DNA from: an uncultured Bacilli bacterium
Lineage (GTDB): Bacteria; Bacillota_I; Bacilli_A; RF39; UBA660
Reading direction: 5' to 3'
NCBI GenBank assembly: GCA_947586825.1
Contig: CANPXU010000001.1
Coordinates: forward strand, 11,815 to 75,814
Length of the DNA stretch: 64,000 bases
Below, piece by piece: positions 1-64,000 of this stretch. The position numbers and the translations under genes are program-made. How positions within the stretch are numbered: position 1 is the stretch's first letter; every line of letters begins with the position of its first letter. The notes below the pieces were generated by a model that saw only the letters and a list, made by a program, of their open reading frames with translations, did no database searches and had not been told where the DNA came from.

Positions 1-1890
1 TAACGCTCCTGAAATTCCTTTCTTATATTTATTTTTTTGAACTTTAATCCTTGAATCTTTTTTAGCATATTTTTTCAATATATTATAAGTATCATCTGTT
101 GAACTATCATCAATACATATCAATTCAAAATTTCCGTAACTTTGAGATAAGACACTTTCAATAGTCTTAGAAACATAATCACTAGAATTATAGCAAGGCA
201 TTAATATACTTACTTTTGGTGGTTCAATATTTCTCAATTGCTCTATCTTATTGTTCAATAAAGTTAAAGTTTTATCAATTTTTTCTGGCAAAAATTGATT
301 ATATGCCTCATAATAAAAATCCAATAAATTAAAGCCTAATTTTTCTATTGTTTCAGGCTCTAAATTATTAAATACTTGGTACCATAAATCATCGTTTTCT
401 TGGTTATAAACTGGACTAACTCTTGTATCTTGTTTATCATGAATTCGATATTTAACAAGCTCATCTTCCATGAAATAACAAGGATATTTTGAAAAAAGTT
501 TAAACCACATTATATAATCATTTGATGTTTTCTTTTTTTCAGGAAATAAGCCTTCATTTAACAATAACTTTTTAGGTATTAGCATTGAACAGCCATTAAC
601 TGTCCCTTTCAGTACTGCAAATATACCATTTTCTAAATTTTTTTTCGTATATCTTTTTTGATAATTGGTATGAGCAAATATTTTAGAGTCAGAATCAAAA
701 AGGGCAAAATTGGAAAACAAAACTACATCTTTATTATCTATTTCATTTAATAAACGAACTTGCTTCTCAAGCTTATAGTCAAAGTATTCATCATCATGAC
801 TTAACCAAGATATATATTCACCTTTTGCTTTTTCTATTCCATAATTTAGAGCTGATGCAACTCCTCCATTACTCTTTTTGTAATACTTTATTTTTTCTCC
901 ATAATCACTAGCTATATTAGCTGTATCATCTGAACTTCCGTCATCTACAACAATTATTTCTATATTTTTATATGTTTGAGATAAAGCGCTTTCTATAGCT
1001 TGCGACAAATAATTTTCTCCATTATAGACTGGGATAATTATTGAAACTAAAGGCTTATATTTATTTAGATTATACTTTTTTTCTACAATATAAGATATCA
1101 TTTCATCATAAGGGGAATTTTTAAAAAATTTTAACATTTCGTCATAAAACAAATCTAAAGATCCATATATTTCTACAAGGCGCGATTCAGGAAAGGATTC
1201 TATAATCTTTTTCCATGTTTTAACTCCTTCTGGTAATACCTTATTAGAAATATTTGAAGTTTGTTCTGAATGAATACGAGTCTTTGTCAAATAATCACAA
1301 ATGTGATAAAAATTACATTTTTTTATTAATTCTAGCCATTTTGCATAATCTTGAGTACAAAATAAGGTTTCATCAAATTTACCATATTTTTTAAAGATAT
1401 TTTTATGAATTAGTAAAGTTATGCCATTAATGAATCCCTCTAAAAGCAATAATTCTGGATATTTTGTAACTTTGCTATGATTTATATCTTTATGAGCATA
1501 AACATTTCCATTTTCAGACATAAAATCATAATTAGAGCAGATTATTGTTTCCTTATCTTCTAAGAGCGCTAAAGTAGCAACTTCGCGCTCTATCTTATTG
1601 GGATAATATTCATCATCGTGACTAAGCCAAGAAAAATATTCTCCTGTCATTTTTTCTATTCCAAAGTTCAGCGCAGAAGAAACACCCCCATTTTCTTTAT
1701 GAAAATATTTTACTTTTTCTTTATATTCTTCTACAATTTTCCTGGTATTATCTGTACTACCATCGTCTACCACTACTATCTCTATATTTGTATACGATTG
1801 ATTTAAAGCACTTTCTATGGAATTTTTAATATACTTTTCCCCATTATATACAGGAATAATAATCGAAACTTTTGGAAAAAACTGATTCAT
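1..1890 (-). CDS. Multidomain family-2 glycosyltransferase with three tandem GT-A modules (partial; 3' end runs off the window)
   Basis: Absent from the ORF track because there is no in-window stop. Translating the minus strand from ATG 1890-1888 (GGAGG 8 nt upstream) gave 630 sense codons down to position 1. The GT2 signature occurs three times: VSIIIPVYNGEKYI..VVVDDGSTDNT (aa 8), VSIIIPVYNGENYL..VVDDGSSDDT (aa ~282) and VSILMPCYNSSDYV..CIDDSSTDDT (aa ~560). Modules 1 and 2 also share Y(F/I)SWLSHDDEY. Confidence 0.8.
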   Translation of the reverse strand, partial: MNQFFPKVSIIIPVYNGEKYIKNSIESALNQSYTNIEIVVVDDGSTDNTRKIVEEYKEKVKYFHKENGGVSSALNFGIEKMTGEYFSWLSHDDEYYPNKIEREVATLALLEDKETIICSNYDFMSENGNVYAHKDINHSKVTKYPELLLLEGFINGITLLIHKNIFKKYGKFDETLFCTQDYAKWLELIKKCNFYHICDYLTKTRIHSEQTSNISNKVLPEGVKTWKKIIESFPESRLVEIYGSLDLFYDEMLKFFKNSPYDEMISYIVEKKYNLNKYKPLVSIIIPVYNGENYLSQAIESALSQTYKNIEIIVVDDGSSDDTANIASDYGEKIKYYKKSNGGVASALNYGIEKAKGEYISWLSHDDEYFDYKLEKQVRLLNEIDNKDVVLFSNFALFDSDSKIFAHTNYQKRYTKKNLENGIFAVLKGTVNGCSMLIPKKLLLNEGLFPEKKKTSNDYIMWFKLFSKYPCYFMEDELVKYRIHDKQDTRVSPVYNQENDDLWYQVFNNLEPETIEKLGFNLLDFYYEAYNQFLPEKIDKTLTLLNNKIEQLRNIEPPKVSILMPCYNSSDYVSKTIESVLSQSYGNFELICIDDSSTDDTYNILKKYAKKDSRIKVQKNKYKKGISGAL

Positions 1891-1917
1891 AATCCATAAC
1901 CTCCATCATATAAAAAC

Positions 1918-3027
1918 TTAATATTTTCTCCATACTGTTCTATTGATATAGTCAGTATAGCTCATAATAATCCTTACAACTTTATAAGATAAATTATCAA
2001 CATCATAGTCACTAACAATATGCATTTTTTTATTTTGACTTGTAACTATTTTAATGGAATCTAGTATACTTTTAGACTCTACGCCACTCATTATCAAAGT
2101 TCCTTCATCCATTCCTTCTGGTCTTTCATGAGCTTGTCTTATTGTAATTGCAGGGAACCCCATTAAAGAGGACTCTTCAGTTATAGTGCCACTATCTGAA
2201 ATAACACAAAAAGCATTTTGTTGAAGTTTGTTATAATCATTAAAGCCAAGTGGTTTCATATAGTTAACATATTCATTAAATTTAAAATTCATTTCTTCTA
2301 TTTTTTTCCTTGTTCTAGGGTGAGCACTGAATATTATAGGCATTTTGTAAGTCTCACCAACATCGTTTATAGCATTAAGTAATGATAAAAAGTTTTTTGG
2401 ATTATCAACATTTTCTTCTCTATGAGCACTTAATACAAAGTAATTATTTCTTTCTAGATTCAACCTTTCAAGAATATCACTATTATCAATACTTTCTTTA
2501 TTACATTCAAAAACTTCTTTCATGCTTGAGCCCGTTTTAATAATAGTTTCTGGTTTTATCCCTTCAGCAATTAAATATCTTCTAGCATGCTCTGTAAGTG
2601 TCATGTTAATATCACTCAAATGATCAACTATTTTTCTATTAATTTCTTCTGGCACTCTTTCATCAAAACATCTATTGCCTGCTTCCATATGAAAAACAGG
2701 AATTTTATTTCTTTTTGCTGAAATTACTGACAAACAAGAATTAGTATCACCATATAGCAAAAGTGCATCAGGCTTATGCTTTTTAAATATTTCATCTGAT
2801 TTTTTTATAACATTTGCTATTGTCTCAGCAGCATTTTCTCCCGCAGCATTCATATAAATATCAGGTTCTCTTAAACCTAAATCTTTAAAGAAAACTTCAT
2901 TTAATTCGTAATCATAGTTTTGCCCAGTGTGAACCAGAATGTGATCTGTATATTTATCTAATTCTTTTATCACACAAGCTAGCTTGATAATTTCTGGCCT
3001 AGTGCCAACTATTGTCATTACTTTCAT
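1918..3027 (-). CDS. UDP-N-acetylglucosamine 2-epimerase family (non-hydrolysing; WecB/Cap5G/FnlC/WbvD-like)
   Basis: 369 aa. Motifs MTIVGTRPEIIKL, HTGQNYD and SDSGTITEES are typical of the epimerase_2 family. It is the last gene of a three-gene 6-deoxy-L-HexNAc module. Confidence 0.85.
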   Translation of the reverse strand: MKVMTIVGTRPEIIKLACVIKELDKYTDHILVHTGQNYDYELNEVFFKDLGLREPDIYMNAAGENAAETIANVIKKSDEIFKKHKPDALLLYGDTNSCLSVISAKRNKIPVFHMEAGNRCFDERVPEEINRKIVDHLSDINMTLTEHARRYLIAEGIKPETIIKTGSSMKEVFECNKESIDNSDILERLNLERNNYFVLSAHREENVDNPKNFLSLLNAINDVGETYKMPIIFSAHPRTRKKIEEMNFKFNEYVNYMKPLGFNDYNKLQQNAFCVISDSGTITEESSLMGFPAITIRQAHERPEGMDEGTLIMSGVESKSILDSIKIVTSQNKKMHIVSDYDVDNLSYKVVRIIMSYTDYINRTVWRKY

Positions 3028-3041
3028 ATTAACATCTCCTA

Positions 3042-3875
3042 CTATAAGTTAGGATATAAATCCTTATGTGAATCAACCCATTCTTTCATTTCCTTAATCA
3101 TCTCTTCATATGAAGGTATGTTATAATCAAATGATTTTTCAGTTCTAATAAGAGTTTTTTCACTTTTCAACTCATCGTTTATCTCTATATCAACTTTTTT
3201 ATTAAAGACATTTTTAAATAATTTTAGCAATTCATATTTTGGTATTGTACTATTATTTACAACATGTTGTAAGCCAGTGATATTATTTTTTATTGTAGAT
3301 TCTATTGCTTTAGCTAATTCAATAGTTGTAACACCCGTCCAAATAACCTTTGAATATCCATAAACTTTATCATTTTGACTCATAAACCATTGAAATAAAC
3401 CTATTCCTTTTGGGTTAGAATCAGGCCCAACAATAGAAGTCCTTAAAGTTACATTTCTTTCATTGTTAATTTCGCCTAAAGCTTTGCTTCTCCCATAAAA
3501 GCTAGTTGCATCAGGTAAACTATCTTCTGTATAATTTCCATCTAAACCACTAAATACACAATCCGTACTTATATGGATTAATTTAAAACCATACTTTTCA
3601 GATATGCTATCCAAATAGTGCGGTAGTAAACTATTCAATTTAACAGCCATGAATTTGTTATCCTCAGCAGCCTTATTTAATATACCAATACAATTAATTA
3701 CAACATTTGGCTTTATATCTTTAATTATTGACTCAATTGCTTCCATATCGCCAAAAGCATCATACTTTATATCTTCTTTTGTGGAAGTGCCATAAACCTC
3801 ATAATCTCGTTCTTTAAAATAATTAAATACAACATGGCCTAACATCCCTGTTTTTCCAAGTACAAGGATTCTCAT
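3042..3875 (-). CDS. RmlD-like NAD(P)-dependent sugar reductase (C4-reductase step; FnlB/Cap5F- or WbvR/QnlA-type)
   Basis: 277 aa. N-terminal Rossmann motif MRILVLGKTGMLG and the dTDP-4-dehydrorhamnose-reductase-like length and layout. Overlaps the upstream dehydratase gene by 4 nt. Confidence 0.7.
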   Translation of the reverse strand: MRILVLGKTGMLGHVVFNYFKERDYEVYGTSTKEDIKYDAFGDMEAIESIIKDIKPNVVINCIGILNKAAEDNKFMAVKLNSLLPHYLDSISEKYGFKLIHISTDCVFSGLDGNYTEDSLPDATSFYGRSKALGEINNERNVTLRTSIVGPDSNPKGIGLFQWFMSQNDKVYGYSKVIWTGVTTIELAKAIESTIKNNITGLQHVVNNSTIPKYELLKLFKNVFNKKVDIEINDELKSEKTLIRTEKSFDYNIPSYEEMIKEMKEWVDSHKDLYPNL

Positions 3876-4885
3876 TCAACATCTCCCATTTTTTTCAATA
3901 ACTCTATCATACCATTAATATCCAATCTTTCAGTATTATTGGAAGTATAAGACTCTACTTTTCTTACTTTGCCATCACCTTCTGGATAAAATTTGTCATA
4001 ATTCAAATCTCTATTATCCATTGGAATTTTAAAATAATCCCCCATGTCAATTGCTTTTGTCATTTCTTCTCTTGTTACAAGAACTTCATGATCCTTCTCA
4101 CCATGTCTTGTGCCAATAATTTTTATCTCTGCATCACTATTTTTAAATTTTTTTACTGCTTCCGCAAGAGTTTGGATTGTTGCTCCTGGAGCTTTTTGTA
4201 CAAATAAATCACCTTGATTACCATTCTTAAAAGCAAATAATACTAATTTAACTGCATCTTCCAATGTCATCATATAGCGTGTCATTTCTGGATCTGTAAC
4301 AGTTAAAGGTTTGCCTTCTTTTATTAATTTATAAAACAAAGGTATAACGCTTCCTCTAGAACCCATTACATTTCCATAGCGAGTTAAACAAATGGTAGTT
4401 TTAGCATCATCGCCTAACATTCTTGCTTTTGCAATTATAGTTTTTTCCATTAAAGCCTTACTCATTCCCATCGCATTAATCGGATAAGCAGCTTTATCAG
4501 TACTTAGACAGACAATCTTTTTTACTCCATGCTTTACTGCGCTTTCTAAAACATTATAAGAGCCAAAAACATTGGTTTTCGCAGCTTCAATTGGAAAGAA
4601 CTCACATGAAGGAACTTGCTTTAGTGCTGCAGCATGAAATACATAATCAACGCCTTCCATGGCAACATCAATAGTATTTATATCTCTTACATCACCAATA
4701 AAAAATTTTAATTTATGGTTATTATATTTTTTCCGCATATCATCTTGTTTTTTTTCATCTCTAGAGAAAATTCTTATCTCCTTCAATTCAGTATTATTTA
4801 AAAACATCTCTAATACCTTATTTCCAAAAGATCCGGTACCTCCAGTTATTAATAAAACTTTATCTTTAAAAATATCTTCTTTCAT
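3872..4885 (-). CDS. UDP-GlcNAc 4,6-dehydratase/5(3)-epimerase, CapE/FnlA/WbvB family
   Basis: 337 aa. Colinear with S. aureus CapE as I recall it: LLITGGTGSFGN, IRIFSRDEKKQDDMRKKYNN.KLKF.IGDVRD, HAAALKQVPSCEFFP, STDKAAYPINAMGMSKA. Confidence 0.85.
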   Translation of the reverse strand: MKEDIFKDKVLLITGGTGSFGNKVLEMFLNNTELKEIRIFSRDEKKQDDMRKKYNNHKLKFFIGDVRDINTIDVAMEGVDYVFHAAALKQVPSCEFFPIEAAKTNVFGSYNVLESAVKHGVKKIVCLSTDKAAYPINAMGMSKALMEKTIIAKARMLGDDAKTTICLTRYGNVMGSRGSVIPLFYKLIKEGKPLTVTDPEMTRYMMTLEDAVKLVLFAFKNGNQGDLFVQKAPGATIQTLAEAVKKFKNSDAEIKIIGTRHGEKDHEVLVTREEMTKAIDMGDYFKIPMDNRDLNYDKFYPEGDGKVRKVESYTSNNTERLDINGMIELLKKMGDVE

Positions 4886-4891
4886 TTTTAC

Positions 4892-5812
4892 CTACTTTCT
4901 ATATTTTAACAATGAAGGATTAATATTCTTCCATTTATTAACAAAATATTTTCCTTTTTCTTGTATTAATTTTTCATGTTTATCGCTACCACTTTTTGTT
5001 GTTTGATGAGCATCGTGCTCTATATTCAAAAACGGGCAATAATATAATTCTTTACCTACATTTCTTATTTTTAATGAAATGTCAGTATCTTCATAACAAG
5101 TTGGATCATAGTTAACATCAAAGCCGCCAATTTTATTAAAAATGCTTCTTTTCATAAACATACCGCCACTCCCAAGATAACCAATATCCTTTCTTGCCAT
5201 TCCTCCGGGAGGCATATACCTAAATTCAAAATTATCAACGGTATGGAAAGCATATCCTTTTTTATTAAACCAACCACCCGTCCATCCGATAGCGCCTATA
5301 TTTTGGTCAATATTAAATAATGTTAAATAATTATCTATCCAATCATTACCTTTTATAAATTGATCGCTATCCAAAAACATAATATACTCTTTTGAGCTTT
5401 TTTTTACACCAAGATTTCTTCCAGATGCACACCCATTTTTAGTGTTTCTATATATTTTTATATTATTATACTTTTTGGTAAGCATCTCATAAGAACCATC
5501 ACTGCTTAAATTATCAACCACAATAATTTCATACTTATATTTTCCCTTATACTTTATTAATGAGTCCAGGCACTTATCAATAATTCCTTTATTATTATAA
5601 TTTAAAATAATTATAGAAATATTATCATAATACTTTTTAAATTCAGTTTTGGCATTTTTAGGTTTCATTATAATATTTCTCTTTTCAAGTTTGCTAAAAA
5701 TATAAGACCCATCTTTACGAGTTTTTATCTTTATATTAGTATATCTAAATATTTTTTTGATTGTTTCTTTTAAACCAAAAACTTTATAATAATTAATAAT
5801 TTTTTCTTTCAT
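4892..5812 (-). CDS. Family-2 glycosyltransferase
   Basis: 306 aa. ISIIILNYNN, IIVVDNLSSDGS and FLDSDQ (DXD) motifs. The N-terminal ~45 aa may be an over-extension of the ORF. Confidence 0.75.
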   Translation of the reverse strand: MKEKIINYYKVFGLKETIKKIFRYTNIKIKTRKDGSYIFSKLEKRNIIMKPKNAKTEFKKYYDNISIIILNYNNKGIIDKCLDSLIKYKGKYKYEIIVVDNLSSDGSYEMLTKKYNNIKIYRNTKNGCASGRNLGVKKSSKEYIMFLDSDQFIKGNDWIDNYLTLFNIDQNIGAIGWTGGWFNKKGYAFHTVDNFEFRYMPPGGMARKDIGYLGSGGMFMKRSIFNKIGGFDVNYDPTCYEDTDISLKIRNVGKELYYCPFLNIEHDAHQTTKSGSDKHEKLIQEKGKYFVNKWKNINPSLLKYRK

Positions 5813-5824
5813 AATAACCCAAAA

Positions 5825-6598
5825 TCATTTATTTTCTATATATTTTAAGTAATCATCGCATACTTCTTTTCCCCCTACCTTTTGAACGATACCATGTTCA
5901 ATCCATATAACTTTATCACATATTTTCTTTACTTGAGTTAGTGAATGCGAGACATATAATACAGTTGTTCCTCCATTTATCATACTCATCATTTTAGCTT
6001 CACTTTTTGCTTGAAAAGCTATATCTCCAACCGCTAATATTTCATCCACGATTAAGATTTCTGGCTCGACTATAGTAGCAATGCTAAAAGCAAGTCTAGC
6101 AACCATGCCTGAGGAAAAGTTTTGAACTGGAACATCTAGAAATTCTCTTAACTCTGAAAACTCTACTATTTCATCAAATTTAGAATCAATTAGTTCTTTT
6201 GGATATCCCATAACGGCACCATTAAGATATATGTTTTCTCGGGCAGTTAGCTGAGGATCAAAACCGGCTCCAAGTTCAATCATTGGGCATATATTACCAT
6301 AGCAATCAACGTGACCTTTGGTAGGTTTCATTACTCCAGCTATCACTTTTAACAGGGTGGATTTGCCAGCTCCATTTGATCCAATAAAACCTATAACTTC
6401 TCCTCTTTTAACTTTGAAGCTTACATCTTTAAGAGCCCAAAATTCATTTTTCTTTTTATTCTTTTTTTTCTCTTTTCTCTTTTTAGGATCAAATAAATTA
6501 ATAAAGCCCTGTTTTAAAGAAAAGCCTTTTTCGATTCCGAGGTTAAATCTCATAGAAACGTTATCAACATCAATCATAATGTCATTATTTTTTTCCAT
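5825..6598 (-). CDS. Polysaccharide/teichoic-acid ABC exporter ATP-binding protein (TagH/Wzt type)
   Basis: Walker A GSNGAGKST, signature FSSGM, Walker B ILIVDE. The ORF-track start (6664) overlaps the permease gene. ATG 6598 preceded by GGAGG is the more likely start. Confidence 0.85.
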   Translation of the reverse strand: MEKNNDIMIDVDNVSMRFNLGIEKGFSLKQGFINLFDPKKRKEKKKNKKKNEFWALKDVSFKVKRGEVIGFIGSNGAGKSTLLKVIAGVMKPTKGHVDCYGNICPMIELGAGFDPQLTARENIYLNGAVMGYPKELIDSKFDEIVEFSELREFLDVPVQNFSSGMVARLAFSIATIVEPEILIVDEILAVGDIAFQAKSEAKMMSMINGGTTVLYVSHSLTQVKKICDKVIWIEHGIVQKVGGKEVCDDYLKYIENK

Positions 6599-6608
6599 AT
6601 TAACCTCC

Positions 6609-7394
6609 CTATACATAATAAATAAATTTGTCTTGCGTTTTCTTAAATATAACCATACCAACAATTAAGAAAACTAAGCCACAAATTCCACAATAAATCC
6701 ACACATTTGGTGTCGGAACAGCATGATATATAACTACATCTCTTACAAATTTTACAATCCAATATAATGGATTACATTTAAATATAAACAAAAACTTCTC
6801 TGGTATAATGGCTACATCATACATGATTGGTGTCATATATGTCCATAAAGTTATTACAACGCCATATATATAAAACATATCTCTTAAAAATACAGATACT
6901 GCAGATAATATAAACCCAATTCCTAAAGTAAACATTAGTAAGCATATAAATGCATAAGGAAGTAAAAGATGGTGCCAAGTTATGCCAGTTCCCGTTAAAA
7001 AGATGATTGCATATAGTGGAATAAGTGTTAATAGGAAATTGATACCCACAAACAAGCACTTAGAAATTGGGAATATATACTTAGGCATATAAACTTTATT
7101 TATTAAGCTAAAATTTCCTACTACACTGCTCATAGCCAAATTACTTGCTTCAGAAAAATAGTTAAATATTACTAATCCAGACATAAGATATACCAAATAA
7201 TTAACATTAGGCATACTCATCTTAAACATATTAGAAAAAACCAAAGCCATAACAGACATAGTTAAAACAGGATACAAAAGGCTCCATAAAACTCCCAAGA
7301 CACTTCTTTTATATTTTACTTTAAAATCTCTTGTGACAAGTTGTTGTAGTAAAAAAGAATATTTTTTAATTGCATAACTTATTTTTGATATCAT
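6609..7394 (-). CDS. ABC-2 type exporter permease (TagG/Wzm type)
   Basis: 261 aa and about six hydrophobic segments. Lies immediately upstream of the ATPase gene. Confidence 0.8.
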   Translation of the reverse strand: MISKISYAIKKYSFLLQQLVTRDFKVKYKRSVLGVLWSLLYPVLTMSVMALVFSNMFKMSMPNVNYLVYLMSGLVIFNYFSEASNLAMSSVVGNFSLINKVYMPKYIFPISKCLFVGINFLLTLIPLYAIIFLTGTGITWHHLLLPYAFICLLMFTLGIGFILSAVSVFLRDMFYIYGVVITLWTYMTPIMYDVAIIPEKFLFIFKCNPLYWIVKFVRDVVIYHAVPTPNVWIYCGICGLVFLIVGMVIFKKTQDKFIYYV

Positions 7395-7505
7395 TTACTA
7401 ACCTCTCTTTTCATTATACCAACTATTTATAAATATTACTAGAAAAACAATAATTATACGCCTAAATAAAGGCCTAAAAATAGCTAGAGATATTATCTCT
7501 AGCTA

Positions 7506-9650
7506 TCATTTATTTCTAAATATTACTAAGAACATAAATTTAAGTAAATTTAAATTGCTCTTCATTCTCTTTGGTTCTTTTATCATGCGATAAAGCCACT
7601 CTAATCTTAATTTTTGCCATACTTTCGGAGCTCTTTTAGTGTAACCGCTTATAACATCAAAAGATCCTCCTACTGGCATAATGAGTTTAACATTTTTAAG
7701 TTTATCTTCATTATTTATAATAAACTCTTCTTGCTTTGGACTTCCTGTAGCTACAAAAAGCATATCAGGTTTAGCTTTTTTAATATTAGCTAAAGCTTTA
7801 TCTTCACTTTCATAACCACTGGTGATTCCTACAATATTGATGTTTTTATAGTGCTTTTCAATGTTCTCTTTAGCTTTGGCTACAACTTCTTTTTTAGCTC
7901 CATATAAATATACTTTATATTTATCTTTGACAGCAATATCTAAAAGATCTTCAAATAGTTCTACTCCTGCAATTCTGGATGGCACACTTATATCTTTCAT
8001 TTTCAAAGCCATAACTGTTCCTATACCATCAGGAATGTTATATTTTTGTTTATTAAACTTATCTTTTAGTTCTTCATTCTTATAAAAGTTCATAACTATC
8101 AAAGGATTAATATTATAAATAATATTTCTCTTATTATTCTTTAAATCATTTTTAATATTTGTTAATAATTTGTTATATTCTTCTGTACAAACATTAAAGC
8201 CTAATACTTTAGCGTCTTTTTCTTTTTTACTTCTTACTTCATTTAGGCTAATGCCAATAATAGTTCCTAAAGGAATTATTATTGAAATACTATTAAGAAG
8301 GTTACCACTATAGTAAGAGGTTGTGAGTACAACGCCAATTCCTAATAAAAGCATTATATTTTTAAATACTAATTTATCTTCCATATTAATAAATATCTTA
8401 ATAAGCATATATAAATATAATAATATATAAACACCTAGAACTAGTATAGTTCCTATAATACCTATCGAATAATAATGCATAACAAAGTCTTGTTCTATAT
8501 TTTGCATGTCAATTATTCTTTTGTAACCTATTCCTAGTAAGTTATCTAATAAAGGTTTATTATTAAGTTCTTTAACTCTTTTAATAACGCTATTTTCAAT
8601 AAATCTTGTATCAGATAAAATATTGTCATCGTATTTCATTAAACCTTGCCAAAATTCAGGATCATTTTTATATGGATATATCTCATTTGGAAAAGACATA
8701 TTAATTACTCTATCTTTAAAGATATCTATTTCCTCATTATCTTCTTCCTCTTGGTCCTCATTAGAATTTTTATCATTTTCTTCTCCTGTATTTTTTTTAT
8801 CCGTAGTATTTAATAATGAATCATAAAAATCATATCTAGCCATTAAAGGAGAGCTAAATAAAATCGCACTATAGCCCATGATTAATAGTACCATTAAACC
8901 CATAAAGCTTGGTTTAAACGTCTCTTTTTTTATAATAAGTAAAAAATCGTATACCATCAAAGAAATAACAATAATCATAAGAGGCACTATAGTAGCTATT
9001 CTGGTTCCTAGCATTAGTAATGATAATAATAAAATAATTATAGTAATAACATCAAATACTTTTATTTTATTTTTAAGTTTGTTGATAAGAAGTGGTAAAT
9101 ATAAAAGGATTATGGCAGATGTTTGATTACCAAATTGAAAAAAGCCATTTGATGATATTTCGGCAAAATAATATTCTTTACCATTAAACCATTCAAATAT
9201 ATTATGTTTAATAGGAAAAAAGCCATAAGAAGAATACCCTATTTTAAAGATATTACATATTACTATTTGACCACTTATAAGTAAAATACAGATATTTAAT
9301 ATCTTATAAAAGGTATCTAATTTAATATCTAATTTACTAATAATATAGATAATTAAGAGGTTCATACTTATTTTATAGAAATATAATATCTCACTTGCTA
9401 TAGTGCTGTTTGGAATGTTGAATAAATGGGCAATTATATAAATTAAAAATAAGAAAAAATAAATATAAAGATATTTTCGATCTTGTTTTTTACCATACTT
9501 AAAAAAGACTATCATAAATAATATACTTATAAAGATAGCCCTAATAAGCGTACTAAAAGAATTATAAAAAATATGTAAATCTAAAAAAATAGATAATACA
9601 AAGAAAGTAAGAAAGATATTGATTAAAATATTTTTAGTTTTACTTTTCAT
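7506..9650 (-). CDS. Fusion protein: polytopic O-antigen ligase/polymerase-like membrane domain + C-terminal WecG/TagA/CpsF (GT26) glycosyltransferase domain
   Basis: The N-terminal ~480 aa have many TM segments with a Wzy_C-like stretch (LLMLGTRIATIVPL). An acidic linker follows (EENDKNSNEDQEEEDNEE). The C-terminal ~230 aa carry GT26 motifs (IPDGIGTVMALK, YLYGAKKEV, ATGSPKQEEFI, LRLEWLYR). The ORF-track start 9689 is a TTG inside the tagO remnant; ATG 9650 after GGGAGAA is preferred. Confidence 0.7.
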   Translation of the reverse strand: MKSKTKNILINIFLTFFVLSIFLDLHIFYNSFSTLIRAIFISILFMIVFFKYGKKQDRKYLYIYFFLFLIYIIAHLFNIPNSTIASEILYFYKISMNLLIIYIISKLDIKLDTFYKILNICILLISGQIVICNIFKIGYSSYGFFPIKHNIFEWFNGKEYYFAEISSNGFFQFGNQTSAIILLYLPLLINKLKNKIKVFDVITIIILLLSLLMLGTRIATIVPLMIIVISLMVYDFLLIIKKETFKPSFMGLMVLLIMGYSAILFSSPLMARYDFYDSLLNTTDKKNTGEENDKNSNEDQEEEDNEEIDIFKDRVINMSFPNEIYPYKNDPEFWQGLMKYDDNILSDTRFIENSVIKRVKELNNKPLLDNLLGIGYKRIIDMQNIEQDFVMHYYSIGIIGTILVLGVYILLYLYMLIKIFINMEDKLVFKNIMLLLGIGVVLTTSYYSGNLLNSISIIIPLGTIIGISLNEVRSKKEKDAKVLGFNVCTEEYNKLLTNIKNDLKNNKRNIIYNINPLIVMNFYKNEELKDKFNKQKYNIPDGIGTVMALKMKDISVPSRIAGVELFEDLLDIAVKDKYKVYLYGAKKEVVAKAKENIEKHYKNINIVGITSGYESEDKALANIKKAKPDMLFVATGSPKQEEFIINNEDKLKNVKLIMPVGGSFDVISGYTKRAPKVWQKLRLEWLYRMIKEPKRMKSNLNLLKFMFLVIFRNK

Positions 9651-9670
9651 ATATTCTCCCGTTTTATTTT

Positions 9671-10100
9671 TTCTTTTTCTTATGTTCAAGTCTTAGCTAC
9701 GATAATGATTAAGATAAACATTAATACAATATAGATAGCTATAGCTAGTTTACTATTATTACCTAAAGCATAGAATATGGATACTAAAGAGAAAAGAACA
9801 CTTATAAAATAGATTATAAATAAACTTTTTCTTGGTGAAAATTTCATTCTAAGAAGTTGATGATGGAGTAGCAAAATAAACACTACTTAGCCCAGCACAA
9901 AGTCCATCTAACCCACCAATTAAATTAATAGTATTTATAGCCGAAACAATAAATAAAACTGATATTATTTGTCCTAATAAATTAATGTTTTGAAAGAATG
10001 ATTGGCCATAAAAAACAACAATCAAAGCAACAACGAGATCAACTAAGAATTTATATTTAACTATATTATAATAAATGTTTTTGAAAAAATTCATTTGCAT
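9671..10100 (-). pseudogene. Decayed, internally deleted partial copy of the tagO/wecA-like gene at 11712-12767
   Basis: ORF fragments 9686-9883 and 9849-10100 align to the intact protein. HHQLLRMKFSP(R/K)KSLFIIYFIS..IIIVAKT is near-identical, and KFLV.L.VA.IVVFYG..GQIIS(V/I)LFIVSAIN.INLI.GLDGLCAG.SS.YFAT is more diverged. About 315 bp (intact 11928-12242) and the first ~95 codons are missing. Confidence 0.85.
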
Positions 10101-10209
10101 CTTCCTCTATTATATTTTTCTTATACAATCACAATATAAATATACCATATAATTAATATTTTAGAAATAATTTTAAATTATAACGACCAAAACATTAGCT
10201 TTAATGCTA

Positions 10210-11520
10210 TTATGGTTTAATAAGAAAAATAGCATATAAAGGAACTGATTTAATTTGTTTTTTAGGATCATAAGCAAAATCTTTAGTACTTAATCTTATT
10301 GCATACTTAGGATGATATATTTCCCTATAAATATTTAAACTTTTAGATTGCGTATTTTCACCTGCTTTAACTTCTAAAGGAATAATACCATCTCTAGTAT
10401 ATAAAAGAAAATCAATTTCCGCAGTTGCATCATTTTTCCAATAATATAAAGAAAAATTATTACAAACTAACTGATTAGCAACAAAATTTTCAGTTATAAT
10501 TCCTTTATATAAAGAAACATTATCTTTAATAATATCCATAGGAGATATTTTTAATAAAGTATTTAATATTCCAACATCACTTAAAAAAAGTTTAAAAGTA
10601 TCTACATCTATAAACCCTTCCAAAGGAATTTCGGCTCTTTTAACCATTTTAGCCCTTAAAACTAAATTACTAGCTTCAAGCCAATCTAAAGCTGTTGCAT
10701 ACTCTCTAGCTCGAGCATCTTTATCTACTAAAGAATATTGGAATTTACTAGATAAATTATTTAATTGAGATGGTAAAGAATTATAAATTCTTTGTACTTT
10801 TAAAGATTCGGCATCATTAGTAACATATCTTCTCATATCATCAAAATAAGAAGATAAAATATCATTTAAAATGCTATTATCATATTTAATATAATCTCCT
10901 TTAGTGGCAATAATTTTTTTAACACTTTCAGGCATTCCCCCGGACATTAAATACATATAATAATATTTTAAAGCTTTATTATGTAAGGCTTTACCTAAAG
11001 CTCTATTATTATCATAACCATCTTTAATAACGTCAATTAAAAGTTCTTCGTTATTTGCCCAAAGAAATTCTTCAAAATCCATAGGATATAAATAAGAAAA
11101 AGTGATTTTTCCAACAGGAAAAGAAGATTTAAATCTTTTTAGCCTAACACCGAGAAGCGAACCAGCACAAATAACACGTAATTTTGGATGATCCTCCCAA
11201 AAATACTTAAGTTCAGTAATTATTTTTTCTGATTCTTGAATTTCATCAATAAATAAAATAGTATTATCCTTTTCAATATCAAAGTCTAATAATACCTTTA
11301 ATCTATTAAATTTTTCATCCGAAGATAAAACAGAATCATATAAATCAATAATATCATTTCTTTTAATTAAATTAACATAAATATAATTTTGATATTCATT
11401 TTGACAAAACTCATTAATAATATGAGTTTTACCACATTGTCTTACACCAAGCATAATTAATGGTTTAGCATGAATTTCTTCTTTCCATTTTAATAAATCG
11501 TTATAAATTTTTCTTTTCAT
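10210..11520 (-). CDS. AAA-family ATP-binding protein of the AAA_14/DUF4143 type
   Basis: Walker A GVRQCGKTH and Walker B ILFIDEIQ, at the ~430-aa length typical of this family. ATG 11520 follows AAGGAGAA, so the ORF-track start 11550 is probably 10 codons too long. Confidence 0.75.
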   Translation of the reverse strand: MKRKIYNDLLKWKEEIHAKPLIMLGVRQCGKTHIINEFCQNEYQNYIYVNLIKRNDIIDLYDSVLSSDEKFNRLKVLLDFDIEKDNTILFIDEIQESEKIITELKYFWEDHPKLRVICAGSLLGVRLKRFKSSFPVGKITFSYLYPMDFEEFLWANNEELLIDVIKDGYDNNRALGKALHNKALKYYYMYLMSGGMPESVKKIIATKGDYIKYDNSILNDILSSYFDDMRRYVTNDAESLKVQRIYNSLPSQLNNLSSKFQYSLVDKDARAREYATALDWLEASNLVLRAKMVKRAEIPLEGFIDVDTFKLFLSDVGILNTLLKISPMDIIKDNVSLYKGIITENFVANQLVCNNFSLYYWKNDATAEIDFLLYTRDGIIPLEVKAGENTQSKSLNIYREIYHPKYAIRLSTKDFAYDPKKQIKSVPLYAIFLIKP

Positions 11521-11574
11521 AGGTATTCTCCTTATGAATAAGGATACCATTCTTTTAGTTTAAAATCAACAAAT

Positions 11575-11673
11575 CTCACGAAATTCAAAGAACTTTTTGA
11601 CGCTTTTCTCACGAAAATCAAAGGACTTTTTGACGCTTTTCTCACGAAATTCAAAGGACTTATTTACCATTTT
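11575..11673. repeat. Three tandem 33-bp direct repeats (CTCACGAAA(T/A)TCAAAG(A/G)ACTTTTTGACGCTTTT; third copy degenerate at its end)
   Basis: Read directly from the sequence: 11575-11607, 11608-11640 and 11641-11673. The repeats lie between the tagO stop (11712) and the ATPase start (11520). Confidence 0.9.
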
Positions 11674-11711
11674 TAAACACTATTAAAAACATAAACTTAA
11701 ATAAATTTAGA

Positions 11712-12767
11712 TTACTTTTTATTCTTTTTCTTATGTTCAAATAAAATATTAGTCTTAGCTACAATAATGATTAAGATAAACATTAATACAATATAGATAG
11801 CTATAGCTAGTTTACTATTATTGCCTAAAGCATAGAATATTGATACTAAAGAGAAAAGAATACTTATAAAATAGATTATAAATAAACTTTTTTTTGGTGA
11901 AAATTTCATTCTAAGAAGTTGATGATGTAAATGTTCTTTATCAGGTTCTCCGATACTTTGATGCTTAATAAGTCTTCTTATAATGGCAAATAAAGTATCA
12001 AAAATTGGAATAGCAAGGATTAACATTGGCACAACTAAAGATGTAATGGTAGCCACTTTAAATCCTAGTAAAGCTATAATCGATATCATAAAGCCTAAGA
12101 ATGTACTTCCGCAGTCGCCCATGAATACTTTGGCAGGTGGAAAATTATGCGTTAAAAAGCCTAAGGTTGAGCCAAGCATAATTAAACATAAAATAACATC
12201 AAGGCCAGAAGTATTACCCATCATAAAGGCAATAACCGATATGGTAGCAAAGTAAATACTACTTACGCCAGCACAAAGACCATCAAGGCCATCTATTAAG
12301 TTAATCGCATTGATAGCAGATACAATAAATAAAATAGATATAATTTGGCCTAACAATATAGGAAAATAAAAGTTAAAGCCTAATAAAGAAATATGTTGAA
12401 AAAATAATCTTCCATAAAAGACTACAATGGATGCCACTAAAAGATGCACCAAAAATTTATATTTAGCCCTAATAGGCTTAATATCATCTAAAATACCTAA
12501 TACTACTAAAATAAATGAAGCTATTAAAATAGATAGCATTTGCGTAGTAATTTCACCATAAGCTATATAGCCAAATAAAAATCCACCATAAATAGCTATA
12601 CCCCCTAGTCTAGGCATAGGATGCTTATGAATTTTTCTTTCATTAGGCATATCCATTGCTCCCACATGGACAGCAAGCTTTTTAGATAGAAATACTAAAA
12701 TAAAACTAACTAGATAAGTTACAATTAATATCTCTAATATATTGTGATTATTAATAACAAAATTCAT
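11712..12767 (-). CDS. tagO: Undecaprenyl-phosphate HexNAc-1-phosphate transferase (TagO/WecA, MraY-like family)
   Basis: 351 aa, ~10 TM segments. Motifs MDMPNERKIHK.PMPRLGGIAIY, NAINLIDGLDGL and FMGDCGS. Confidence 0.85.
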   Translation of the reverse strand: MNFVINNHNILEILIVTYLVSFILVFLSKKLAVHVGAMDMPNERKIHKHPMPRLGGIAIYGGFLFGYIAYGEITTQMLSILIASFILVVLGILDDIKPIRAKYKFLVHLLVASIVVFYGRLFFQHISLLGFNFYFPILLGQIISILFIVSAINAINLIDGLDGLCAGVSSIYFATISVIAFMMGNTSGLDVILCLIMLGSTLGFLTHNFPPAKVFMGDCGSTFLGFMISIIALLGFKVATITSLVVPMLILAIPIFDTLFAIIRRLIKHQSIGEPDKEHLHHQLLRMKFSPKKSLFIIYFISILFSLVSIFYALGNNSKLAIAIYIVLMFILIIIVAKTNILFEHKKKNKK

Positions 12768-12901
12768 TATAACTCCTATTAGTATTATAACCCATAATAA
12801 GAAGATTTAACAATAATAAGATATTTAGAATAATTTTAAAAAATGCAAAATAAAAAGGAAATTTGCCACCCACCCGGTATATATAAATATGGAGGTATAT
12901 A

Positions 12902-13612
12902 ATGAATGAACTATTTATTTATATGGACGATTCTGGCGTATTAAATAAAAATGAAGCTACCTTTGTATATGCTGGTTTATTTTTTTACTCGGCAGAAGAA
13001 TATAACAACTTTATAATTAGATATAAAAGTATTATAGATGATATTAAATGTAAGTATTGTAAAAATAAATATAATTGTAATAATGATTGCCCTGAGATTA
13101 AAGGCACATCAAAACTTACTAGTGCAAATCGCAGAAGAATTATTAACTTAATAAAGAAGCAAAAATCTTATGGGGTTCTTATTAATAATCAAAAGATATT
13201 TAATAGAATTTTAGATAATAAACTTGCTCGGGGAAGATTTTGTGAATATGCACAAAAAAGAGTTATCAAAGAAATTGTAAGTTATGCTATCCAAAATAAG
13301 GCTATTGATAATTTACTGCCTCTTACCATAAATATCAAAATAGATGAAAATAACGCTAAAAGTAATGGCTATTATAATTTACATGATAGCATCTTTAAAG
13401 AACTTAAACATGGTATGCGCAATGATGATTATGCTATTATGCATAAACCTTTACTTAAAGCTAAATTACTATTAAAGGTTAGAAAATATAATTCTAAACT
13501 TCATTATGGCATTCAAAGTGCTGATATGATAGCTAATTTTGTCCATCGTAAGTTTAAACAAAATAATATTGATGAATTAGAGTTTATGACCATCAAACTA
13601 TTTTTGCCATAG
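12902..13612 (+). CDS. DUF3800-like protein
   Basis: 236 aa. N-terminal FIYMDDSG motif characteristic of DUF3800, and a Cys-rich insert CKYCKNKYNCNNDCPE. It is the lone plus-strand gene between operons. A hairpin GGAAGC-CTAA-GCTTCC follows the stop. Confidence 0.55.
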   Translation: MNELFIYMDDSGVLNKNEATFVYAGLFFYSAEEYNNFIIRYKSIIDDIKCKYCKNKYNCNNDCPEIKGTSKLTSANRRRIINLIKKQKSYGVLINNQKIFNRILDNKLARGRFCEYAQKRVIKEIVSYAIQNKAIDNLLPLTINIKIDENNAKSNGYYNLHDSIFKELKHGMRNDDYAIMHKPLLKAKLLLKVRKYNSKLHYGIQSADMIANFVHRKFKQNNIDELEFMTIKLFLP

Positions 13613-13753
13613 AAAAAGGAAGCCTAAGCTTCCCTCTTATCTAACTGAGAAGATATAAAGCTATAAAGCTTTTACATGCATCAGTTATTGACCTGACAAA
13701 GTATCACTACTTCCGGTAAAGCAAATATAGCATAAAGCTATTTAAAATGTCAA

Positions 13754-15298
13754 TTATTCCTTATTTTTCTTTTTATCTTTTTTCTTCTTTTTGCGTTTAC
13801 GATCATCTTCAAAGATATCGTATACTTCATCTTCACTAGCATCCTCAGCTGTTTGTATACTTTCGTCTTTTACTGGGGTAAAATTATCTTTTATTTTTTG
13901 AGTATCAGATAATTTTTTATCATCTTCCTCTTCCACTTTAAAATCTTCTTTTGGTGCCTTTTCTTCCTTTGTTGTTTTTGGAACGGGTACTTGTTTTTCT
14001 TCTTTCTTTATTTCTTTATTTTTCTTAGGTTTTTTACCCTTTTTAGCTAATAAAGAAATAATTACAATTAAGCTTACAAATGTTGTGCCTGCGAAAGCAC
14101 ACGCTACATAAAGAAGTAGTTTAGTATGCTCCATCTCTTCATTTTTCTCTTCTTTATCAAATTTCATAATGGTATTATCTTTGGTATCAACAGTAAATAA
14201 ACCCTCTTCATTAGTTTCAACGTTAACACCATAAACATATTTATACCTATCTTCATTACTCTTTTGTAAGCACTCTACTTCGATATTATTAATTTTTAAA
14301 GTTGAGGCAGTATAATCTTTAAGATTTTCTTTCATCCCTAATGGTCTTACGGTTATATTGCCTAAATTAATTTCATAATACCTATCATATTTACCATCTT
14401 CATAGGTAAACATTACGACCTTACCCTTTTCATCTTTAAGACCTACTACGGTAAGATCCATGATATCGCTATGATAAGCCGGTATCTCAAATTCACCAAT
14501 ATTAATTTTAGATTCTTTAAATCCTTTCGGTGTAGTTAGATTTTCTCTCATCTTAACAACTGTATATTTTTTGCTATCATAGTTTACTTCAATAGGATTT
14601 TTATCTATTACTTCAACATTGATTTTATAAACCTTTTCGCTACCATTTTGAGCAACAACATATATTTCAAAAGTATTATTACCTGGTGATACACTTTGAG
14701 GCCCAATACCACTTACAGAGGCTGTATTATCTTCAGGTGTAGCAGATATATTTATTTCTTTTGTATCTTCACTTACTTTAACATTATACTCTAAAGTATC
14801 TTTATTAAACTCAGGCTCTAAATCAGCATCATCGACTTTTAAAGATGCCAAGTTATTGTTTTTAGATAAACTATCTTGATATTCATTATAAGTTATAGTA
14901 CTTACAGTAGCAGATCCAACATTTAAGGTCATTTCATTTACATCAAAATCTACAACTGATATTGAACCTAATGAGAAAGTACTTGACCCTTTAGCAACAG
15001 CAGTAAATGTATAAGAAAAAGTAACTGTTTTAGTAGCATTATTATCAACATATCCTACAGCATGAAGATCAGCAGTTGATGATACTAGTCTAAAAACAGA
15101 CGAATTATAATTTAAGCCATATTCCCAAGAACCTAAAGGAGTTGCCGAAGAAATAGTTACATAAACTGTTACACTATTGCCTATAATAACTTGTGAAGTC
15201 GAAGCTGAAACATTAACATTAGCAGTTGCCGCATTAACCGTTCCTGCGAACATAAAGGTACTTAATATGGTAAATAATAATATTTTTATTTTTCTCAT
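13754..15298 (-). CDS. Membrane-anchored surface protein with N-terminal cohesin-like module and cadherin-like beta-sandwich module
   Basis: Signal peptide ending VNA-AT. A ~125-aa cohesin-like module (VSASTSQVIIGNSVTVYVTISS..GSWEYGLNYNSSVFRLVS..FTAVAKGSSTFSLGSISV). A cadherin-like module (LASLKVDDADLEPEFNKDTLEYNVKV..YKINV). A C-terminal TM segment (LLLYVACAFAGTTFVSLIVIISLLA) followed by a K/E-rich tail. Confidence 0.55.
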   Translation of the reverse strand: MRKIKILLFTILSTFMFAGTVNAATANVNVSASTSQVIIGNSVTVYVTISSATPLGSWEYGLNYNSSVFRLVSSTADLHAVGYVDNNATKTVTFSYTFTAVAKGSSTFSLGSISVVDFDVNEMTLNVGSATVSTITYNEYQDSLSKNNNLASLKVDDADLEPEFNKDTLEYNVKVSEDTKEINISATPEDNTASVSGIGPQSVSPGNNTFEIYVVAQNGSEKVYKINVEVIDKNPIEVNYDSKKYTVVKMRENLTTPKGFKESKINIGEFEIPAYHSDIMDLTVVGLKDEKGKVVMFTYEDGKYDRYYEINLGNITVRPLGMKENLKDYTASTLKINNIEVECLQKSNEDRYKYVYGVNVETNEEGLFTVDTKDNTIMKFDKEEKNEEMEHTKLLLYVACAFAGTTFVSLIVIISLLAKKGKKPKKNKEIKKEEKQVPVPKTTKEEKAPKEDFKVEEEDDKKLSDTQKIKDNFTPVKDESIQTAEDASEDEVYDIFEDDRKRKKKKKDKKKNKE

Positions 15299-15314
15299 AT
15301 ATTTCCTATCCTCC

Positions 15315-17264
15315 TTAATTTATGGTTAAATAGCCTAAAATATGCTTTTGAATTCTTAATAAGTCTTTAATATTAACAATTCCATCTTGGTTATTATCTC
15401 CGCCTTTAAAATATACACCAGGTAAATCAGAATAACCTAAAATATACTTTTGAACTTTTAGAAGATCTTTAATATCAATATTACCATCACCACTTACATC
15501 GCCACGGACAGCAATATTCAATGTCTTTTTATCAGCCCCATTAGAAATGGTTACCGTGTCACCTGTAGAGAATGTTAAAGGATTTTGATTATTTATTACA
15601 ACACTAGCTGTAGCAGATATTTTATTAACTTCATTTCTAAATTGATCTATCGTAAGTCCTGGACCATAGATAAGCATTTCTCCTGTTATAGGGGCAGCCA
15701 TACTGTTTAAGATATCATCAACGCTCATTGCGGTACCATCGGTTCTAATAATATTAATTGTATAATTTTGAACTTTCTTATTTTGAGCAGTTACTTTAAG
15801 AGTTACAGTTGTCTTTTCACCTGTTAAATTAATATCACCAGTTCCTTCGAGTTTAGCATTTTTATTAATAACAGATCCTGCAATTTTAACAGAAGTAAGA
15901 CCTTCAGCTACATAATAATCATATGTAAAAGTATCATGTTTAAAGTTTTGAATTTCTTTGCCATTTACCGTAATACTCTTTAAATGATTATTAGGATTAC
16001 CCTCTGTAGGCATTGGGCTTGCCGTCTCAGGCATATTAGCATATACCGGAATAACAAAGCTAAATGCGGTTTCAAGTAAGTTATTAGAAACTAAAGCTTT
16101 ATAAGTTGATATAGCTTCTTGAGCAGGGCCTTGGACATTAGTTTGATATTGATTGGTATAAGCTGTTCTTTGACGATAAGAAGATACATTATACTTTTGG
16201 AAATATGTTGTATCTTGACCTATTCCGACATAGTGAGCAGCAATATACTGTGCACCACCATTAATTGCCGTATCAAGTGTTGTCCATGGCGTACCATAGC
16301 CAATGCTACCGGCAGCCCATTTGATGCCATCTGCAGCCCCAGTATAAGCACCGATATTGTAAGGGTTATAAATGTGAGGATAATTACCATAGGCTGTTCC
16401 TCTTATGGAATAATTAGTGTAATTACCTGTCGTCTCTAATTTAATTCTACTTGCTAGATAAACAGGACTAACATTATTACTTTTACCAGCATCATATATA
16501 ACACTGCTCTTTGCAGCTATATCCGTACCTTTTAAAACATCATTAACGGTATCTAGTTTTTGAGCAGTCTCATCAAAAGATAGTTTTTCAAAAATAAATA
16601 TTTCTTGTTCATCAAAGAAGTTACGAGGGTCAAGGAAATATGCTACCGTATCGTGACTAGCGTTATACCAGTTAGTACCCTCCTTAACAATAAACTCATC
16701 TTTTAAATAATCATAAGATATATATTCCGTATCAAGAAAGCCTTGTGTTTTTTCATTAAATGATTGAATTAGTGCTTTACGATCATACTCTTGTTGGAAA
16801 ACGGAATTTCCCCAGTCTAAATTATTAAAATCAGGAGTAAAGTTCCAAGTAGGATGGATTTTTTTAAGTTCACATAAGCCAGGGATATAACTTTCAGGGA
16901 AGCCTTTAACTTTTAAATCAGTTTCACAGTTATTTACCACATTTTCGTCATACTCTACTCTTGAATATTCGTCTGCAAAGTTAGCGCAAACATAACCAGT
17001 TTTATCACCTTCATAGTAAACATGATACCAACCCATTGTACATCCTAGGCTTGGATCAGTTCTTTCTTCTGTTACAAGTTCATATATTGTATTAACAGGA
17101 ATTTTTTCAACTAATGTCTTAGAACTTGAAGTTGGTTCTTCTCTAAGCCTTACACCTGATACAGGAACTATGATTCTTACTATCGTTTTAGCGTAAACTA
17201 CTTCATGCACAAAAAAAAGAAAGGCTGTAAATAATAGCAATAGAATAAATCTACTTTTTTTCAT
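15315..17264 (-). CDS. Secreted peptidoglycan hydrolase: SH3 + GH73-like N-acetylglucosaminidase + cadherin-like module + C-terminal dockerin
   Basis: Signal peptide. SH3-like region (GVRLREEPTSSSK..GWYHVYYEGDKTGYV). Glucosaminidase core (VSPVYLASRIKLETTG..YNPYNIGAY..GQDTTYFQKYNV). Cadherin-like module (LKSITVNGKEIQNFKHDTFTYDYYV). Two dockerin F-hand repeats (GDVSGDGNIDIKDLLKVQKYILGY and GDNNQDGIVNIKDLLRIQKHILGY). Confidence 0.7.
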   Translation of the reverse strand: MKKSRFILLLLFTAFLFFVHEVVYAKTIVRIIVPVSGVRLREEPTSSSKTLVEKIPVNTIYELVTEERTDPSLGCTMGWYHVYYEGDKTGYVCANFADEYSRVEYDENVVNNCETDLKVKGFPESYIPGLCELKKIHPTWNFTPDFNNLDWGNSVFQQEYDRKALIQSFNEKTQGFLDTEYISYDYLKDEFIVKEGTNWYNASHDTVAYFLDPRNFFDEQEIFIFEKLSFDETAQKLDTVNDVLKGTDIAAKSSVIYDAGKSNNVSPVYLASRIKLETTGNYTNYSIRGTAYGNYPHIYNPYNIGAYTGAADGIKWAAGSIGYGTPWTTLDTAINGGAQYIAAHYVGIGQDTTYFQKYNVSSYRQRTAYTNQYQTNVQGPAQEAISTYKALVSNNLLETAFSFVIPVYANMPETASPMPTEGNPNNHLKSITVNGKEIQNFKHDTFTYDYYVAEGLTSVKIAGSVINKNAKLEGTGDINLTGEKTTVTLKVTAQNKKVQNYTINIIRTDGTAMSVDDILNSMAAPITGEMLIYGPGLTIDQFRNEVNKISATASVVINNQNPLTFSTGDTVTISNGADKKTLNIAVRGDVSGDGNIDIKDLLKVQKYILGYSDLPGVYFKGGDNNQDGIVNIKDLLRIQKHILGYLTIN

Positions 17265-17352
17265 TTTACAGCCCTCCTTTCCTACTCTTTTATAATTATA
17301 ACATTATATTTAGGAATTTTATGGGAACTTTACAACTTTTTGTCGAAACATG

Positions 17353-18147
17353 TCAACTTAATGCAACGTCTAAAATCATCATTATAACAAACCCAATTAA
17401 AGCTAAAAATGTCATCAAATTCTTTTTGGCATTATTTTGACTTTCCGGAATAATCTCTCTTATAACAACAAAGATCATAGCACCGCCGGCAAAAGCTAGT
17501 AAATATGGCAGTAAGTTACGAACATTGAGAACAAGAATAGCACCAATTAAACTAGATATTGGCTCGACAAGGCCGCTTAAAGCACCAATCAAAAAGGATT
17601 TGGTTCGTGAGTATCCTGCTCCTCTTAAAGGAAGGCTAATAGCCGCTCCTTCAGGAAAGTTTTGGATACCAATACCTATAGCAAGCATTAAAGCTGAAGC
17701 CAAAGTAACGCCATCAAGGCCATATTTAATTGAGCCAAAAGCCACACCTATCGCTAGTCCCTCAGGGATATTATGAAGAACTATTGAGCTAACTAGTAAG
17801 ATAAGTCTTTTGCTGCTACTTTCGCCTTCGATATGTTTTGATACTAGTTTATCACTAACAATTAAGAAGATACCACCGAAAAGAAAGCCAATTGAAACAG
17901 CTAGCCATGGATTCAAGCCAAGATTTTCAGCCCCACTTAAAGCCGGATTAATAAGCGAAAAGAAACTAGCTGCGAGCATTATTCCTGCCGAAAGCGATAG
18001 CATCATTGCTAAAATATTTTTATTAACCTTTTTAAAGAAAACAACAATTCCTGATCCTAGTGCTGTTATAGCAAAGGTTAAAAGTCCTGCCAAAAAGGAT
18101 TGAATTGGATTAGCTAGGTTTGCATACCACATTATCATTTTATTCAC
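17353..18147 (-). CDS. zupT: ZIP-family metal (zinc) transporter
   Basis: 264 aa, polytopic. HNIPEGLAIGVAFG and QNFPEGAAIS motifs. Confidence 0.8.
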   Translation of the reverse strand: MNKMIMWYANLANPIQSFLAGLLTFAITALGSGIVVFFKKVNKNILAMMLSLSAGIMLAASFFSLINPALSGAENLGLNPWLAVSIGFLFGGIFLIVSDKLVSKHIEGESSSKRLILLVSSIVLHNIPEGLAIGVAFGSIKYGLDGVTLASALMLAIGIGIQNFPEGAAISLPLRGAGYSRTKSFLIGALSGLVEPISSLIGAILVLNVRNLLPYLLAFAGGAMIFVVIREIIPESQNNAKKNLMTFLALIGFVIMMILDVALS

Positions 18148-18171
18148 CCTATTAGTAATATATTAAAGTTC

Positions 18172-18990
18172 TTGATGAAGGCTTGGGCTTTAGTATATAA
18201 TAAAAGTATGAAAGAAAATAGCGTTGTAAAAATAGTTAATAAAGATGGGTATTCTTATTTAGAATTTAAGAAATTAACTGAATTAGGAGTAAAGAATTGT
18301 TTTACTTTAAAACCTCTTAATTTTTCTTTTAAACACCAAAGTGAAGTGGATAATCGCAATAACTTCAAAATAATCTGTAAACTTATGGATATAGATTATG
18401 ATAAATTATGTAGGCCTGAGCAAAAGCATACTAATGAAGTTAAGATTGTCAAGGATAAGTACGGTGTTAACATAAGTGAGTTTAGCTTTACAGATGGACT
18501 TATAACTAATCAAAAAGGCATACCTATTGCTACTACAGCCGCCGACTGTACGCCTATTATGATATATGATTCTCAAAATAAAGTAATTGCTAATGTTCAC
18601 TCGGGTTGGAAAGGCACTTTAAATAATATTGTAATTAATGCTACTAATAAAATGATAGAAGAGTTTAACTGTCAAAAAGAAAATCTACTTTACTTTTTTG
18701 GCCCATGCATCTGTAAAGACTGTTTTGAAGTTCAAAATGATGTATATGAACTTTTTTATAATAAATATAAATACTTAGATAATATAAATGATATTATTAG
18801 AAAGAAAAATGATAAATACTTAATTGACACTACCCTTTTAAATGAAACCTTACTTATAAATATGGGCATTAAAAAAGCAAATATCTATAAAGCTGATATT
18901 TGCACTTATGAAAATGATAATTATTTACATTCATATCGTAAAAGAACAAGCGATTCCTTTGGTTTGGGAGTAGCTATAGTTTGTCTATAA
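18172..18990 (+). CDS. pgeF: YfiH/PgeF family (polyphenol-oxidase-like, peptidoglycan editing factor)
   Basis: Motifs TADCTPIM, HSGWKGT and C.C..CFEV. The real start may be the internal MKENS. Confidence 0.75.
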   Translation: MMKAWALVYNKSMKENSVVKIVNKDGYSYLEFKKLTELGVKNCFTLKPLNFSFKHQSEVDNRNNFKIICKLMDIDYDKLCRPEQKHTNEVKIVKDKYGVNISEFSFTDGLITNQKGIPIATTAADCTPIMIYDSQNKVIANVHSGWKGTLNNIVINATNKMIEEFNCQKENLLYFFGPCICKDCFEVQNDVYELFYNKYKYLDNINDIIRKKNDKYLIDTTLLNETLLINMGIKKANIYKADICTYENDNYLHSYRKRTSDSFGLGVAIVCL

Positions 18991-19725
18991 CTACTTTTTT
19001 TTATTTCCTTTGAAAACCGCATATATAGCAGCAGCTCCTACAAAGACAAATATAAAAACCCTAGTTATAGTACTATCATTATCAACAAGATAATCATTTA
19101 TTTTATCGGTTATGTCATCAACTTTTTCGATGACATGTTCAGCTTCCTTTTCAAGGTCTTTTTCGTTTTCCTCTACCTGTCCTATTTTAGTAAAGTCAAT
19201 GTTATCCTCGACACCATCAGTGTCAATGGTTGAGCAATATCCTTCCTCTTTGCCATCTTGCCATAAACCTAAAGCGTTTTCACGTGCTGACTTTTGTATA
19301 AGGCATAAGCTTTCCGTGTAGCGATAAGTACCATAGATATAAGCAACTTCCGCATAGCCTACGGATACAAGTTCTTTTTGTAGTAAGCTATCATCTACCC
19401 AAATCCAAGCAAGACTTCGACCATATTTATCTGTTTTATTACTATTTTCATACTCAACAACTATTTTACTGGCATTACTAAGTTTATTGCATGTATACTC
19501 ACTAGCATTTTCGCCATAGGCTTCCACCTCTTTGGTTGGGTGTACAGTCTCGGGAGTATCAATAGCTAAAAATCTAAACTTAGTCTCTTCACCATCAACC
19601 AAAAAAACGGCTGTATCACCATCTACGCATCTTACAAAACTAACCTCTTGGGCAGTAGTATCCGCTTTAACACTCAAGGGGCAAAGAATTAAAATTAATA
19701 ACCAAAATATTATACTTCTTTTCAT
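18991..19725 (-). CDS. nuc: Membrane-anchored thermonuclease (SNase family)
   Basis: Signal peptide. SNase core (RCVDGDTAVF..FRFLAIDTPE..DKYGRSLAWIW..LVSVGYAEV). C-terminal TM segment (VFIFVFVGAAAIYAVF). Confidence 0.8.
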   Translation of the reverse strand: MKRSIIFWLLILILCPLSVKADTTAQEVSFVRCVDGDTAVFLVDGEETKFRFLAIDTPETVHPTKEVEAYGENASEYTCNKLSNASKIVVEYENSNKTDKYGRSLAWIWVDDSLLQKELVSVGYAEVAYIYGTYRYTESLCLIQKSARENALGLWQDGKEEGYCSTIDTDGVEDNIDFTKIGQVEENEKDLEKEAEHVIEKVDDITDKINDYLVDNDSTITRVFIFVFVGAAAIYAVFKGNKKK

Positions 19726-19733
19726 ACCAAGGC

Positions 19734-19991
19734 CTATTTACTATAGTAATCCATTTCATCCAGTTCTCTTGCTACCTCTTCTAGTTCATCATCTTCATCA
19801 ATATCCATTTCATTAATAGCAAACATTAACTCTTTAGTATTATTATATTTTTTATAATCAATATTATTTCTTGCTAATACCTTAACTTGATAATCGGATA
19901 AAGCCATGCCATTTTCTCTTGTTTTTAACCATGAATCATCTTTAGGTAAAGTATTTTCTAATTCTTCTTTTTCCATATCATTCATCTCCAT
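19734..19991 (-). CDS. Hypothetical small acidic protein
   Basis: 85-aa ORF with coding-like composition. No recognised motif. Confidence 0.4.
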   Translation of the reverse strand: MEMNDMEKEELENTLPKDDSWLKTRENGMALSDYQVKVLARNNIDYKKYNNTKELMFAINEMDIDEDDELEEVARELDEMDYYSK

Positions 19992-20065
19992 ATATTATGT
20001 TCAATTTCATATATAATTATATCTTAATCCATTTAAAAAGCCAACTTTTGATTGGCTTTTGTTTA

Positions 20066-20449
20066 CTAATTTATAGATATTGTTTTCTTAGTTTCAACTA
20101 CTTCTTCTTTAGGAACTGTAATGCTCAATATACCATCATTAAAACTAGCTTGAATTTTATCTTCATCAACATTTCCTAAATAGAATGATCTTTCGCATCT
20201 TTCGTATGATTTTCTTTCACGATGTAGGAACTTCTTACTTTCTTTATCCTCGCTATGTCTTTCAGCGATTATTTTTAGGTTTCCTTTATCACATTCAATT
20301 TTAATGTCTTCTTTTTTGAAACCAGGAGCATCTATATCAATATGATAGGTGTTATCCTTTTCATAAATATCGCATAGCATACCTTGAGGTTTTCTTACAT
20401 CGATATCATCATCGAATAAATCATCAAACAATATTCTTCCAGGTAACAT
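20066..20449 (-). CDS. Hsp20/alpha-crystallin small heat-shock protein
   Basis: 127 aa. Alpha-crystallin layout (DIYEKDNTYHIDIDAPGFKKEDIKIE..LKIIAER..ERSFYL..I.ASFNDGILSITVPK). Confidence 0.85.
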   Translation of the reverse strand: MLPGRILFDDLFDDDIDVRKPQGMLCDIYEKDNTYHIDIDAPGFKKEDIKIECDKGNLKIIAERHSEDKESKKFLHRERKSYERCERSFYLGNVDEDKIQASFNDGILSITVPKEEVVETKKTISIN

Positions 20450-20523
20450 ACCCTTTCACATCCTTTCCTAATTATTAATATAGTACTTCAATGTGAAGAA
20501 ATTGTGAATTTTAACAAATTATA

Positions 20524-20787
20524 CTAATTTTCTTCCTCTTCTTCGTCCATAGCGTCAACTTGATTTTCAAATTCTTCAATCAGTTTAGCTTTTAACGTTT
20601 CATCAGAAACAGGTTCTACTGCAAATTCATTATCTACTACTAACTCTTTAAATAAATCATATGAATCAGTAGGTTCATCATTAACATATTTAGAAGCTAG
20701 AAAATACTTAGAACCATCTTTTTCGGTAGATAATAAAAGTATATATTCGCTACCATCTTCTAAAGTTATTACTTCGTCAATCCCCAT
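20524..20787 (-). CDS. DUF1292-family small acidic protein
   Basis: 87 aa. Pattern ITLEDGSEYILLLSTEKDGSKYFL...; a second family member lies at 52825-53097. Confidence 0.55.
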   Translation of the reverse strand: MGIDEVITLEDGSEYILLLSTEKDGSKYFLASKYVNDEPTDSYDLFKELVVDNEFAVEPVSDETLKAKLIEEFENQVDAMDEEEEEN

Positions 20788-20796
20788 AATATCCTC

Positions 20797-21786
20797 CTAT
20801 CTTGCCATTTGGCTTACTCTTGCGTATCTTTCAATTCTCTTAGCGCCAGAGTTTAATCTTCTATATAATCTTCTTCTTTCTGGAACAGAAGTTTTACTTG
20901 CACCAATAGATTGGTCAAGAGTATCTAATGATATATTATCTTCTTCAGGAGTAAAATTACGATAATTAAGTAATAAATTGCCTATTTGAGTTGTTAAATT
21001 ACGATAATCTTCTGATCTATCAGTAAAATCCTCTCCTAAAGTTGTTACTCTTAATACACTATCACTTCTATCTTGATTACTTCTCCAAGAATGTAGACGA
21101 CGTCCTCTTACTCTAAGAAAGCTTTGATCTGTTGGAACCTCTGCTTTAGCTTCTGGAGTCTCAACAGGTTCTTCATATGTTGTAGTAGTATAAGTCTCTT
21201 CTGGTATAGAAGTATCTGTAGTAGCGGTAGCTTCTACATCACTGCTTTCTTTAGCGTAAGTTGCCCTTTGCCAATCATATTTAATATCATCAGGATCATA
21301 ATCAATATCAATTTCAGGTAAATTAAGGGTTGTTTCTTCAGGTTCTGCTAAAGTAACTGTGCTGGTTTCAACTGCTATATCATCAGCTTTTTTTTTATCA
21401 AATTCTTCAGTACTAGGCAATTCAACTGCCTCTACTGCTTCAGGTTCTACTGCTGTTTCTCTTTCTCTTAATTCACGATTTTTAGAAACCATTCTTTCAA
21501 TAATCGCATTAAGAGATACACCAGTTTTATCGCATAAAGCATTAACCCTTAGAAATAATTCTTCATTTTCCTTAACTAGTCCATCAAGTTGAAGCATCAT
21601 TTCATAAGTAGGTTTTTGGCTTTTAAGAACTCTTTTACCATCGGAAGCAAGTTCAGATAAGGAAGATAAAACTTCATCTTCTACTTCTTTCTTTCTTCTT
21701 TCAATTGTTTCATCAAGTTCTCTTCTTGCATCGCTTTGTACGTGCTCTAATTCTGGTCCTAATAGTCTAATTTCCATTTGACACAC
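20797..21786 (-). CDS. Hypothetical protein, coiled-coil N-terminus and long acidic T/E/P-rich disordered region
   Basis: 329-aa ORF (probable start MEIRLLGP). No recognised catalytic motif. Confidence 0.4.
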   Translation of the reverse strand: MCQMEIRLLGPELEHVQSDARRELDETIERRKKEVEDEVLSSLSELASDGKRVLKSQKPTYEMMLQLDGLVKENEELFLRVNALCDKTGVSLNAIIERMVSKNRELRERETAVEPEAVEAVELPSTEEFDKKKADDIAVETSTVTLAEPEETTLNLPEIDIDYDPDDIKYDWQRATYAKESSDVEATATTDTSIPEETYTTTTYEEPVETPEAKAEVPTDQSFLRVRGRRLHSWRSNQDRSDSVLRVTTLGEDFTDRSEDYRNLTTQIGNLLLNYRNFTPEEDNISLDTLDQSIGASKTSVPERRRLYRRLNSGAKRIERYARVSQMAR

Positions 21787-21851
21787 CCTCTTATCTTATA
21801 TTCTATACATAATAATATTACTATAAAACAAAGGTTAAGTCAAACAAAATA

Positions 21852-24278
21852 TCAGTTATTATCTTCGGTTTCTAGGTTAAGTTCAATATTATTAATTTTA
21901 TAGTCTTCTTCACCTTCATTAAGGGCTAAATTTTCAATAAATAATGTAGCTTTAAAGTCTTTAATAGCACTATTAATAGCATCTTTAACTTCGCTTTTAA
22001 CTGTAAGATCTAAATTCTTAATAGGTGTTTTCAAAGAGACATTATTATTAGTCTTTTCGCCACGAGCATCACTTATAATACTTACTAAGATATCACCAAG
22101 TTTAACTTCTTTACTAAAATCATATTCTAAAGGTTTAATAGTGGTTAAATGAATAGACTTTTCTTCATGGTAAAGTTCACTATATATTTCTTCGGTAATA
22201 AATGGGAAGTAGATACTAAAATCTTGTAATAGTTTATATAAAAGCATATAAACAGTCTTTTGACCTGAATATCTAGGCACTTCGCCAAACTCTTCAGGGC
22301 GATATAAACGATGTTTTACAATTTCAATATAGTTATCACAGAAGTTCCAAAAGAACTTTTCTAAAGTATTAAGAGCAAGTCCTACTTCATAATCATTTAA
22401 GTATTTAATAAAGCTTTTCTCCATTTCGGCAAACTTACCGATAATCCATCTGTCTACGAATTCAAAATCAGTAAATTCTTTATCTTTATAATCAGCCAAA
22501 TGCATTTCAATAAACTTAGCAACATTCCAAAGTTTATTAACTAGTTTCTTACCTCTTAAGAAAGTCTCATCACTATAGATAATATCCGTTCCAAGTCTTC
22601 CAGATCCAGCCCAATATCTTACAACATCGGCAGAATAGTTATTAATTAAATCAATAGGCTCTACTTTGCTATTAGATTTAGATTTACTAATCTTTTCACC
22701 TTTATTAGCCATAACAAAGCCCGAAATCATAACATTATCCCAAGGTCTTTGGCCAAATAAATAAAAACTTTTAACAATTGTATAGAAATCCCAAGTACGA
22801 ATAATATCATGAGCATTAGTTCTAATACTCATTGGTTTTAAGATATCTTCATAGTTATCTTTTTCCCCATAATGCATATTGATAAGTGGTGTACCTGATG
22901 AAGTAGCCCAAGTATCCATTACATCAGTTTCAGGATTAAACTTAGTACATCCACATTTAGGGCACTTATCAATAGGACATTTGTCCACTAAAGGATTAAC
23001 AGGTAAATCTTCCCTTTTAGCAAAGACAGCTTCTCCACATTTATCACAATACCAAACAGGGAATGGTACACCAAAGTATCTTTGTCTTGATATACACCAG
23101 TCCCATGCTACATTATTAACCCATTCATCATATCTTACATGCATATGTTCTGGATACCACTTAATAGTATTGCCCATCTTAATAAAATCATCTTTATGAT
23201 TCATGATATCAATAAACCATTGATTCATAACAGAGTACTCTACTTCTTTGCCACATCTTTCATGGGTTTGTACTTCGTGTTCTAGTTCTTCAATCTTAAC
23301 AACAACACCAGCTTCTTTTAAATCTTCAATTATTTTAGCTCGTGCTTCTTTAATTTTAAGACCACCATAGTTAGGTACTGAATCTATAATCTTACCATCT
23401 TTCGTAAAGATATATTTAAGTGGTAAGTTATATTTTTTCCACCACTCTATATCGGTTTGATCACCAAAAGTACAGCACATAACCACACCAGTACCTTTAG
23501 TAGCATCAACTTTACTATCAGCCATAATAGGTACGTCTATATCAATAACCGGGATATGAGCAGTTTTACCAATTAAATGATTATGCTCTTCATCTTCAGG
23601 ATTAACAAATACACAGACAATGGCGGGTAGTAACTCAGGTCTTGTTGTAGCAATTGTAAAGGTTTCATTATCCTCTACAGTTTTAAAATTAACATAATTA
23701 AATGTTGTTTTAATCGTCTTAGTTTCAAGTTCGGCTTGGGCAATAGAGGTTAAACATTCATTACACCATAAAGCTGGACTTTCTTTGTGATAACATACAC
23801 CTTTATCTACTAAATCAAGGAAAGAAAGTTGGCTTATCTTGATAGTTGAAGGACTAACGGTTTTATATCTTTTACTCCAGTCAGTACTAACACCAAGCTT
23901 TGAGAATAATTCTTTAAATTCAGCTTCATATTTATCCGTTGTTTCATAACAAAGTTTAGAAAAGGCCTCTCTTCCTATTTCATGAGCTTTTTTACCTTGT
24001 TCTTTTTCTACTAATCTTTCTGATGGAAGGCCATTATCATCAAAACCAAATGGATAGAAAATATTATAGCCACATAGTCTTTTGAATCTTGCTATCATCT
24101 CGGTTTGGGAATAAGAGAAAATATGACCAATATGAATCTTACCATTAACTGTTGGCGGAGGAGTATCTATCGAAAATACCTCTCTTTGATCGGGCTTAAA
24201 TTCATATATTTTATTTTCTTGCCAATAATTTAACCATTTACTTTCTTTTTCTAAAGCATTATATTTTTTATCTAACAT
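21852..24278 (-). CDS. valS: Valine--tRNA ligase (short form without C-terminal coiled coil)
   Basis: 808 aa. TPPPTVNGKIHIGH (HIGH), KISKSKSN (KMSKS), FDDNGLPSE and DWCISRQRYFGVPFPVW. The 5' end overlaps the HD gene by 7 nt. Confidence 0.85.
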   Translation of the reverse strand: MLDKKYNALEKESKWLNYWQENKIYEFKPDQREVFSIDTPPPTVNGKIHIGHIFSYSQTEMIARFKRLCGYNIFYPFGFDDNGLPSERLVEKEQGKKAHEIGREAFSKLCYETTDKYEAEFKELFSKLGVSTDWSKRYKTVSPSTIKISQLSFLDLVDKGVCYHKESPALWCNECLTSIAQAELETKTIKTTFNYVNFKTVEDNETFTIATTRPELLPAIVCVFVNPEDEEHNHLIGKTAHIPVIDIDVPIMADSKVDATKGTGVVMCCTFGDQTDIEWWKKYNLPLKYIFTKDGKIIDSVPNYGGLKIKEARAKIIEDLKEAGVVVKIEELEHEVQTHERCGKEVEYSVMNQWFIDIMNHKDDFIKMGNTIKWYPEHMHVRYDEWVNNVAWDWCISRQRYFGVPFPVWYCDKCGEAVFAKREDLPVNPLVDKCPIDKCPKCGCTKFNPETDVMDTWATSSGTPLINMHYGEKDNYEDILKPMSIRTNAHDIIRTWDFYTIVKSFYLFGQRPWDNVMISGFVMANKGEKISKSKSNSKVEPIDLINNYSADVVRYWAGSGRLGTDIIYSDETFLRGKKLVNKLWNVAKFIEMHLADYKDKEFTDFEFVDRWIIGKFAEMEKSFIKYLNDYEVGLALNTLEKFFWNFCDNYIEIVKHRLYRPEEFGEVPRYSGQKTVYMLLYKLLQDFSIYFPFITEEIYSELYHEEKSIHLTTIKPLEYDFSKEVKLGDILVSIISDARGEKTNNNVSLKTPIKNLDLTVKSEVKDAINSAIKDFKATLFIENLALNEGEEDYKINNIELNLETEDNN

Positions 24279-24985
24279 TTAAATCTCTCCTTTATGTAAT
24301 CATTTAATATTTTAAAATATACTTCATATTTTTGGGCTGATAACCTCTTTTGTAATTTTTCTAAAAATTTATTATCTTTTATTATCTTTAAAGACTCTTT
24401 ATATTTTAAATCAAATATAAAAGCCAAAATCAAAAGATTTTTATCTGTAGCATTTTGCACGATTCTATGATCTATAGGCTCATATTTTACAAATTGTTCA
24501 TGCACCTCTTTAGATACTTCATTATCATCTAAAGGCATTAAACCATTTATAGGAGCCATTTGATATAAGATATCAATCTTATCAGCATCTCTAGTAATCC
24601 ATACATATTCTTTTTGATTATCCGTTAATTTACTAGGAACCTTTAATTTATTATGATACATAATAGCTTTAGCTATTGTACTTTCATCTCTTGGTGAAAG
24701 GTCTTTTTTAATAGCTATCTCATTTAAGAATATCTTATATCCTAAATCACCATGATCAATTGTATTTAAATCATCAAATGAATGATACTTTTTAACTTGC
24801 ATAAATCTTCCTATATCATGATATAGTCCACATAGATACGCAAGATCTATAGCTTTATCATCCATCTTTAAGTTCTTAGCTATTAACTTGGTGAGTGAAG
24901 CTACTCTTAAAGAATGCTTATATTTTAGTAGTATCATCTCATCATTCATATCAAATTTACTTACGTACTTTTGAAATATTTCCAT
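24272..24985 (-). CDS. HD-domain phosphohydrolase
   Basis: H..LYHDIGR motif. ATG 24985 is preceded by GGAGAA. The ORF-track ATG 24997 abuts the terminator U-run and has no RBS. Confidence 0.7.
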   Translation of the reverse strand: MEIFQKYVSKFDMNDEMILLKYKHSLRVASLTKLIAKNLKMDDKAIDLAYLCGLYHDIGRFMQVKKYHSFDDLNTIDHGDLGYKIFLNEIAIKKDLSPRDESTIAKAIMYHNKLKVPSKLTDNQKEYVWITRDADKIDILYQMAPINGLMPLDDNEVSKEVHEQFVKYEPIDHRIVQNATDKNLLILAFIFDLKYKESLKIIKDNKFLEKLQKRLSAQKYEVYFKILNDYIKERFKC

Positions 24986-24998
24986 CTTATTCTCCATT

Positions 24999-25215
24999 AA
25001 AAAAAGGTAATACCAAAGGGCGAATTAATCGCGGTACCACCTTTATTTATAACTTAATGCCTTAATGCGGCTTATACATTTTTGCCTACTACTTTTTCAG
25101 CAAAACAACTCGCAAGCTACCTTCATTTAATCTTCTTTAGAAAAGCTTTCAGCTAATAACTTTTCCTCTCTAAAAAGGTAATTAAATTACTCCTCTTGGT
25201 CTTCGTTTTTCAGGT
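24999..25215 (-). promoter_or_regulatory. T-box riboswitch leader with intrinsic terminator, controlling the HD-valS operon
   Basis: Reading the minus strand: AGAGGAGUA (S-turn side), stem AUUUAAU..AUUAAAU, specifier region GAAGGUAG, and the T-box sequence AAAGGUGGUACCGCG (plus 25030-25044). The terminator pairs GGUGGUACC with GGUAUUACC (plus 25006-25014) and is followed by U7. Confidence 0.8.
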
Positions 25216-25217
25216 TA

Positions 25218-25246
25218 ATTATAGCAAAATGCTAATAATTTGGCAA
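25218..25246 (-). promoter_or_regulatory. Sigma-A-type promoter of the T-box/HD/valS transcript
   Basis: Minus strand reads TTGCCA - 17 nt - TATAAT (plus 25241-25246 and 25218-25223). Confidence 0.6.
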
Positions 25247-25249
25247 TCC

Positions 25250-25900
25250 CTATCTTGCAATATCGCCCGTATAGAAACGATAAGCCTTATCAAGCATTGT
25301 TGCTTCCATAAAACCTATTTCTTTTTCAAAATTTTCATTAGCATCATGGTTTCTTGATAAACAATCTATAATACTAGATAAAATAGTTAAATCATCTTCG
25401 AATCCGGGATAAGATACTTCAAGAGCAAATTCTTTTAAAAGAACACATTTATCATAGGAAGATAATTCATCACTAAAAGTGCTTTCAAGGCCAAATACTT
25501 CGTCCATTTTCATACCTTGTAAAAAGGTAATGAGCTCCTCTTTAGTAACAAAGTCTGGTAAATTCTTAGCGATATAATTGTCTACGCCATTCATACAATC
25601 ATCAGTTATTCTATCAGCTAATTTATTTCTTTTTTTAAAGTTAACAGCATATATGATAAAAGAAGCTAGGCTTCCTGCGAGAAATGTCATTGGATACCAA
25701 ACACTTTGATTTACAACATATGACGCTAATGCAGATATACTACAGCCTATACAAAAGACTTTGCCAGCATCAATATTAAAATTCATTTTTTCAATCTCTA
25801 GTTTATAACTCTCACATAATGCTATCGCAGCTCTTTTATATGTTTGAGTTAATTCTTTCTCAACATCTTCTCCTATTTTTTGCATATTTATTCCTTCCAT
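25250..25900 (-). CDS. Uncharacterised membrane protein, paralog 3 of a tandem triplet
   Basis: 216 aa. Two central hydrophobic segments. Conserved C-terminal module LL..FALEVSYPGFEDD...MLDKAYRFYTGDIAR shared with 25908-26483 and 26498-27121. Confidence 0.6.
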   Translation of the reverse strand: MEGINMQKIGEDVEKELTQTYKRAAIALCESYKLEIEKMNFNIDAGKVFCIGCSISALASYVVNQSVWYPMTFLAGSLASFIIYAVNFKKRNKLADRITDDCMNGVDNYIAKNLPDFVTKEELITFLQGMKMDEVFGLESTFSDELSSYDKCVLLKEFALEVSYPGFEDDLTILSSIIDCLSRNHDANENFEKEIGFMEATMLDKAYRFYTGDIAR

Positions 25901-25907
25901 TTAATAC

Positions 25908-26483
25908 TTATCTTGAAAAATCGCCGTTGTAAAACTTATAAGCTTTTTCAAGCATTGTTTGTTCAATTATCTTTAATGCTTCACCATAAGTTTGCATATC
26001 ATCTTCTTCATAACAACCTATACCTTCGATAATATCGCAAAGGATATGGGCATCATCCTCGAATCCTGGATAAGATACTTCTCTAGCATAGCCTATTAAA
26101 AGGTTACATTTATCTTCTAAAGAAAGATTATCATAAGCAGGAATTTCTGGCTCAACGCTCTTTTGAACAGCGATATTCTTTTCATCTTGCTCGGTGCAAT
26201 CTACAATCTTCATAGCTGCTTCTTGAGCATTTTTAACAATACTTTTCTTTTTTAAATATGAGGCAATTGTTATAATTAGACTAATACCTCCGATAAATAT
26301 AGGAGCTGCTAAATTAGCCTCAGGATATATACCTTTTATAATACCTGAAACTGCTAAAATAGCTACAGTGGTACAAGTACCAACATATGCTGCATCACCA
26401 AGTAATGTTATTTCTCGGCTTTTCATATCAACAAGAGTTTCTAATGTAACATCAAATAATGATTTTTTATCTTTATCATCCAT
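25908..26483 (-). CDS. Uncharacterised membrane protein, paralog 2 of a tandem triplet
   Basis: 191 aa. Same architecture as its neighbours; C-terminus LLIGYAREVSYPGFEDD...MLEKAYKFYNGDFSR. Confidence 0.6.
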   Translation of the reverse strand: MDDKDKKSLFDVTLETLVDMKSREITLLGDAAYVGTCTTVAILAVSGIIKGIYPEANLAAPIFIGGISLIITIASYLKKKSIVKNAQEAAMKIVDCTEQDEKNIAVQKSVEPEIPAYDNLSLEDKCNLLIGYAREVSYPGFEDDAHILCDIIEGIGCYEEDDMQTYGEALKIIEQTMLEKAYKFYNGDFSR

Positions 26484-26497
26484 AATTAATAATCCTT

Positions 26498-27121
26498 TTA
26501 TCTTGCCATGTCTTCTGTATAAAAATGGTAGGCTTTATCAAGCATAGCTTTTTCCATAGAGGTAATATTTTCATGAGCTCCTTCAATAGAAAGCATTCCA
26601 TTTTTATAACCCTCTATTACATCTTCAATAAAGGCTACATCTTGTTCATAGTCTGGATATGCTACTTCTTCGGCATATGATATTAAAAGATTTCCTGCTT
26701 CCTCTAAAGCAAATAAATCTTTATCTGGCTCATTTTCTTCATTTGGTGTAATAGCAACATCAAAGCCAAATGGGAAAGACATAAGCATATCATCTTCAAT
26801 GAATGGGAATATTTCTTTCATTAACTCCAAGGCTATTTGTTTTTCTGTATCAAACTCAGCTTTTTTAGCTACATCCTTAATTATAGCTTTCTTTCTTAGA
26901 TGAGCAATTATATTGGCAATAAGTGCGAGTGCACTGAAAACTGAAGAAGCTACAACACTATTATCAGGAACAGTAACCATTGTAAAAGCCGTTGCACAAA
27001 TTGAGCCTATAAAAGCCCCATTTGATATATTTATAACACTTTCCCAAAAATCAAGACGGTGCATATTTTCTTTTAAATATTTTCTTAAAGCTTCTTTATA
27101 TATTTCTTCTATATTATCCAT
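26498..27121 (-). CDS. Uncharacterised membrane protein, paralog 1 of a tandem triplet
   Basis: 207 aa. Same architecture as its neighbours; C-terminus LLISYAEEVAYPDYEQD...MLDKAYHFYTEDMAR. Confidence 0.6.
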   Translation of the reverse strand: MDNIEEIYKEALRKYLKENMHRLDFWESVINISNGAFIGSICATAFTMVTVPDNSVVASSVFSALALIANIIAHLRKKAIIKDVAKKAEFDTEKQIALELMKEIFPFIEDDMLMSFPFGFDVAITPNEENEPDKDLFALEEAGNLLISYAEEVAYPDYEQDVAFIEDVIEGYKNGMLSIEGAHENITSMEKAMLDKAYHFYTEDMAR

Positions 27122-27181
27122 AATTCCAATACCCCTTTGTGGTACGAGCTATTATAAATAAAAAAAGAGCTAAAGTCAAGT

Positions 27182-27616
27182 TTAGCTCTTTCCATTATCT
27201 TTTTTCGTTAAGGCTTCTCTAAGTCCTCTGTAGGGTAAAAAAGCACATGACTTACGAGAATTTTGCTTATAGATGTCGGAATACACAACGGCATTTCCTA
27301 AGACATCTTCCGAATATTCTTTTTCATTAATCATATTTTCAAAGTTATCTATGATATTTAAAGCTTCTTCTCTCGTCTTCCCTATCAGATTTTCAATCAT
27401 AATTGAAGTTGATGAAATGCTTATAGCACATGCTTCACCTTCGAAAGCGATATCTTTTATAACATCACCATCGTATTTAATGTAGATATTTAGATTATCA
27501 ATACATGAACTATTAGCCGTATTTACCATATCATAGCTTTTATCATCAACATGATGACGATGTAAAGGATTTTGATAATGTTCCATTATTATTTCTCTTT
27601 TAATTTCCGGATCCAT
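27182..27616 (-). CDS. sufU: SufU/IscU-like Fe-S cluster scaffold/sulfur acceptor
   Basis: 144 aa. Motifs NSSCIDNL, GEACAISISSTSIM and RKSCAFLP (three Cys ligands). Confidence 0.8.
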   Translation of the reverse strand: MDPEIKREIIMEHYQNPLHRHHVDDKSYDMVNTANSSCIDNLNIYIKYDGDVIKDIAFEGEACAISISSTSIMIENLIGKTREEALNIIDNFENMINEKEYSEDVLGNAVVYSDIYKQNSRKSCAFLPYRGLREALTKKDNGKS

Positions 27617-28824
27617 TATAACATCTCCTTAACTATCTTATCTTTATTTGAAAGTAGTTCTACTAAAGTATCTATCTCACTTTCCGTATTATAAAAAGCA
27701 AGACTTACTCTTAACGAATTAGTTACTTTCGTAGCATTTTTAAGTATCTTAGCACAGTGATTACCTGCTCTTACACATACTTTATACTTATTTAGATAAA
27801 AAGCTACATCTTGGGAGAAAATACCCTCGACATTAAAACTAACAATACCGCTGTCAGCCTCTAAATTAATGATATCGATATAGGGAATTTTAATTAATTT
27901 ATCTATTAAATACTTACGAAGATATAACTCTCTTTCATTTATTTTATCCATTCCTATTTTATTAAGATAATCTATGGCAGAACCAAAGGCTATAACACTC
28001 GCAATATTAGGGGTTCCCGCTTCTAGTCTTGTCGGAATATCTTTAAGAAGGATTTCACTAGGGCTATCAAAGCTTTCATTCATTCCTCCTCCTAGATTAA
28101 TAGGATTCAAATTTTCTAAAAGTTCTTTCTTACCATATAAGATACCAAGTCCCGTAGGGCCATACATTTTATGCGCTGAAAAAGCTAGGAAATCACAATC
28201 TAAATCTTTAACATCAACTTTTTTATGAGGAACACTTTGAGCACCATCAACGACAACAAATATGTTATTCTCATGAGCAAATTTACATATTTCTTTAATT
28301 GGTCTTACATCCCCGATTACATTAGTAATTTCTGCTATAGCAATTATTTTCGTATTTGGTGTAACCATCTTTTTAACATTATCTAAAGTTACATGATAAT
28401 TACTATCAAGAGGAATATACTTTACTATAGCTCCTTTTTCATTTTGAAGTCTAAACCAAGGTAACACATTGGAAGCATGTTCACTTGTTGTAATTAATAT
28501 CTCGTCACCAGCTTCAATTAGAGGAGCGAAAAAACCCGTAGCTATCATATTAAGAGAATCAGTAGCACCAGAAGTAAAAACGATTTCTTCACTATCCGCA
28601 TTAAGAAATTCAGCAACCTTTTCTCTAGTACCTTCATACTCTTGATCTACTTTATAAGAGATATCATAATCGCCCCGATGGGCATTAGCTGAGTATTTAG
28701 AATAATATTCTACCGTTTTATCAATGACACATTTAGGTTTTAAACTAGTAGCACCATTATCTAAATATATGATATCTTCCTCTAGCATTGGAAAATCTTC
28801 TCTATTCATCCTGTTCCTTTCCAT
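27616..28824 (-). CDS. sufS: Cysteine desulfurase SufS (class V aminotransferase)
   Basis: Motifs YLDNGATS, SAHKMYGPTGLGILYG (PLP Lys) and RAGNHCA (catalytic Cys). The start is probably MNREDFP at 28806. Confidence 0.85.
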   Translation of the reverse strand: MERNRMNREDFPMLEEDIIYLDNGATSLKPKCVIDKTVEYYSKYSANAHRGDYDISYKVDQEYEGTREKVAEFLNADSEEIVFTSGATDSLNMIATGFFAPLIEAGDEILITTSEHASNVLPWFRLQNEKGAIVKYIPLDSNYHVTLDNVKKMVTPNTKIIAIAEITNVIGDVRPIKEICKFAHENNIFVVVDGAQSVPHKKVDVKDLDCDFLAFSAHKMYGPTGLGILYGKKELLENLNPINLGGGMNESFDSPSEILLKDIPTRLEAGTPNIASVIAFGSAIDYLNKIGMDKINERELYLRKYLIDKLIKIPYIDIINLEADSGIVSFNVEGIFSQDVAFYLNKYKVCVRAGNHCAKILKNATKVTNSLRVSLAFYNTESEIDTLVELLSNKDKIVKEML

Positions 28825-29404
28825 AATTTATTTGTTTTAAAAATTCTTTATCAAATAAATTAAATAAAAAACTTTTCTTTAATATCTTTATTGCTTCTTC
28901 TTTACTTATACCTTTTGTTTGTAGATAAAAAAGTTCCTCTAAAGGATAATGACCGATGGTAGCGTAGTGCTCTGCTTTAACTTCACTCGTATCAATTTCT
29001 AAAATAGGCATAAAGTTTAAAGTACCATCTTCCAAAATACCTTTTAAATCTTCCACTACTTCATTATCTTTAGTATTTTCGTTAACAGATACTTTAGCAT
29101 TAACAGTGCCATGATTTTCTAAAGCAATAGCTCTAAAATTAAGAATATAATGATTATTATTGCCTAAAACATTACCATTAATATTAATAGTGGTATCACT
29201 TCTTGCAAATCCTGAGAAATTAATGACAACATAACTGTTATTATTTTGGGTAGTTTTAATATCTACACTTTTAAATGAGTTATTAAAGATATTTATAATA
29301 AGCATCTCATTATCATTTAAAACATACTCTAGGCTTTCATCATTATCAATTAGATTAACTACTTTTTTATCCATTAGTATTTTATTCACTTTTTCCATCT
29401 TCAT
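28802..29404 (-). CDS. Short SufD/SufB-family protein (about 200 aa; C-terminal beta-helix core only)
   Basis: C-terminus ..AEHYATIGHYPLEELFYLQTKGISKEEAIKILKKSF resembles the SufB/D C-terminal signature. Lies between sufC and sufS. Roughly half the usual SufD length. Confidence 0.6.
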   Translation of the reverse strand: MKMEKVNKILMDKKVVNLIDNDESLEYVLNDNEMLIINIFNNSFKSVDIKTTQNNNSYVVINFSGFARSDTTININGNVLGNNNHYILNFRAIALENHGTVNAKVSVNENTKDNEVVEDLKGILEDGTLNFMPILEIDTSEVKAEHYATIGHYPLEELFYLQTKGISKEEAIKILKKSFLFNLFDKEFLKQINYGKEQDE

Positions 29405-30134
29405 CTATAATATTAGACCTAAAACCGGAAGATTCTATCTCTTCTGCTAAATGATAATCTCCTGTTTTAACAATCTTTCCTCCTGATAAAATATGAACAT
29501 AATTAGGTTTGATATAATCAAGTAGTTGTTTATGGTGCGTAACGATTAATATTGAGCATCCTGTTTCTTTATGATAATCATTTATAAAGTTTGCTACCAC
29601 CTTTATAGCATCAACATCAAGGCCAGAATCTATCTCATCTAAAATAAGCATACTAGGCTTAAGGATTGCTGCATGTAAAAGTTCAACCTTTTTTCTTTCG
29701 CCACCTGATGCTCCTACATTTACCTCTTTATGAATAAACTTAGGATCAAGTTCTAGCTTCTTACAAGCATCTTCCATCTCTTTATTAAACTTAAAGATAT
29801 TAATGTTTTCACTACTTTTTTCTCTTAACGCCGTTCTTAATACTTCCATATTAGTAACGCCTTCGATAGATATTGGATTTTGCGAAATAAGCATGATACC
29901 CTCTTTAGCTATCTCATAAGTTGGTTTACCTAAGATATCTTTACCATTATAAAGAATAGAGCCTCTTTTAACTTCATAATGAGGATCATTTAAGATAATC
30001 TTACATAATGTCGATTTACCTATTCCATTTTTACCCATGATAGCATGAATTTCGCCATCATTTATATCTAAAGAAAACTCATCTAATATTTTTTTATTCT
30101 CGATATATGCTGTTAAATTATTTACTTTAAACAT
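29382..30134 (-). CDS. sufC: Fe-S cluster assembly ATPase SufC
   Basis: Walker A GKNGIGKST, signature GASGGERKK, Walker B LILDEIDSGLD, and H-loop THH. Confidence 0.85.
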   Translation of the reverse strand: MFKVNNLTAYIENKKILDEFSLDINDGEIHAIMGKNGIGKSTLCKIILNDPHYEVKRGSILYNGKDILGKPTYEIAKEGIMLISQNPISIEGVTNMEVLRTALREKSSENINIFKFNKEMEDACKKLELDPKFIHKEVNVGASGGERKKVELLHAAILKPSMLILDEIDSGLDVDAIKVVANFINDYHKETGCSILIVTHHKQLLDYIKPNYVHILSGGKIVKTGDYHLAEEIESSGFRSNIIDEDGKSE

Positions 30135-30262
30135 ACCGCGTCACCAACCATATTTTACCATGATTAACACTTTTGTTAAATACATATTTTCCTTTAAAAA
30201 ATCACTTGATAAAATATCATATCTTAAGTACAATAATAATATAAATATGAAGAGGGATGTAT

Positions 30263-30682
30263 ATGAATCGGGTTTTTGATCCAATAGATATTGTTTTTAT
30301 TGCGTTGATATCATTATACTTTGTGATACTATTTATAATCATTATTACATGGTATTACAGAAGACAAAAGCCAAACGATCAAAGACACAAGGTTATTAAA
30401 ATTGAAAGACCCGTTCGTCATAAAGTTGTTAAGATTACTAAAGCAAGTTCTAAAGCTCGAAAGAATCTTAAGAAGAAAAAGGCTAAAGCATTATCTACTC
30501 CGCAAAAGGTTACAGCAAGAAGAAATCCTGATAAAACAAATAGTGCTAAAAAGAAAAATACGCCGAAAAAGAAAAATGCCTCTACTGCTCCTAGCATAAG
30601 GGGAAAATCAGCTACTAAAAAGAGTCCTGCGCAAAGGAAAAAAGCACCAAAGAAAAACGGCGCTAATAAAAAGAAAAAATAA
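30263..30682 (+). CDS. Small single-pass membrane protein with extremely basic K/A/P-rich (histone-H1-like) tail
   Basis: TM segment IVFIALISLYFVILFIIIITWYY followed by ~100 aa rich in KK/KKK runs. ATG 30263 has better spacing from AGAGGGA than the ORF-track ATG 30257. Confidence 0.5.
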   Translation: MNRVFDPIDIVFIALISLYFVILFIIIITWYYRRQKPNDQRHKVIKIERPVRHKVVKITKASSKARKNLKKKKAKALSTPQKVTARRNPDKTNSAKKKNTPKKKNASTAPSIRGKSATKKSPAQRKKAPKKNGANKKKK

Positions 30683-30716
30683 ACCTATAAAGTATAAAAC
30701 TTTATAGGTTTTCTTT

Positions 30717-32585
30717 TTAATCAATAGCGCCGATTATATAGAAGTTTATTTCATCAACATCTGTAGCTATCGTACCAGCATGAGGGTCTTGATAAGCTAT
30801 CATATCTGAATCAAATGAGGCATCATAATACTTACTTGATTTATCAATATAAATATAATTACAATCATAGTTATTACTTTCACAGTAATCTTTAGTATCT
30901 TCTTTCATCTTACCAACAAAATCTTCGATGACATAACTATTTTTTTCGCCTCTTAGATTTTTACCAGCAATATTTTCTTGATATACTTCATTAATAGAAT
31001 AGTTAAAATTCTTAGTTAAAGTTGGTTTTTCTAAATCAAGATTAATACGCATAGCTTCAGTAATTTCCTCTAAACTATCTTTATAATAACCTAAAGCATA
31101 TGTGACCATTCCTGATGGTAAATAAACATTTAAATTATAGATTTCTAGATAAGATTTTCTAATGTTAATAAATTCTTCATCTTGCATGGCTCTTGAAACC
31201 ATATCTTTTAAAATGTCATATCCTGATAGAATTTGATCAGTACTCATATTCGTAGCAATATTATTACTTACGGCATCAAATACTTTCTTAAATTCATCAT
31301 AGTTTCTGATTTGAGCAGCTTTTTTAGCTATAGCAAGGATTATATCTTGTTGATGTCTATTACGGGCTAGGTCACTATCCGCATACATATGGCGGCATCT
31401 AGCATAAGCTAAAGCTTGTTCGCCATCAAGATGTTGATTTCCAAGGCCAATATAAACGGTTTTATCGCCCCACTGACGGTCTGAATTTTGTTCACAAACC
31501 ATGCCATTGCAATTATGACCTTGATTGTTAAAAGTATATGGTTCTTCGACAAAGACATCGACACCACCAAGAGCCTCGACTAAATCTACGACACCCTTAA
31601 AATCAATCTTAACATAGTAATCAATATCTACTTTAGTTAAATCTTCTACCGTATCAATTACACATGAAGTGCTATAGGCTGCTGAAGAATTAATTTTAGC
31701 TTCAACTCCCCCACGGCAAGCAATAGGAACATAAGTATCTCTTGGAATACTAAATAATGTAGCACTTAATGTTTTAGGATTAAATGTAGCAAGAATTAAA
31801 GTATCACCATTAAAGGCGGCATTAGCATTAAGGCCATCGCTTTCGGAATCAACACCCATGATAAGCACTGTTACAGGTTCAGTTAAAGATTTATTGGATG
31901 CTAAAGATAAATCTTTGTTCTTAAATTCACCACTTATTTCATATAATATCTTCGTTTCACTACCAATGGAGGCAAAATCTTCCTCCGAGCTATACAATAT
32001 TACATAGTTATTAGAAACAAAGGCTGCATCAACATCGCCATTATATAATGCATATAACATCTCCAAAGGATCATCATAATATTTAGTTTTATTTGTTAAT
32101 TTATTTTCTTTAATTAATCTTTTAGCTAAGATATTTCCTTCGATATTATCTTCATCTTTAATAAGACCTATAATGGAATCTTCATCAAATTCCGTTTTAT
32201 TAAGGGCAATTAAGTTGCTTGTATAAGTTATCTTATCACTATCAAGTAATCCTGAAAGCATATCTAAACCAATACCTATTATCTTAGAGCTAAAGAAAAA
32301 GATAACAATAAAGATAATAGATATTAAACTGTTTATATAAAAGCCAGCATATTTTTTATTACCAATCTTAACAAGCGAATAAAATAAATAAAAGATAAAA
32401 TATAATAGAAATAAGCCAATAGCAATATATCTTATTAAGGTTTCAACACTAGTTAGAGAAACAATATTTTTAGTAAAGAAGATAAATCCTACAAGATAGC
32501 AAATACCTATTAAGAAAAATAATAGTCTTGCAAATAATTTACCTTTTTTAAATCTTTTTAATAACTTATTCATCTTGAGCCTCAC
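30717..32585 (-). CDS. LytR-CpsA-Psr (LCP) family glycopolymer-to-peptidoglycan transferase with extended N-terminal membrane/extracellular region
   Basis: 622 aa. N-terminal TM segments. LCP core (VLIMGVDSE..GDTLILATFNPK..SIPRDTYVPI..INSSAAY..DYYVKIDFKGV.LV.ALGGV). Confidence 0.8.
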   Translation of the reverse strand: MRLKMNKLLKRFKKGKLFARLLFFLIGICYLVGFIFFTKNIVSLTSVETLIRYIAIGLFLLYFIFYLFYSLVKIGNKKYAGFYINSLISIIFIVIFFFSSKIIGIGLDMLSGLLDSDKITYTSNLIALNKTEFDEDSIIGLIKDEDNIEGNILAKRLIKENKLTNKTKYYDDPLEMLYALYNGDVDAAFVSNNYVILYSSEEDFASIGSETKILYEISGEFKNKDLSLASNKSLTEPVTVLIMGVDSESDGLNANAAFNGDTLILATFNPKTLSATLFSIPRDTYVPIACRGGVEAKINSSAAYSTSCVIDTVEDLTKVDIDYYVKIDFKGVVDLVEALGGVDVFVEEPYTFNNQGHNCNGMVCEQNSDRQWGDKTVYIGLGNQHLDGEQALAYARCRHMYADSDLARNRHQQDIILAIAKKAAQIRNYDEFKKVFDAVSNNIATNMSTDQILSGYDILKDMVSRAMQDEEFINIRKSYLEIYNLNVYLPSGMVTYALGYYKDSLEEITEAMRINLDLEKPTLTKNFNYSINEVYQENIAGKNLRGEKNSYVIEDFVGKMKEDTKDYCESNNYDCNYIYIDKSSKYYDASFDSDMIAYQDPHAGTIATDVDEINFYIIGAID

Positions 32586-33201
32586 TGGTTATAAACTCTC
32601 CTATATATAGTTTATTATCTACTTTAAAGACAGTTATTTCAGCTTGCTCGTCATAGCCTAAATCTTTAACATAATCCCATTTTATTTTTACATCATAAGC
32701 ATCATAAGTTTCATTGTTATAATCAAATGTGGTTTCACTACTTTGAATGCTTGTTATTTTTTTTACCTCAGGTAATTTAACATCACGATTATCAATATAA
32801 CCTATATAGTTATATAAAGTCCCCATTACATTATATTTATACTCATCTACATCATCAGGATATATATACTCTACTCCGCCGACATCATAAGTATCTATTT
32901 TATTTGCGATAGTATATAAATCAATAACAAATAATTTACTTAAACACTCAGCATATTTTTGATAATCTATATCATTTTTAGATAAGATAGTATCAAGTTC
33001 ATTAAAGGTATCAACCATTAATTTAGTATCACGTTTTTCTAGCTTGTATCCGTATTCACTTATTTCTTTTACAACAACCGTCTTTTTATTATTCTTCTTA
33101 AAAAAGCTATTATAGATTATAATTCCTATTATAATAGCTACAATCAAAAGAAATATGACACCTATTAAAGCTAGTTTTTTATTTTTCTTTTGCCTATTCA
33201 C
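32566..33201 (-). CDS. Hypothetical membrane-anchored protein
   Basis: 211 aa with an N-terminal TM segment. Overlaps both neighbours (ltaS end and LCP start), so it is probably co-translated in the same operon. Confidence 0.5.
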   Translation of the reverse strand: MNRQKKNKKLALIGVIFLLIVAIIIGIIIYNSFFKKNNKKTVVVKEISEYGYKLEKRDTKLMVDTFNELDTILSKNDIDYQKYAECLSKLFVIDLYTIANKIDTYDVGGVEYIYPDDVDEYKYNVMGTLYNYIGYIDNRDVKLPEVKKITSIQSSETTFDYNNETYDAYDVKIKWDYVKDLGYDEQAEITVFKVDNKLYIGEFITSEAQDE

Positions 33202-35209
33202 TTGTTGCCTCCTTTTTATCTAACAAATTATAAACAATTATTGAGTTTGAAACCTCAAGAAGATTATCAACATAAGCTTTTCTTGAAGAAATGTAATCAT
33301 CATCAATTACAATATCAGTATTAATAGGTTTAAACTCTTCTACAGAATTATTATAGTATAAAGCATTAGTTAAGAAACTACCATCAGGGAATGGAATAAT
33401 ATTATCATCTTTAATATTAAAGATATCATGACCTAAAGCATATTCATTTTTTAAGCCAAACATATTAAGAATCGTAGGTTGTAAATCTAACATACCCATG
33501 TAATAATTAACTGTACCCGTAAATACATTCTTAAGTTCAGGATTCTTAGTCCATATTATAAGAGGTGTATTCTTATTTAAACTATGATCATATGAATCAT
33601 ATGGTGTATATTCTTCATCATCTTCTTCATAAAGTTCACCATCAGTAATCTTGTGATTATATAGATAGTTTAATTCTTTACGAGTTAATTTAGCATCATG
33701 ATCACCATAGAAAACAAATATAGTATCATCAAAATAATCTGAGTTTTTAATATAAGAGATAAAATCTCCTAAGGCTTCATCAGCATAATGAGCACTATGA
33801 ATATAGTTCCCTACTGGTGTACCTTCTAGAAAATCGGTAGTTATTTGTTCATATTCACCAGTTTGTTCATTTAAAACCGTAGTAGTTTCTGATAAATCAA
33901 ATTCTCCATATTTATCCACAAAAGTAAATGGTGAATGATTAGACAAAGTAATTACTTCAGCCATATAATTAGGATAGTTCTCTTCAATATTTTCCATAAT
34001 AGGAATAGCCTGTTTAAAGAATAATTTATCATTAATTCCTAAGTTTATAACATCATCTTCCGTATAATCAAAGTTTTCTTCAAAATAAAGTCCTTGATAT
34101 CCAAGTGATGGATGAGCTTTATTACGGCCCCACATTGTCGCAGCATTACCATGCATACTATATGTGTAATATCCTTTTGCACCTAAAATCTTCATTGTTG
34201 TATTATAGTTGTTACGATAATAATTAATAAATACTGTACCTGAAACCGCAGGCATTAAACTTGATGACATCGTAAATTCGGTATCAGACGATGTACCTGT
34301 TGATATCTGAGGATAGAAATGTGGGAAGAACATTCCTTCATTTGCTAAAGCATTTAAATAAGGAGTTACTTCTCCACCATTAAATTTAAGGTTCATCAAG
34401 AATGTTTGCATACCTTCCATATGCACAAACACAATATTCTTACCTTCAAGAATACCTGTATACTTATTATCTTCTTTATATAAATTACGATCTTCAGAAT
34501 TATAGAAATTATTAAATAATTCTAAAGCATCTTCATAGCCAAATAGACTAGATATCTTTGGCTTTAAAGTTTGAACTAAATCATTACCATGGTATAAAAG
34601 AATACCAAATCTTTCAACAATAGATTGACGATACCATTGTTTCTTTAAACGCGAATAATCTGTACCAGTAGCGTTCAAAAAAGATATAGCAATTAAAGCA
34701 ATAGCCACGATACTAGTACCTAAAGCCATTATCTTGCCTCTTTCAATCTTATCTATAAAAGCATAGTAAGATGAATATGATAATTTTCGATGAATAACAT
34801 AAAATAATATAGGAATTAAGATAAAGACAATAAGCACAGGATTAAGTCTATCTAGTATTGAACCTGTTACTGTTTCAGCTTGTGAAAGCGTTGCTAAATC
34901 TCCCGCGGAAGCAAAGTTATTATAAAAAACATAATATATAGAATTAATTATTCCAAGTAAACAAAAAAAGCATAACCACAAAAAGTAATACCTAAATTGC
35001 TTTTTAGGTTTAATAAAGTAGCCTAAAGCTCCAATTAGTATAATAATGCCCAAATCAGTCATTGAAGCATATAGATTAGGAGAACTACCAATAGTAAGTC
35101 TTCTTACAATTATTGTAGCTATAAGTGAAAGCACAACATATGATAAGAATAATCTATTAGTAATTATATATTCAATCAATTTTTTATAAGCTTTTTTTAC
35201 CTTTTTCAA
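33194..35209 (-). CDS. ltaS: Lipoteichoic acid synthase (LtaS, sulfatase family)
   Basis: 671 aa. Five N-terminal TM segments plus an extracellular sulfatase domain (VFVHMEGMQTF, TGTSSDTEFT, GDHD). Confidence 0.8.
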   Translation of the reverse strand: MKKVKKAYKKLIEYIITNRLFLSYVVLSLIATIIVRRLTIGSSPNLYASMTDLGIIILIGALGYFIKPKKQFRYYFLWLCFFCLLGIINSIYYVFYNNFASAGDLATLSQAETVTGSILDRLNPVLIVFILIPILFYVIHRKLSYSSYYAFIDKIERGKIMALGTSIVAIALIAISFLNATGTDYSRLKKQWYRQSIVERFGILLYHGNDLVQTLKPKISSLFGYEDALELFNNFYNSEDRNLYKEDNKYTGILEGKNIVFVHMEGMQTFLMNLKFNGGEVTPYLNALANEGMFFPHFYPQISTGTSSDTEFTMSSSLMPAVSGTVFINYYRNNYNTTMKILGAKGYYTYSMHGNAATMWGRNKAHPSLGYQGLYFEENFDYTEDDVINLGINDKLFFKQAIPIMENIEENYPNYMAEVITLSNHSPFTFVDKYGEFDLSETTTVLNEQTGEYEQITTDFLEGTPVGNYIHSAHYADEALGDFISYIKNSDYFDDTIFVFYGDHDAKLTRKELNYLYNHKITDGELYEEDDEEYTPYDSYDHSLNKNTPLIIWTKNPELKNVFTGTVNYYMGMLDLQPTILNMFGLKNEYALGHDIFNIKDDNIIPFPDGSFLTNALYYNNSVEEFKPINTDIVIDDDYISSRKAYVDNLLEVSNSIIVYNLLDKKEATSE

Positions 35210-35273
35210 CTTATTTCCCTTCTTAATTTTCTAGAACAATTATACCAACATATAAAAAAATTAGCAAATAATC

Positions 35274-35303
35274 TTGCATTAATTTACTACTTCGTGTTAA
35301 AAT
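35274..35303 (+). promoter_or_regulatory. Probable promoter of tRNA-Gly
   Basis: TTGCAT (35274-35279) - 18 nt - TAAAAT (35298-35303), 10 nt before the tRNA 5' end. Confidence 0.45.
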
Positions 35304-35313
35304 AACTTCATGT

Positions 35314-35388
35314 GCAGGTGTAGTACAGCGGTTAGTATGTGGCCTTGCCAAGGCTAAGACGGCGGTTCGATTCCGCTCACTTGCTCCA
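35314..35388 (+). tRNA. tRNA-Gly (anticodon GCC), CCA encoded
   Basis: Manual cloverleaf. Acceptor GCAGGTG/CACTTGC, D stem GTAC/GTAT, anticodon stem TGGCC/GGCTA with loop TTGCCAA, 4-nt variable loop, T arm GGCGG-TTCGATT-CCGCT, discriminator U, then CCA. Confidence 0.9.
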
Positions 35389-35399
35389 ATAAAAACACT

Positions 35400-35429
35400 G
35401 AAATCCCTTAAAATAAGGGATTTCTTATT
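35400..35429 (+). terminator. Intrinsic terminator after tRNA-Gly
   Basis: Perfect 10-bp stem GAAATCCCTT / AAGGGATTTC (35400-35424) with a 5-nt loop, followed by TTATT. Confidence 0.6.
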
Positions 35430-35637
35430 ACTTTAAATTCAAAATTACCAACATTTTTACCACATTTTCATCTATTACATGGTAATTTTGTGGTAATTTT
35501 TTAATAAGAAAAGAAAAGTATAAAAATATTTGTAATTATCTAACAATACCTCCCTATAGATAATCTCTATCTAATATAAGTGCAACAAATTTATTTATAT
35601 TTTTCCATAAACGTAATTAGTAAAAAAAGATGACCTA

Positions 35638-36666
35638 TTATTTTAAGTCATCTTTTTTAGAAAAGTTTATATTAAATCTATTACCATCAAGGTAAAAAGC
35701 AAAAGGATATATGACCTTTTTTTCATTTACTAAATCTTCTTGTTTAATATCTATTATTCTTTCAATTGTAGGACTTGTATTAACAGTTACCATTTTAGCT
35801 TTGACTGTTTTTACAAATAAAGAAGCATTTTCAGAAGATGATGTAAAAATTGCGGAACTATATCCTGCTCCATTGTAGTTAATTTGAGCGATAGCCTCAA
35901 GAATATCATCAACAATAATAGCATTAGGATAATCTACATTAACATTTTTATTTATATAAACTTCTATATTTAACCCAGTATTTATTATCTTGTTTATAAA
36001 ATCTATATGATTGTTATCTTCGATATAAATTTCAAAGTTTTCATAGCCACTTACTATCGTTTTATTTTTAGTTTTATTTAATATCATATGTTGTAGACTA
36101 TGACTACCAATACAAACCACTAAATCAATATTAGCAAAATTAGCTAATAATTCATCAAAGTTTTCCGAAATATATATTTGCACTAAGTATTTTGATATAT
36201 TAAATTCTTCCAAAACACTTTGTACTATTTGAACTAATAATTGATTGGTACCATACATATATCCTGAATTAGAAAGAATTAATGTATTTCCTGAGATAAT
36301 ATTTCTAATTATCATCTCAATTACAACATAGGGATTACCATCATTAATAACAACTACATTACCAATATCCATTATCTGGGTGCCAAAAGTAAGTTTTTTT
36401 GTTTCATCTTTTTGTAAAACTTTAACATCACCATAAAAGGTATTTTCTTTTTCCAGATTAGAGAATATTTTTTTAACAATATTAAAATCCATTGTAAAGC
36501 CATTATTATTTCTTTTATCAATTGCATTGGCTTCTTTTATGATGGTTTCATTACTTTCTATAGCTTTTTTTATTTGAGGTACTATTAATTTAACATTTTT
36601 AATTAATAAATCTTTTTCTACTTGAAGAGCATTAGCTATTATTTTATTAATATCATTATCTTCCAT
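35638..36666 (-). CDS. ProA-like (gamma-glutamyl-phosphate reductase/ALDH fold) protein lacking the catalytic-Cys segment
   Basis: 342 aa. Colinear with ProA blocks as I recall E. coli ProA: IGNVVVINDGNPYVVIEMIIRNIISGNTLILSNSG ~ [31 protein letters not shown], and AIAQINYNGAGYSSAIFTSSSENASLFVKTVKAKMVTVNTSPT ~ AIAHIREHGTQHSDAILT..A.RF...VDSSAVYVNASTRF. The ..STCN..ETLLV block is absent. The start overlaps the upstream gene by 11 nt. Confidence 0.55.
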   Translation of the reverse strand: MEDNDINKIIANALQVEKDLLIKNVKLIVPQIKKAIESNETIIKEANAIDKRNNNGFTMDFNIVKKIFSNLEKENTFYGDVKVLQKDETKKLTFGTQIMDIGNVVVINDGNPYVVIEMIIRNIISGNTLILSNSGYMYGTNQLLVQIVQSVLEEFNISKYLVQIYISENFDELLANFANIDLVVCIGSHSLQHMILNKTKNKTIVSGYENFEIYIEDNNHIDFINKIINTGLNIEVYINKNVNVDYPNAIIVDDILEAIAQINYNGAGYSSAIFTSSSENASLFVKTVKAKMVTVNTSPTIERIIDIKQEDLVNEKKVIYPFAFYLDGNRFNINFSKKDDLK

Positions 36667-39600
36667 TATTAATACCCCTTTCTATATCCATTTCATCAGT
36701 TAGGCTAATAGCTTTAGCATACATTTCTTGAGCTTGGCTATCAAGTGATGATATATCAACATCTTTGTCTTTGGCTATTTGATCTAAAGCAAGTCTTATT
36801 TGCATTATGACCTGACTTGCAATATCCATTTGTTGCATACCATTATCAACTTTAATATTAAATAATAAATCCGCTATTTTAAGTTTATCCCCGTTTATAT
36901 CATATATAATGGCAAAGTTAGGATTCATAACAATTCGAGCTGTATTAGGATTTAAGCCATAATTTCTAGCAAGTTCTGTGACAATATGTTTAGTATCAGC
37001 ATATTCGCCAAGGTTGGTTTCTAAATAGTTTGGATTATTCTTAGTTACTAATTCTAATTTTTCTAAAGTAAGTAAAGATTTTTCCGTAAATGTTTCATCA
37101 GTATACTCAATAAAGGTATCACTATGAACTGATAAAGTTTCTCCACTGTAAGCTTTTCTATCATCACGCTCTTCTAAAATATATTGGGTTGAAGAATCAT
37201 TTGTATATAATCCTCGTGATAGTTTTACAGGTTCACTAAATGAAAGTGGTCTACTTACAATACTAGTATCAACTTTAGAATTAGCTTTTAATGACTCGGC
37301 AATATCATTATAACCTAAGCCAACGGTTATTTTACCTAGCCTTAGGCCTTCATATTGCTCTTCCGTTATCATGCCTGCTTCAAGAAGGCTTTTATAAACT
37401 TCTTCATCCGCAGCCATTAAATCTTGAGCAGCTTGTTTATATATTTGGAAAATTTCATCAGTAAAACCTTTTCTGCCTAATTCTGGATGTTCTCTATCGG
37501 CTCTAGTAAATGCCTTATCAGGAATTTCAATATTATCAAAACATAGTACATCTTTATTACGCCATACCCAGCTTTGAGCAACAATGTTTCCTTGGCTATC
37601 TCTAATTACAAATACCCTACCATTTTTATCAACCATACTATGTTCCATACAAACCTCAGCACAGTTATTTAACTCTTGGCAACAATCGGTTAATGTTCCT
37701 ATAGCCATAGCAAGAGGATCATCTAAACGTAATATTTCATATGTATAATCACCACTTACCTTTTTAGTATTTTGGCTAATACGAGGAATACTACTAAATA
37801 CTCTTTGCTTACCATAGTTATATATTTGTTGTAGAACATTAAAATCATATTGGCTATAACCCGCGATAGCTGATATTTCAGCAACTTTCTCATTACCCAC
37901 ATTAACGGAAGTATATTTATTAGATTGAATAAAGCTAATTGCTAAATCTAAAGTTAAGACTCTATTACTATTAATAGCTTTTATTTCTGAAAATTGTTTT
38001 TGAATATTAGCAATAAAGCTTATATATTCAGGATTATCTAATATTTCGTCTATATTTTGGAGTAAGAATTCTCTAAAGTCAGGATCATATTTTAATTCAA
38101 AACCACCAAATAATTGATGGGCTTTATTAGGACTTAAAACAGGAACATCAGGATATACTCCAAGCATGCTTCTTATAATATCAGTAGATTTAGGATAACT
38201 TTGGGTATTAATAGTTAAGACATATGTTCCATCGGGCTTTTTGTGATATATTTGACTAAATAATTCTTTATCATTATCAATAGAAAAGCCTTCGGCAATA
38301 AGTGCTTCTTTTAATTTAAGATATTGCTGACAATCTAAAGGCATTTCTGCTCCGGGAGCCAACCCCTTTATTTTCTCTTCGATATGACATAACTCATTGA
38401 TAACATGTTCACAATTAGGTTTTAGATTTCTTGGTAAACTTGTTAATAAATTTTGAAGTTTTTTAAAACCTTTTTGATCTTGATCAAAAGCCCCGAATGA
38501 ATAACCTAATTTAAGCATAGCTTCTCTAGCTTCTTTAGAACTTGCAAAGCTTTTGATTCGCATTAAGTTACTCCAGTTAGAGGCTGAATTCAAAAACTTG
38601 TCAGCATCTTCCAAAGGGAAATTTTGCATAACAACAAAATCAGGAATAAACTTTCTTCCCGTCTTGTCATACCATTTTTTCATAGTCGCTACATTATGGG
38701 CTTTCATCATTTCCATTACAGTTTCAGAGCGACTAATTCCTAACTTAAGAGCTTTTTCTTCTCCGAATAAATTAATAAAATCGATTAAATCTTGTTTTAA
38801 ATAATTACATCTAAGTAAAGAAGAAATTAAAGCTTTACCCTCTAAAAAAGGTAACCATTCCTTATGCTTTTGTAAAACATCAAAGGACAAAGGATAATTA
38901 TTTCCACAGTTATAAAAGAATAATTTTAATTCTTCAGGAGCATCATTACTTAAAAATAATTCTGGATGTCTACTAGAAAGGAAACCTGGAGCATCCTCAG
39001 GTTGATAATCAAGATTACCATTTATACTTTCTCTAATAATAAGATTTTCTATTCTTTTAGCTATAGCTTCAATAGTTAATTCGTTTTGGGTATTAGTATC
39101 AAAACATTTACCATCTTTTATGGTAATTTCTCCATTAAGTAGTTGGAAAATACTATCCATATATCTACCATATTCAGCACATAGTTTTAAAAAGCTGTCA
39201 TTATCAAAAGCATTTAATAAAATAAGATTCCCTGTTGAAAGATTATAAGTATTATTTGATGGATCATTTCTATTACCAAAGGCTACCCATAGATTCTTAT
39301 CTTTTAAAATAGTCATTAACTCAGGATGCTTTTTTATATCATCAAAAGTCATATTTCGATTATAAAAAGCATTAGTTAATCTCATTCTTTCATTCGAAGG
39401 AATATTTACTAAAGAAGAAAGATTAATAAATAGTTCTGGATAAGCATAAACAAACTCAGGAACTTGTGTTAGATAAGCATACTCAACTTTACCACTTACA
39501 ATTTTATTATAAACACTCTTTTTAATGGCACTTTCAATTTTATTTTCATCATCTAATTCATTTTTAGCAATCGTAATAGTTAAATCAGAAAGAACATCAC

Positions 39601-41485
39601 CATATTTAACACATAAACTCAAAAATTTTTCATTGCCATATCTTTTTGTATATTCTTCGATAAAATTCAAAGTTTCTTCTTTTTCAGAATCAGTTATGAC
39701 TAACTTCATATCAGCTTTAATAGTCTGAGCTAAATTTCGATTCACAAGAAAAGGTATATAATCATAATGATTATATAAAAGCTTAGGACTAAGATTATTA
39801 GAGTAAAAAGCTTTTCTTAACTCTTCAGGAGCATTTAAATCCATAAACATATCTGGATGTTTATCTCTAAAACTACCTCGTATCCAATCATAATTAACAG
39901 GCTTAATATTAGAGCCTTCATTTCTTATATAGCCTATGAATTTAGCAAACATATTGGCAAATTCTTCATAAGAAAGATGACCTCGTTGAAAGTTTATACC
40001 ATATTTTTTAAATGCTGTTAAATGGCCATTTGAATAGTGATAGCCAAGAGGACTAAGTGCCTCTAACTCTTGAGACCATTCATAGTCTTTATGAGTAAAG
40101 AATCCTGTTTCTGCCTCGAAAAGGCGGATATTTTCTATACCGAAATTATCCACAATCATTCTTTGTTCTTTATCAATAATACATGTATGGTCATTATATT
40201 GTAATAATTCTTCCCATGTATCTATTTTATTAACAAAAGTAAAATTCATAGATTTAAGCCAGTCCATACTATTAAGTGTATCTAAAGATGGCGTGGAAGA
40301 AACAAATAGATATTCTTTAACGGCTTTAACAAACGATGTTTCTAAATCTTTATCTTTCATTAAAAATTGACTTAAAGAATAAAAATCATTAGCATCAGCT
40401 ATATGTGTAAATACATCAGCATGTCTTTGAACAAGCTTTTGAAATTCGCCTAGGCCATAGTTATCCCTTGCAAAAGTTGCCACATAAGAGGAATTATAGT
40501 TTAGAAAATAATCAATAGGAATCGAAGCAAAAGCATCAGCATAGGTAATTATATCTTGAATAGTTAAATCATGTGCAAAATATCTTTGTTTTACATCATC
40601 TGGTATATTAACATTCAATAAAAATATATCAGCATTTTCTTTAATAAATATATCAGGATATAAATCCACATTAATTTTTCGACTAGAATTAATTATTTTT
40701 TGCCGAGCAAAAGCAAAACATCTACTTTTTATTTCTGTTACAGGGCATACTTTAATTTGCTCTTTTAACTCGTCATAAGAAATACTTGAACTATTAAAAC
40801 GGTAGTCAATACCACCCTCCATATAGATAATTGTATTAATAGCCTCATATTCTTCTTTAGATAATAAGTATAGTTCTACAGCTTTTTTAAGACCTAGTAT
40901 TCCAATTAACTGTACTTCATTATTATGATAATTAATATGAGAATTTAAGTCTTTTGCAGCAACTTCACTTAACTGTTCTGAAGTTAAAGAAGCAAAGTCA
41001 CTAATAGTTAACATTCCTTGATAATATTTAGCTTTAAATTCTTCACTAAAGCTATCTGATAGAAATAAGGAAGCATTTGCTTCAATGGTTTCTTCATCAA
41101 AGTCTTTAACATTGAGTTTTCTTCCTAGTTTGCTAAGATTTCTTACATTACAGCCATGAAAATTACCATGGCCGGTATACTCTACTAAAGCAAAATCAAT
41201 ATTAGCTTTAGTATTAGAAAAATCTATAGGACGGGATTCATCAGCGACAATCGACATTCCTTCCCAAGCTTCAAAAGGAATATCGCTTAAATCATAACGT
41301 AATAAAGTGTTTTGTAAAGCTATATAGTCATTAATAGTTTGTTCTTCCAAAGCGCTATCATCAAAACCAGGATCATCTTTATGAGCATCATAAAAATCGT
41401 CATAGTCTTTAACTAACTTACTTAATTGGCTTTTTATTTGATTGAATTGTTCTAAAGTCATCTTTGGAAACATTTTATACACCAT
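36656..41485 (-). CDS. Giant (1609 aa) cytoplasmic repeat-containing protein of unknown function
   Basis: Long uninterrupted ORF. No signal peptide, TM segment or Walker motif seen. At least five copies of a motif ..F(L/M)..(N/S)..(P/S)(E/D)E(L/F/V)(K/R)..(F/Y)Y...(L/M)(T/S)..D.. . A Cys-rich module TDCCQELNNCAEVCMEHSM starts at aa 1266. Confidence 0.6.
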   Translation of the reverse strand: MVYKMFPKMTLEQFNQIKSQLSKLVKDYDDFYDAHKDDPGFDDSALEEQTINDYIALQNTLLRYDLSDIPFEAWEGMSIVADESRPIDFSNTKANIDFALVEYTGHGNFHGCNVRNLSKLGRKLNVKDFDEETIEANASLFLSDSFSEEFKAKYYQGMLTISDFASLTSEQLSEVAAKDLNSHINYHNNEVQLIGILGLKKAVELYLLSKEEYEAINTIIYMEGGIDYRFNSSSISYDELKEQIKVCPVTEIKSRCFAFARQKIINSSRKINVDLYPDIFIKENADIFLLNVNIPDDVKQRYFAHDLTIQDIITYADAFASIPIDYFLNYNSSYVATFARDNYGLGEFQKLVQRHADVFTHIADANDFYSLSQFLMKDKDLETSFVKAVKEYLFVSSTPSLDTLNSMDWLKSMNFTFVNKIDTWEELLQYNDHTCIIDKEQRMIVDNFGIENIRLFEAETGFFTHKDYEWSQELEALSPLGYHYSNGHLTAFKKYGINFQRGHLSYEEFANMFAKFIGYIRNEGSNIKPVNYDWIRGSFRDKHPDMFMDLNAPEELRKAFYSNNLSPKLLYNHYDYIPFLVNRNLAQTIKADMKLVITDSEKEETLNFIEEYTKRYGNEKFLSLCVKYGDVLSDLTITIAKNELDDENKIESAIKKSVYNKIVSGKVEYAYLTQVPEFVYAYPELFINLSSLVNIPSNERMRLTNAFYNRNMTFDDIKKHPELMTILKDKNLWVAFGNRNDPSNNTYNLSTGNLILLNAFDNDSFLKLCAEYGRYMDSIFQLLNGEITIKDGKCFDTNTQNELTIEAIAKRIENLIIRESINGNLDYQPEDAPGFLSSRHPELFLSNDAPEELKLFFYNCGNNYPLSFDVLQKHKEWLPFLEGKALISSLLRCNYLKQDLIDFINLFGEEKALKLGISRSETVMEMMKAHNVATMKKWYDKTGRKFIPDFVVMQNFPLEDADKFLNSASNWSNLMRIKSFASSKEAREAMLKLGYSFGAFDQDQKGFKKLQNLLTSLPRNLKPNCEHVINELCHIEEKIKGLAPGAEMPLDCQQYLKLKEALIAEGFSIDNDKELFSQIYHKKPDGTYVLTINTQSYPKSTDIIRSMLGVYPDVPVLSPNKAHQLFGGFELKYDPDFREFLLQNIDEILDNPEYISFIANIQKQFSEIKAINSNRVLTLDLAISFIQSNKYTSVNVGNEKVAEISAIAGYSQYDFNVLQQIYNYGKQRVFSSIPRISQNTKKVSGDYTYEILRLDDPLAMAIGTLTDCCQELNNCAEVCMEHSMVDKNGRVFVIRDSQGNIVAQSWVWRNKDVLCFDNIEIPDKAFTRADREHPELGRKGFTDEIFQIYKQAAQDLMAADEEVYKSLLEAGMITEEQYEGLRLGKITVGLGYNDIAESLKANSKVDTSIVSRPLSFSEPVKLSRGLYTNDSSTQYILEERDDRKAYSGETLSVHSDTFIEYTDETFTEKSLLTLEKLELVTKNNPNYLETNLGEYADTKHIVTELARNYGLNPNTARIVMNPNFAIIYDINGDKLKIADLLFNIKVDNGMQQMDIASQVIMQIRLALDQIAKDKDVDISSLDSQAQEMYAKAISLTDEMDIERGINNGR

Positions 41486-41581
41486 CCTAAATGTATATAC
41501 TCTCTTATATTAGAGTAGCATTTATTTAACTAGTTTTAGTATTTATAATTAAAATTTTACAATATATTTTACGCATATAAA

Positions 41582-43693
41582 TTAAAGTTTTTGGCCTCCA
41601 GGAGCATCATTTTTTAAACCCTCTTTTATTTTACTTAGTCTATCCCTTTCTTGTTGGAGTTTTTCAGTATCAGCACATACCCATCCAGGATTATTACGTG
41701 TTAAATTATAAAGGATAGCACTAATATCGCCACAATATTTTTCTTGACCTTCCCATAATAAAACTTCTTCGATAAATTGCCTAACCGGAATACTGATGCC
41801 ATTTGCTAAAATTACTTTTCCATCCATAGGAATGTAGGGAGCATAAATTTCTTCGATATATTTTTTAGCACTTACTTGCGTTCCATCAGGAAGATTTATC
41901 ATTTTATCTAGAAGATCAGGATTAATATATTTAGTGATATCTAAAGGGTTTATCTCAAGAGTTTGGCCTTGAATTTGCAAAGTAATAACTCCCATGTTGT
42001 TTTGCGTTTTATCCATTAAGTATCTAGGTAAATCACCATTATATTTTTCTTGGCATTCAAATAAGATACCCTCTTCTATAAATTGTTTAATAGGAAGCAG
42101 TTCTCCATCATTTAAGATAACAATTCCATTTGCTGGTAAACGAGGAAAAACCATTTGCTTTATATACTCTGCCGCGGACATAACTGAGCCATCAGGCATT
42201 GTTATTTGTCTTTGTAAAAGAGCGCTATTTATTATGCTTAGGAAGTTTTCATCATCAAGATGCGTCTTATCAAGTTCTTTATTAGCTATATTTTTAACTT
42301 GTTTTTCATTTTCTTCGAAAGCATTAATTTTTTCTGTAGCCTTTATATCAAAACAAAATTTATTATCATCTATACCAAATGATTTAGCATTTGTTTTGAT
42401 ACTATTTTGAACTTTGGCTATAAAATCAGGGCTATTTTTAGAAATAAAGCCTGCCATTTGTTTAATAACTTGCTCTAAAGTAGAACCATTAAATACTATT
42501 TCTTTGCCACTTTTAACGGGAATATGGACGTCATCATTATTTGTATAAGTTTTATTAGCTAATTTTTCAAGAAGTGAAGGAATATGTCCTTTAATACTTT
42601 GATATATCATTTCTCTAAAAGATGAAGAATGTACATCTTGTAAGGAATAACCAAAATGCTCATCTATATTTTGGTAATCAACTTCTCCACCTTTTAAATG
42701 TCTTTTATCAGATTCAACCCTAGACAAATACTTTCTCTCTAAACTATTTAAAAACATTTCAACTGCTTTTAAAGTTACAAATTCAGTAAAAGTCATATTT
42801 CTTCCCTGATATTTTATTTGTAAACCAGTATTTTGAATAAAATCGATAGTTTCTCTTCTTATTGCATTTTCTAAAAGCTCAGCTCTTACGCCATTAAAGG
42901 ATCTTGACTTACCATCAGGTGTTGGTTCTGGCTCAGAGCCATAGCCAATCCAACCATCAATTTTACCAGTGAGAATCGGAGGCTCTTTGATTCTAGCTAC
43001 AACATCAGGATGTTCTTTTTTGATTGCTTCTAAAATTTTTAAATATTCATCAAATTCTTCAGTTGGTAAATATATGACAATAGTATCATCACGGTTAGCA
43101 TAAAGATCGAACTTAAAATAATAAGGTAAGTGATGTTCATCAAATTTCTCTACTAGAAATGTAATCATTTTATACGTATCTAAAGATTCAGTATTTATAT
43201 ATAATCTATGGTCAGCTTTAGGATATTTATCCTTTTTAGCAGTTAGATATCTTGAGCATACATGAACCCAGCCACTGCCTTCGCCAAAAGAACGCCAACT
43301 ATAATGCTCTAAAGCTTTTTCTAATTCTTTATCACCCTTTGGGCCATAGAAAACTTCATTAGCTTCTTTCATAGTAGTTACATCAGGAACACCTTTTAAA
43401 TATTTTCGCATTTTAATAAAGTCTTGGCCATAACTTCCTTGACGATATAACTCAATAAATTCTTCTCTAGTCATGGCTAAAATGCTATTTTTCCACTTAT
43501 TAAAAAGCATAGCGTGGAATCTATCACCATCTTGAGCATAATATTCCCCCTTAGTATGTTCTTTTGTTACCATATTAGTTAACTTAGAATAATATGCTCC
43601 TTCGCTAGTAACATAGGCATGTATTAGCTTTTCTATTACTTTAGGATCATCTATTGGATTTGCCACTTGATTATATAATTCGTTTAGTTTCAT
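41582..43693 (-). CDS. Uncharacterised 703-aa protein with internal C-terminal tandem duplication
   Basis: aa 160-210 (HRLYINTES..YYFKFDLYANRDDTIVIYLP) are reminiscent of the R.Y.N...K(F/V)...R.D..V.Y pattern of HopA1/LanKC-lyase-like domains. This is my recollection only. aa ~485-567 and ~588-670 are clear repeats of each other. Confidence 0.5.
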   Translation of the reverse strand: MKLNELYNQVANPIDDPKVIEKLIHAYVTSEGAYYSKLTNMVTKEHTKGEYYAQDGDRFHAMLFNKWKNSILAMTREEFIELYRQGSYGQDFIKMRKYLKGVPDVTTMKEANEVFYGPKGDKELEKALEHYSWRSFGEGSGWVHVCSRYLTAKKDKYPKADHRLYINTESLDTYKMITFLVEKFDEHHLPYYFKFDLYANRDDTIVIYLPTEEFDEYLKILEAIKKEHPDVVARIKEPPILTGKIDGWIGYGSEPEPTPDGKSRSFNGVRAELLENAIRRETIDFIQNTGLQIKYQGRNMTFTEFVTLKAVEMFLNSLERKYLSRVESDKRHLKGGEVDYQNIDEHFGYSLQDVHSSSFREMIYQSIKGHIPSLLEKLANKTYTNNDDVHIPVKSGKEIVFNGSTLEQVIKQMAGFISKNSPDFIAKVQNSIKTNAKSFGIDDNKFCFDIKATEKINAFEENEKQVKNIANKELDKTHLDDENFLSIINSALLQRQITMPDGSVMSAAEYIKQMVFPRLPANGIVILNDGELLPIKQFIEEGILFECQEKYNGDLPRYLMDKTQNNMGVITLQIQGQTLEINPLDITKYINPDLLDKMINLPDGTQVSAKKYIEEIYAPYIPMDGKVILANGISIPVRQFIEEVLLWEGQEKYCGDISAILYNLTRNNPGWVCADTEKLQQERDRLSKIKEGLKNDAPGGQKL

Positions 43694-43702
43694 TTAGACC
43701 TC

Positions 43703-44218
43703 TTATTCATGATTTGTTACTTTTTTGCTTTCTTCATCGATTATATTTTTAAAATCTAAAAGTTCACTTATTATGTCAAATTCTTTTATACACTCATCAT
43801 AAGTTCCTACGATTTTAAAATGATTATTATAAGTTAATTCCCAGTAAGTATAACATTCAGGCTCTGCTTCATTAAAATAATTATTTTTTAAATCTCTTAA
43901 ATCATACTCCTCAATCTTTTTTATAAGATCATCGGCATTATCTAAAGTTTCTGAATGCTTATTAGTAAGATAAGTTTTACCATCTTCCAAACTTATATAA
44001 GTACGGCTAATAGTCTTTTGCCAATGGCATATATTTTGTATATGGTCATAGGCAGAAGTAAGTTCAATACTAGTACTTACGGGTTTACCAGGATAGATTT
44101 CTCCTGAAAACCAATGAAAATGCTCTAATTTTAACTGATTAATCTTAAAGGCATCTCTTTTTGTTTTAATTTCTATATTATCAATGGCATTTTGAAAATC
44201 ATCAAACTCACTATTCAT
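43703..44218 (-). CDS. Hypothetical protein (first gene of the orphan operon)
   Basis: 171-aa ORF with RBS GGAGAAG. 9-nt gap to the next gene. No recognised motif. Confidence 0.45.
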   Translation of the reverse strand: MNSEFDDFQNAIDNIEIKTKRDAFKINQLKLEHFHWFSGEIYPGKPVSTSIELTSAYDHIQNICHWQKTISRTYISLEDGKTYLTNKHSETLDNADDLIKKIEEYDLRDLKNNYFNEAEPECYTYWELTYNNHFKIVGTYDECIKEFDIISELLDFKNIIDEESKKVTNHE

Positions 44219-44280
44219 ATAACTTCTCCACTATTATAATTATAACATTATTTTAAGTAAGTTTTATTAATTAGTAAATA

Positions 44281-44309
44281 TTGACTTGTTAACCCCTTTT
44301 TGCTAGAAT
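44281..44309 (+). promoter_or_regulatory. Sigma-A-type promoter for 44339-45587
   Basis: TTGACT (44281-44286) - 17 nt ending in TGC - TAGAAT (44304-44309). RBS AGAAAGG lies before ATG 44339. Confidence 0.55.
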
Positions 44310-44338
44310 ATTTCCAACAATTTAGAAAGGCATAAATA

Positions 44339-45409
44339 ATGACAAAAGTTACGTTAGATACTTCAATTTCTGCAATTGAGGAAATAGATGAGAAATCAAA
44401 AGCATATTTGGCAAGTGAACATATAAACACTTTAGGAGAACTACTTATGTATAATCCTTTTGCTTTATATAGACGCTTAAGTGGTGCATTTGAAAAAGCT
44501 ACTATAACAGATAGTATTCATAAGATGGGATTTGTTTTTGTAAGTGAGGATGGTTTCCTAGAACAATTAAGAGCTCACCTTCTTAAGAAATATAACATAA
44601 CTAATTTTAATTTAAGTACTTTTTCAACTACTGAAAAAAGTGCATTACTTGATTATAAATTATATGAATTACTAGCTTTCTTACCTGACAATAATGGTCG
44701 TAATTTTGCTAGTTTCTGTGTTGAGGCTAAATACTCTTCCCTTACGTTACAAGAAGCTTTAGCTCATGGTCATGTTAATAAGAAAAATACCTTCCTTTAT
44801 AATGAGCAATTAACTTCTTGGTATGGTTATATCAGAAGTCTAGGTTTTGAATTTAGTGAAAATGAAGATTATGAAGCCCAAATGAGTGAACTAACTAAAG
44901 CTAAAGAAAGTGCTAAAAAAGATGGTAGCTATGATTTAGATACTAAAATTCAAACATTAAATACTTTTGTTAGAATTTTCCGTAAAGGTGAAGAATTAAG
45001 TTCTAAAGATATATCAGAACTTATTGACATTAAAGGTTTATTGACCTTAAGAGATATTATATGTATTGATGATGAATATTATAGTAAATTACCTGAAGAT
45101 CTATTAGCAAGAATAAAAAGATTCTTAAACACGGTAGATATTCCCTTTATAGGAGATGAGAACTTTGCCGAATTTAAGAAGCAAGCCCAAGCAGGAGCTG
45201 AAATTCTAAATAGAGCTGAAGCTGTTAGTACGAGAACAAAAATCAAGCAAAGATTTAATTATTTAAGCGAAAAAGCTACTGACCTAATGGAGAAAGTAGC
45301 CATTTTAGAGTATGATAACTATTCACTTGATAAGATTAATATTCTTTTAACTGACCTAATTGAGGAACTTGAAGATATTAAAAGCCAAGCTCAATTTAGA
45401 GGACAATAA
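44339..45409 (+). CDS. Hypothetical protein, helical; C-terminal coiled coil
   Basis: 356-aa ORF divergent from the orphan operon. No recognised catalytic motif. Confidence 0.45.
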   Translation: MTKVTLDTSISAIEEIDEKSKAYLASEHINTLGELLMYNPFALYRRLSGAFEKATITDSIHKMGFVFVSEDGFLEQLRAHLLKKYNITNFNLSTFSTTEKSALLDYKLYELLAFLPDNNGRNFASFCVEAKYSSLTLQEALAHGHVNKKNTFLYNEQLTSWYGYIRSLGFEFSENEDYEAQMSELTKAKESAKKDGSYDLDTKIQTLNTFVRIFRKGEELSSKDISELIDIKGLLTLRDIICIDDEYYSKLPEDLLARIKRFLNTVDIPFIGDENFAEFKKQAQAGAEILNRAEAVSTRTKIKQRFNYLSEKATDLMEKVAILEYDNYSLDKINILLTDLIEELEDIKSQAQFRGQ

Positions 45410-45410
45410 G

Positions 45411-45587
45411 ATGGATTCAGAAGAATTAAATTATACCGACATAGAAAAAGAACTTGATGCTTTAGAAGATACCATTTCACATCTTGAAGAAAAAATAAAG
45501 GCCTTAGAAGAAGCCAAGAAAGCTAAAGCTAAGCAAGCCGAAGAATTACTTGCAGAATATAATGAATTAAAAAAAGAAGCTAATTGA
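45411..45587 (+). CDS. Small coiled-coil protein
   Basis: ATG at 45411 lies 1 nt after the upstream TAA stop (MDSEELNY..). 58 aa, E/K/A-rich. The ORF-track start 45360 overlaps the previous gene and is less likely. Confidence 0.4.
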   Translation: MDSEELNYTDIEKELDALEDTISHLEEKIKALEEAKKAKAKQAEELLAEYNELKKEAN

Positions 45588-45617
45588 AGAAGATTCAGAA
45601 GATTAGCTTCTTTTTTA
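45575..45617 (+). terminator. Intrinsic terminator (10-bp perfect stem)
   Basis: AGAAGCTAAT (45575-45584) and ATTAGCTTCT (45602-45611) followed by TTTTTT. Sits between convergent genes. Confidence 0.55.
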
Positions 45618-46235
45618 TTTAAAAAATAAAGGTCTATCTTTTAATAAAACTCTTGATTTTATTTCATTTATCTCATTTTCAAATTTTCTTTCCTCGCTAG
45701 AACTAAAAAGAAGAGGTCTTTCATCAACTTCAAAAGTTTTACTACTATCTCTATAAACTAAAGGTGAAGAATCATAAATATGCCAATCCATTAAGTAGTA
45801 ATTAAAGAATCTTACGTGTGGATTAGGACACGTAGTAGTGATAGCCTCTCGCATTACAACTTCGACTTTGTCAAAACCTAGAACTGATACCATGAAATCA
45901 GCATATAAGTTATAGCGAGAAAATTCATACTTTTCCAACCATATTTTAAATAATGCTAATTGTTCTGGAGTAAGCATTGAAGTGCAATATTCATCAATGT
46001 CCTGCCTTTCCCCGGTGAAATTATAATCTCTTTTAAATTCCTCAAAAAATTCAACATAATGAGAAAAGCCATTCCCATACTTGATGTCATTTAATAAAGA
46101 ATAGTTTTCTCCTACGCAGTAATTATAAGCAAAGTTTTCGTGTGTTCCAAAAGTAAAAAGCATTTGTCCATCAGGTTTTATAAATGCTCCGCCATTTTCA
46201 CATATTTTTTCATTAAAAGGAAGAATTAAACTCAT
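45615..46235 (-). CDS. Hypothetical cytoplasmic protein
   Basis: 206-aa ORF. No recognised motif. Confidence 0.45.
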   Translation of the reverse strand: MSLILPFNEKICENGGAFIKPDGQMLFTFGTHENFAYNYCVGENYSLLNDIKYGNGFSHYVEFFEEFKRDYNFTGERQDIDEYCTSMLTPEQLALFKIWLEKYEFSRYNLYADFMVSVLGFDKVEVVMREAITTTCPNPHVRFFNYYLMDWHIYDSSPLVYRDSSKTFEVDERPLLFSSSEERKFENEINEIKSRVLLKDRPLFFK

Positions 46236-46249
46236 AACTCACTCCCCTT

Positions 46250-47281
46250 TTAAGAACCTAATAATTGATCCCAATAAGCATAAAATGATGAGCCTGATAA
46301 TTTAATCATTCCTATTCCAATTTTGGTATAGCTAGAATCTATCATATTTGAATAATGACCAGGAGATGTACGCCATCCTTCAGCAGCTGCTTGAGCAGTT
46401 AGATATCCAGCGGCAGCATTTTCACCATAGTTATTAGGTCGTTGTAATCCAAGTTCTTCAAATATCGTAAAACAAGATGTTCCATTAGGTCTAGTATGGC
46501 TCATATTATCAGTATAGGCCATCTCCATTGCTCTTATTGTTGCGGCTAAAGTCAAATCAGGATCAAGAGTTAAAGGAGCTGCTCCTACTTCAGCACGATA
46601 CGTATTAACATAACTTAAAACATCATTATATACACCCATATTTTCAGCAACTAAAGTTTTAGCTTCGGCAAGCATTGATGAAGCTGTACCATTAAAGCCA
46701 CTGGCATCAATAATAGGTCTAACAGAACTTACCTCTAACTTTTCTGTAGTTCCATCACTATAGGTTTTAATAACATAATTAATTTTCTTATTAAATTTAG
46801 TACCATATTTTTCGTATAAAAATTCATATTCAGTAGTATTTTCTTCTTTTACAACCGTCTTTTTTGGTGTAGTTGGAGCTGGCTCTTCTTTAGGTTCTTC
46901 ATAAGCAGGAGGCATTTCATTTTGTGGTTCTACTGTTTGCGTATTAGACTCTTGAATTTCTTGATTTACCTCAGGACTTGTAGTTTCAACTTTTTCTTGA
47001 ACCGGAGTATTATTTTCGGTATTATCCTCCTTTTGTTCAGACTTTTCTTCATCTTGTACATCATCTTCTTTAGAGCCTTCCGTTTCATTAGAAACATCTT
47101 TTTTATCATCTTGAAACTTTTTATTTATAGACTCACTGGTTTTATTATTAATGCTTTCTTTTTCTTTAGTATTTTTAAGTAGATGACTTTTGCAAAACAA
47201 AAAAGTAATACCAAAAGTACAAAGTATTAAAACTAAAACTATTGCTATATATTTTCCCAATTGTTTTTTCATATCAATCAC
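46250..47281 (-). CDS. Membrane-anchored CAP/SCP (PR-1-like, YkwD-type) domain protein
   Basis: N-terminal TM segment, an acidic E/Q/T-rich linker, and a C-terminal CAP domain (YVNTYRAEVGAAPL.LD..L...A..RA.EM......H.RP.G...GENAA.G...A.AA.EGW..SPGHY.NM). Confidence 0.75.
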   Translation of the reverse strand: MIDMKKQLGKYIAIVLVLILCTFGITFLFCKSHLLKNTKEKESINNKTSESINKKFQDDKKDVSNETEGSKEDDVQDEEKSEQKEDNTENNTPVQEKVETTSPEVNQEIQESNTQTVEPQNEMPPAYEEPKEEPAPTTPKKTVVKEENTTEYEFLYEKYGTKFNKKINYVIKTYSDGTTEKLEVSSVRPIIDASGFNGTASSMLAEAKTLVAENMGVYNDVLSYVNTYRAEVGAAPLTLDPDLTLAATIRAMEMAYTDNMSHTRPNGTSCFTIFEELGLQRPNNYGENAAAGYLTAQAAAEGWRTSPGHYSNMIDSSYTKIGIGMIKLSGSSFYAYWDQLLGS

Positions 47282-47325
47282 CCTTAGAAAAGATTATACA
47301 CCAAATCATAAAAAAAACGAAGGGG

Positions 47326-49635
47326 CTACCAAGAGCCTCCTCCGCCTCCACCGGAACCTCCGCCAGAGAAACCGCCACCAGAAGATCCAGACGAACCAGA
47401 ACTACTAGGGCTTGATGACATTGCCGCTTGGGCAGATGTCATAGTCGAATTCAAAAAGCTATTAAATCTTATTAAATCAAATGTATCAGGACCATCATAC
47501 CATGTAGGAGCCTGCATAGATATTGACTCAAAATTCTTTATCCATTTATCAGAAACTCCTAAGACATAAGTATATGGTAAGATATCATAAAAATATGTAG
47601 GTTGTTCATTTACTAAAGCTTCTAACTTTTCTTTTTCGGCAGTTTCAAGGAAGTTTTTAAAACCTCTTAATTTACCAAGAACTTCGTTTCCATAAGGGGT
47701 TCTTTTTGGTAAATAATTTAATAAAACTAACATTAAAACTATGCATATTACTCCTATTACATAGGCTGATATATAAAGTAAGTCATTACTAATCGCCGGA
47801 TAAACAATATTTACCCAAGGAATGACAATGAATGATCCACCCCAGATAAAAAAGAATATTTTAAGAAAAATATTAGCTCCATCAAAGGTACTAGATAAAC
47901 CATAGCAAAGAATAAAAACGGCAACTACAAACACAAGGGCAAAAGGACTAATTATTGCCATCAATGTTGGAAAAAAGCCATTATAAGCTGCCTGTGGAGG
48001 AATTGTTATAGCTAAAAATGCTATAATAACAAGAAGTATAACATACTTGATTTTACCCGTGGCTTTTTTATCAAATATTTTTTGCTTATTTTCTTTAGAA
48101 TTTTCGTTCTTCTTAATTTCATTCATCGTTTTATAAAAACTATCATATAAGTCTGATGATGTTACTTCCAAAGGCATTGTTTCATCTTTCTTATTTTTGG
48201 CATTTTTAAATAAGCCTTCTAAGAATAGTTTTTCATTTTCATCAGTTCCATCATAGTCTTTTATCTTTGTGATTTTAAATTCTTTACTCTTTGATAAAAT
48301 ACCTTTTTCTTCCGTTTCCGTAATTTTTATATAACCTTTATTAGCTAGATAGATAAGTAGTGATGTTACATCTTCAGAATCTGCTCTACCCTTATATAAA
48401 AAGCCCACATCCAAGCTATTGCAATTTTCCGGAGGTCGGAATTCTACCGTTTCTATAGCTTCATCATCACGGCCAAATTTATACCAAAAAACAAAGGAAA
48501 TAATAAGACCTAAAACAGGAACGACAAACATTGAATAATCAAGAATGTTATATTCAAGACCAGCATTTTGAAAATAGCCATCCTCAAGTTCACATCTTAC
48601 AGTTAAAGCTTCCTGTGGATTTAATACATCATAATAGCTACCTGTTATTAGATTATCATCTACAAAATAATATACTTGAACATTACTTGTAGAGCCTCTT
48701 TTTCCTGAAGAAAATCCTAACTTAGATTCATCAAAATCTTTAGGCATTTTAATCTTAAATGTTACATTTTTAATAATGGTATCTTCCCATTCTGTACCTA
48801 TTAAGTTAAAATATAATTCATCGGCATCTTTTATAGGATCCTTACCAATATTATAAGTATACTCTATAACATAGGTTTGTTTTCCTGTTACAGTAGTCCC
48901 TGATGAACCCATTTTTATCTCATAATAACCTTCCGTTTTATAAGCTGAATATTTGCCATCTACTTTTAGATTAGTTACTTGAGCTCTATTTTTAGAACTA
49001 GTTCCATCAAGTCTTTCAACAGTATTTTTAAGCGGTATCTTACGATATATACCATGTTTAGGAACATTAAAATAAACTGTTATAGTTTCTTTAATATCAA
49101 AAGTATTATTCTCATTAACAGTCATTTCAATATCATAATTATCTATGACATATTCATATTTTTTATCTTGCTCATCTTCAGGAACATATTCATCATCAAT
49201 ACCTGAAAGATCAGTTTTCATAACTGAAGTAATCTCAATATTGAAATAAGTAATATCTTCCAAGGTATAACCATCCTCTAAAGAATCTTCACTTAGTAAA
49301 AAATCAGCAAAATCATAATCATTTGCATATATATTTTTAACATCAAGATAAGAAGTTATTTCCTTATAATTTTCATCATAGTAACTAATCCTAAATAAAA
49401 TCGATACATCATAGTCATTATAGTTACCCACAAAGCCTCTTAAGCCAAAAGAAGAAGGTTCTTCATAATCTAAAGAGTCAAAATAAACATTAGTAATATC
49501 AATATTATCTTGCTCTATCTTAGATACTGAATCGTATACTGAAGTATATTCTTCTTTTGCCAAAGGGGTTTCTAAAGCCAAAGAAAAAGAAAAAACTAGT
49601 AAAAAAACATAAATTAATCTTTTAATTATTTTCAT
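47326..49635 (-). CDS. DUF2207-family membrane protein with Gly/Ser-rich C-terminal tail
   Basis: 769 aa. Signal peptide, a large extracellular domain, several TM segments, and tail SSGSSGSSGGGFSGGGSGGGGGGSW typical of the family. Adjacent to lemA. Confidence 0.7.
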   Translation of the reverse strand: MKIIKRLIYVFLLVFSFSLALETPLAKEEYTSVYDSVSKIEQDNIDITNVYFDSLDYEEPSSFGLRGFVGNYNDYDVSILFRISYYDENYKEITSYLDVKNIYANDYDFADFLLSEDSLEDGYTLEDITYFNIEITSVMKTDLSGIDDEYVPEDEQDKKYEYVIDNYDIEMTVNENNTFDIKETITVYFNVPKHGIYRKIPLKNTVERLDGTSSKNRAQVTNLKVDGKYSAYKTEGYYEIKMGSSGTTVTGKQTYVIEYTYNIGKDPIKDADELYFNLIGTEWEDTIIKNVTFKIKMPKDFDESKLGFSSGKRGSTSNVQVYYFVDDNLITGSYYDVLNPQEALTVRCELEDGYFQNAGLEYNILDYSMFVVPVLGLIISFVFWYKFGRDDEAIETVEFRPPENCNSLDVGFLYKGRADSEDVTSLLIYLANKGYIKITETEEKGILSKSKEFKITKIKDYDGTDENEKLFLEGLFKNAKNKKDETMPLEVTSSDLYDSFYKTMNEIKKNENSKENKQKIFDKKATGKIKYVILLVIIAFLAITIPPQAAYNGFFPTLMAIISPFALVFVVAVFILCYGLSSTFDGANIFLKIFFFIWGGSFIVIPWVNIVYPAISNDLLYISAYVIGVICIVLMLVLLNYLPKRTPYGNEVLGKLRGFKNFLETAEKEKLEALVNEQPTYFYDILPYTYVLGVSDKWIKNFESISMQAPTWYDGPDTFDLIRFNSFLNSTMTSAQAAMSSSPSSSGSSGSSGGGFSGGGSGGGGGGSW

Positions 49636-49652
49636 AATAGTTTATTCCTTTA

Positions 49653-50201
49653 TTAAAATTCAACTTTAACGTTTTGTCTTTCAGCTTCTTCAGCTTGGAA
49701 CATAGCTTTTGGTTTAAAGCCAAATAGTTTAGCTACGATATTGCTAGGTATTACTTGAACTTTATTGTTATAACTTCTAACAACACCATTATAGTATTTT
49801 CTAGAGTTAGCTATATCTTCTTCAACTTTAGAAAGTTCATTTGTTAAATCACTAAAGTTTTGACTAGCTTTTAAATCTGGATAAGCTTCTGCTAAAGCCA
49901 TAATCTTATTAATACCATTAGAGATTTTTTCGTTAGCACTAATCTTTTCATCGCTAGACATATTATCATAAGCACTATTTCTAAGCTCTACGATTTCTTT
50001 AAATGTTTCTGATTCATGTTTAGTATAACCTTTAACAGTTTCAATTAAGTTAGGAATTAAATCCCATCTTTTCTTAAGATATACATCCATAGTAGAGAAA
50101 GCTTCTCCAACTTTATTTCTTAATTTTACTAAACTATTATAGCAAACAAGAACATAAAGAATAATTAAAACAATTATGGCGATTAAAATATAAACCCACA
50201 T
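49653..50201 (-). CDS. lemA: LemA family protein
   Basis: 182 aa. N-terminal TM segment followed by YNSLV.LRN.V.EAFS..DV.LKRR.DLIPNL. Confidence 0.8.
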   Translation of the reverse strand: MWVYILIAIIVLIILYVLVCYNSLVKLRNKVGEAFSTMDVYLKKRWDLIPNLIETVKGYTKHESETFKEIVELRNSAYDNMSSDEKISANEKISNGINKIMALAEAYPDLKASQNFSDLTNELSKVEEDIANSRKYYNGVVRSYNNKVQVIPSNIVAKLFGFKPKAMFQAEEAERQNVKVEF

Positions 50202-50330
50202 AATTTCACCTCCTATTATGATTTAATTCTATCATATATTTATGCTTTTTAACAACTTCCATTGATATAAATTTTAAAAACTGATAAAATAATTTTAGTA
50301 GTATCTAAATAAGAAGGAAGGGCTATCGAA

Positions 50331-52769
50331 GTGACTTTAGTTAAATGTGATAAGTGTGGAAAAATGGTTAGTAATAATGCTTCGAAATGCATTTATTGTG
50401 GTAAGCCATTGAAACATAAAACCACCGAGAAAAGCAAAAATACTATTAAGTGTAAAAATTGTGGCAAAAGATATAATGCTTCGTATAAGTCGTGTCCATA
50501 TTGTACTAATGAGCAAGTAGAAGTTAAAGAAGAAAAAGCATATTATAAATATTTAGATTTCTTAAGAGTTATCTTCTGTATTGCTATTTTACTTTATCAT
50601 ATCGGCTTTTTAAAAGGCGGCTATTTAGCAGTTTGTTCATTCTTTGTTTTAAGTAGTTATCTTGCTGTATTATCAGCTTTCAAAAGTGAGAAATTTGATC
50701 TTGGTAAATATTATAAAAGCAGGCTTTTAAAGCTATATTTACCCGTAATTATAGTAGTCTTTATGACGATACCATTAGTTAATTCTATCAAAGGATTAAT
50801 ATGGCTTAACTTAAGACCCGAAACGACCTCCGTGCTATTTGGCTATAATAACTTTTGGCAAATCGGAGCTAATTTAGATTACTTTGCAAGACACACAAGC
50901 TCACCATTTATGCACCTATGGTACATATCAATATTAATGCAATTTGAACTTGTTTTCCCATTTATCTTTATGCTTTTAAGAAAAATGGGCGATAAAATAA
51001 ATAAGGAACTACCTAGCATCGGAGCATTTGCCCTTGCTCTTGCTAGTAGCATTTATTTCTTTATTTGTTTAAATGGCAAAAATATTATGATTCCATACTA
51101 TAATACTTTTGCCAGAAGCTTTTCTTTACTTTTTGGTCTAGGCTGTGGCTTTATGCATGTATATTATAGTGACCGAGTTCCTAAAAAAATTAAAGACCAA
51201 CCTATATGGAGTAAAGTAATATTTTATCTATATCTTTTAATTACTATCCTATTATTTATCTTTATTAAATCTGATTCTCCTTTCTTAGGAGCAAGCATGA
51301 TGATAGTAACCTTTACTTCATGTCGTTTAATAGAATATGGTATATCATTTAATAAGTGTCATATTCCTATTAATGATTATGTAATGAAGACTTTATCAGG
51401 TATGACCCTTTGGGTATACTTATTCCAATATCCACTTATCTATGTTTTCCAATATGTACAATTAAATATGGGGTTAAAAATGACATTAATGATACTTATC
51501 TTAATTAGTATATCTTTCATACTATATTATATCTTTAGAAAAGAAAGAAAATATAAATGGCTTCAAGAATTACTTGTAGCTATAATATGTGCTTTGACAA
51601 TCTTTGGAGCTTGGCAATTTTGCACCTCTAAAGATAACACATATGAACTTAAAGCTTTAGAAGATCAACTTGCTGAAAATGAAGAAAAAGCTAAAGAAAG
51701 CCAAAAAGAATATGAAAAGAAATTAGCAGAAGCTCAAAAGAAACTTGATAGTACTTTATCCGATATTGATGCTACTTTAGAAAATCTTAGTACAACCATT
51801 TTAGAGCTTCCTATCTTAGGAATTGGTGATTCGATTATGCTAGGAGCTTCACCAACACTGGAAGAAAAATTTGTTAATAGCCACTTTGATGGCGCTGTAT
51901 CTCGTCAAATATGGGGAAGCTATGATGTTATTGATGAATATAAAAAGTCTAATACCCTTGGTAATCCTATCGTTATAAATTTAGGAGCCAATGGTAACTG
52001 TGGCGAAGAATATAAACGAAAATTAGTTGAAAGCTTTGGTGATCGAGAAATATTCTGGGCTACCGTAACTAATGATAGTACAGTACAAATCAATGATAGT
52101 ATTAAGGCTTTAGCGGAAGAATATCCGAACTTACACGTCTTTGACTGGGCGGCCATCTCTAAAGGCCATGCAGAATACTTTGCTGTTGATGGTATCCATT
52201 TAACGGGCTCAGGTAGCCAGGCTTATGCGGATGGCCTATATGACGCTATTTATAAAGTATATGAAGAAAAATATACTAAACTTAAAGATGAAGCCATTAA
52301 CAACTTTGAAACCGAAGAAAAAAACAAATTTAGTTTCTATGGCAATGATCTTTTATTAAATGCTTTCTCATTATTAAAGGATACTTATAAAGATGATGCC
52401 TTTAATATGGATAGCTCTTTAGATTATAAAAAGCTTAAAGAAAAGATTCAAAAAGATATTGATGATAAGAAAATAAATAATAAAGTTGTTATAGCTCTTG
52501 ATAATAGTGTTGAGCTTTCTAAAGAAAATTATGAAGAATTAATAAATCTTTTAAAGGACCAAAAAGTATATATTATTCTTACTACAAGTGATAGTGTTAA
52601 AATCTTTAAAGATTATGAAAAAGATAATGTAATTACCATTAATTTCTATGATGAAATGAATAAGAATAAAGATAAATATCTTTTAAAAGATGAAACTCAT
52701 TTAACAGAAGATGGCAATAAAGCTCTTATTAAACTATTAGATAAATCACTAAAAGATTCTAGTAACTAA
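50331..52769 (+). CDS. OatA-like O-acetyltransferase: double zinc-ribbon + acyltransferase-3 membrane domain + SGNH hydrolase-like domain + extra C-terminal domain
   Basis: GTG start. Zinc ribbons CDKCGK..CIYCG and CKNCGK..CPYC. About 10 TM segments (acyltransferase-3 domain). SGNH-like block (ILGIGDSIMLGA ... DGIHLT). Confidence 0.7.
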   Translation: MTLVKCDKCGKMVSNNASKCIYCGKPLKHKTTEKSKNTIKCKNCGKRYNASYKSCPYCTNEQVEVKEEKAYYKYLDFLRVIFCIAILLYHIGFLKGGYLAVCSFFVLSSYLAVLSAFKSEKFDLGKYYKSRLLKLYLPVIIVVFMTIPLVNSIKGLIWLNLRPETTSVLFGYNNFWQIGANLDYFARHTSSPFMHLWYISILMQFELVFPFIFMLLRKMGDKINKELPSIGAFALALASSIYFFICLNGKNIMIPYYNTFARSFSLLFGLGCGFMHVYYSDRVPKKIKDQPIWSKVIFYLYLLITILLFIFIKSDSPFLGASMMIVTFTSCRLIEYGISFNKCHIPINDYVMKTLSGMTLWVYLFQYPLIYVFQYVQLNMGLKMTLMILILISISFILYYIFRKERKYKWLQELLVAIICALTIFGAWQFCTSKDNTYELKALEDQLAENEEKAKESQKEYEKKLAEAQKKLDSTLSDIDATLENLSTTILELPILGIGDSIMLGASPTLEEKFVNSHFDGAVSRQIWGSYDVIDEYKKSNTLGNPIVINLGANGNCGEEYKRKLVESFGDREIFWATVTNDSTVQINDSIKALAEEYPNLHVFDWAAISKGHAEYFAVDGIHLTGSGSQAYADGLYDAIYKVYEEKYTKLKDEAINNFETEEKNKFSFYGNDLLLNAFSLLKDTYKDDAFNMDSSLDYKKLKEKIQKDIDDKKINNKVVIALDNSVELSKENYEELINLLKDQKVYIILTTSDSVKIFKDYEKDNVITINFYDEMNKNKDKYLLKDETHLTEDGNKALIKLLDKSLKDSSN

Positions 52770-52824
52770 CCTAGAATCTTTTTTTGATGGCAAAAAAATA
52801 GTAATAAAGTAAATAATTTTATTA

Positions 52825-53097
52825 CTATCTAATATCATTTATTAATTGTTTAATTAATTCAAGACCAATCTTTTTATCGTTGATATCTGTAATATCAATT
52901 AATTTAATATTATTACCCTCTTTTTTATAAAGAGAATAATATAATTTTAATTTATTATTTTCATCTAAAGTTTTATCCGTATAAACGATAAAATCTTTGT
53001 TGGTGTTATCATCATGGTAAGTGGCAATGACATCACATATTACTCTATTGCCATTTTTATCTTGAGTTTCAAATTTTAGTTCATTCATAAATATCAC
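52825..53097 (-). CDS. DUF1292-family small protein
   Basis: About 88 aa. Pattern DKNGNRVICDVIATYHDDNTNKDFIVYTD. The start is probably MNELKF. Confidence 0.5.
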   Translation of the reverse strand: MIFMNELKFETQDKNGNRVICDVIATYHDDNTNKDFIVYTDKTLDENNKLKLYYSLYKKEGNNIKLIDITDINDKKIGLELIKQLINDIR

Positions 53098-53145
53098 CTT
53101 ACTTACAACAATATAACAAAAAAATAGAAGTATTTCTACTTCTAT

Positions 53146-53670
53146 CTATTTAACTTTTAAAACTTCTTGATTTTCATAAGTAACATCGCTAGTTTCAGGA
53201 TCAATTGAAGCTTCACCCCAAGTGGCTTTTAACCCATAACCAAGACTTTTTTCATAAGTGCTTGTTCTAACACATACTGGATTTCCGTTTTCATCAGTAG
53301 TTAAAACATAACCCGCCGGTGCACAATAAAAATTACCAGTACTATCTTTAATAGGTGAAGTAATTTCTGTTTTTACATCTTGGGCAGTAATCTTACCATA
53401 TGAGATAGTTACATCTTCTATACCTTTTTCCGCATATTCTTTTTCCATTTCCGGCCATTGATGTGCTGCAACTCCTAAAGTAAATCCTGGTGTATATTCT
53501 CCTTCAATAGCTAATGGTATAAAGCCAAGTTGTGTAATAGGACAAATTTCTTTAGTATGATCTACATGAGTATCATATACTTCAAGCCCTACTCCTAAAC
53601 CTATTGCAGCGGTTAATAATCCTGCACCAACGTACTTCATTATTTTCTCTTTGTTAATTTTACTTTCCAT
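53146..53670 (-). CDS. Hypothetical membrane-anchored protein
   Basis: 174 aa with an N-terminal TM segment (YVGAGLLTAAIGLGVGL). No recognised domain. Confidence 0.45.
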   Translation of the reverse strand: MESKINKEKIMKYVGAGLLTAAIGLGVGLEVYDTHVDHTKEICPITQLGFIPLAIEGEYTPGFTLGVAAHQWPEMEKEYAEKGIEDVTISYGKITAQDVKTEITSPIKDSTGNFYCAPAGYVLTTDENGNPVCVRTSTYEKSLGYGLKATWGEASIDPETSDVTYENQEVLKVK

Positions 53671-53792
53671 TTTAATTCCCCCTTTTTTTAAATTGAAAAC
53701 ATTTTCATTTCGCTTAACAATAGGTACATTATACCACTGATGTAAACTTTTTTCAAACTTCTATTAATTTTATATGATAAATAGGCAAATAA

Positions 53793-54827
53793 CTACTCTT
53801 GTACTAAACAAGTTCCTAAAGTAGCATTAGTTTCACTTAAAAGCATATTAACAAGGTCTAGTGAAGCATCAATAAAATAAGTATTGCCTTGACCTGTTAA
53901 AATATAGTTAACAGTATAATCTTCAGGATTATTTAAACTTAAATTAATTAAATCCTCAATATTAACAGAGTATACTCCGTTGATAGGTGTTGGCTTTTTA
54001 TCCGCTGTCGTAAAAGTATAATAATATTCATATGTATTGTCAGGATATAAATAAAGTACTGGTGTTAAACAATTAAGACCTGAATATTTTAAAGTATAAA
54101 CGTCATCTCTATTTTTAAGATAATCTTCATCATTATTTATAATACTATTAATAAATCTTTCTTCATCGCTAGTTACACTATCTTTATAAAGACGGTTTAC
54201 TTCCCTATTATCATTAAATAATGACTTAATATAATCTACTATTTCAGCATTAGAATCTTTACTAAAATCAAGATTATAAGCTTCTTCAATATCTATTATA
54301 TTTAATTTATCATCTGATAAACTAACCTTTTTAACATGAACTAAATTATTATCTTTTAAATAAATAATATAGTTATTATCTTCATAACTAAGATAAATAC
54401 TATAAATATAGTCCTCTACCGAAGTTATGAATTCTTCTTCATTTTTCTTATTTAAAATATCATCGATAACAAGTGTTTGATAATCATCTAAAGCATTATA
54501 ATCTATATTTATTCTCTTAGATTTATCATCAAAGTTATTATCAATAAACTTAATAAACTTTTGCACAGAATCATATGAATAATTTAAATTATCATCATTT
54601 ACAATAATCTTATCTTGATACACTTTTATAATATCGTCATTAACTTTTATATCATAGACTCCCGAATCTTTATGGGTATTATCTTTTAGAAAATAAATAA
54701 AACCACAGGTTAAAAAGGCTATTAAAAATAACCCTATTATGATAATAATAGCAATCTTTTTCTTAATATCACCTTTCATCTTAACCTCTATTTTATTTTC
54801 TATTAATAGTATACATCTTAATATCAA
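53793..54827 (-). CDS. Hypothetical membrane-anchored N/D/Y-rich protein
   Basis: The ORF gives 344 aa. TM segment IAIIIIIGLFLIAFLTCGFIYFL. The start is probably the internal MKGDIKKK. Confidence 0.45.
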   Translation of the reverse strand: MILRCILLIENKIEVKMKGDIKKKIAIIIIIGLFLIAFLTCGFIYFLKDNTHKDSGVYDIKVNDDIIKVYQDKIIVNDDNLNYSYDSVQKFIKFIDNNFDDKSKRINIDYNALDDYQTLVIDDILNKKNEEEFITSVEDYIYSIYLSYEDNNYIIYLKDNNLVHVKKVSLSDDKLNIIDIEEAYNLDFSKDSNAEIVDYIKSLFNDNREVNRLYKDSVTSDEERFINSIINNDEDYLKNRDDVYTLKYSGLNCLTPVLYLYPDNTYEYYYTFTTADKKPTPINGVYSVNIEDLINLSLNNPEDYTVNYILTGQGNTYFIDASLDLVNMLLSETNATLGTCLVQE

Positions 54828-55196
54828 GAAGTCAAAATTTATTATTTTGTTTCAATTTTTTGTAATTCTTCTTTTTCTATTTGAGCAATTGATTTTGCGG
54901 GAGTAGGTAAATCTTCAGGCATATCTATCGTTTTGCCGATATCGGCAAAATGATAAGCAACCCTATTTAGCTTAATTTGATTATGTGTATTAATTATACC
55001 CTTTTTTTAAATATAGGAAAAGGTTAAAAGATCATCGTTTCTTAAAAAATTCAAAAGTTCATTACATTTTTATATCTTACTTGCGTATGCTTTACACATT
55101 AAAAATACAGAATTATATTATTTAAAATTTATTGATGTTATAATGAATTTATAAATAGTTCCACAGACTATTTTTACTGATAAAAAGGAGGTTAAA

Positions 55197-55718
55197 ATGT
55201 TATCAGGTGATGAAATATTAAAACAAATAAAAAAGGGCAACATTAAAATTGATCCCTTTTGTGAAGAGGATATTGAACCAAATAGTTATGTTGTTCATCT
55301 TGCTAATGAACTTTTGGTATATGATAATGATGTCCTAGAGTGCAAAAAGGAAAACACTACGCGTAAAATAACGATTCCTGAAGAGGGCTATATCTTAAGG
55401 CCTGGCGAGTTATACCTAGGTAGAACAGAAGAATATACCGAAACTAATGGTTTTGTTCCTATGCTAAATGGCCGTCTTTCAACAGCAGCTTTAGGTATTA
55501 CGATTCATATTACCGCGGGTTTTGGCGATAATGGCTTCAAAGGTACATGGACTTTAGAAATAATGGTTGTTAAACCAGTAAAGATTTATCCTGGTATGAA
55601 GATTGGTGAATTAAGTTATTTCCCTTTAGTGGGTGATTCTTCTCGCAAATATAAGGGTAAATACTTAGGTCAAAAAGATACTACACCAAGTAGAATCTAT
55701 ACTGACAGAAGTATATAG
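55197..55718 (+). CDS. dcd: dCTP deaminase-family protein, paralog A (catalytic D...E motif retained, GRSS..R motif degenerate)
   Basis: 173 aa. MLSGDEILK.. N-terminus. GRLSTAALGITIHITAGFGDNGFKGTWTLEI, compared with the family pattern GRSS..R.G...H.TA..ID.G..G...LE. Confidence 0.75.
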   Translation: MLSGDEILKQIKKGNIKIDPFCEEDIEPNSYVVHLANELLVYDNDVLECKKENTTRKITIPEEGYILRPGELYLGRTEEYTETNGFVPMLNGRLSTAALGITIHITAGFGDNGFKGTWTLEIMVVKPVKIYPGMKIGELSYFPLVGDSSRKYKGKYLGQKDTTPSRIYTDRSI

Positions 55719-55726
55719 GTATTAAT

Positions 55727-56260
55727 ATGTTATCAGGTGATGAAATAATTAAAGAAGTTGAAAATGGTAATATTATAATTAAACCCTTTGATAAAAAACT
55801 AGTTAATCCTAATAGTTATAATATGACCCTTTCTGACGAGCTTTTAATGTACACAGACGATATTTTAGACTGTGCTAAGGAGAATAGTACTAAAGTAATA
55901 AAAATTCCTGAGGATGGCTTAATTTTAGCTCCAGGGACACTTTATATTGCTAAGACAAATGAAATAACTAAAACAGATAAATATGTTCCATCCATAAGTG
56001 GTCGAAGCTCTATTGGTAGAATAGGTCTTACAGTTCACACTTGTGCAGGTCTTGGAACCGTAGGCTATGAAGGATCTTGGTCTTTAGGCATAACATGTGT
56101 AAGACCTACCAAGATCTATCCTAATATGGAACTTTGTCAAATATATTTCTTTCCTATCGAAGGCAAGATTAATAAAAAGTACATGGGTAGATATCAAAAC
56201 AAAGAAGATATAACACCAAGTAAAAGTTATGAAGATTTTAAAAACTTAAAAAGAGCCTAA
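55727..56260 (+). CDS. dCTP deaminase-family protein, paralog B (GRSS..R motif retained, catalytic D and E replaced)
   Basis: 177 aa. MLSGDEIIK.. N-terminus. GRSSIGRIGLTVHTCAGLGTVGYEGSWSLGI (T for D, G for E). 8-nt gap after paralog A. Confidence 0.7.
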   Translation: MLSGDEIIKEVENGNIIIKPFDKKLVNPNSYNMTLSDELLMYTDDILDCAKENSTKVIKIPEDGLILAPGTLYIAKTNEITKTDKYVPSISGRSSIGRIGLTVHTCAGLGTVGYEGSWSLGITCVRPTKIYPNMELCQIYFFPIEGKINKKYMGRYQNKEDITPSKSYEDFKNLKRA

Positions 56261-56284
56261 ATTTGGCTCTTTTGCTTTTTAAGA

Positions 56285-56575
56285 TTAATTATCTAGTATT
56301 GCTTTCAGCATTTCATTAACATTATTATATCCTTTTCTTTTTCCTTCTTTTATTTCTTGGATAATTCTTTCCCCTTCTTCTAATGATTTTAATAATTCTT
56401 TATTAGGTTTAGGATTAGATACTTTAAATGGTAATCCATCAGCCTTTATTAGTTGCTTTATTGCCATATTAACAAATGTGTTCATATCTAGACCTAACTC
56501 ATTTAAAATATTAGTAGCTTCTTCTTTATCTTTAGTAGCAACTTTTACTTTTATAACACTTGTTAAATTTTTCAT
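56285..56575 (-). CDS. RelB/DinJ-family antitoxin-like protein (no cognate toxin recognised)
   Basis: 96 aa. IKVKVATKDKEEATNILNELGLDMNTFVNMAIKQLIKADGLPFKV matches the DinJ/RelB RHH pattern. Confidence 0.65.
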   Translation of the reverse strand: MKNLTSVIKVKVATKDKEEATNILNELGLDMNTFVNMAIKQLIKADGLPFKVSNPKPNKELLKSLEEGERIIQEIKEGKRKGYNNVNEMLKAILDN

Positions 56576-56589
56576 CTAAAACTCCTTTA

Positions 56590-57048
56590 CTATTTTAATA
56601 TATCTTCCATTTTAATATTTTTTTCTTTTAACCCTAGCTTTTGATAAAATGCTATAGCATCTTTATTAAATGCCCATACATTTAACTCAATACTATCTAA
56701 ATTATCTTTAATAGCTTTATCTTTGGCTTTTAAATATAACTTAGTACCTATTTTATTATTACGATAATCTTTACTTACAGCAATATCATCAATATATAAA
56801 ACTCTTCTTTTTTTAAATAAAGGAATATTAGCACTTTCTATTACTTCACCAAGTATAATACCCATAATATTACCATTTTCTTCATAAGCAAAGTTATATC
56901 CGCTTTGAAGCATATCTAGAAAGCGATTATAAGGTAGTGAACAAGCATCATTATAAATATCAGGTCTATTTGCTAAATGAATTTGATGAACTTCATGTGC
57001 AAGTTCTAAAACTTTATCATAATCTTCTTTTACTATTTCTCTAATCAT
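56590..57048 (-). CDS. GNAT-family N-acetyltransferase
   Basis: 152 aa. YIDDIAVSKDYRNNKIGTKLY (motif A) and AIAFYQKLG. Confidence 0.75.
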   Translation of the reverse strand: MIREIVKEDYDKVLELAHEVHQIHLANRPDIYNDACSLPYNRFLDMLQSGYNFAYEENGNIMGIILGEVIESANIPLFKKRRVLYIDDIAVSKDYRNNKIGTKLYLKAKDKAIKDNLDSIELNVWAFNKDAIAFYQKLGLKEKNIKMEDILK

Positions 57049-57626
57049 ATATTATCCTTTATAACTTTTACTAGTTTATCTTTTAATATTGCAAATCTTG
57101 GCATATTAATAACTTCTTCATAATCTAGCCATTTATAATCTCTAGATTCCGAAGTATCTATTTTAATATCTTGCTCCTTTTCGATTAAGAAAAGATAACG
57201 AAAATCATAATGATAATGGCTAGGTAAGTTAAGTCTTTCATTATAGCTTATGTGTTGAGTATCTATATCAAGAGGAATTAAATTATTTTCATTGCAAGAA
57301 AGAACCTTAAAATCATATAGACCGGTTTCTTCAGAGCACTCTCTTAAAGCAGTATCCAAAGGTGTTTTATCTTCCTTATCAACATGACCACCGGGATAAA
57401 GATACATCTTTAAATCCTTATGGTATAAGAACAAAAAACGTTTAGTTTTACGGACATAAATAAAAGCTCCTGCGACAAGATGACCCGTAAAATTATTCCA
57501 ATCTGCTATTTCAAGAGAAGAATGCTTTTGTAAATAATCATAAAACTGTTTTTGTCTTTCTTTTTCTTCAGGATATAGTTTTAAATACTCATTTAATATT
57601 TCTAATACTATCTCTTTCATATTCAT
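57045..57626 (-). CDS. NUDIX hydrolase
   Basis: Nudix box GGHVDKEDKTPLDTALRECSEETGL. 4-nt overlap with the GNAT gene. Confidence 0.8.
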   Translation of the reverse strand: MNMKEIVLEILNEYLKLYPEEKERQKQFYDYLQKHSSLEIADWNNFTGHLVAGAFIYVRKTKRFLFLYHKDLKMYLYPGGHVDKEDKTPLDTALRECSEETGLYDFKVLSCNENNLIPLDIDTQHISYNERLNLPSHYHYDFRYLFLIEKEQDIKIDTSESRDYKWLDYEEVINMPRFAILKDKLVKVIKDNI

Positions 57627-57696
57627 TTATTATTTTATCAAAATATATTATATTCTAACAATACATTTTTATTGTATAATATATACGGTGATATAA

Positions 57697-58245
57697 ATGA
57701 AGGAAGAATTACAACAATTTCTAAACAAAATGAAAACCATTGAATATGGTTGGATAGATAAAGATGGTAATAAATATATTAACCATATTGTTAAAAATAA
57801 ATTTTTAACTGATTACTATTTACAAAAGCCAAGTGAAGTATGGAAGAATCGAATAGGCATATGTTGGGATCAAGTTGAAGTAGAAAGAGAATTTCTTACT
57901 AAAAAAGATATACCTTTCAAAAGCTTTTTAATCCTTTATGATGATGGCCTTAAGTTTCCTAATCATACCTTTGTTATTTTCAAATTAGGTAAAGAATATG
58001 GCTGGATAGAAAATACTTATAAAAATGTTAAAGATGAAATAAGATACTACAAGACTTTAAAAGAGGCTTTAGAGAATGTCAAAAAAGAATTTATATCAGA
58101 AAATGATCTACAAATTATTGGTAATAAATTATACTACTTTGCTTATGATAAACCTAAATATGGTATTGGCTATGAAGAGTTTGCTAAACACTGCCAAATG
58201 GGCATTAAAGCAAATGAAGACTTTAAAAACGTTGATACATTTTAA
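57697..58245 (+). CDS. Hypothetical protein, possibly transglutaminase/papain-like fold
   Basis: 182 aa. GICWDQVEVEREFL ... HTFVIF ... WIEN suggests a Cys-His-(Glu/Asp) arrangement. Weak call. Confidence 0.3.
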   Translation: MKEELQQFLNKMKTIEYGWIDKDGNKYINHIVKNKFLTDYYLQKPSEVWKNRIGICWDQVEVEREFLTKKDIPFKSFLILYDDGLKFPNHTFVIFKLGKEYGWIENTYKNVKDEIRYYKTLKEALENVKKEFISENDLQIIGNKLYYFAYDKPKYGIGYEEFAKHCQMGIKANEDFKNVDTF

Positions 58246-58246
58246 G

Positions 58247-58268
58247 AAGGACGAAAGTCCTTTTTTTA
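58247..58268 (+). terminator. Intrinsic terminator
   Basis: AAGGAC-GAAA-GTCCTT followed by a T-run, immediately after the stop at 58245. Confidence 0.6.
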
Positions 58269-58343
58269 TTTGGCAAATAAAAAACCTATCTTTCATTTAA
58301 GAAAAATAGGTTAAATAAAAGGAAAAGGATTTCTCCAAAAAAA

Positions 58344-60137
58344 TTAAATTTCGAATTTCTTTTTAATTGAATATCCTAAGCCTGCAACACCTAATACAGC
58401 GACAGCTCCACCAACTAAGTAAAGAGGTAGACTATCTAATGTATTTGGATTTCCTTCAGGGTTTTCTTCTGTTTCAGACCCACTTCCTGGAGTTGATTCT
58501 GCAGGTTTATCATCAGGTTTAGTAGGCTGATTTTCTGGAGTATCAGGAACAACTGGAACGTCATTACCCTCATAGAATACTAATATTGTTGTATCAGCAT
58601 TAAATTTAGTATCTTCTTCAGATATTGCTTTTCCATTTACAGCAAAATACATAAATTTTCTATCTGAAGCTGTTTTAATAGCTTCAAGTTTTTCTAGGTC
58701 TTCTCCGGTTAAATCGCTTAATGATGTACCAGGATTAACCCAGATTTCATAATTACCAATACTTAATATTACATAATATGTAGCATGTATTTTTGTATTT
58801 TCAGCAAATGCAGAAGAATCAACTAGTTTTACTTCCTTTGTATCATAATAGTTATTAATATGTTGACCTTCTACATCTAACATTGCATCTAATTTAGCTT
58901 TACCAGTTTCAGATAATTCTCCAAAAGTTTGACCTTTAAATAGGCTTACTTTATCGTCTTTACCATCAACAGTTAAAGTGACAAACCAAATTGCCTCATC
59001 AGATTTACTAGCCACTTTTACAACGTGAGTAGAATCAGGAGTAGTAACACCTATTTCATTTTCTGTATAGTTGTAAACTCTAATGACACCATCACCAGTA
59101 TTAGTACCAACTTCTACAGTTTTATCATCATCTAAAGTATATACATAATACTTATTATCAACATGAACAACGCCTGTTAATCCAGATGCAGGAGCATCAA
59201 ATGATCCATTAGCAAATTGTCCTACATTTAGCTTAACATTATTTCCACTACCAGTAGCAACTGTTAATTTAGCAGCGGTATAAGGAACAGTAACAGTTCC
59301 AGCATTTAAAGTAGCATTTCCTGTAAGAGCTAGGCCTGAACCGGTAACACCGATATCCCCATCTGACCCATTATTATTACTAGTAACAACAGCATTATCA
59401 CTTATAGTACCACTAGTAAAAATTCCTGAATATTTGTTATTTACTACAGTTATTTTAGCATTATCTTCAGCAGTTAAGCCATTAGCTGTAGTTAAACCAC
59501 GATCGTTATCATGAGAATAATATTCACTATTTTCAGATACAATCATATTTCCAATATTTGCAGCACCAGCACAATTAGAAACTTCTACATTTCCGCCATT
59601 TTTAATGACAACAGCATTAGTACGTAAAGCGGTGTGTCCATACCCAGAAATAGAAACCTTTCCACCATCTACTTCAAGAGTACCTTCGTTAGTATTCCAT
59701 CCTTTTTCGCTTCTCTTACTAATAGCAATAGTATTTCCGCCAGAAGTCCTAGCATCTAACTCACCTGTAACAACTAATTTAGCATTAGTATCCAGCAAAA
59801 CATTAATAAGTTTGTTATTTTGAATATCACCAGAACCTGTAACGTATGCATCAGCATCTTCTCTAACCGCAAAGTTAGTTAAAGTTAATTTTCCAGATAC
59901 TGTTAGCGTTTGACTACTATCAACAACAATTCTTCTATTGTCTACAGTAATATTTTCATCAAGATCAAAATTACCAGTAACTTTAATAACACGTGCAAAG
60001 CTATCAGTTAAACAGTCTTTGAAATCACTTTTATTAGCTGCGGTACAAACGCCACCATTTACGTTTGCAGCATTAACACCAGCTACTGCTACACATGAAG
60101 CAAGCATGCCCGTCAAAAATAATTTTAAATTTTTCAT
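58344..60137 (-). CDS. Variable surface protein 1 (beta-helix-like G/N/T/V-rich passenger; signal peptide; conserved C-terminal anchor)
   Basis: 597 aa. MKNLKLFLTGMLASCVAVAGVNA-A signal peptide. P/E/T-rich stalk. C-terminus NPNTLDSLPLYLVGGAVAVLGVAGLGYSIKKKFEI. Confidence 0.7.
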   Translation of the reverse strand: MKNLKLFLTGMLASCVAVAGVNAANVNGGVCTAANKSDFKDCLTDSFARVIKVTGNFDLDENITVDNRRIVVDSSQTLTVSGKLTLTNFAVREDADAYVTGSGDIQNNKLINVLLDTNAKLVVTGELDARTSGGNTIAISKRSEKGWNTNEGTLEVDGGKVSISGYGHTALRTNAVVIKNGGNVEVSNCAGAANIGNMIVSENSEYYSHDNDRGLTTANGLTAEDNAKITVVNNKYSGIFTSGTISDNAVVTSNNNGSDGDIGVTGSGLALTGNATLNAGTVTVPYTAAKLTVATGSGNNVKLNVGQFANGSFDAPASGLTGVVHVDNKYYVYTLDDDKTVEVGTNTGDGVIRVYNYTENEIGVTTPDSTHVVKVASKSDEAIWFVTLTVDGKDDKVSLFKGQTFGELSETGKAKLDAMLDVEGQHINNYYDTKEVKLVDSSAFAENTKIHATYYVILSIGNYEIWVNPGTSLSDLTGEDLEKLEAIKTASDRKFMYFAVNGKAISEEDTKFNADTTILVFYEGNDVPVVPDTPENQPTKPDDKPAESTPGSGSETEENPEGNPNTLDSLPLYLVGGAVAVLGVAGLGYSIKKKFEI

Positions 60138-60203
60138 TTTATCATTCTTCCTTTCTTAAAATATTTTTTGGAACGTATCCTCCTTCCTTTATTTTATAAG
60201 TCC

Positions 60204-60234
60204 ATTATATATATATATATATATATATTGTCAA
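60204..60234 (-). promoter_or_regulatory. Promoter of surface gene 1: TTGACA - 19-nt (AT)n spacer - TATAAT
   Basis: Plus strand has ATTATA at 60204-60209 and TGTCAA at 60229-60234. The spacer 60210-60228 is entirely alternating A/T. Confidence 0.65.
60206..60228. repeat. (TA)n microsatellite, 23-nt uninterrupted alternating run
   Basis: Counted directly from the sequence. Confidence 0.9.
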
Positions 60235-60293
60235 GGGTTTTGGAAGCTTATTGGAGTAAATAAAATCATCTATAACATTTATATTCTTTAACA

Positions 60294-60325
60294 CAAAAAA
60301 ATCCCATTTTCTATTAGAAAATGGG
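60294..60325 (-). terminator. Intrinsic terminator of surface gene 2
   Basis: CCCATTTTC-TATTA-GAAAATGGG (60303-60325), followed on the minus strand by ATTTTTTT. Confidence 0.7.
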
Positions 60326-60358
60326 TTTAATAAAAGGAAAAGGATTACCTATAAAATA

Positions 60359-61795
60359 TTAATTTTCAAATTTCTTTTTAATTGAATAACCTAAAGCTAC
60401 TAATCCAGTACAAGCAATAGCACTTAATATTAAATAACTACCAATACTATCTACTGTATCAGGGTTAGATGTAGTTCCAGCATTTGCTTGATCTTCATAT
60501 GCAAGTGCATAGGTAGAGAACTTGTCAGTAGCAAAGCTTAATTCTGTTCCATCTTCAGATAATACTGTTTTAAGAACTTCAACTTTACCATCATGTTCTC
60601 TTAAAATATAATATACTCTTGTATAGCCTTCTTTTACTTCAGGTAAATCTTCAGGCACTTTAACTGTAAGAGTAATTTCTTCATCTAATTCATGTAAATT
60701 GCGAATTGTCGTACCAGCTTTTACCAAAACACTAATATCTAAATATTTAGATATTGTTGCGTCAGGTAAAGCATCAGCAAATTCTTTCTTCTTATCATCA
60801 TCTACTGTCGTCTCTTTAGCTTCAAGTACAACAGTTACATCATTGTTTTCTATTAACTCTTTTAATTCTTCATCAGTAGTATTAAGTAATGATTCTTTTA
60901 ATACATCACTTGTTTCAGAATCAGTTGTTACAACGTCATCAGCGCCAGGGATTTCAGGAGTTATTTCTACAGGCTTAACCATAACTTTACCATAGCTATC
61001 AACAATATAACCATCAGGTATAAATGCTGACATATCTTGTGGTTCAGATACAAAAGTCTCTGGATCTTGACGGTCGAATTGACCACCTGTAATAATAGTT
61101 TCAGAGCCAGTGACAGGGGCTACAGTTTGAATTTTTTTGCCAGTCATATCTCTAAATATTCCACCTGTAATATTCATTTTTGCATTTTGGCTATTTACAA
61201 CAGCAGGCATATCAGCTTGATAACTTTGATCAAATTGACCACCACTTATATTAGCTGTACCTGCATTCCATAAGCCATAGTTTTTTTCATATAATGTTGA
61301 AACTCTTCCACCAGAAACGTTAATAGTAGCTCCTGCTAAGTTTCTAATACCATAAACAGACGCAATTTGTGGTGAAATAAATCCGCCTTCTAAATTTAAT
61401 TCGCCATAATTATCAATTATTGCTTGTTGAAGTTGGCTTTCAGGATATGCTTTTGTTCTCGTAATGCTTCCACTTGTACCACTATCTTTAATAGTTAAAG
61501 TACCATTTTTTTCAACTTTAATTGTGGGACAATCTACTTGTAATTTTCCTTCTTCAATAGTGTTATTTAAAGTGTGCCCATTTAAATCAAGAACAACTTT
61601 TTCGCCATCTTTTACCTCTAAGTTAAATTCTGCAGTTTTAAGTAGTTTAATAGTTGTAACTTCGTCATCTTCAGTTACTTCAACAGAATCTTTATAAGGA
61701 TCTTCTTTTAAATCTGTTATAGTAGCAGCATTAACAGTAACAACCATTGCAAACATTGCAATCATAGCCATTGTGAATAATTTTAATTTCTTCAT
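60359..61795 (-). CDS. Variable surface protein 2
   Basis: 478 aa. MKKLKLFTMAMIAMFAMVVTVNA-A signal peptide. C-terminus NPDTVDSIGSYLILSAIACTGLVALGYSIKKKFEN. Confidence 0.7.
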   Translation of the reverse strand: MKKLKLFTMAMIAMFAMVVTVNAATITDLKEDPYKDSVEVTEDDEVTTIKLLKTAEFNLEVKDGEKVVLDLNGHTLNNTIEEGKLQVDCPTIKVEKNGTLTIKDSGTSGSITRTKAYPESQLQQAIIDNYGELNLEGGFISPQIASVYGIRNLAGATINVSGGRVSTLYEKNYGLWNAGTANISGGQFDQSYQADMPAVVNSQNAKMNITGGIFRDMTGKKIQTVAPVTGSETIITGGQFDRQDPETFVSEPQDMSAFIPDGYIVDSYGKVMVKPVEITPEIPGADDVVTTDSETSDVLKESLLNTTDEELKELIENNDVTVVLEAKETTVDDDKKKEFADALPDATISKYLDISVLVKAGTTIRNLHELDEEITLTVKVPEDLPEVKEGYTRVYYILREHDGKVEVLKTVLSEDGTELSFATDKFSTYALAYEDQANAGTTSNPDTVDSIGSYLILSAIACTGLVALGYSIKKKFEN

Positions 61796-61860
61796 ATTTC
61801 TTTCTTCCTTTCTTAAAATAATATTTGGAATGCATCCTCCTTCCTTTATTTTATAAGTCC

Positions 61861-61889
61861 ATTATATATATATATATATATATTGTCAA
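61861..61889 (-). promoter_or_regulatory. Promoter of surface gene 2: TTGACA - 17-nt (AT)n spacer - TATAAT
   Basis: Plus strand has ATTATA at 61861-61866 and TGTCAA at 61884-61889. The spacer is 61867-61883. Confidence 0.7.
61863..61883. repeat. (TA)n microsatellite, 21-nt uninterrupted alternating run
   Basis: Counted directly from the sequence. Confidence 0.9.
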
Positions 61890-61937
61890 GGTTTTTTGGC
61901 TATGTGAGGGACTTATAAAATGTAAACTTTTTGTCAT

Positions 61938-61967
61938 TAAAAATCCCATTTCCAATTAGGAAATGGG
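61938..61967 (-). terminator. Intrinsic terminator of surface gene 3
   Basis: CCCATTTCC-AATTA-GGAAATGGG (61945-61967), followed on the minus strand by ATTTTTAA. Confidence 0.7.
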
Positions 61968-61999
61968 TTTAATAAAAGGAAAAGGATTCAAATCAATCT

Positions 62000-63619
62000 C
62001 TAGTCTTCAAGTTTCTTTTTAATTGAGTAACCTAGTGCTATTAGACTAGCTATTGCTATAGCACCACCTGCTAAATAAACAGGAATGCTATCTAAAGTAT
62101 TAGGTATTTCAGTTTCAGGTTTATTTGACTCAGCAGTAACTTCTTTTAGTCCTGCAATTGCAGTATTAAGTTCCTCGGTTACAGTGTCAATTTCATCTTG
62201 ATGAGCTTTAGATAATTCAGGATCTAATTCATATGCTTTTTCAATAGCAGCAGCTAATGCAGCATATGATTCTTCAGTATAATCAGTTGGATCAATTTCT
62301 ATAGCTTTAGCTAAAGCTTCATCTAATGCAGTATAATCAGCCTTTTCTTCAAAAGCAACTGTTACAGTTACTTCGTTAGCAGGCATTACGAATGTAAGTA
62401 CATTATTAATTCTACTATATTCTACTGCCTTACCATCTTTATCAACTATTGTAATTTCGCCTAGTACATAACCTTCATCAGGTTCTAATGTTACTGTAAC
62501 TGTTTGACCAGTTATAGCATTTTCTTTATCAGCAGTAACCGTACCATTTGTAGGAGCAGTAACTTTTACAAGTGATTCTAATCCAACATAAGTAACTCCA
62601 TTTTCAACATAAGTTTTATAACCTTCTGCTAAATATTCTGAATTAAATGCATATTGATCTATAAATTCTCCACCATAGATGATATTATACAAGTCATCAG
62701 AATGAACTGCCTTATGCATATTGCTCTTTGTTTCAAAGATTCCATCATTAACCTTTACTGATAATGCTTCATAATTTTTAGTACCATCCTTTTTTGTAGG
62801 TATTGCATTTATATGTAAAGCGTCATTATTATTAGCAATAAATGTTCCGCCGTTAAATATCCAATTTCCTTTAGTAATAGGAATTGTTATTCCTGAATTT
62901 GCAGTATAACTTCCGCCTTCAAAAGTTACATAAGTGGTTTTAGTTGGAGCAGTATCCGAATCATCCGCGATAACTGATAATCCTGTATTCCAAGTTCCAT
63001 TTAAGGTTATTTGAACTTGACTAGATACTAATAAACCATGTCCATATGGAACACTTATAACAGTATCATCACTTGTAACTAGTTTTGCAACATTATCTTT
63101 ATCAAGTCCACTAACAGTAATAGCGCTTGAATCTTCTTCTATCTCGTCAGAGTATCCTGCAGTGACATTAATAGTTAATTTAGATGTTTTTAAGGATGCC
63201 CCTTGAAAAACATAAATTGCTGAAAGTCCAGTAGATTCTGATACTATAGTACCATTCTTTAATTCAACGTTAGCTACATCTTCAATAGAAAAGCTATTAT
63301 CATTAGTAAATGTTATTGTGTGACCATTTAAATCTAAAACAATGTCTCCTTCTTTAGCCTCAAGGTCTCCATCGCCATTAAACACAAGGTCTCTATCTAG
63401 AGTAATATTCGATCCGGATTTAAGAATTATATCTTGGCAAGATTTTTTATTATTATTCCATTTGGCAGAAATAGCGGCTTCTAAATCATTTACATTATCA
63501 ACGATGCATTCTTGATCTGCGTTTGCATATGCAGGTCTATCAACAGCTGCTGCACTAACTGCACCAATTGATAATCCCATTGCAAGCATGCTTACAACAA
63601 ATAATTTTAATTTCTTCAT
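62000..63619 (-). CDS. Variable surface protein 3
   Basis: 539 aa. MKKLKLFVVSMLAMGLSIGAVSA-A signal peptide. C-terminus IPNTLDSIPVYLAGGAIAIASLIALGYSIKKKLED. Shares VLDLNGHT with protein 2. Confidence 0.7.
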   Translation of the reverse strand: MKKLKLFVVSMLAMGLSIGAVSAAAVDRPAYANADQECIVDNVNDLEAAISAKWNNNKKSCQDIILKSGSNITLDRDLVFNGDGDLEAKEGDIVLDLNGHTITFTNDNSFSIEDVANVELKNGTIVSESTGLSAIYVFQGASLKTSKLTINVTAGYSDEIEEDSSAITVSGLDKDNVAKLVTSDDTVISVPYGHGLLVSSQVQITLNGTWNTGLSVIADDSDTAPTKTTYVTFEGGSYTANSGITIPITKGNWIFNGGTFIANNNDALHINAIPTKKDGTKNYEALSVKVNDGIFETKSNMHKAVHSDDLYNIIYGGEFIDQYAFNSEYLAEGYKTYVENGVTYVGLESLVKVTAPTNGTVTADKENAITGQTVTVTLEPDEGYVLGEITIVDKDGKAVEYSRINNVLTFVMPANEVTVTVAFEEKADYTALDEALAKAIEIDPTDYTEESYAALAAAIEKAYELDPELSKAHQDEIDTVTEELNTAIAGLKEVTAESNKPETEIPNTLDSIPVYLAGGAIAIASLIALGYSIKKKLED

Positions 63620-63686
63620 ATTATCAATCTCCCTTTCTTAAAATATTTGTTTGGAAAATATCCTCCTTCCTTTATTTTATAAGTCC

Positions 63687-63717
63687 ATTATATATATATA
63701 TATATATATAAAGTCAA
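63687..63717 (-). promoter_or_regulatory. Promoter of surface gene 3: TTGACT - 19-nt (AT)n-containing spacer - TATAAT
   Basis: Plus strand has ATTATA at 63687-63692 and AGTCAA at 63712-63717. The spacer is 63693-63711. Confidence 0.6.
63689..63710. repeat. (TA)n microsatellite, 22-nt uninterrupted alternating run
   Basis: Counted directly from the sequence. Confidence 0.9.
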
Positions 63718-63797
63718 GGGTTTCAAAAGCATTTTCCTATATAAAATTAGACATAAAAAAGCCACTTTTTGGCATAAAAATGGCTTTAAATAAATTT

Positions 63798-64000
63798 CTA
63801 AATTTTTTCACAATTCACTTCGTTCTTATAAATTATATTAACATAGCCACTATAAGTCCTAGCCCATACCTCATCATTCATAATAAATATCTCTAAAGCA
63901 TCAAATAAAGTACCTGTTCTATAAAAGGCTGGAGCTAAAGGATTAGTACTTGTCGCATTCTTTTGTCCATCTTTAGTTAAACATTCTACCCTTTTTTGAG
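63798..64000 (-). CDS. 3' end of an unidentified gene entering from the right edge (partial)
   Basis: Not in the ORF track because the start is off-window. The minus-strand frame from 63998 reads QKRVECLTKDGQKNATSTNPLAPAFYRTGTLFDALEIFIMNDEVWARTYSGYVNIIYKNEVNCEKI* with stop TAG at 63800-63798. A hairpin AAAGCCATTTTT..AAAAAGTGGCTTT follows. Confidence 0.5.
   Translation of the reverse strand, partial: QKRVECLTKDGQKNATSTNPLAPAFYRTGTLFDALEIFIMNDEVWARTYSGYVNIIYKNEVNCEKI

What the first reader, a model, noticed from the sequence alone, without database searches (positions are those of the whole stretch)
35389..46235. Block of cytoplasmic orphan genes next to tRNA-Gly, centred on a four-gene operon (171 aa - 703 aa - 1609 aa - ProA-like 342 aa)
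Ten kb immediately downstream of tRNA-Gly(GCC) encode seven proteins. For five of them I recognise no domain at all. None has a signal peptide, TM segment or P-loop that I could see. This contrasts with the envelope and housekeeping genes on both sides. Genes 43703-44218, 41582-43693, 36656-41485 and 35638-36666 are co-oriented with a 9-nt gap, a 96-nt gap and an 11-nt overlap. A divergent pair (44339-45587) has its own strong promoter, and a further orphan lies at 45615-46235. A 1609-aa NTPase-free repeat protein coupled to an apparently inactivated ALDH-fold protein does not match any system I know. It does not resemble a defence, secretion, toxin or biosynthetic system. This is the best candidate here for an undescribed functional module.
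Basis: inference. Interest (0 to 1): 0.75.

Follow-up and report, generated by a model that had tools for sequence, protein, structure and literature searches.

The report
Mobile giant transferase with dead-ProA partner
The ten-kilobase block is not one four-gene operon but a patchwork of independent small modules, and its core is an undescribed, widespread and sometimes mobile gene pair in gut bacteria: a 1609-residue helical scaffold ending in an acetyltransferase-like enzyme head, coupled to a proline-pathway enzyme that has lost its catalytic site.

Summary
All seven genes evolve under purifying selection. None has a TM segment or P-loop. The "four-gene operon" is not a conserved unit. Across 37 species-level loci, only the 1609-aa gene (BIG) and the ALDH-like gene stay together, and their ORFs overlap in 31 of 33 scorable non-redundant loci. 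The 171-aa and 703-aa genes form a second, independent pair. The 356-, 75- and 206-aa genes are near-species-level orphans. BIG is not enzyme-free: an alpha-solenoid scaffold (residues 1-891) carries a head with GNAT topology and an almost invariant CCQ / QSWxWxN / CFDNxE signature. Paralogues keep the scaffold but carry a Pol-beta nucleotidyltransferase head and have no ALDH partner. The partner is ProA-derived and has lost the catalytic-Cys segment family-wide. In 8 loci the pair lies next to a large serine recombinase. Precise insertions split murA or an ABC ATPase gene, and the smallest insert (7.9 kb) holds only recombinase, BIG and ALDH. No library or paper describes this module. My best reading (confidence about 0.4) is a mobile conflict or accessory system that covalently modifies a target. 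Function is unproven.

The parts
35314..35388 (+). tRNA-Gly(GCC). It borders the block but gives no evidence of being an integration site here.
   Evidence: ARAGORN and Rfam. The tRNA 3' end is not repeated anywhere in the window.
35400..35424 (.). Bidirectional terminator-like hairpin between the tRNA and the 3' end of the ALDH-like gene.
   Evidence: Consensus scan, 11-bp stem on both strands.
35638..36666 (-). ProA-derived pseudoenzyme (342 aa), the obligate partner of BIG. ALDH fold retained, catalytic-Cys segment deleted, ProA motifs degenerate.
   Evidence: PF00171 27.3 bits. NF001221 68 bits against a cut-off of 289. Alignment to P5CS/ProA structures skips about 70-85 residues that carry the Cys. 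Its ORF overlaps the BIG 3' end in 31 of 33 non-redundant loci. It is 60-74% identical across species.
36656..41485 (-). BIG, 1609 aa: N-terminal alpha-solenoid scaffold plus C-terminal GNAT-fold head.
   Evidence: 117 homologue clusters. 504 representative clusters for the scaffold. AF2 models with pLDDT 88 for both halves.
38813..41485 (-). BIG scaffold, residues 1-891. It has a near-invariant N-terminal segment (about residues 60-180) and at least 4 repeats of the motif 'LFL..DAPEELK..FY'. It is shared with the NTase-headed paralogues.
   Evidence: BLASTP boundary at residues 5-891. Repeat motif positions 140, 287, 546 and 843. Foldseek finds only generic HEAT/importin-like matches with E about 1.
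36659..38812 (-). BIG head, residues 892-1609: helical linker, GNAT-fold core and a C-terminal beta-rich subdomain.
   Evidence: AF2 model. Foldseek PDB top hits are all GNATs (NatD prob 0.98, GCN5 prob 0.99). Best BFVD hit is a phage protein at E=7e-11.
37526..37684 (-). Signature of the head: CCQ (C1268, C1269, Q1270), QSWxWxN (1304-1310) and CFDNxE (1315-1320) on the predicted alpha1-alpha2 loop and strands beta3 and beta4.
   Evidence: Invariant in alignment A4, including the cyanophage homologue. All three motifs are present in 183 of 186 head-bearing proteins.
41582..43693 (-). 703-aa protein with a HopA1/LanY-like (pSer/pThr-lyase-type) domain and two about 100-aa C-terminal repeats. 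It belongs to an independent pair.
   Evidence: PF17914 at residues 161-286. More than 695 homologue clusters. Internal DNA repeat D1. Invariant R163/K194/R201/Y208, compared with CaoY residues in PMC9486802.
43703..44218 (-). 171-aa partner of the 703-aa gene, with no recognisable domain.
   Evidence: 56-59% identical 183-aa homologue directly upstream of the 703-aa homologue in L046 and L047.
44281..44309 (+). Sigma-70-like promoter (TTGACT-17-TAGAAT, extended TG) in front of the 356-aa gene.
   Evidence: Consensus scan. Such sites are not enriched over shuffles.
44339..45409 (+). 356-aa species-level orphan with a coiled-coil C-terminus.
   Evidence: No Pfam match at E<=5 beyond coiled-coil noise. 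Its cluster has only 3 members. No metagenome relatives. dN/dS 0.07.
45360..45587 (+). 75-aa coiled-coil ORF overlapping the 3' end of the 356-aa gene by 50 nt.
   Evidence: ORF list. Conserved in L006 with dN/dS 0.17, based on only 11 substitutions.
45615..46235 (-). 206-aa orphan.
   Evidence: No family hits. One weak relative in L027 (29% identity). dN/dS 0.25.

Best explanation
The block is a mosaic of independently distributed accessory modules in an uncultured gut Bacilli (RF39-like) genome. Its core is a two-gene, translationally coupled module. The first gene encodes a giant cytoplasmic protein whose N-terminal alpha-solenoid (residues 1-891) most likely acts as a recognition or assembly scaffold. 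Its C-terminal GNAT-fold head, with the invariant CCQ / QSWxWxN / CFDNxE signature, most likely transfers an acyl group onto a macromolecular or small-molecule target. The second gene encodes a ProA-derived pseudoenzyme that has lost its catalytic cysteine. It most likely serves as an obligate structural or regulatory, possibly nucleotide- or acyl-ligand-binding, subunit of the head. The pair moves between genomes as the sole cargo of small large-serine-recombinase elements. I therefore infer that it is a conflict or accessory system (defence against, or competition among, mobile elements) rather than housekeeping. Shown: conservation of the pair, domain architecture, head swapping, loss of the ProA active site, and precise recombinase-mediated insertions. 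Inferred: acyl-transfer chemistry, complex formation with the partner, and the conflict role. The 171+703-aa pair (LanY/HopA1-type lyase-like) and the 356/75/206-aa orphans are separate neighbours, not parts of this module.
For: Pair conservation: BIG and ALDH-like are adjacent in every non-redundant locus where the flank is captured (33 downstream, 31 of them overlapping), and L045 has the partner upstream. Flanking genes are otherwise non-syntenic between clades. Architecture: AF2 pLDDT is 88 for both halves. The DSSP order of the head core, beta1-alpha1-alpha2-beta2-beta3-beta4-alpha3-beta5-alpha4-beta6, matches GNAT topology, and all top PDB Foldseek hits are GNATs. The signature is invariant out to a cyanophage homologue and is kept in 183 of 186 proteins, including all tandem copies. 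Modularity: 35 of the 150 best scaffold relatives carry a Pol-beta NTase head instead (GSTGRGTNKPGDGDFDF motif) and have no ALDH partner; one has a Phosphodiest partner instead. Pseudoenzyme: the catalytic-Cys segment is deleted in both near and distant copies and the ProA motifs are degenerate, yet identity is 60-74% and dN/dS is 0.22. Mobility: a large serine recombinase lies within 3 kb in 8 loci, in at least 3 recombinase lineages. Insertions are precise: into murA at the catalytic-Cys motif (L004) and into an ABC ATPase gene (L043, L023, L032, L041). Intact homologous sites exist in L046 and L014. Duplicated core sequences and inverted element ends are present. The L023 insert is 7,874 bp, holding only recombinase + BIG + ALDH. 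L013 adds a Mob/Pre-like gene.
Against: There is no experimental or expression data. PADLOC and PHROGs give no hit. GNAT similarity is structural only (Foldseek E 0.03-0.1). No Pfam GNAT family matches even at E<=5, and a canonical Q/RxxGxG/A CoA loop is not evident. In the window itself there is no recombinase and no att-like repeat. Many loci have the pair in stable chromosomal contexts. BIG is under very strong purifying selection (dN/dS 0.06). The family is widespread in one lineage. All of this would also fit a lineage-specific cellular function. Tandem arrays (L003, L024, L026) show BIG copies without an adjacent ALDH gene within the captured sequence.
Confidence: 0.4

Rival explanations
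1. Lineage-specific housekeeping complex. BIG plus the pseudo-ProA form a cytoplasmic enzyme or scaffold needed for normal physiology of RF39-like Bacilli (for example protein or tRNA modification, or envelope precursor acylation). The recombinase-borne copies are occasional captures.
For: Hundreds of clusters, restricted to one gut lineage. Strong purifying selection (dN/dS 0.06). Many loci have no recombinase and show local synteny within sub-clades. The NTase-headed paralogues sit in stable housekeeping contexts: uvrC-mutL, tyrS-pheST.
Against: Flanks are non-syntenic between clades. Recombinase association recurs in 8 loci across at least 3 recombinase lineages. The minimal 7.9-kb element carries nothing else. 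Tandem paralogue arrays and phage-encoded head homologues are atypical for housekeeping genes.
Confidence: 0.27
2. Addiction (toxin-antitoxin-like) module. The GNAT-fold head is a toxin, by analogy with TacT/AtaT-type acetyltransferases. The NTase head of the paralogues would parallel MenT/AbiEii-type toxins. The downstream pseudo-ProA neutralises the toxin and so stabilises the recombinase element.
For: Tight translational coupling. The pair is the sole cargo of a small element. Two alternative heads of enzyme classes that both occur as tRNA-targeting toxins (established knowledge of GNAT and NTase toxins). An NTase head is paired with a phosphodiesterase that could reverse nucleotidylation. 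A PemK toxin gene is nearby in L004 and L051.
Against: A 1600-aa toxin with an 890-aa scaffold is unlike any type II TA. The 'antitoxin' is more conserved than the toxin. Tandem BIG copies lack adjacent partners. There is no RHH or HTH antitoxin-like domain.
Confidence: 0.13
3. Secreted polymorphic toxin or effector with a downstream immunity protein.
For: A conserved N-terminal region with alternative C-terminal enzymatic heads, a tightly linked downstream gene, and tandem arrays.
Against: No signal peptide, TM segment, or LXG/other trafficking domain. Only two head types among the 150 best relatives rather than a diverse toxin repertoire. The head and the partner are the most conserved parts, the opposite of the toxin/immunity diversification pattern.
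Confidence: 0.05
4. One reading: 171 - 703 - 1609 - 342 aa form one four-gene operon acting as a single system.
For: Co-orientation with short gaps in the window and in the same-species contig L006. No terminator-like site on the coding strand was reported in the 96-nt gap.
Against: The 171- and 703-aa genes are absent from all 45 other BIG-bearing loci. They occur as their own pair next to ftsZ/tsaE or in another island, without BIG.
Confidence: 0.05

Closest known systems
GNAT (GCN5-related N-acetyltransferase) superfamily, e.g. NatD, GCN5, SpeG, RimI, FemX
   Same: The predicted head core has the GNAT strand/helix order. GNATs fill the top of the Foldseek PDB list (prob up to 0.99). An invariant acidic residue sits on the predicted beta4 strand (CFDNxE).
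   Different: There is no sequence-level match to any Pfam or NCBIfam GNAT model. The head has its own CCQ/QSWxWxN signature and no clear Q/RxxGxG/A loop. It is embedded in a 1609-aa protein behind an 890-aa solenoid.
ProA (gamma-glutamyl phosphate reductase, ALDH superfamily)
   Same: Clear homology of the N-terminal cofactor domain and the C-terminal segment.
   Different: About 70-85 residues carrying the catalytic Cys are deleted and the conserved motifs are degenerate. The score is far below the equivalog cut-off (68 against 289 bits). There is no proB or proC context. It is always paired with BIG.
Small large-serine-recombinase elements: Tn4451-type integrative mobilizable elements and non-prophage gene-intervening elements such as gin (PMC5704250, PMC5595907)
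   Same: 7.9-10.5 kb elements with one large serine recombinase. Precise insertion inside coding genes with a short shared core. A Mob/Pre-like gene in one case. One insertion lies in a spore-former next to spoIIGA-sigE.
   Different: The cargo is the BIG + pseudo-ProA pair rather than resistance genes or only recombination genes. Excision has not been shown. The window copy has no recombinase.
PcfJ-like proteins (PF14284) of conjugative plasmids and phages
   Same: Several BFVD models annotated 'PcfJ-like' appear among the structural matches (E 4e-3 to 2e-2). There is a superficially similar G..L..[HC]C...G..hhFIR motif. PcfJ lies beside an AcrIIA9-family gene in pCF10 and in a divergent plasmid.
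   Different: The Pfam PcfJ model does not hit BIG. hhalign of a 119-sequence head profile against a PcfJ alignment gives probability 0.1%. BIG is not a member.
HopA1/LanY pSer/pThr lyases (for the neighbouring 703-aa protein)
   Same: PF17914 hit above the gathering score. An invariant R...K...R...Y pattern has spacing like the validated CaoY residues.
   Different: No APH-like kinase partner and no RiPP precursor or cluster. The protein has an extra N-terminal region and two C-terminal repeats. The partner is a 171-aa domain-less protein.

Membership tests
GNAT superfamily | beta1-alpha1-alpha2-beta2-beta3-beta4-alpha3-beta5-alpha4-beta6 fold | tested here: met
   AF2 model with pLDDT 88. 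DSSP elements in model numbering (model residue + 539 = BIG residue): E706-712, H719-726, H738-746, E750-756, E762-771, E774-781, H784-830, E846-850, H857-863, E895-900. All top Foldseek PDB hits are GNATs, prob 0.9-0.99, E 0.03-0.1.
GNAT superfamily | Sequence match to a curated GNAT model | tested here: not met
   No Acetyltransf_* hit in Pfam or NCBIfam, even at E<=5 and for divergent members.
GNAT superfamily | Acyl-CoA pyrophosphate-binding loop (Q/RxxGxG/A) after beta4 | tested here: inconclusive
   Only a conserved G-[RI]-[KR]-x-F-T-D segment follows beta4, within a variable insertion.
GNAT superfamily | Acyl-CoA-dependent transferase activity | not testable with these tools
   Needs biochemistry.
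PcfJ-like (PF14284) | Match to the Pfam model, or a profile-profile match to PcfJ | tested here: not met
   No Pfam hit. hhalign prob 0.3% and 0.1%. The positive control works: pCF10 PcfJ hits PF14284 at 1e-43.
ProA / glutamate-5-semialdehyde dehydrogenase | Score above the equivalog cut-off over the full length | tested here: not met
   NF001221 68 bits against 289; TIGR00407 61.7 against 317.
ProA / glutamate-5-semialdehyde dehydrogenase | Catalytic cysteine segment | tested here: not met
   Alignments to 8j0e, 8zok and 1o20 skip target residues 533-605 and 249-333. Only 20-30 residues remain in the query, and there is no CNA motif.
ALDH superfamily (fold level) | Pfam Aldedh above the gathering score | tested here: met
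   PF00171 27.3 bits against 23.
HopA1/LanY lyase (703-aa protein) | PF17914 above the gathering score | tested here: met
   28.8 bits against 22.7, residues 161-286. Only the 96%-identical same-species homologue (P0118) carries the precomputed PF17914 hit; the listed 727/755-aa homologues do not.
HopA1/LanY lyase (703-aa protein) | Catalytic Arg/Lys/Arg/Tyr, and a partner Ser/Thr kinase | tested here: inconclusive
   Invariant R163/K194/R201/Y208 with CaoY-like spacing, but this comes from spacing, not from an alignment. No kinase domain in the 703-aa or 171-aa proteins.
Known anti-phage defence systems (PADLOC-DB 2.0) | Match of any component to a defence HMM | tested here: not met
   Only noise-level hits.
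Type II toxin-antitoxin with GNAT toxin | Small (about 170 aa) GNAT toxin with an RHH/DUF1778 antitoxin | tested here: not met
   The protein is 1609 aa and the partner is a 342-aa ALDH fold.
Polymorphic toxin systems | N-terminal trafficking or secretion domain and a highly diverse set of C-terminal toxin domains | tested here: not met
   No signal peptide, TM segment or LXG domain. Only 2 head types among the 150 best relatives.
Large-serine-recombinase integrative element | Recombinase gene plus precise insertion with a shared core at both junctions and an empty homologous site | tested here: met
   Met for L004, L023, L032, L041 and L043. Not met for the window copy, which has no recombinase.
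tRNA-linked genomic island | Integrase and a direct repeat of the tRNA 3' end at the far boundary | tested here: not met
   No second copy of the tRNA-Gly 3' end. No boundary repeats. No compositional shift.

The most novel reading that the evidence does not exclude
BIG plus its pseudoenzyme partner define a new class of NTPase-free, mobile conflict systems. A giant alpha-solenoid sensor/scaffold carries interchangeable covalent-modification heads: a new GNAT-fold 'CCQ' acyltransferase, or a Pol-beta nucleotidyltransferase. Each head is controlled by its own dedicated partner: a catalytically dead ProA, or a phosphodiesterase. The systems spread as the sole cargo of minimal serine-recombinase elements that insert into, and could reversibly switch, host genes such as murA.
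Probability: 0.3. Interest if true: 0.85.

Novelty: categorically new. Interest (0 to 1): 0.7.

Why it matters
Uncultured RF39-like Bacilli are common gut inhabitants, and almost none of their accessory biology is understood. This analysis defines a large family (about 500 representative clusters at 50% identity) of roughly 1300-1900-residue proteins. The family has a previously unrecognised enzymatic head, a clear case of a metabolic enzyme (ProA) turned into a pseudoenzyme partner, and natural head swapping. It also defines three-gene serine-recombinase elements with mapped attachment sites. Such elements are useful for understanding gene-interrupting mobile DNA and as compact new integrases. 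If the module proves to be a defence or inter-element conflict system, it would add an NTPase-independent, acyl-transfer-based mechanism to that repertoire. If it proves to be housekeeping, it would reveal a lineage-specific macromolecular modification machine. Either way, the invariant CCQ / QSWxWxN / CFDNxE residues and the partner protein give directly testable handles.

Tried and rejected
- PcfJ membership. I suspected this from a remembered motif and from BFVD hits. It was rejected by the Pfam scan and by two hhalign tests.
- Pentapeptide-repeat identity of the invariant N-terminal segment. There is no Pfam hit and no structural match.
- Phage origin. The first viral scan was negative. 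The head-only scan found only distant cyanophage proteins. The PHROGs library scan gave nothing meaningful.
- Plasmid relatives of the head: none.
- tRNA-linked island: no repeats and no integrase.
- An ALDH-like partner next to the phage homologues, the NTase-head genes or the tandem arrays: none found by HMM.
- A structure model of the 703-aa protein was not attempted, because only three effective sequence groups were available. A profile search of that family against PDB sequences found nothing.
- PDB sequence searches for BIG, for the 703-aa protein and for the NTase head were empty.
- A search for a naturally empty attB of the L043-type species in metagenomes found no exact match, which is uninformative.
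- A search for relatives of the 356-aa orphan in metagenomes found none.
- Literature searches for ProA-like proteins in defence, and for RF39 serine-recombinase elements, returned nothing.

Full report
OBSERVATION. The ORFs and spacings are exactly as reported. On the minus strand: a 171-aa gene (43703-44218), a 9-nt gap, a 703-aa gene (41582-43693), a 96-nt gap, a 1609-aa gene (36656-41485), then an 11-nt overlap with a 342-aa gene (35638-36666). On the plus strand, divergent from these, are a 356-aa gene (44339-45409) and an overlapping 75-aa ORF (45360-45587). A 206-aa gene lies at 45615-46235 on the minus strand. tRNA-Gly(GCC) is at 35314-35388. GC content is about 29% throughout, with no compositional island. 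None of the seven proteins has a TM-like hydrophobic window or a P-loop, whereas the flanking CAP, LtaS and DUF2207 proteins do have TM segments. Comparison with a same-species contig (L006, 95-99% nucleotide identity) gives dN/dS of 0.06-0.25 for every ORF, so all are genuine genes. The window comes from an uncultured rabbit-gut 'Bacilli bacterium' MAG. The relatives are RF39/'Tenericutes'-like gut MAGs.

WHAT IS CONSERVED. I fetched 37 species-level loci and several metagenome contigs that hold homologues of the 1609-aa protein (BIG), and I searched them with eleven window proteins (the seven block proteins plus four flanking ones). Only BIG and the ALDH-like gene recur together. ORF clustering across 47 loci plus the window shows no other gene family in more than 13 loci, and that family is a generic ABC ATPase. 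Flanks are syntenic only within small sub-clades. In 33 non-redundant loci the ALDH-like ORF starts at or inside the 3' end of BIG (31 overlap, 2 have a 2-nt gap). The remaining loci are contig ends, tandem arrays, or L045, where a distant BIG (about 30% identity) has the ALDH-like gene immediately upstream instead. The 703-aa and 171-aa genes are absent from all those loci. They form their own pair (53-59% identity, same order and spacing) next to ftsZ/tsaE in one genome and in a recombinase- and KilA-N-containing island in another. The 356-aa protein belongs to a three-member cluster and has no relatives in the metagenome scan. The 206-aa protein has one weak relative. So the 'four-gene operon' is a juxtaposition of two independent two-gene modules plus orphans.

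THE BIG PROTEIN. Sequence libraries (Pfam, NCBIfam, PADLOC, PHROGs, PDB sequences) give nothing for it, even at E<=5 and for divergent members. BLASTP against divergent relatives splits it into two parts. Residues 5-891 form a scaffold that is also found, at 34-40% identity, in proteins with a completely different C-terminal half. Residues 892-1609 form the head. AlphaFold2 models of both halves are confident (pLDDT 88.4 and 88.0).

The scaffold is an alpha-solenoid with at least four copies of an 'LFL..DAPEELK..FY' repeat and a near-invariant N-terminal segment (about residues 60-180). It has no significant structural neighbour, only generic HEAT/importin-like matches at E about 1.

The head contains a core whose secondary-structure order is that of GNAT acyltransferases. 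Every top PDB match is a GNAT (NatD, GCN5, SpeG, RimI, FemX; probabilities 0.9-0.99, E 0.03-0.1 for this 1070-residue query). Against viral models, the best match is an uncharacterised 656-aa phage protein (E 7e-11). It is followed by phage 'PcfJ-like' proteins and phage GNATs. tblastn and a head-only viral scan find about 656-697-aa proteins of MaMV-like cyanophages that share the core.

The alignment of BIG heads, the distant L045 protein and the cyanophage protein shows an invariant signature: T-x-CCQ (C1268, C1269, Q1270), QSWxWxN (1304-1310) and CFDNxE (1315-1320). These lie on the predicted alpha1-alpha2 loop and on strands beta3 and beta4. All three motifs are present in 183 of 186 head-bearing proteins, including every copy in the tandem arrays. 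This is the pattern expected of an active site.

I tested the idea that the head is a PcfJ domain. pCF10 PcfJ hits PF14284 at 1e-43. BIG does not hit that model, and hhalign of a 119-sequence head profile against a PcfJ alignment gives probability 0.1%. PcfJ membership is rejected.

HEAD SWAPPING. An exhaustive HMM search with a scaffold profile finds 504 representative clusters at E<=1e-3, of which 294 score E<=1e-30. Of the best 150, 92 carry the GNAT-fold head and 35 carry an alternative head with a classic Pol-beta nucleotidyltransferase motif (GSTGRGTNKPGDGDFDF ... GGLGGVGIENW). Another 21 are fragments and 2 are unclassified. The NTase-headed genes lie in stable chromosomal contexts and have no ALDH-like neighbour. 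One is followed after 10 nt by a Phosphodiest/PglZ-like gene. So the ALDH-like partner is specific to the GNAT-fold head.

THE PARTNER. The 342-aa protein is homologous to ProA (PF00171 27.3 bits; NF001221 68 bits against a cut-off of 289). Alignments to solved ProA/P5CS structures cover the cofactor domain (residues 26-229) and a C-terminal segment (250-298). They skip the about 70-85 residues that carry the catalytic cysteine. The same deletion is present in the distant 431-aa copy of L004, so it is ancestral to the family. The ProA motifs (ESRP, KGG, RGS, CNA, NAST) are degenerate, while another set of residues is invariant. The family is abundant (845 clusters) and unusually conserved, at 70-74% identity where BIG is 50-60%. 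I infer that it is a pseudoenzyme kept as a structural or regulatory, possibly ligand-binding, subunit.

MOBILITY. A large serine recombinase lies within 0.3-3 kb of the pair in 8 loci. These recombinases belong to at least three lineages that are only 27-33% identical.

In L004 the segment BIG - ALDH - 55-aa ORF - recombinase interrupts murA exactly at the catalytic-Cys motif (SYPG | CEIGARPIDLH), in a spore-former beside spoIIGA-sigE.

In L043, L023, L032 and L041 the element interrupts an ABC ATPase gene between the signature motif and Walker B. L046 and L014 carry the intact gene. Nucleotide alignment places the insertion at the same point and sizes the inserts at 10,482 bp (L043) and 7,874 bp (L023). 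The L023 insert holds only recombinase + BIG + ALDH. The junctions share a short core (AGAGT[A/T]G / GTTGCT), and the element ends are inverted GTGTCT.../...AGACAC arms resembling the host half-site. L013 adds a Mob/Pre-like gene, as in Tn4451-type mobilizable elements (PMC5704250).

The window copy has no recombinase, no att-like repeats and no tRNA-derived repeat. It appears to be a fixed copy.

THE SECOND PAIR. The 703-aa protein has a HopA1 domain (PF17914, residues 161-286, above the gathering score). HopA1-type proteins such as CaoY/LanY are pSer/pThr lyases that work with an APH-like kinase (PMC9486802). In the 703-aa family, R163, K194, R201 and Y208 are invariant. Their spacing parallels the validated CaoY residues R187, K219, R229 and Y236. 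This is an inference from spacing, not from an alignment. No kinase, RiPP precursor or cluster is present. The 171-aa partner has no domain. The function of this pair remains open.

INTERPRETATION. Shown: (1) a conserved, translationally coupled BIG + pseudo-ProA pair; (2) a scaffold-plus-head architecture with a GNAT-fold head bearing an invariant signature; (3) natural replacement of that head by an NTase together with loss or replacement of the partner; (4) carriage as the sole cargo of serine-recombinase elements that insert precisely into genes. Inferred: the head transfers an acyl group to a target selected by the solenoid, the pseudo-ProA is an obligate subunit or regulator, and the module is an accessory or conflict system. 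The main rival is a lineage-specific housekeeping complex, supported by strong purifying selection and by the many recombinase-free loci. An addiction module and a secreted polymorphic toxin are less likely, for the reasons listed under the rival explanations.

NOVELTY. No library entry or paper describes this pair. The carrier elements are new members of a known kind (large-serine-recombinase integrative or gene-intervening elements; PMC5595907, PMC5704250). The cargo module matches no known system.

VERDICT. Interest 0.7.

Noticed in passing
L004:9423-19488: A 9-kb element (BIG, ALDH-like, 55-aa ORF, large serine recombinase) splits a murA-type gene exactly at the catalytic-Cys motif, in a spore-former next to ftsAZ-spoIIGA-sigE. 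It may be a developmentally excised gene-intervening element of the gin/skin kind.
   Followed up: partly
L003:1335-24761: Six or more tandem BIG paralogues (1291-1586 aa) lie directly after recA, with no ALDH-like gene in the captured sequence. All complete copies keep the CCQ/QSWxWxN/CFDNxE signature.
   Followed up: partly
L051:7001-12877 (also L049, L050): Paralogues keep the BIG scaffold but carry a Pol-beta nucleotidyltransferase head. In L051 the gene is followed after 10 nt by a Phosphodiest/PglZ-like gene, which suggests a different dedicated partner.
   Followed up: partly
L059:15874-17984 and L061:1-1380: In pCF10 and in a divergent E. faecalis plasmid, the PcfJ gene abuts (overlapping it in pCF10) an upstream 'AcrIIA9 family Cas9 inhibitor' gene. 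This places the uncharacterised PcfJ family in an anti-defence neighbourhood.
   Followed up: no
window 41726-41790 and 42032-42096: A 65-nt direct repeat at 75% identity reflects a duplicated C-terminal module of about 100 aa in the 703-aa protein (…LPDG..VSA..YI.E…P.K/RQFIEE…QEKY.GD…).
   Followed up: partly
window 45360-45587: A 75-aa coiled-coil ORF overlaps the last 50 nt of the 356-aa gene in another frame. It is conserved in L006 (dN/dS 0.17), but with only 11 substitutions its coding status is not settled.
   Followed up: partly
window 47326-50201; L046:12152-15210; L004:5854-6384: LemA-family genes (with DUF2207 or DUF3137 partners) recur near these accessory modules in 9 of the sampled loci, including the window. 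This could be synteny or chance.
   Followed up: no
L048:2840-4933; L054:4828-6798: MaMV-like Microcystis cyanophages encode 656-697-aa hypothetical proteins that share the BIG head signature. They have no Pfam domain and no ALDH-like neighbour.
   Followed up: partly
L046:2222-11116: The 183+727-aa homologues of the window's 171+703-aa pair sit in an island with a KilA-N protein and truncated resolvase genes. The island is inserted after the same NMT1-ABC-permease operon that the BIG elements target in other species.
   Followed up: no

Follow-up and report, generated by a model that had tools for sequence, protein, structure and literature searches.

The question raised by this locus is the purpose of a gene that ranks among the largest in genomes measuring only about 1 Mb, where its cost suggests an important role. 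Within the window, a stretch of 64,000 nucleotides of DNA from an uncultured Bacilli bacterium, an uninterrupted open reading frame of 1609 amino acids is present as listed on the minus strand (36656..41485, translation table 11). Since homologs align from residue 5, translation probably begins at the ATG at 41473, and the product would then have 1605 amino acids. The sequence sources and literature consulted hold neither a name for the family nor a paper on it, and Pfam, NCBIfam and PHROGs models have zero matches to the protein. With a computed net charge of -66 and a highest 19-residue hydropathy of 1.28, the product is acidic; hydropathy analysis places neither a signal peptide nor a transmembrane segment in it, and it is a soluble, cytoplasmic, multidomain protein in which a short N-terminal domain is followed by five helical repeats, a helical linker, a GNAT-fold module and a second alpha/beta lobe. 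The favoured reading, given a probability of about 0.55, is an enzyme resembling acyl- or aminoacyl-transferases that is mounted on a scaffold and acts together with a pseudo-ProA subunit. The family joins a GNAT fold with an unusual invariant Cys/Asp/Glu signature, a helical repeat scaffold and a pseudo-ProA partner, and with its substrate identified the acyltransferase superfamily would gain a new branch. Such knowledge might also account for an accessory trait of the RF39-type gut bacteria, uncultured organisms frequently found in humans and animals. With a domain model of the core (IPR...T.CCQ...H...NGRV...AQSW.WRN...LCFDNIE), thousands of proteins would receive an annotation at once.

The AlphaFold2 model of the C-terminal 510 amino acids (pLDDT 88.5, pTM 0.84) contains a predicted GNAT-fold core at aa 1225-1445 (37151..37813, minus strand), in which a b1 hairpin (1237-1251), a1 (1258-1265), a2 (1277-1285), b2 (1289-1296) and b3 (1301-1310) are followed by b4 (1313-1320), a3 (1337-1369), b5 (1385-1389), a4 (1396-1402) and b6 (1434-1439). 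The DSSP order over aa 1237-1439, read from the order of elements in the model, is the GNAT order b1-a1-a2-b2-b3-b4-a3-b5-a4-b6, which the module has in common with NatD/Naa40 (4u9w), E. coli YhbS (4rs2), Tetrahymena Gcn5 (1m1d) and SpeG. When the 510-aa query was compared with the PDB by Foldseek, the top 50 matches were all GNAT or tandem-GNAT acyltransferases, among them NatD, YhbS and Gcn5 (probability 0.96-0.99, target TM 0.45-0.52); the E-values of the PDB matches were weak, at 4e-3 to 4e-2, and TM was low when normalised to the 510-aa query. GNAT-annotated viral proteins were also matched in BFVD, one phage protein at E 1.9e-10. The beta strands that the earlier note expected behind a cysteine block are present in the predicted model, its GNAT-like suggestion for the C-terminus is backed by the same model and by the Foldseek matches, and its view of the C-terminal block as the functional core is likewise supported.

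The module nevertheless departs from known GNATs in several respects. It lacks a Pfam GNAT match, the Acetyltransf and FemAB models finding nothing, with E allowed up to 5, in the query or in any of 31 distant members, and a search of PDB sequences with the giant protein's profile came back empty. GNAT motif A (Q/R-x-x-G-x-G/A) is absent between b4 and a3, where the segment IEIPDKAFTRADREHPELGRKGFTDE holds no such pattern, where G1337, R1338 and G1340 are conserved at only 65%, 73% and 35%, and where remote paralogs have a variable, shortened segment. An extra helix separates b4 from a3, a SHOCT-like insert separates a3 from b5, and, unlike single-domain GNATs, the module ends a 1600-aa protein. 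The lack of motif A leaves room for a donor other than acetyl-CoA; FemX-type enzymes are also without the CoA motif, since they use aminoacyl-tRNA. The tandem GNATs Legionella VipF (6wqb/7wx5), the Sphaerobacter protein 3tt2 and Weissella FemX (1ne9/7z6a) align with the C-terminal 510 amino acids over 350-390 columns and, like them, the giant protein has a second alpha/beta lobe after its conserved GNAT core (aa 1446-1609; 36659..37150, minus strand). However, TM is only 0.16-0.27, the rmsd is about 20 Å and there is no sequence similarity; the low TM and high rmsd argue for a different lobe arrangement. The second lobe, which is poorly conserved and built as a-a-b-b-b-a-b-a, is possibly a second, degenerate GNAT-like half, judging by the model.

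Ahead of the module stands the scaffold. The five motif copies quoted in the earlier note were all located, at aa 138, 285, 544, 683 and 841, and form the heads of five diverged helical units (aa ~121-935), each about 140-260 aa long and each opening with the motif hPELF..AP.ELK..FY..L(T/S)..D(I/L). All on the minus strand, these are unit 1 (aa 121-267; 40685..41125) with ASLFLSDSFSEEFKAKYYQGMLTISDF at aa 138, the long unit 2 (aa 268-540; 39866..40684) with ADIFLLNVNIPDDVKQRYFAHDLTIQDI at aa 285, unit 3 (aa 541-676; 39458..39865) with PDMFMDLNAPEELRKAFYSNNLSPKLL at aa 544 and a second motif, YGNEKFLSLCVKYG, at aa 616, unit 4 (aa 677-835; 38981..39457) with PELFINLSS...NAFYNRNMTFDDI at aa 683 and a second motif, FDNDSFLKLCAEYGRY, at aa 762, and unit 5 (aa 836-935; 38681..38980) with PELFLSNDAPEELKLFFYNCGNNYPLSFDVL at aa 841 and a second motif, FGEEKALKLGI, at aa 907. 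The repeat architecture was borne out when an HMM of one repeat position, taken across 85 homologs, was searched against the query's other positions: cross-matches of 9.5-30 bits overall (R1-R2 16.1/13.8, R3-R5 30.2/24.6, R2-R4 12.2, R5-R4 9.5) exceeded the top scores of 5.2-9.3 bits in 1000 shuffles, and hhalign aligned the family profile with itself, 121-768 against 268-915, at E 1.4e-28. The number of units differs among homologs, the 1553-aa homolog P0076 being one unit shorter through the loss of query aa 186-332, and the array is the fastest-evolving part of the protein, with a conservation of 0.30-0.57 against 0.74-0.87 in the core. For the helical scaffold no structural relative was found in the PDB, and the DUF4116 model (PF13475) matched neither the whole protein nor its pieces; DUF4116 repeats replace the array in three distant relatives of the C-terminal module (best E 8.7e-70). 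Between array and core, the all-helical, pre-catalytic linker (aa 936-1224; 37814..38680, minus strand) has a conservation of 0.66-0.74, is helical in both predicted models and carries a nearly invariant block, WYDKTG.KFIPDFVVMQNF...ADKFL...NWSNLMRIKSF...MLKLAYSFGAFDQDQ.G.

The giant gene is followed by a partner encoding a 342-aa ProA-like protein with the gamma-glutamyl phosphate reductase fold (35638..36666, minus strand), whose start overlaps the stop of the giant gene by 11 nt (36656-36666) and is preceded at 9 nt by the RBS-like GAAAGGGG. The partner lies directly downstream of the giant gene in 65 of 73 related loci, in which other neighbours are not conserved, and among the same compared homolog loci its identity is 67-73%, against 53-54% for the giant protein. 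Comparison with the PDB shows it to be colinear with ProA and the reductase domain of P5CS in the NADPH-domain and C-terminal blocks (E 9e-9 to 6e-7), whereas a Cys-free segment stands in place of the STCN..E nucleophile block of ProA and about 50 residues have been lost; across 63 sequences of the partner family there is no conserved cysteine. A true ProA was rejected for this reason and because the scores against ProA models (68 bits for a cut-off of 289, 41.8 bits for a cut-off of 317) lie below equivalog level. A search of the genome for proB found none. On its sequence, the partner is a pseudoenzyme with a ProA fold that has lost the nucleophile cysteine.

The module carries a signature block at aa 1268-1320 (37526..37684, minus strand), which reads T.CCQ ... 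(C)..H ... NGRVFV ... AQSW.WRN ... LCFDNIE, and which recurs in paralogs of 719 and 968 aa and in ORF68 of cyanophage MaMV-DC. The Cys block, located at aa 1265, is conserved more strongly than any other part of the protein, column identity reaching 87% over aa 1251-1300. In it the earlier note had singled out a cluster of four cysteines as a possible metal-binding or catalytic core. Over all 255 sequences and the 48 most distant ones, respectively, the first half of this cluster holds, C1268 being conserved at 98% and 90% and C1269 at 100% and 100%, and the second half does not, C1275 falling to 33% and 0% and C1279 to 80% and 35%; a four-Cys metal site thus fails on conservation among homologs. 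C1315, outside that cluster, is 100% conserved. Across the family, C1269, C1315, D1317 and E1320 are invariant and H1282 nearly so, being replaced by Tyr in the 719-aa paralog and the cyanophage protein. In the model, C1269 sits in the a1-a2 loop, position 1282 in a2, and C1315, D1317 and E1320 on b4. Many GNATs carry their general base on strand b4, the very position of the module's invariant acidic residues, while the pair C1269 and C1315 is foreign to GNATs.

In the preferred reading, the C-terminal module would be an acyl- or aminoacyl-transferase-type enzyme, whose putative catalytic centre would combine the b4 acids, at the general-base place, with the invariant cysteines, these either carrying an acyl group covalently as an acyl-Cys intermediate or binding metal in a small site. 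The repeat array would most likely recognise or hold a large substrate, and, as gene order suggests, the giant protein may act in a complex with the translationally coupled downstream product. Alternatively, the Cys/His/Asp/Glu set could be a structural metal site (Zn or Fe-S) in a non-catalytic GNAT-like module that binds or scaffolds, making the giant protein an adaptor devoid of enzymatic activity. The two invariant cysteines, the histidine and an acid are plausible Cys2-His-Asp/Glu ligands; the missing acetyl-CoA motif A fits such a role, as does a partner that is itself a pseudoenzyme, and pseudo-GNAT lobes are common among the tandem-GNAT proteins, which appear among the Foldseek matches. 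This alternative is nonetheless judged unlikely: with H1282 exchanged for Tyr in remote members and C1275 and C1279 variable, no fixed set of four ligands exists family-wide, and the densest conservation, on b3 and b4 (AQSW.WRN, LCFDNIE), lies on the GNAT active-site strands and exceeds what a structural role needs.

The distribution of the family bears on a further alternative. More than 350 full-length homologs share 45-62% identity, searches with the C-terminal 460 amino acids gave 1609 clusters at 50% identity, and 141 loci were found in species-representative genomes, mostly MAGs of gut Bacilli, the hosts being gut Bacilli that have not been cultured and whose genomes measure about 1 Mb. 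Within one genus the occurrence is patchy, 5 of 22 genomes carrying the gene at full length. Neighbourhoods vary by genome, and one adjoins transposase fragments and a serine recombinase. In the window, the 3' end of a tRNA-Gly(GCC) gene (35314..35388, plus strand) is where homology to genomes of the same genus breaks off, and this end therefore marks the edge of a variable region holding the gene pair. From this we infer that the two genes form an accessory module placed at differing genomic sites. Such a pair might be a conflict module, serving in defence or made up of a toxin and its partner. A macromolecule of the cell or of an invader would then be modified by the GNAT-like end, one example being aminoacyl-tRNA, the substrate of the GNAT toxins TacT and AtaT; sensing or targeting would fall to the variable repeats, and regulation or neutralisation to the ProA-like protein. 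Patchiness, shifting neighbourhoods and a variable region at a tRNA gene are in keeping with this, as are the tandem paralogs L090/L096 on one contig, a fast-evolving array beside a conserved enzymatic end, and the distant relatives of the core in phage genomes (Foldseek matches and the cyanophage ORF68). Against it, PADLOC models gave no significant match, the window contains no integrase, att repeat or bracketing repeat, and GC content equals that of the surrounding genome; moreover, the partner's downstream position and its conservation above that of the giant protein are atypical for an antitoxin, and known GNAT toxins are only about a tenth as large as the giant protein. A conflict module is accordingly rated as rather improbable.

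A bolder version of the partnership, which must be called very doubtful, is that the giant protein and the nucleophile-less ProA-like protein make up a two-subunit enzyme of a new kind, in which an acyl-thioester would form on C1269 or C1315 and the partner would act in trans. The ProA-fold subunit, keeping its nucleotide-domain blocks, might for example carry out NADPH-dependent reduction of the thioester held by the GNAT module, on a macromolecular target chosen by the fast-evolving repeat array. If true, gut bacteria with reduced genomes would possess a mobile system for conflict or modification that lacks a described counterpart.

The earlier note had also been reminded of PcfJ, which would group the giant protein with a family that conjugative plasmids and phages carry. 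The likeness is one of superficial pattern, G..T.CCQ ... VFVIR here against EG..L.HCV..Y ... i.F.R ... T.E in PcfJ, each with a short Cys-containing motif ahead of beta strands; neither has an assigned function, and each is found in large, multidomain proteins carried by mobile elements. The motif content itself differs (HCV..Y / T.E / Q.RG..N in PcfJ, CCQ / W.WRN / CFDNIE here). Three phage proteins named PcfJ-like rank 4, 8 and 11 among the weak BFVD Foldseek matches (E 2.4e-3 to 1.5e-2, probability 0.33-0.75), at TM <=0.15. PcfJ membership is nearly refuted, since Pfam PF14284 (threshold, an HMM score of at least 25 bits), which recovers 11 true members in other Bacilli, finds nothing in the whole protein (E up to 1), in five overlapping pieces (E up to 10) or in six frames of the whole genome (E up to 10), since hhalign of the core profile against 11 genuine proteins gives a probability of 0.07%, or 0.1% with domain-restricted alignments, and since no relatives were found on the plasmids searched and no close one on IMG/VR viral contigs.

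At the other end of the protein, the N-terminal region (aa 1-120; 41126..41485, minus strand) is predicted to form two long helices and then a short pentapeptide-like beta segment at aa ~61-120, of which aa 65-115 consist of short strands and beta bridges only. Pfam pentapeptide models had zero matches to the giant protein and its pieces. Homolog alignment shows L66, S67, I69, W74, A94, N95, D97 and C112 to be invariant. The pentapeptide-like stretch of the earlier note was located at aa 95, the segment containing the units YDLSD, IDFSN, ANIDF, GNFHG and CNVRN. Inspection by eye suggests about five A(D/N)LXX-like units.

The giant gene at 36656-41485 on the minus strand comprises 1609 codons without interruption. 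It is well supported as a real gene whose product carries five repeats, a GNAT-fold end and an invariant Cys/Asp/Glu signature, and which is accompanied by an obligate pseudo-ProA partner. Since homolog alignments begin at residue 5, leaving out the first 4 residues of the ORF, and a nearly identical database entry is 1605 aa long, the true start is probably the ATG at 41473, which sits 12 nt after an AGGA. No signal peptide or hydrophobic segment was found in the protein (top 19-residue hydropathy 1.28), which is strongly acidic (net charge -66) and is read here as cytoplasmic.

The repeat motif described in the earlier note was recovered in all five quoted copies, at aa 138, 285, 544, 683 and 841, and the pentapeptide-like N-terminal stretch was located at aa 95. 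In an alignment of 85 full-length homologs, each of the five motif regions was excised and converted into its own HMM. Run on the query, these HMMs recovered other repeat positions at 9.5-30 bits, compared with 5.2-9.3 bits for the best of 1000 shuffled sequences. Alignment of the family profile with itself by hhalign was also significant, pairing aa 121-768 with 268-915 (E 1.4e-28) and aa 135-624 with 541-915 (E 1.9e-16). The repeats are thus real, and the motif opens a longer unit, ~140-160 aa in length (273 aa in one case), within which a second motif, (F/Y)G.E.FL.L...YG, recurs.

An AlphaFold2 model of residues 1-1100 is nearly all helical (pLDDT 87.9), and Foldseek found no solved structure resembling these N-terminal 1100 aa, the best hits being generic alpha solenoids (E 0.7). 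A DHR1 helicase match in the repeat region, from a PDB sequence profile search (E 3.7e-4), was judged spurious. The array is the least conserved region of the protein, with a column identity of 0.30-0.57 versus 0.74-0.87 in the C-terminal core; one unit is missing from the array of one homolog, and in three proteins distantly related to the C-terminal module the array gives way to DUF4116 repeats, on which a literature search found nothing relevant. The scaffold is therefore replaceable, and what stays constant is the C-terminal end.

The C-terminal module has no family model in Pfam, NCBIfam, PHROGs or PADLOC when the query, its pieces and 31 distant homologs are scanned, and PDB searches by sequence profile gave no match to it. 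Scan matches to XkdX, DUF1153 and a SHOCT-like motif (13-15 bits at aa 1362-1379) were dismissed as noise. An AlphaFold2 model of aa 1100-1609, built from 91 sequences, is confident (pLDDT 88.5, pTM 0.84), and between aa 1237 and 1439 its secondary-structure elements run in the order of a GNAT domain: b1 hairpin, a1, a2, b2, b3, b4, a3, b5, a4, b6. The 50 best Foldseek matches from the PDB are without exception GNAT-fold enzymes, with probabilities of 0.96-0.99 and target-normalised TM scores of 0.45-0.52 for NatD, YhbS and Gcn5. Because the Foldseek E-values are weak (4e-3 and above), the result assigns a fold to the module and does not prove homology. The core lacks the canonical CoA motif A. 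It is followed by a second alpha/beta lobe (aa 1446-1609), perhaps another GNAT half that has degenerated; the module aligns over 350-390 columns with the tandem-GNAT proteins 3tt2, VipF and FemX. Against a viral structure library, the model matches an uncharacterised phage protein best (E 1.9e-10); next come Lactobacillus phage LP65 Orf137, GNAT acetyltransferases and, with marginal scores, a few PcfJ-like-named proteins. A standalone-domain search with the protein P0253 returned only 10 matches, mostly fragments. The SHOCT-like motif, GMITEEQYEGLRLG (window 37349-37402), forms an insert in the GNAT core that separates helix a3 from strand b5; it scores E 0.016-0.08 against Pfam SHOCT, up to 8.6e-5 in homologs, and is missing in remote paralogs.

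The Cys block, located at aa 1265, had been proposed as a four-Cys metal-binding or catalytic core. Among 255 family members, 48 of them below 45% identity, C1269, H1282, C1315, D1317 and E1320 are 100% conserved and C1268 is conserved in 98%. For C1279 the figure is 80%, falling to 35% among the distant members, and for C1275 it is 33%, falling to 0%. When remote relatives were added, namely the same-genus 719-aa and 968-aa paralogs and ORF68 of Microcystis phage MaMV-DC, the invariant residues shrank to P1234, C1269, E1320, G1389 and Y1427, with C1315, D1317, W1306 and W1308 at >=90%; H1282 is replaced by Tyr in two of the added sequences. As C1275 and C1279 vary and H1282 is lost in remote members, a fixed four-Cys metal knuckle is refuted. 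What persists is a family signature, IPR ... T.CCQ ... H/Y ... NGRV ... AQSW.WRN ... LCFDNIE. The model puts C1269 into the a1-a2 loop and H1282 into helix a2, with C1315, D1317 and E1320 on b4; in GNAT enzymes the acceptor site is lined by b4 and the a1-a2 region, and the general base is often on b4.

These features are consistent with an acyl- or aminoacyl-transferase-type enzyme, in which the repeat array would handle a large substrate and which would work with a ProA-like subunit. The principal rival is a non-catalytic metal-binding scaffold, a reading to which the missing CoA motif and the conserved Cys residues lend themselves and with which the variability of C1275 and C1279 fits poorly. 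A further rival is a conflict or toxin module, which concerns biological role and is compatible with the transferase reading.

The partner of the putative transferase is a 342-aa gene (35638-36666, minus strand), whose start overlaps the stop of the giant gene by 11 nt and which is preceded by its own RBS-like GAAAGGGG. The encoded protein aligns colinearly with gamma-glutamyl phosphate reductase (ProA/P5CS; E 9e-9 to 6e-7) and, at 68 bits, stays far below the 289-bit cut-off of that family. Relative to ProA, ~50 residues are missing and the nucleophile block is replaced by a Cys-free segment; across 63 partner sequences, not one Cys position is conserved. Neither another proA nor a proB was found in the genome (1.2 Mb, 82% complete). 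The giant gene is followed by this overlapping partner also at loci from unrelated contexts. Of 73 species-representative loci that extend far enough downstream, 65 have the partner directly behind the giant gene and on the same strand. It is better conserved than the giant protein (67-73% versus 53-54% identity). The pairing of the two genes is the conserved unit. A more speculative and unlikely reading is a split enzyme, in which the Cys of the GNAT module would carry a thioester to be processed by the Cys-less ProA-fold subunit. On one contig (JAEEMF010000072.1; loci L090 and L096), two giant-gene copies lie ~6 kb apart, and a ProA-like gene is missing immediately behind the upstream one, suggesting the order giant-giant-ProA.

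The upstream 703-aa gene (41582-43693, minus strand) carries a weak match to the HopA1-effector Pfam family (aa 161-286, E 1.3e-6). Its product shows no kinship with the giant protein (BLAST E 0.49), and it was rejected as a relative or conserved partner, as was a 171-aa gene. Neither adjoins the giant gene in other genomes, so the four genes 171-703-1609-342 do not make up a conserved operon. The 703-aa gene contains an internal DNA-level duplication (41726-41790 versus 42032-42096, 75% identity, 306 nt apart).

The loose PcfJ resemblance raised at first is nearly refuted, since the Pfam PcfJ model, which does recover 11 genuine PcfJ proteins from other parts of the phylum, matches neither the giant protein nor the genome, and the core profile reaches a profile-profile probability of only 0.07-0.1% against those proteins. 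The PcfJ consensus (EG..L.HCV..Y ... F.R ... T.E ... Q.RG..N) resembles the query only in a Cys motif ahead of strands, so the protein was not filed under PcfJ; a literature search on PcfJ and PcfJ-like proteins found nothing relevant.

DNA homology with same-genus genomes covers a tRNA-Gly(GCC) and ends at its 3' end (35389). The tRNA and a terminator occupy 35314-35424, the latter a perfect 11-bp-stem bidirectional hairpin at 35400-35424, 11 nt after the tRNA. The distance from the tRNA to a DUF2207-like gene is 1.1 kb in one relative versus 12 kb here. In the two closest relatives (G018 and G019) the contig breaks off ~70-250 nt past the tRNA. GC content is uniform across the region, and no tRNA 3' duplication (att), flanking direct repeat, second terminator-hairpin copy or integrase was found in the window. 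The gene pair is thus accessory and sits within a variable region, but the window shows no mobile cassette. Elsewhere in the window, the SufD/B-like gene of the suf cluster (28802-29404, minus strand) is only 200 aa long, and its match to the SUFBD core model is confined to the final 53 positions.

The C-terminal 460 aa recruit 1609 clusters at 50% identity from a library of 1.8 billion proteins. A total of 141 loci turned up in species-representative genomes, almost all of them MAGs of uncultured gut Bacilli. The hosts are rabbit, human (Hadza, Nepal), goat and chicken, and the entries include some filed as Tenericutes, Mycoplasma sp. CAG:877 or CAG:956, and Clostridium sp. CAG:710 or CAG:914. 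The window itself comes from a rabbit MAG (Lapin-022 bin33). At one homologous locus (L001, 1-7866), opposite-strand genes upstream of the giant gene include the SUFU, DUF1653, DUF3658/DUF1835 and B3_4 families, some of which count among the immunity-type proteins of polymorphic toxin systems.

Within the genus, the full-length gene occurs in only 5 of 22 genomes, the window's own included. A ~720-aa paralog with the same core is present in nine, three of which also hold the full-length gene; this paralog family (for example L009, G008:C5, 2079-4238) has Tyr for H1282, has lost W1306/W1308 (AMIPFVRNG) and is followed by an XRE-type membrane protein. A 968-aa paralog in one genome (L011, G017:C105, 125-4624) has the core CC..H..W.WRN..C.DNIE and no ProA-like partner, and begins 7 nt downstream of the stop codon for a 528-aa protein, which by eye looks like ankyrin repeats joined to an AAA+ ATPase; the same putative catalytic core thus has a different partnership here. 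No relative turned up in the plasmid collection or among IMG/VR viral contigs. In phage GenBank, only ORF68 of Microcystis phage MaMV-DC (L109, NC_029002, 1531-3624; 697 aa, annotated hypothetical) matches, over the 70-aa signature (T.CCQ...AQSW.W.N...LCFDN.E), and the core domain thus extends beyond Firmicutes, into phage genomes.

Follow-up and report, generated by a model that had tools for sequence, protein, structure and literature searches.

Neighboring dCTP-deaminase paralogs with complementary loss of active-site residues probably form one heteromeric enzyme in small-genome gut Bacilli

The enzymes of the dUTPase/Dcd superfamily are textbook symmetric homotrimers with shared active sites: the fold trimerizes, and its active sites sit in the clefts where two subunits meet. 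Which subunit contributes each residue of a dCTP deaminase (Dcd) site is taken here from the general rule for the dUTPase superfamily and from work on E. coli Dcd. In the known Dcd enzymes, one gene supplies three identical sites that are under cooperative control by dTTP. The location of the DCD active sites at intersubunit clefts has been described (PMC4827122), and so has the route of control in the homotrimeric enzymes, whose cooperative response to dTTP comes from HVTA loops that are coupled three ways through the channel at the center (PMC4827122). Artificial asymmetric trimers have been used to study both cooperativity and dTTP feedback in dUTPase/Dcd (PMC4827122).

The monomeric dUTPase of the herpesviruses (Epstein-Barr virus 2bsy/2bt1) consists of a duplicated unit in which one copy carries motif III and the other carries motifs I, II, and IV, leaving a single site, and the unused motifs have decayed (PMC12524310). 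The pseudo-heterotrimeric dUTPase of Drosophila virilis has three dUTPase-fold domains in one polypeptide that make up a trimer-like body (PMC12524310). Human dUTPase has been engineered into covalent trimers of three linked domains, which are likewise trimer-like (PMC4827122). The D. virilis enzyme and the engineered trimers indicate that linked or asymmetric trimers are viable. Two fused Dcd-like domains are also found in a two-domain protein of Agrobacterium tumefaciens that carries the name "2'-deoxycytidine 5'-triphosphate deaminase" (2r9q; DCD_N, PF06559, and DCD_C, PF22569). Our search for literature on the function of 2r9q or PF06559 returned nothing relevant.

We analyzed a 64,000-nucleotide stretch of DNA from an uncultured Bacilli bacterium (the window), in which two adjacent genes, here called paralog A and paralog B, encode Dcd-fold proteins. 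The pair shares its fold and family with the homotrimeric Dcd and DCD-DUT enzymes (E. coli 1xs1; M. tuberculosis 2qxx/2qlp; M. jannaschii 1ogh; B. halodurans 4xjc), and A and B jointly match their full set of catalytic and binding residues. Unlike the known Dcd enzymes, the pair has no chain with a complete site, is encoded by two genes, and is predicted to hold at most one complete site per trimer. Its closest published analogue is the herpesvirus dUTPase. A and B show the same type of complementary motif retention, but they do so in trans, between two genes, and whereas the viral protein is a dUTPase whose two domains share a chain, A and B are separately encoded members of the bacterial Dcd family. 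Foldseek TM scores to the Epstein-Barr virus enzyme (as the target) were only 0.33 to 0.34; the structural similarity is distant, and the resemblance is therefore convergent and the pair lies outside that family. Literature searches for heteromeric, heterotrimeric, paralogous, split, or pseudoenzyme dCTP deaminases found nothing relevant. In the literature found, the two-gene heteromeric form is not described for the dCTP-deaminase family.

The two genes lie on the same strand and are separated by 8 nt. A promoter-like site, a Shine-Dalgarno-like sequence, this short gap, and a terminator-like hairpin frame A and B alone (Table 1), and we propose that A and B are a compact bicistronic operon.

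Table 1. Features of the A/B locus, in window coordinates
Feature	Position	Strand	Comment
Promoter-like site TTTACA-17-TATATT, 5' of A	55091..55119	+	Consensus scan, 10/12 matches; pattern match alone
Shine-Dalgarno-like AAAGGAGG, a few nt 5' of the ATG of A	55186..55193	+	Read from the sequence; strong
Paralog A	55197..55718	+	173-aa Dcd-fold ORF; keeps motif III, Glu121, and the C-terminal GKY arm
Losses in paralog A			Motif I Asn residues, Ser94, Arg98, motif IV Gln
Degenerate motif II of A, GRLSTAA (canonical GRSSxGR)	55470..55490	+	
Intact motif III to catalytic Glu of A, H104 ITAGFG D111 NGFKGTWTL E121	55506..55559	+	
Paralog B	55727..56260	+	177-aa Dcd-fold ORF; keeps motif I (NPNSYN), motif II (GRSSIGR), and motif IV Gln138
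Losses in paralog B			Asp111 to Thr, Glu121 to Gly
Motif-I-like sequence of B, N27-P-N-S-Y-N32	55805..55822	+	
Intact motif II of B, GRSSIGR	56000..56020	+	
Degenerate motif III region of B, H104 TCAGLG T111 VGYEGSWSL G121	56036..56089	+	
Gln138 codon of B (motif IV Gln)	56138..56140	+	
Terminator-like hairpin, 9-bp stem and T-rich tail	56249..56273	+	Overlaps the stop codon of B

The initial annotation of the locus had described A and B as full-length Dcd-fold paralogs with near-identical N termini, and the reading frames and profile matches agree. Aligned without gaps over 170 residues, the proteins share 48% identity, and they begin with MLSGDEILK (A) and MLSGDEIIK (B). Both match the Pfam family PF22769 (DCD), A with an E value of 3e-35 and B with an E value of 2e-36, and both lie above the 92.8-bit cut-off of the NCBIfam model TIGR02274 (dCTP_deam), with scores of 112 bits for A and 94.4 bits for B.

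HMMER alignments to two enzymes of solved structure, 2qxx from M. tuberculosis and 1ogh from M. jannaschii, gave the catalytic columns. Across motifs II and III, A reads G92-R-L-S-T-A-A98 ... H104-ITAGFG-D111 ... L-E121, and B reads G92-R-S-S-I-G-R98 ... H104-TCAGLG-T111 ... L-G121. Leu94 and Ala98 of A occupy the columns of Ser102 and Arg106 in M. tuberculosis Dcd; its His, Ala, Asp, and Glu are all present, with His104, Ala107, Asp111, and Glu121 corresponding to M. tuberculosis His112, Ala115, Asp119, and Glu129. In B, Arg93-Ser94-Ser95 and Arg98 are present, and the substituted positions are Thr111 and Gly121. By the offset to 2qxx, we take the equivalent residues of E. coli Dcd to be S111, R115, H121, A124, D128, and E138. 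The DNA itself reads GAT (55527-55529, Asp) and GAA (55557-55559, Glu) in A and ACC (56057-56059, Thr) and GGC (56087-56089, Gly) in B. It had been claimed from the letters that the first Ser and the Arg of GRSS..R are missing from A, which keeps Asp and Glu, and that B keeps GRSS..R with Asp replaced by Thr and Glu by Gly; the alignment bears out both statements, and at the Asp and Glu columns the codons agree for both genes. The substituted positions are indeed catalytic and phosphate-binding columns, by comparison with 2qxx and 1ogh and in the joint alignment described below. The complete catalytic set (motif II Ser and Arg, motif III Asp, and the catalytic Glu) is thus found in neither A nor B alone and is complete across the two combined. 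The closest sequence relatives outside the A and B types are canonical Dcd proteins of Clostridia and Bacilli, which are 50 to 60% identical and have all four residues.

Relatives were collected from a catalogue of 5.8 billion proteins and classified by motif, giving about 59 to 60 A-type and about 36 to 38 B-type clusters. We then aligned 83 canonical, 59 A-type, and 38 B-type sequences together and compared the columns that are at least 90% conserved in canonical Dcd. N27, N32, D48, S94, R98, and Q138 were present in 100% of the B-type sequences and in 0 to 44% of the A-type sequences, and T106, F109, D111, E121, and K155 were present in 93 to 100% of A and in 0 to 45% of B. Every near-invariant canonical column is present in one type or the other with the sole exception of G75, which is gone from both. 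Set against the dUTPase superfamily, the columns kept only by B are those of motifs I, II, and IV, and the ones kept only by A are those of motif III together with the deaminase Glu and the C-terminal arm, a division that would be expected if A and B each give one wall of one shared site.

The types are also well defined internally. Among the 59 A-type proteins, Ser94 and Arg98 are kept in 0%, the Asp in 100%, and the Glu in 93%; their motif II has the form GR[LF]S.A[AS], and HITAGFGDNGF..LEI is essentially invariant. The residual phosphate face of A comprises R93 (90%), S95 (97%), and N29 and S30 (each about 100%). Throughout the B clade, R93, S94, S95, and R98 are invariant in the motif GRSS[IV]GR. 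The Asp column is variable (S, A, D, T, N, E, H, or W), as is the Glu column (G, N, Q, A, C, T, or D). All 38 B-type proteins have N27 and N32, against 2% of the A-type proteins. A reciprocal pattern of this kind, in about 59 A-type and 38 B-type clusters, is not chance. Reciprocal degeneration had been noted in the initial annotation for motifs II and III; it reaches further, since the motif I Asn residues and the motif IV Gln are kept only by B and the C-terminal Lys only by A.

A scan with a B-type profile against one genome per GTDB species found 80 loci, which we sorted by motif. Because GRSSxGR is common to the B-type and canonical proteins, 71 of the 80 were canonical Dcd, and all 71 were single genes (0/71 paired). 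The other nine were B-type loci, and in all nine an A-type gene lay directly upstream. Counting one further carrier from a survey of the order, the pair is present in 11 genomes, all of them small-genome uncultured MAGs labeled "Tenericutes," Bacilli, or Erysipelotrichaceae. A survey of relatives had been suggested along with the original reading, and its outcome is uniform: in 11 of 11 genomes A precedes B on the same strand, 3 to 12 nt away, with an A-B identity of 44 to 53% and no canonical Dcd beside the pair. No A-type or B-type gene was found alone in the surveyed genomes. A-A and B-B identities across genomes are correlated (r = 0.76), and A is better conserved than B (mean of 73% versus 58%).

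Neighboring genes differ by genome and are housekeeping genes in several (valS, HU, SpoIVA, and Der among them). We found no conserved neighborhood around the pair across the genomes compared and no extra partner gene adjoining it. Since the flanks vary between genomes, it is the two-gene module that is the inherited unit. One genome of the same genus (G020) was considered as an A/B carrier and rejected, as both of its chains keep GRSS..R, one with a Glu and one with a Gln. The G020 pair, which adjoins a LysRS-like gene and a methyltransferase, is outside the A/B counts.

In the order survey, 251 genomes were sampled, and the following counts leave out the window's own genome. Four genomes carry the A/B pair, nine carry a second split system described below (the 1+2 system), three carry a single canonical Dcd, four carry an unrelated 274-aa Dcd-fold protein, and 230 (about 90%) are without any Dcd. 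Within this sample, canonical Dcd was absent from all 13 of the other split-system genomes, and a split system was absent from all three genomes with canonical Dcd. Such mutual exclusion would be expected of split systems that themselves carry out the Dcd function, not of ones that only modulate a canonical enzyme, and we propose that the A/B pair replaces the canonical enzyme in these small-genome gut Bacilli.

The genome that contains the window (1.2 Mb, 82% complete) encodes five DCD domains, none of them canonical. It also encodes a separate dUTPase, a double-domain ThyX, and three zinc-deaminase-fold genes; ThyA was not found in this 82%-complete assembly. Because of these additional genes, and because about 90% of the order is without Dcd, this lineage can clearly do without the enzyme, whose precise role there is uncertain. 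PADLOC returned no match for A, B, or the fused protein of the second system, and we saw no placement in a defense island and no obvious compositional island.

The second split system of this genome lies on contig C30, so that A/B and 1+2 co-occur in one genome. It consists of an A-like gene of 181 aa, in which motif II is wholly lost (GTEELAA) and HITAGFGDNGF..LEI is intact, and a fused gene of 355 aa with two Dcd domains, whose start is overlapped by 11 nt by the A-like gene. The N-terminal domain of the fused protein is dead, every catalytic residue having been lost. Its C-terminal domain is B-like: it has GRSSLGR and keeps the Gln, and Asp is replaced by Ser and Glu by Gly. The fused dead/B-like protein has more than 120 cluster relatives, and the A-like gene overlaps the start of the fused gene in every locus examined. 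Five clusters carry all three domains in a single chain of ~530 to 550 aa, which runs from A-like through dead to B-like. The complementary column pattern of A and B recurs in the A-like and B-like domains; Gln138, for example, is present in 38 of 38 B and 109 of 109 B-like sequences, in 44% of A, and in 0% of both the A-like proteins and the dead domains. Such fusions are classical Rosetta-stone (domain-fusion) evidence for the catalytic-half and phosphate-half domains working in one particle.

Conserved patches are also seen in the predicted noncatalytic clefts of both systems. The motif III of the B-like domain is strongly conserved though noncatalytic (HCSAGMGS.GY.GYW, with HCSAGMGS as its core patch), the dead domain retains PNS and Lys93, and A conserves N29, S30, R93, and S95, which are not explained by a simple one-site model.

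An AlphaFold2 model of one triple fusion, P0290, had a mean pLDDT of 84.7 and a pTM of 0.84, and only its first linker (residues 166 to 201) was disordered; the model is as expected of a compact three-domain body. Its best structural match by Foldseek was 2r9q (355 aligned columns, TM of 0.74 to the target, 17% sequence identity), followed by ordinary Dcd and DCD-DUT structures. The matches of P0290 to PF22569 and PF06559 are marginal, one with an E of 1e-4 at 22.0 bits (cut-off, 22) and the other with an E of 3e-4 at 21.1 bits (cut-off, 21.4), and no stretch passes by itself. Neither P0203 nor the A-like protein had a match to PF06559 or PF22569, and the 2r9q-type gene had no A-like partner adjoining it, as far as tested. 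The triple fusions resemble the D. virilis dUTPase and the covalent human dUTPase trimers. The domains of the D. virilis protein are nearly identical, however, whereas those of the triple fusions are specialized (catalytic-half, dead, and phosphate-half), and the window version consists of two unfused genes. The sister system also differs from the herpesvirus dUTPase, with three domains instead of two.

A tree built from 96 domains gave each of the A, A-like, B, B-like, and dead-domain groups a support of 95 to 100. The B group contained 15 of the 16 B-labeled rows, and the sixteenth, P0073, fell beside the B-like clade. A and A-like were sisters (support of 89). All five clades were nested among the canonical Dcd proteins of Firmicutes, and we suggest that a canonical Firmicute Dcd was duplicated and that complementary losses in the two copies then gave rise to the pair. 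AU tests rejected neither placement of the dead domain, in a clade with the A types (p = 0.56) or with the B types (p = 0.39), and a common origin of the B and B-like types was compatible with AU testing.

On this comparative evidence, A and B probably assemble into a single, obligate heteromeric dCTP deaminase whose trimer would carry one composite site, and the enzyme may be of the bifunctional, dUMP-forming type (dCTP deaminase-dUTPase). The heteromer interpretation had been put forward in the initial annotation and now has the support of several independent comparative lines. In the ring that we envisage, each cleft would be made of the motif III face of one subunit and the motif I/II/IV face of the next. 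A would give the nucleoside pocket, with its HITA loop, motif III Asp111, catalytic Glu121, and C-terminal Lys/Tyr arm. B would give the triphosphate-binding face, with the motif I Asn residues, Arg93-Ser94-Ser95-Arg98, and motif IV Gln138. Only the pairing of A (motif III) with B (motifs I, II, and IV) would make a complete cleft, and A3 and B3 would have none. Because the A/A and B/B clefts would be incomplete, neither protein is expected to be active alone, and the sequence pattern argues against active homotrimers of either. Because the reverse B/A cleft would also be without essential residues, ring geometry predicts exactly one site for A2B and likewise for AB2.

In the 1+2 system, a dedicated dead domain would occupy the third position of the ring. 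The residual N29, S30, R93, and S95 of A are retained by the dead domain and lost by the A-like protein. That A keeps the face kept by the dead domain is a hint that A serves in both roles, and our guess at the stoichiometry is A2B.

It could be asked whether such a heteromer still does the work of a dCTP deaminase. It might act on another nucleotide, act as a dUTPase only, or be a sensing or regulated enzyme whose dead clefts bind effectors such as dTTP. One site per trimer would abolish the central-channel coupling behind dTTP control (PMC4827122); with the three-way coupling removed, regulation must therefore differ from that of the homotrimers. The phosphate face partly kept by A and the conserved noncatalytic motif III of the B-like domain suggest that the dead clefts are still under selection, and as an alternative they may have become effector sites. 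The genome also already has a dUTPase and zinc-deaminase-fold genes. A changed job nevertheless seems unlikely to us: the split systems never occur with canonical Dcd, as the same function predicts, no conserved additional gene adjoins the pair, and the composite site looks canonical, since A or B keeps all of the near-invariant canonical residues except G75.

We consider it very unlikely that A and B are instead separate homotrimers with noncanonical roles (B, for example, as a dead nucleotide binder), lying side by side through tandem duplication. Both are full-length proteins, each in principle able to trimerize, and the adjacency of tandem duplicates commonly persists for some time. But the constancy of order, adjacency, and spacing in all 11 genomes, together with the failure to find either type alone in the survey, speaks against this reading, as does the fusion of equivalent domains into one chain in the sister system, and each protein conserves precisely the half-site that the other has lost. 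That one or both genes are functionless, decaying duplicates, as the absence of key catalytic residues from each might suggest, is highly improbable, given that the frames are intact in dozens of lineages with no frameshifts or stops in any locus examined, that B has 33 invariant columns across 36 sequences with identities down to 51% and the A clade a fully invariant motif III, and that the clades are old and well supported.

With A and B read as the two halves of one deaminase, we tentatively offer a wider possibility, that these genomes hold living stages on the way from a homo-oligomer to a single-site asymmetric enzyme and that the lost clefts may be regulatory nucleotide sites. The stages would be the canonical homotrimer, the A/B heterotrimer (perhaps A2B), the 1+2 system, and the single chain with three specialized domains. 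If so, the A/B pair, the 1+2 system, and the fully fused relatives would represent a graded series toward a monomer-like enzyme, in parallel to the herpesvirus dUTPase.

If the heteromer is real, it would be a clear bacterial case of complementary degeneration locking paralogs into a heteromer, and a natural asymmetric system for probing the purpose of the other two sites. Annotation pipelines call each of the genes "dCTP deaminase," though neither is likely to be active alone, and this affects the metabolic reconstruction of small-genome gut Bacilli. Should the lost clefts prove to be regulatory, an enzyme that combines a single catalytic cleft with one or two allosteric ones would be a new form of control over the balance of dCTP and dTTP.

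The genome from which the window comes carries a second split dCTP deaminase (Dcd) system, on contig C30 (locus L003). It consists of an A-like gene, whose half-site is as in paralog A, and a fusion gene in which a fully degenerate Dcd domain is joined to a B-like domain; the two genes overlap by 11 nt. The locus adjoins desulfoferrodoxin-like and rubredoxin/flavin-reductase-like genes. Elsewhere there are more than 120 relatives; triple fusions make up five of these clusters.

Loss of the catalytic Glu was seen in P0073, a Dcd of 170 aa in which GRSSTGR and the Asp are intact and the Glu is replaced by Gly. In a phylogeny of 96 Dcd-family domains, P0073 was placed beside the B-like domain clade with a support of 95.

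A Dcd-fold pair of another kind than A/B is present at locus L113 in genome G020, which belongs to the same genus. Both chains keep GRSS..R; the first keeps the Glu and has His in place of the Asp, and the second keeps the Asp and has Gln in place of the Glu. The genes overlap by 4 nt and lie between genes for a LysRS-like protein (491 aa) and a methyltransferase-like protein.

Four further genomes (G139, G116, G076, and G283; loci L096 to L099) have open frames of 270 to 274 codons, stop to stop, in which an N-terminal Dcd/dUTPase-fold domain (GRTSFNRLG ... NPGFKG) lacking the motif III Asp is joined to a conserved domain at the C-terminus (..HFKGNYYYIE.IC.DSETKEY.V.Y..). These genomes have no other Dcd-fold gene.

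Near A/B in the window, genes for a NUDIX hydrolase, a GNAT acetyltransferase (152 aa), and a RelB/DinJ-like antitoxin (96 aa; PF04221) follow one another on the opposite strand, the antitoxin gene lying directly downstream of the acetyltransferase gene. No RelE-type toxin gene is adjacent to the antitoxin gene at this locus. An 812-aa protein encoded elsewhere in the window carries double zinc-ribbons at its N-terminus, together with an Acyl_transf_3 membrane domain and a tail that is weakly SGNH/GDSL-like; the three small to medium ORFs after its gene had no Pfam match.

Coordinates of the genes described
Feature	Location	Strand	Remark
812-aa protein, OatA-like architecture	window 50331-52769	+	from domain content
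RelB/DinJ-like antitoxin and GNAT acetyltransferase genes	window 56285-57048	−	opposite A/B
A-like gene, 181 aa	contig C30 1973-2518	−	L003
Fusion gene, 355 aa	contig C30 916-1983	−	L003
Dcd-fold pair	L113 6363-7408	−	G020
ThyX, in a 480-aa open frame	contig C5 27413-28675		window's genome

No ThyA was found in the window's genome, and its ThyX (PF02511) comprises two tandem Thy1 domains within a single open frame. ThyX is a further oligomeric nucleotide enzyme that this genome appears to encode in internally duplicated form.
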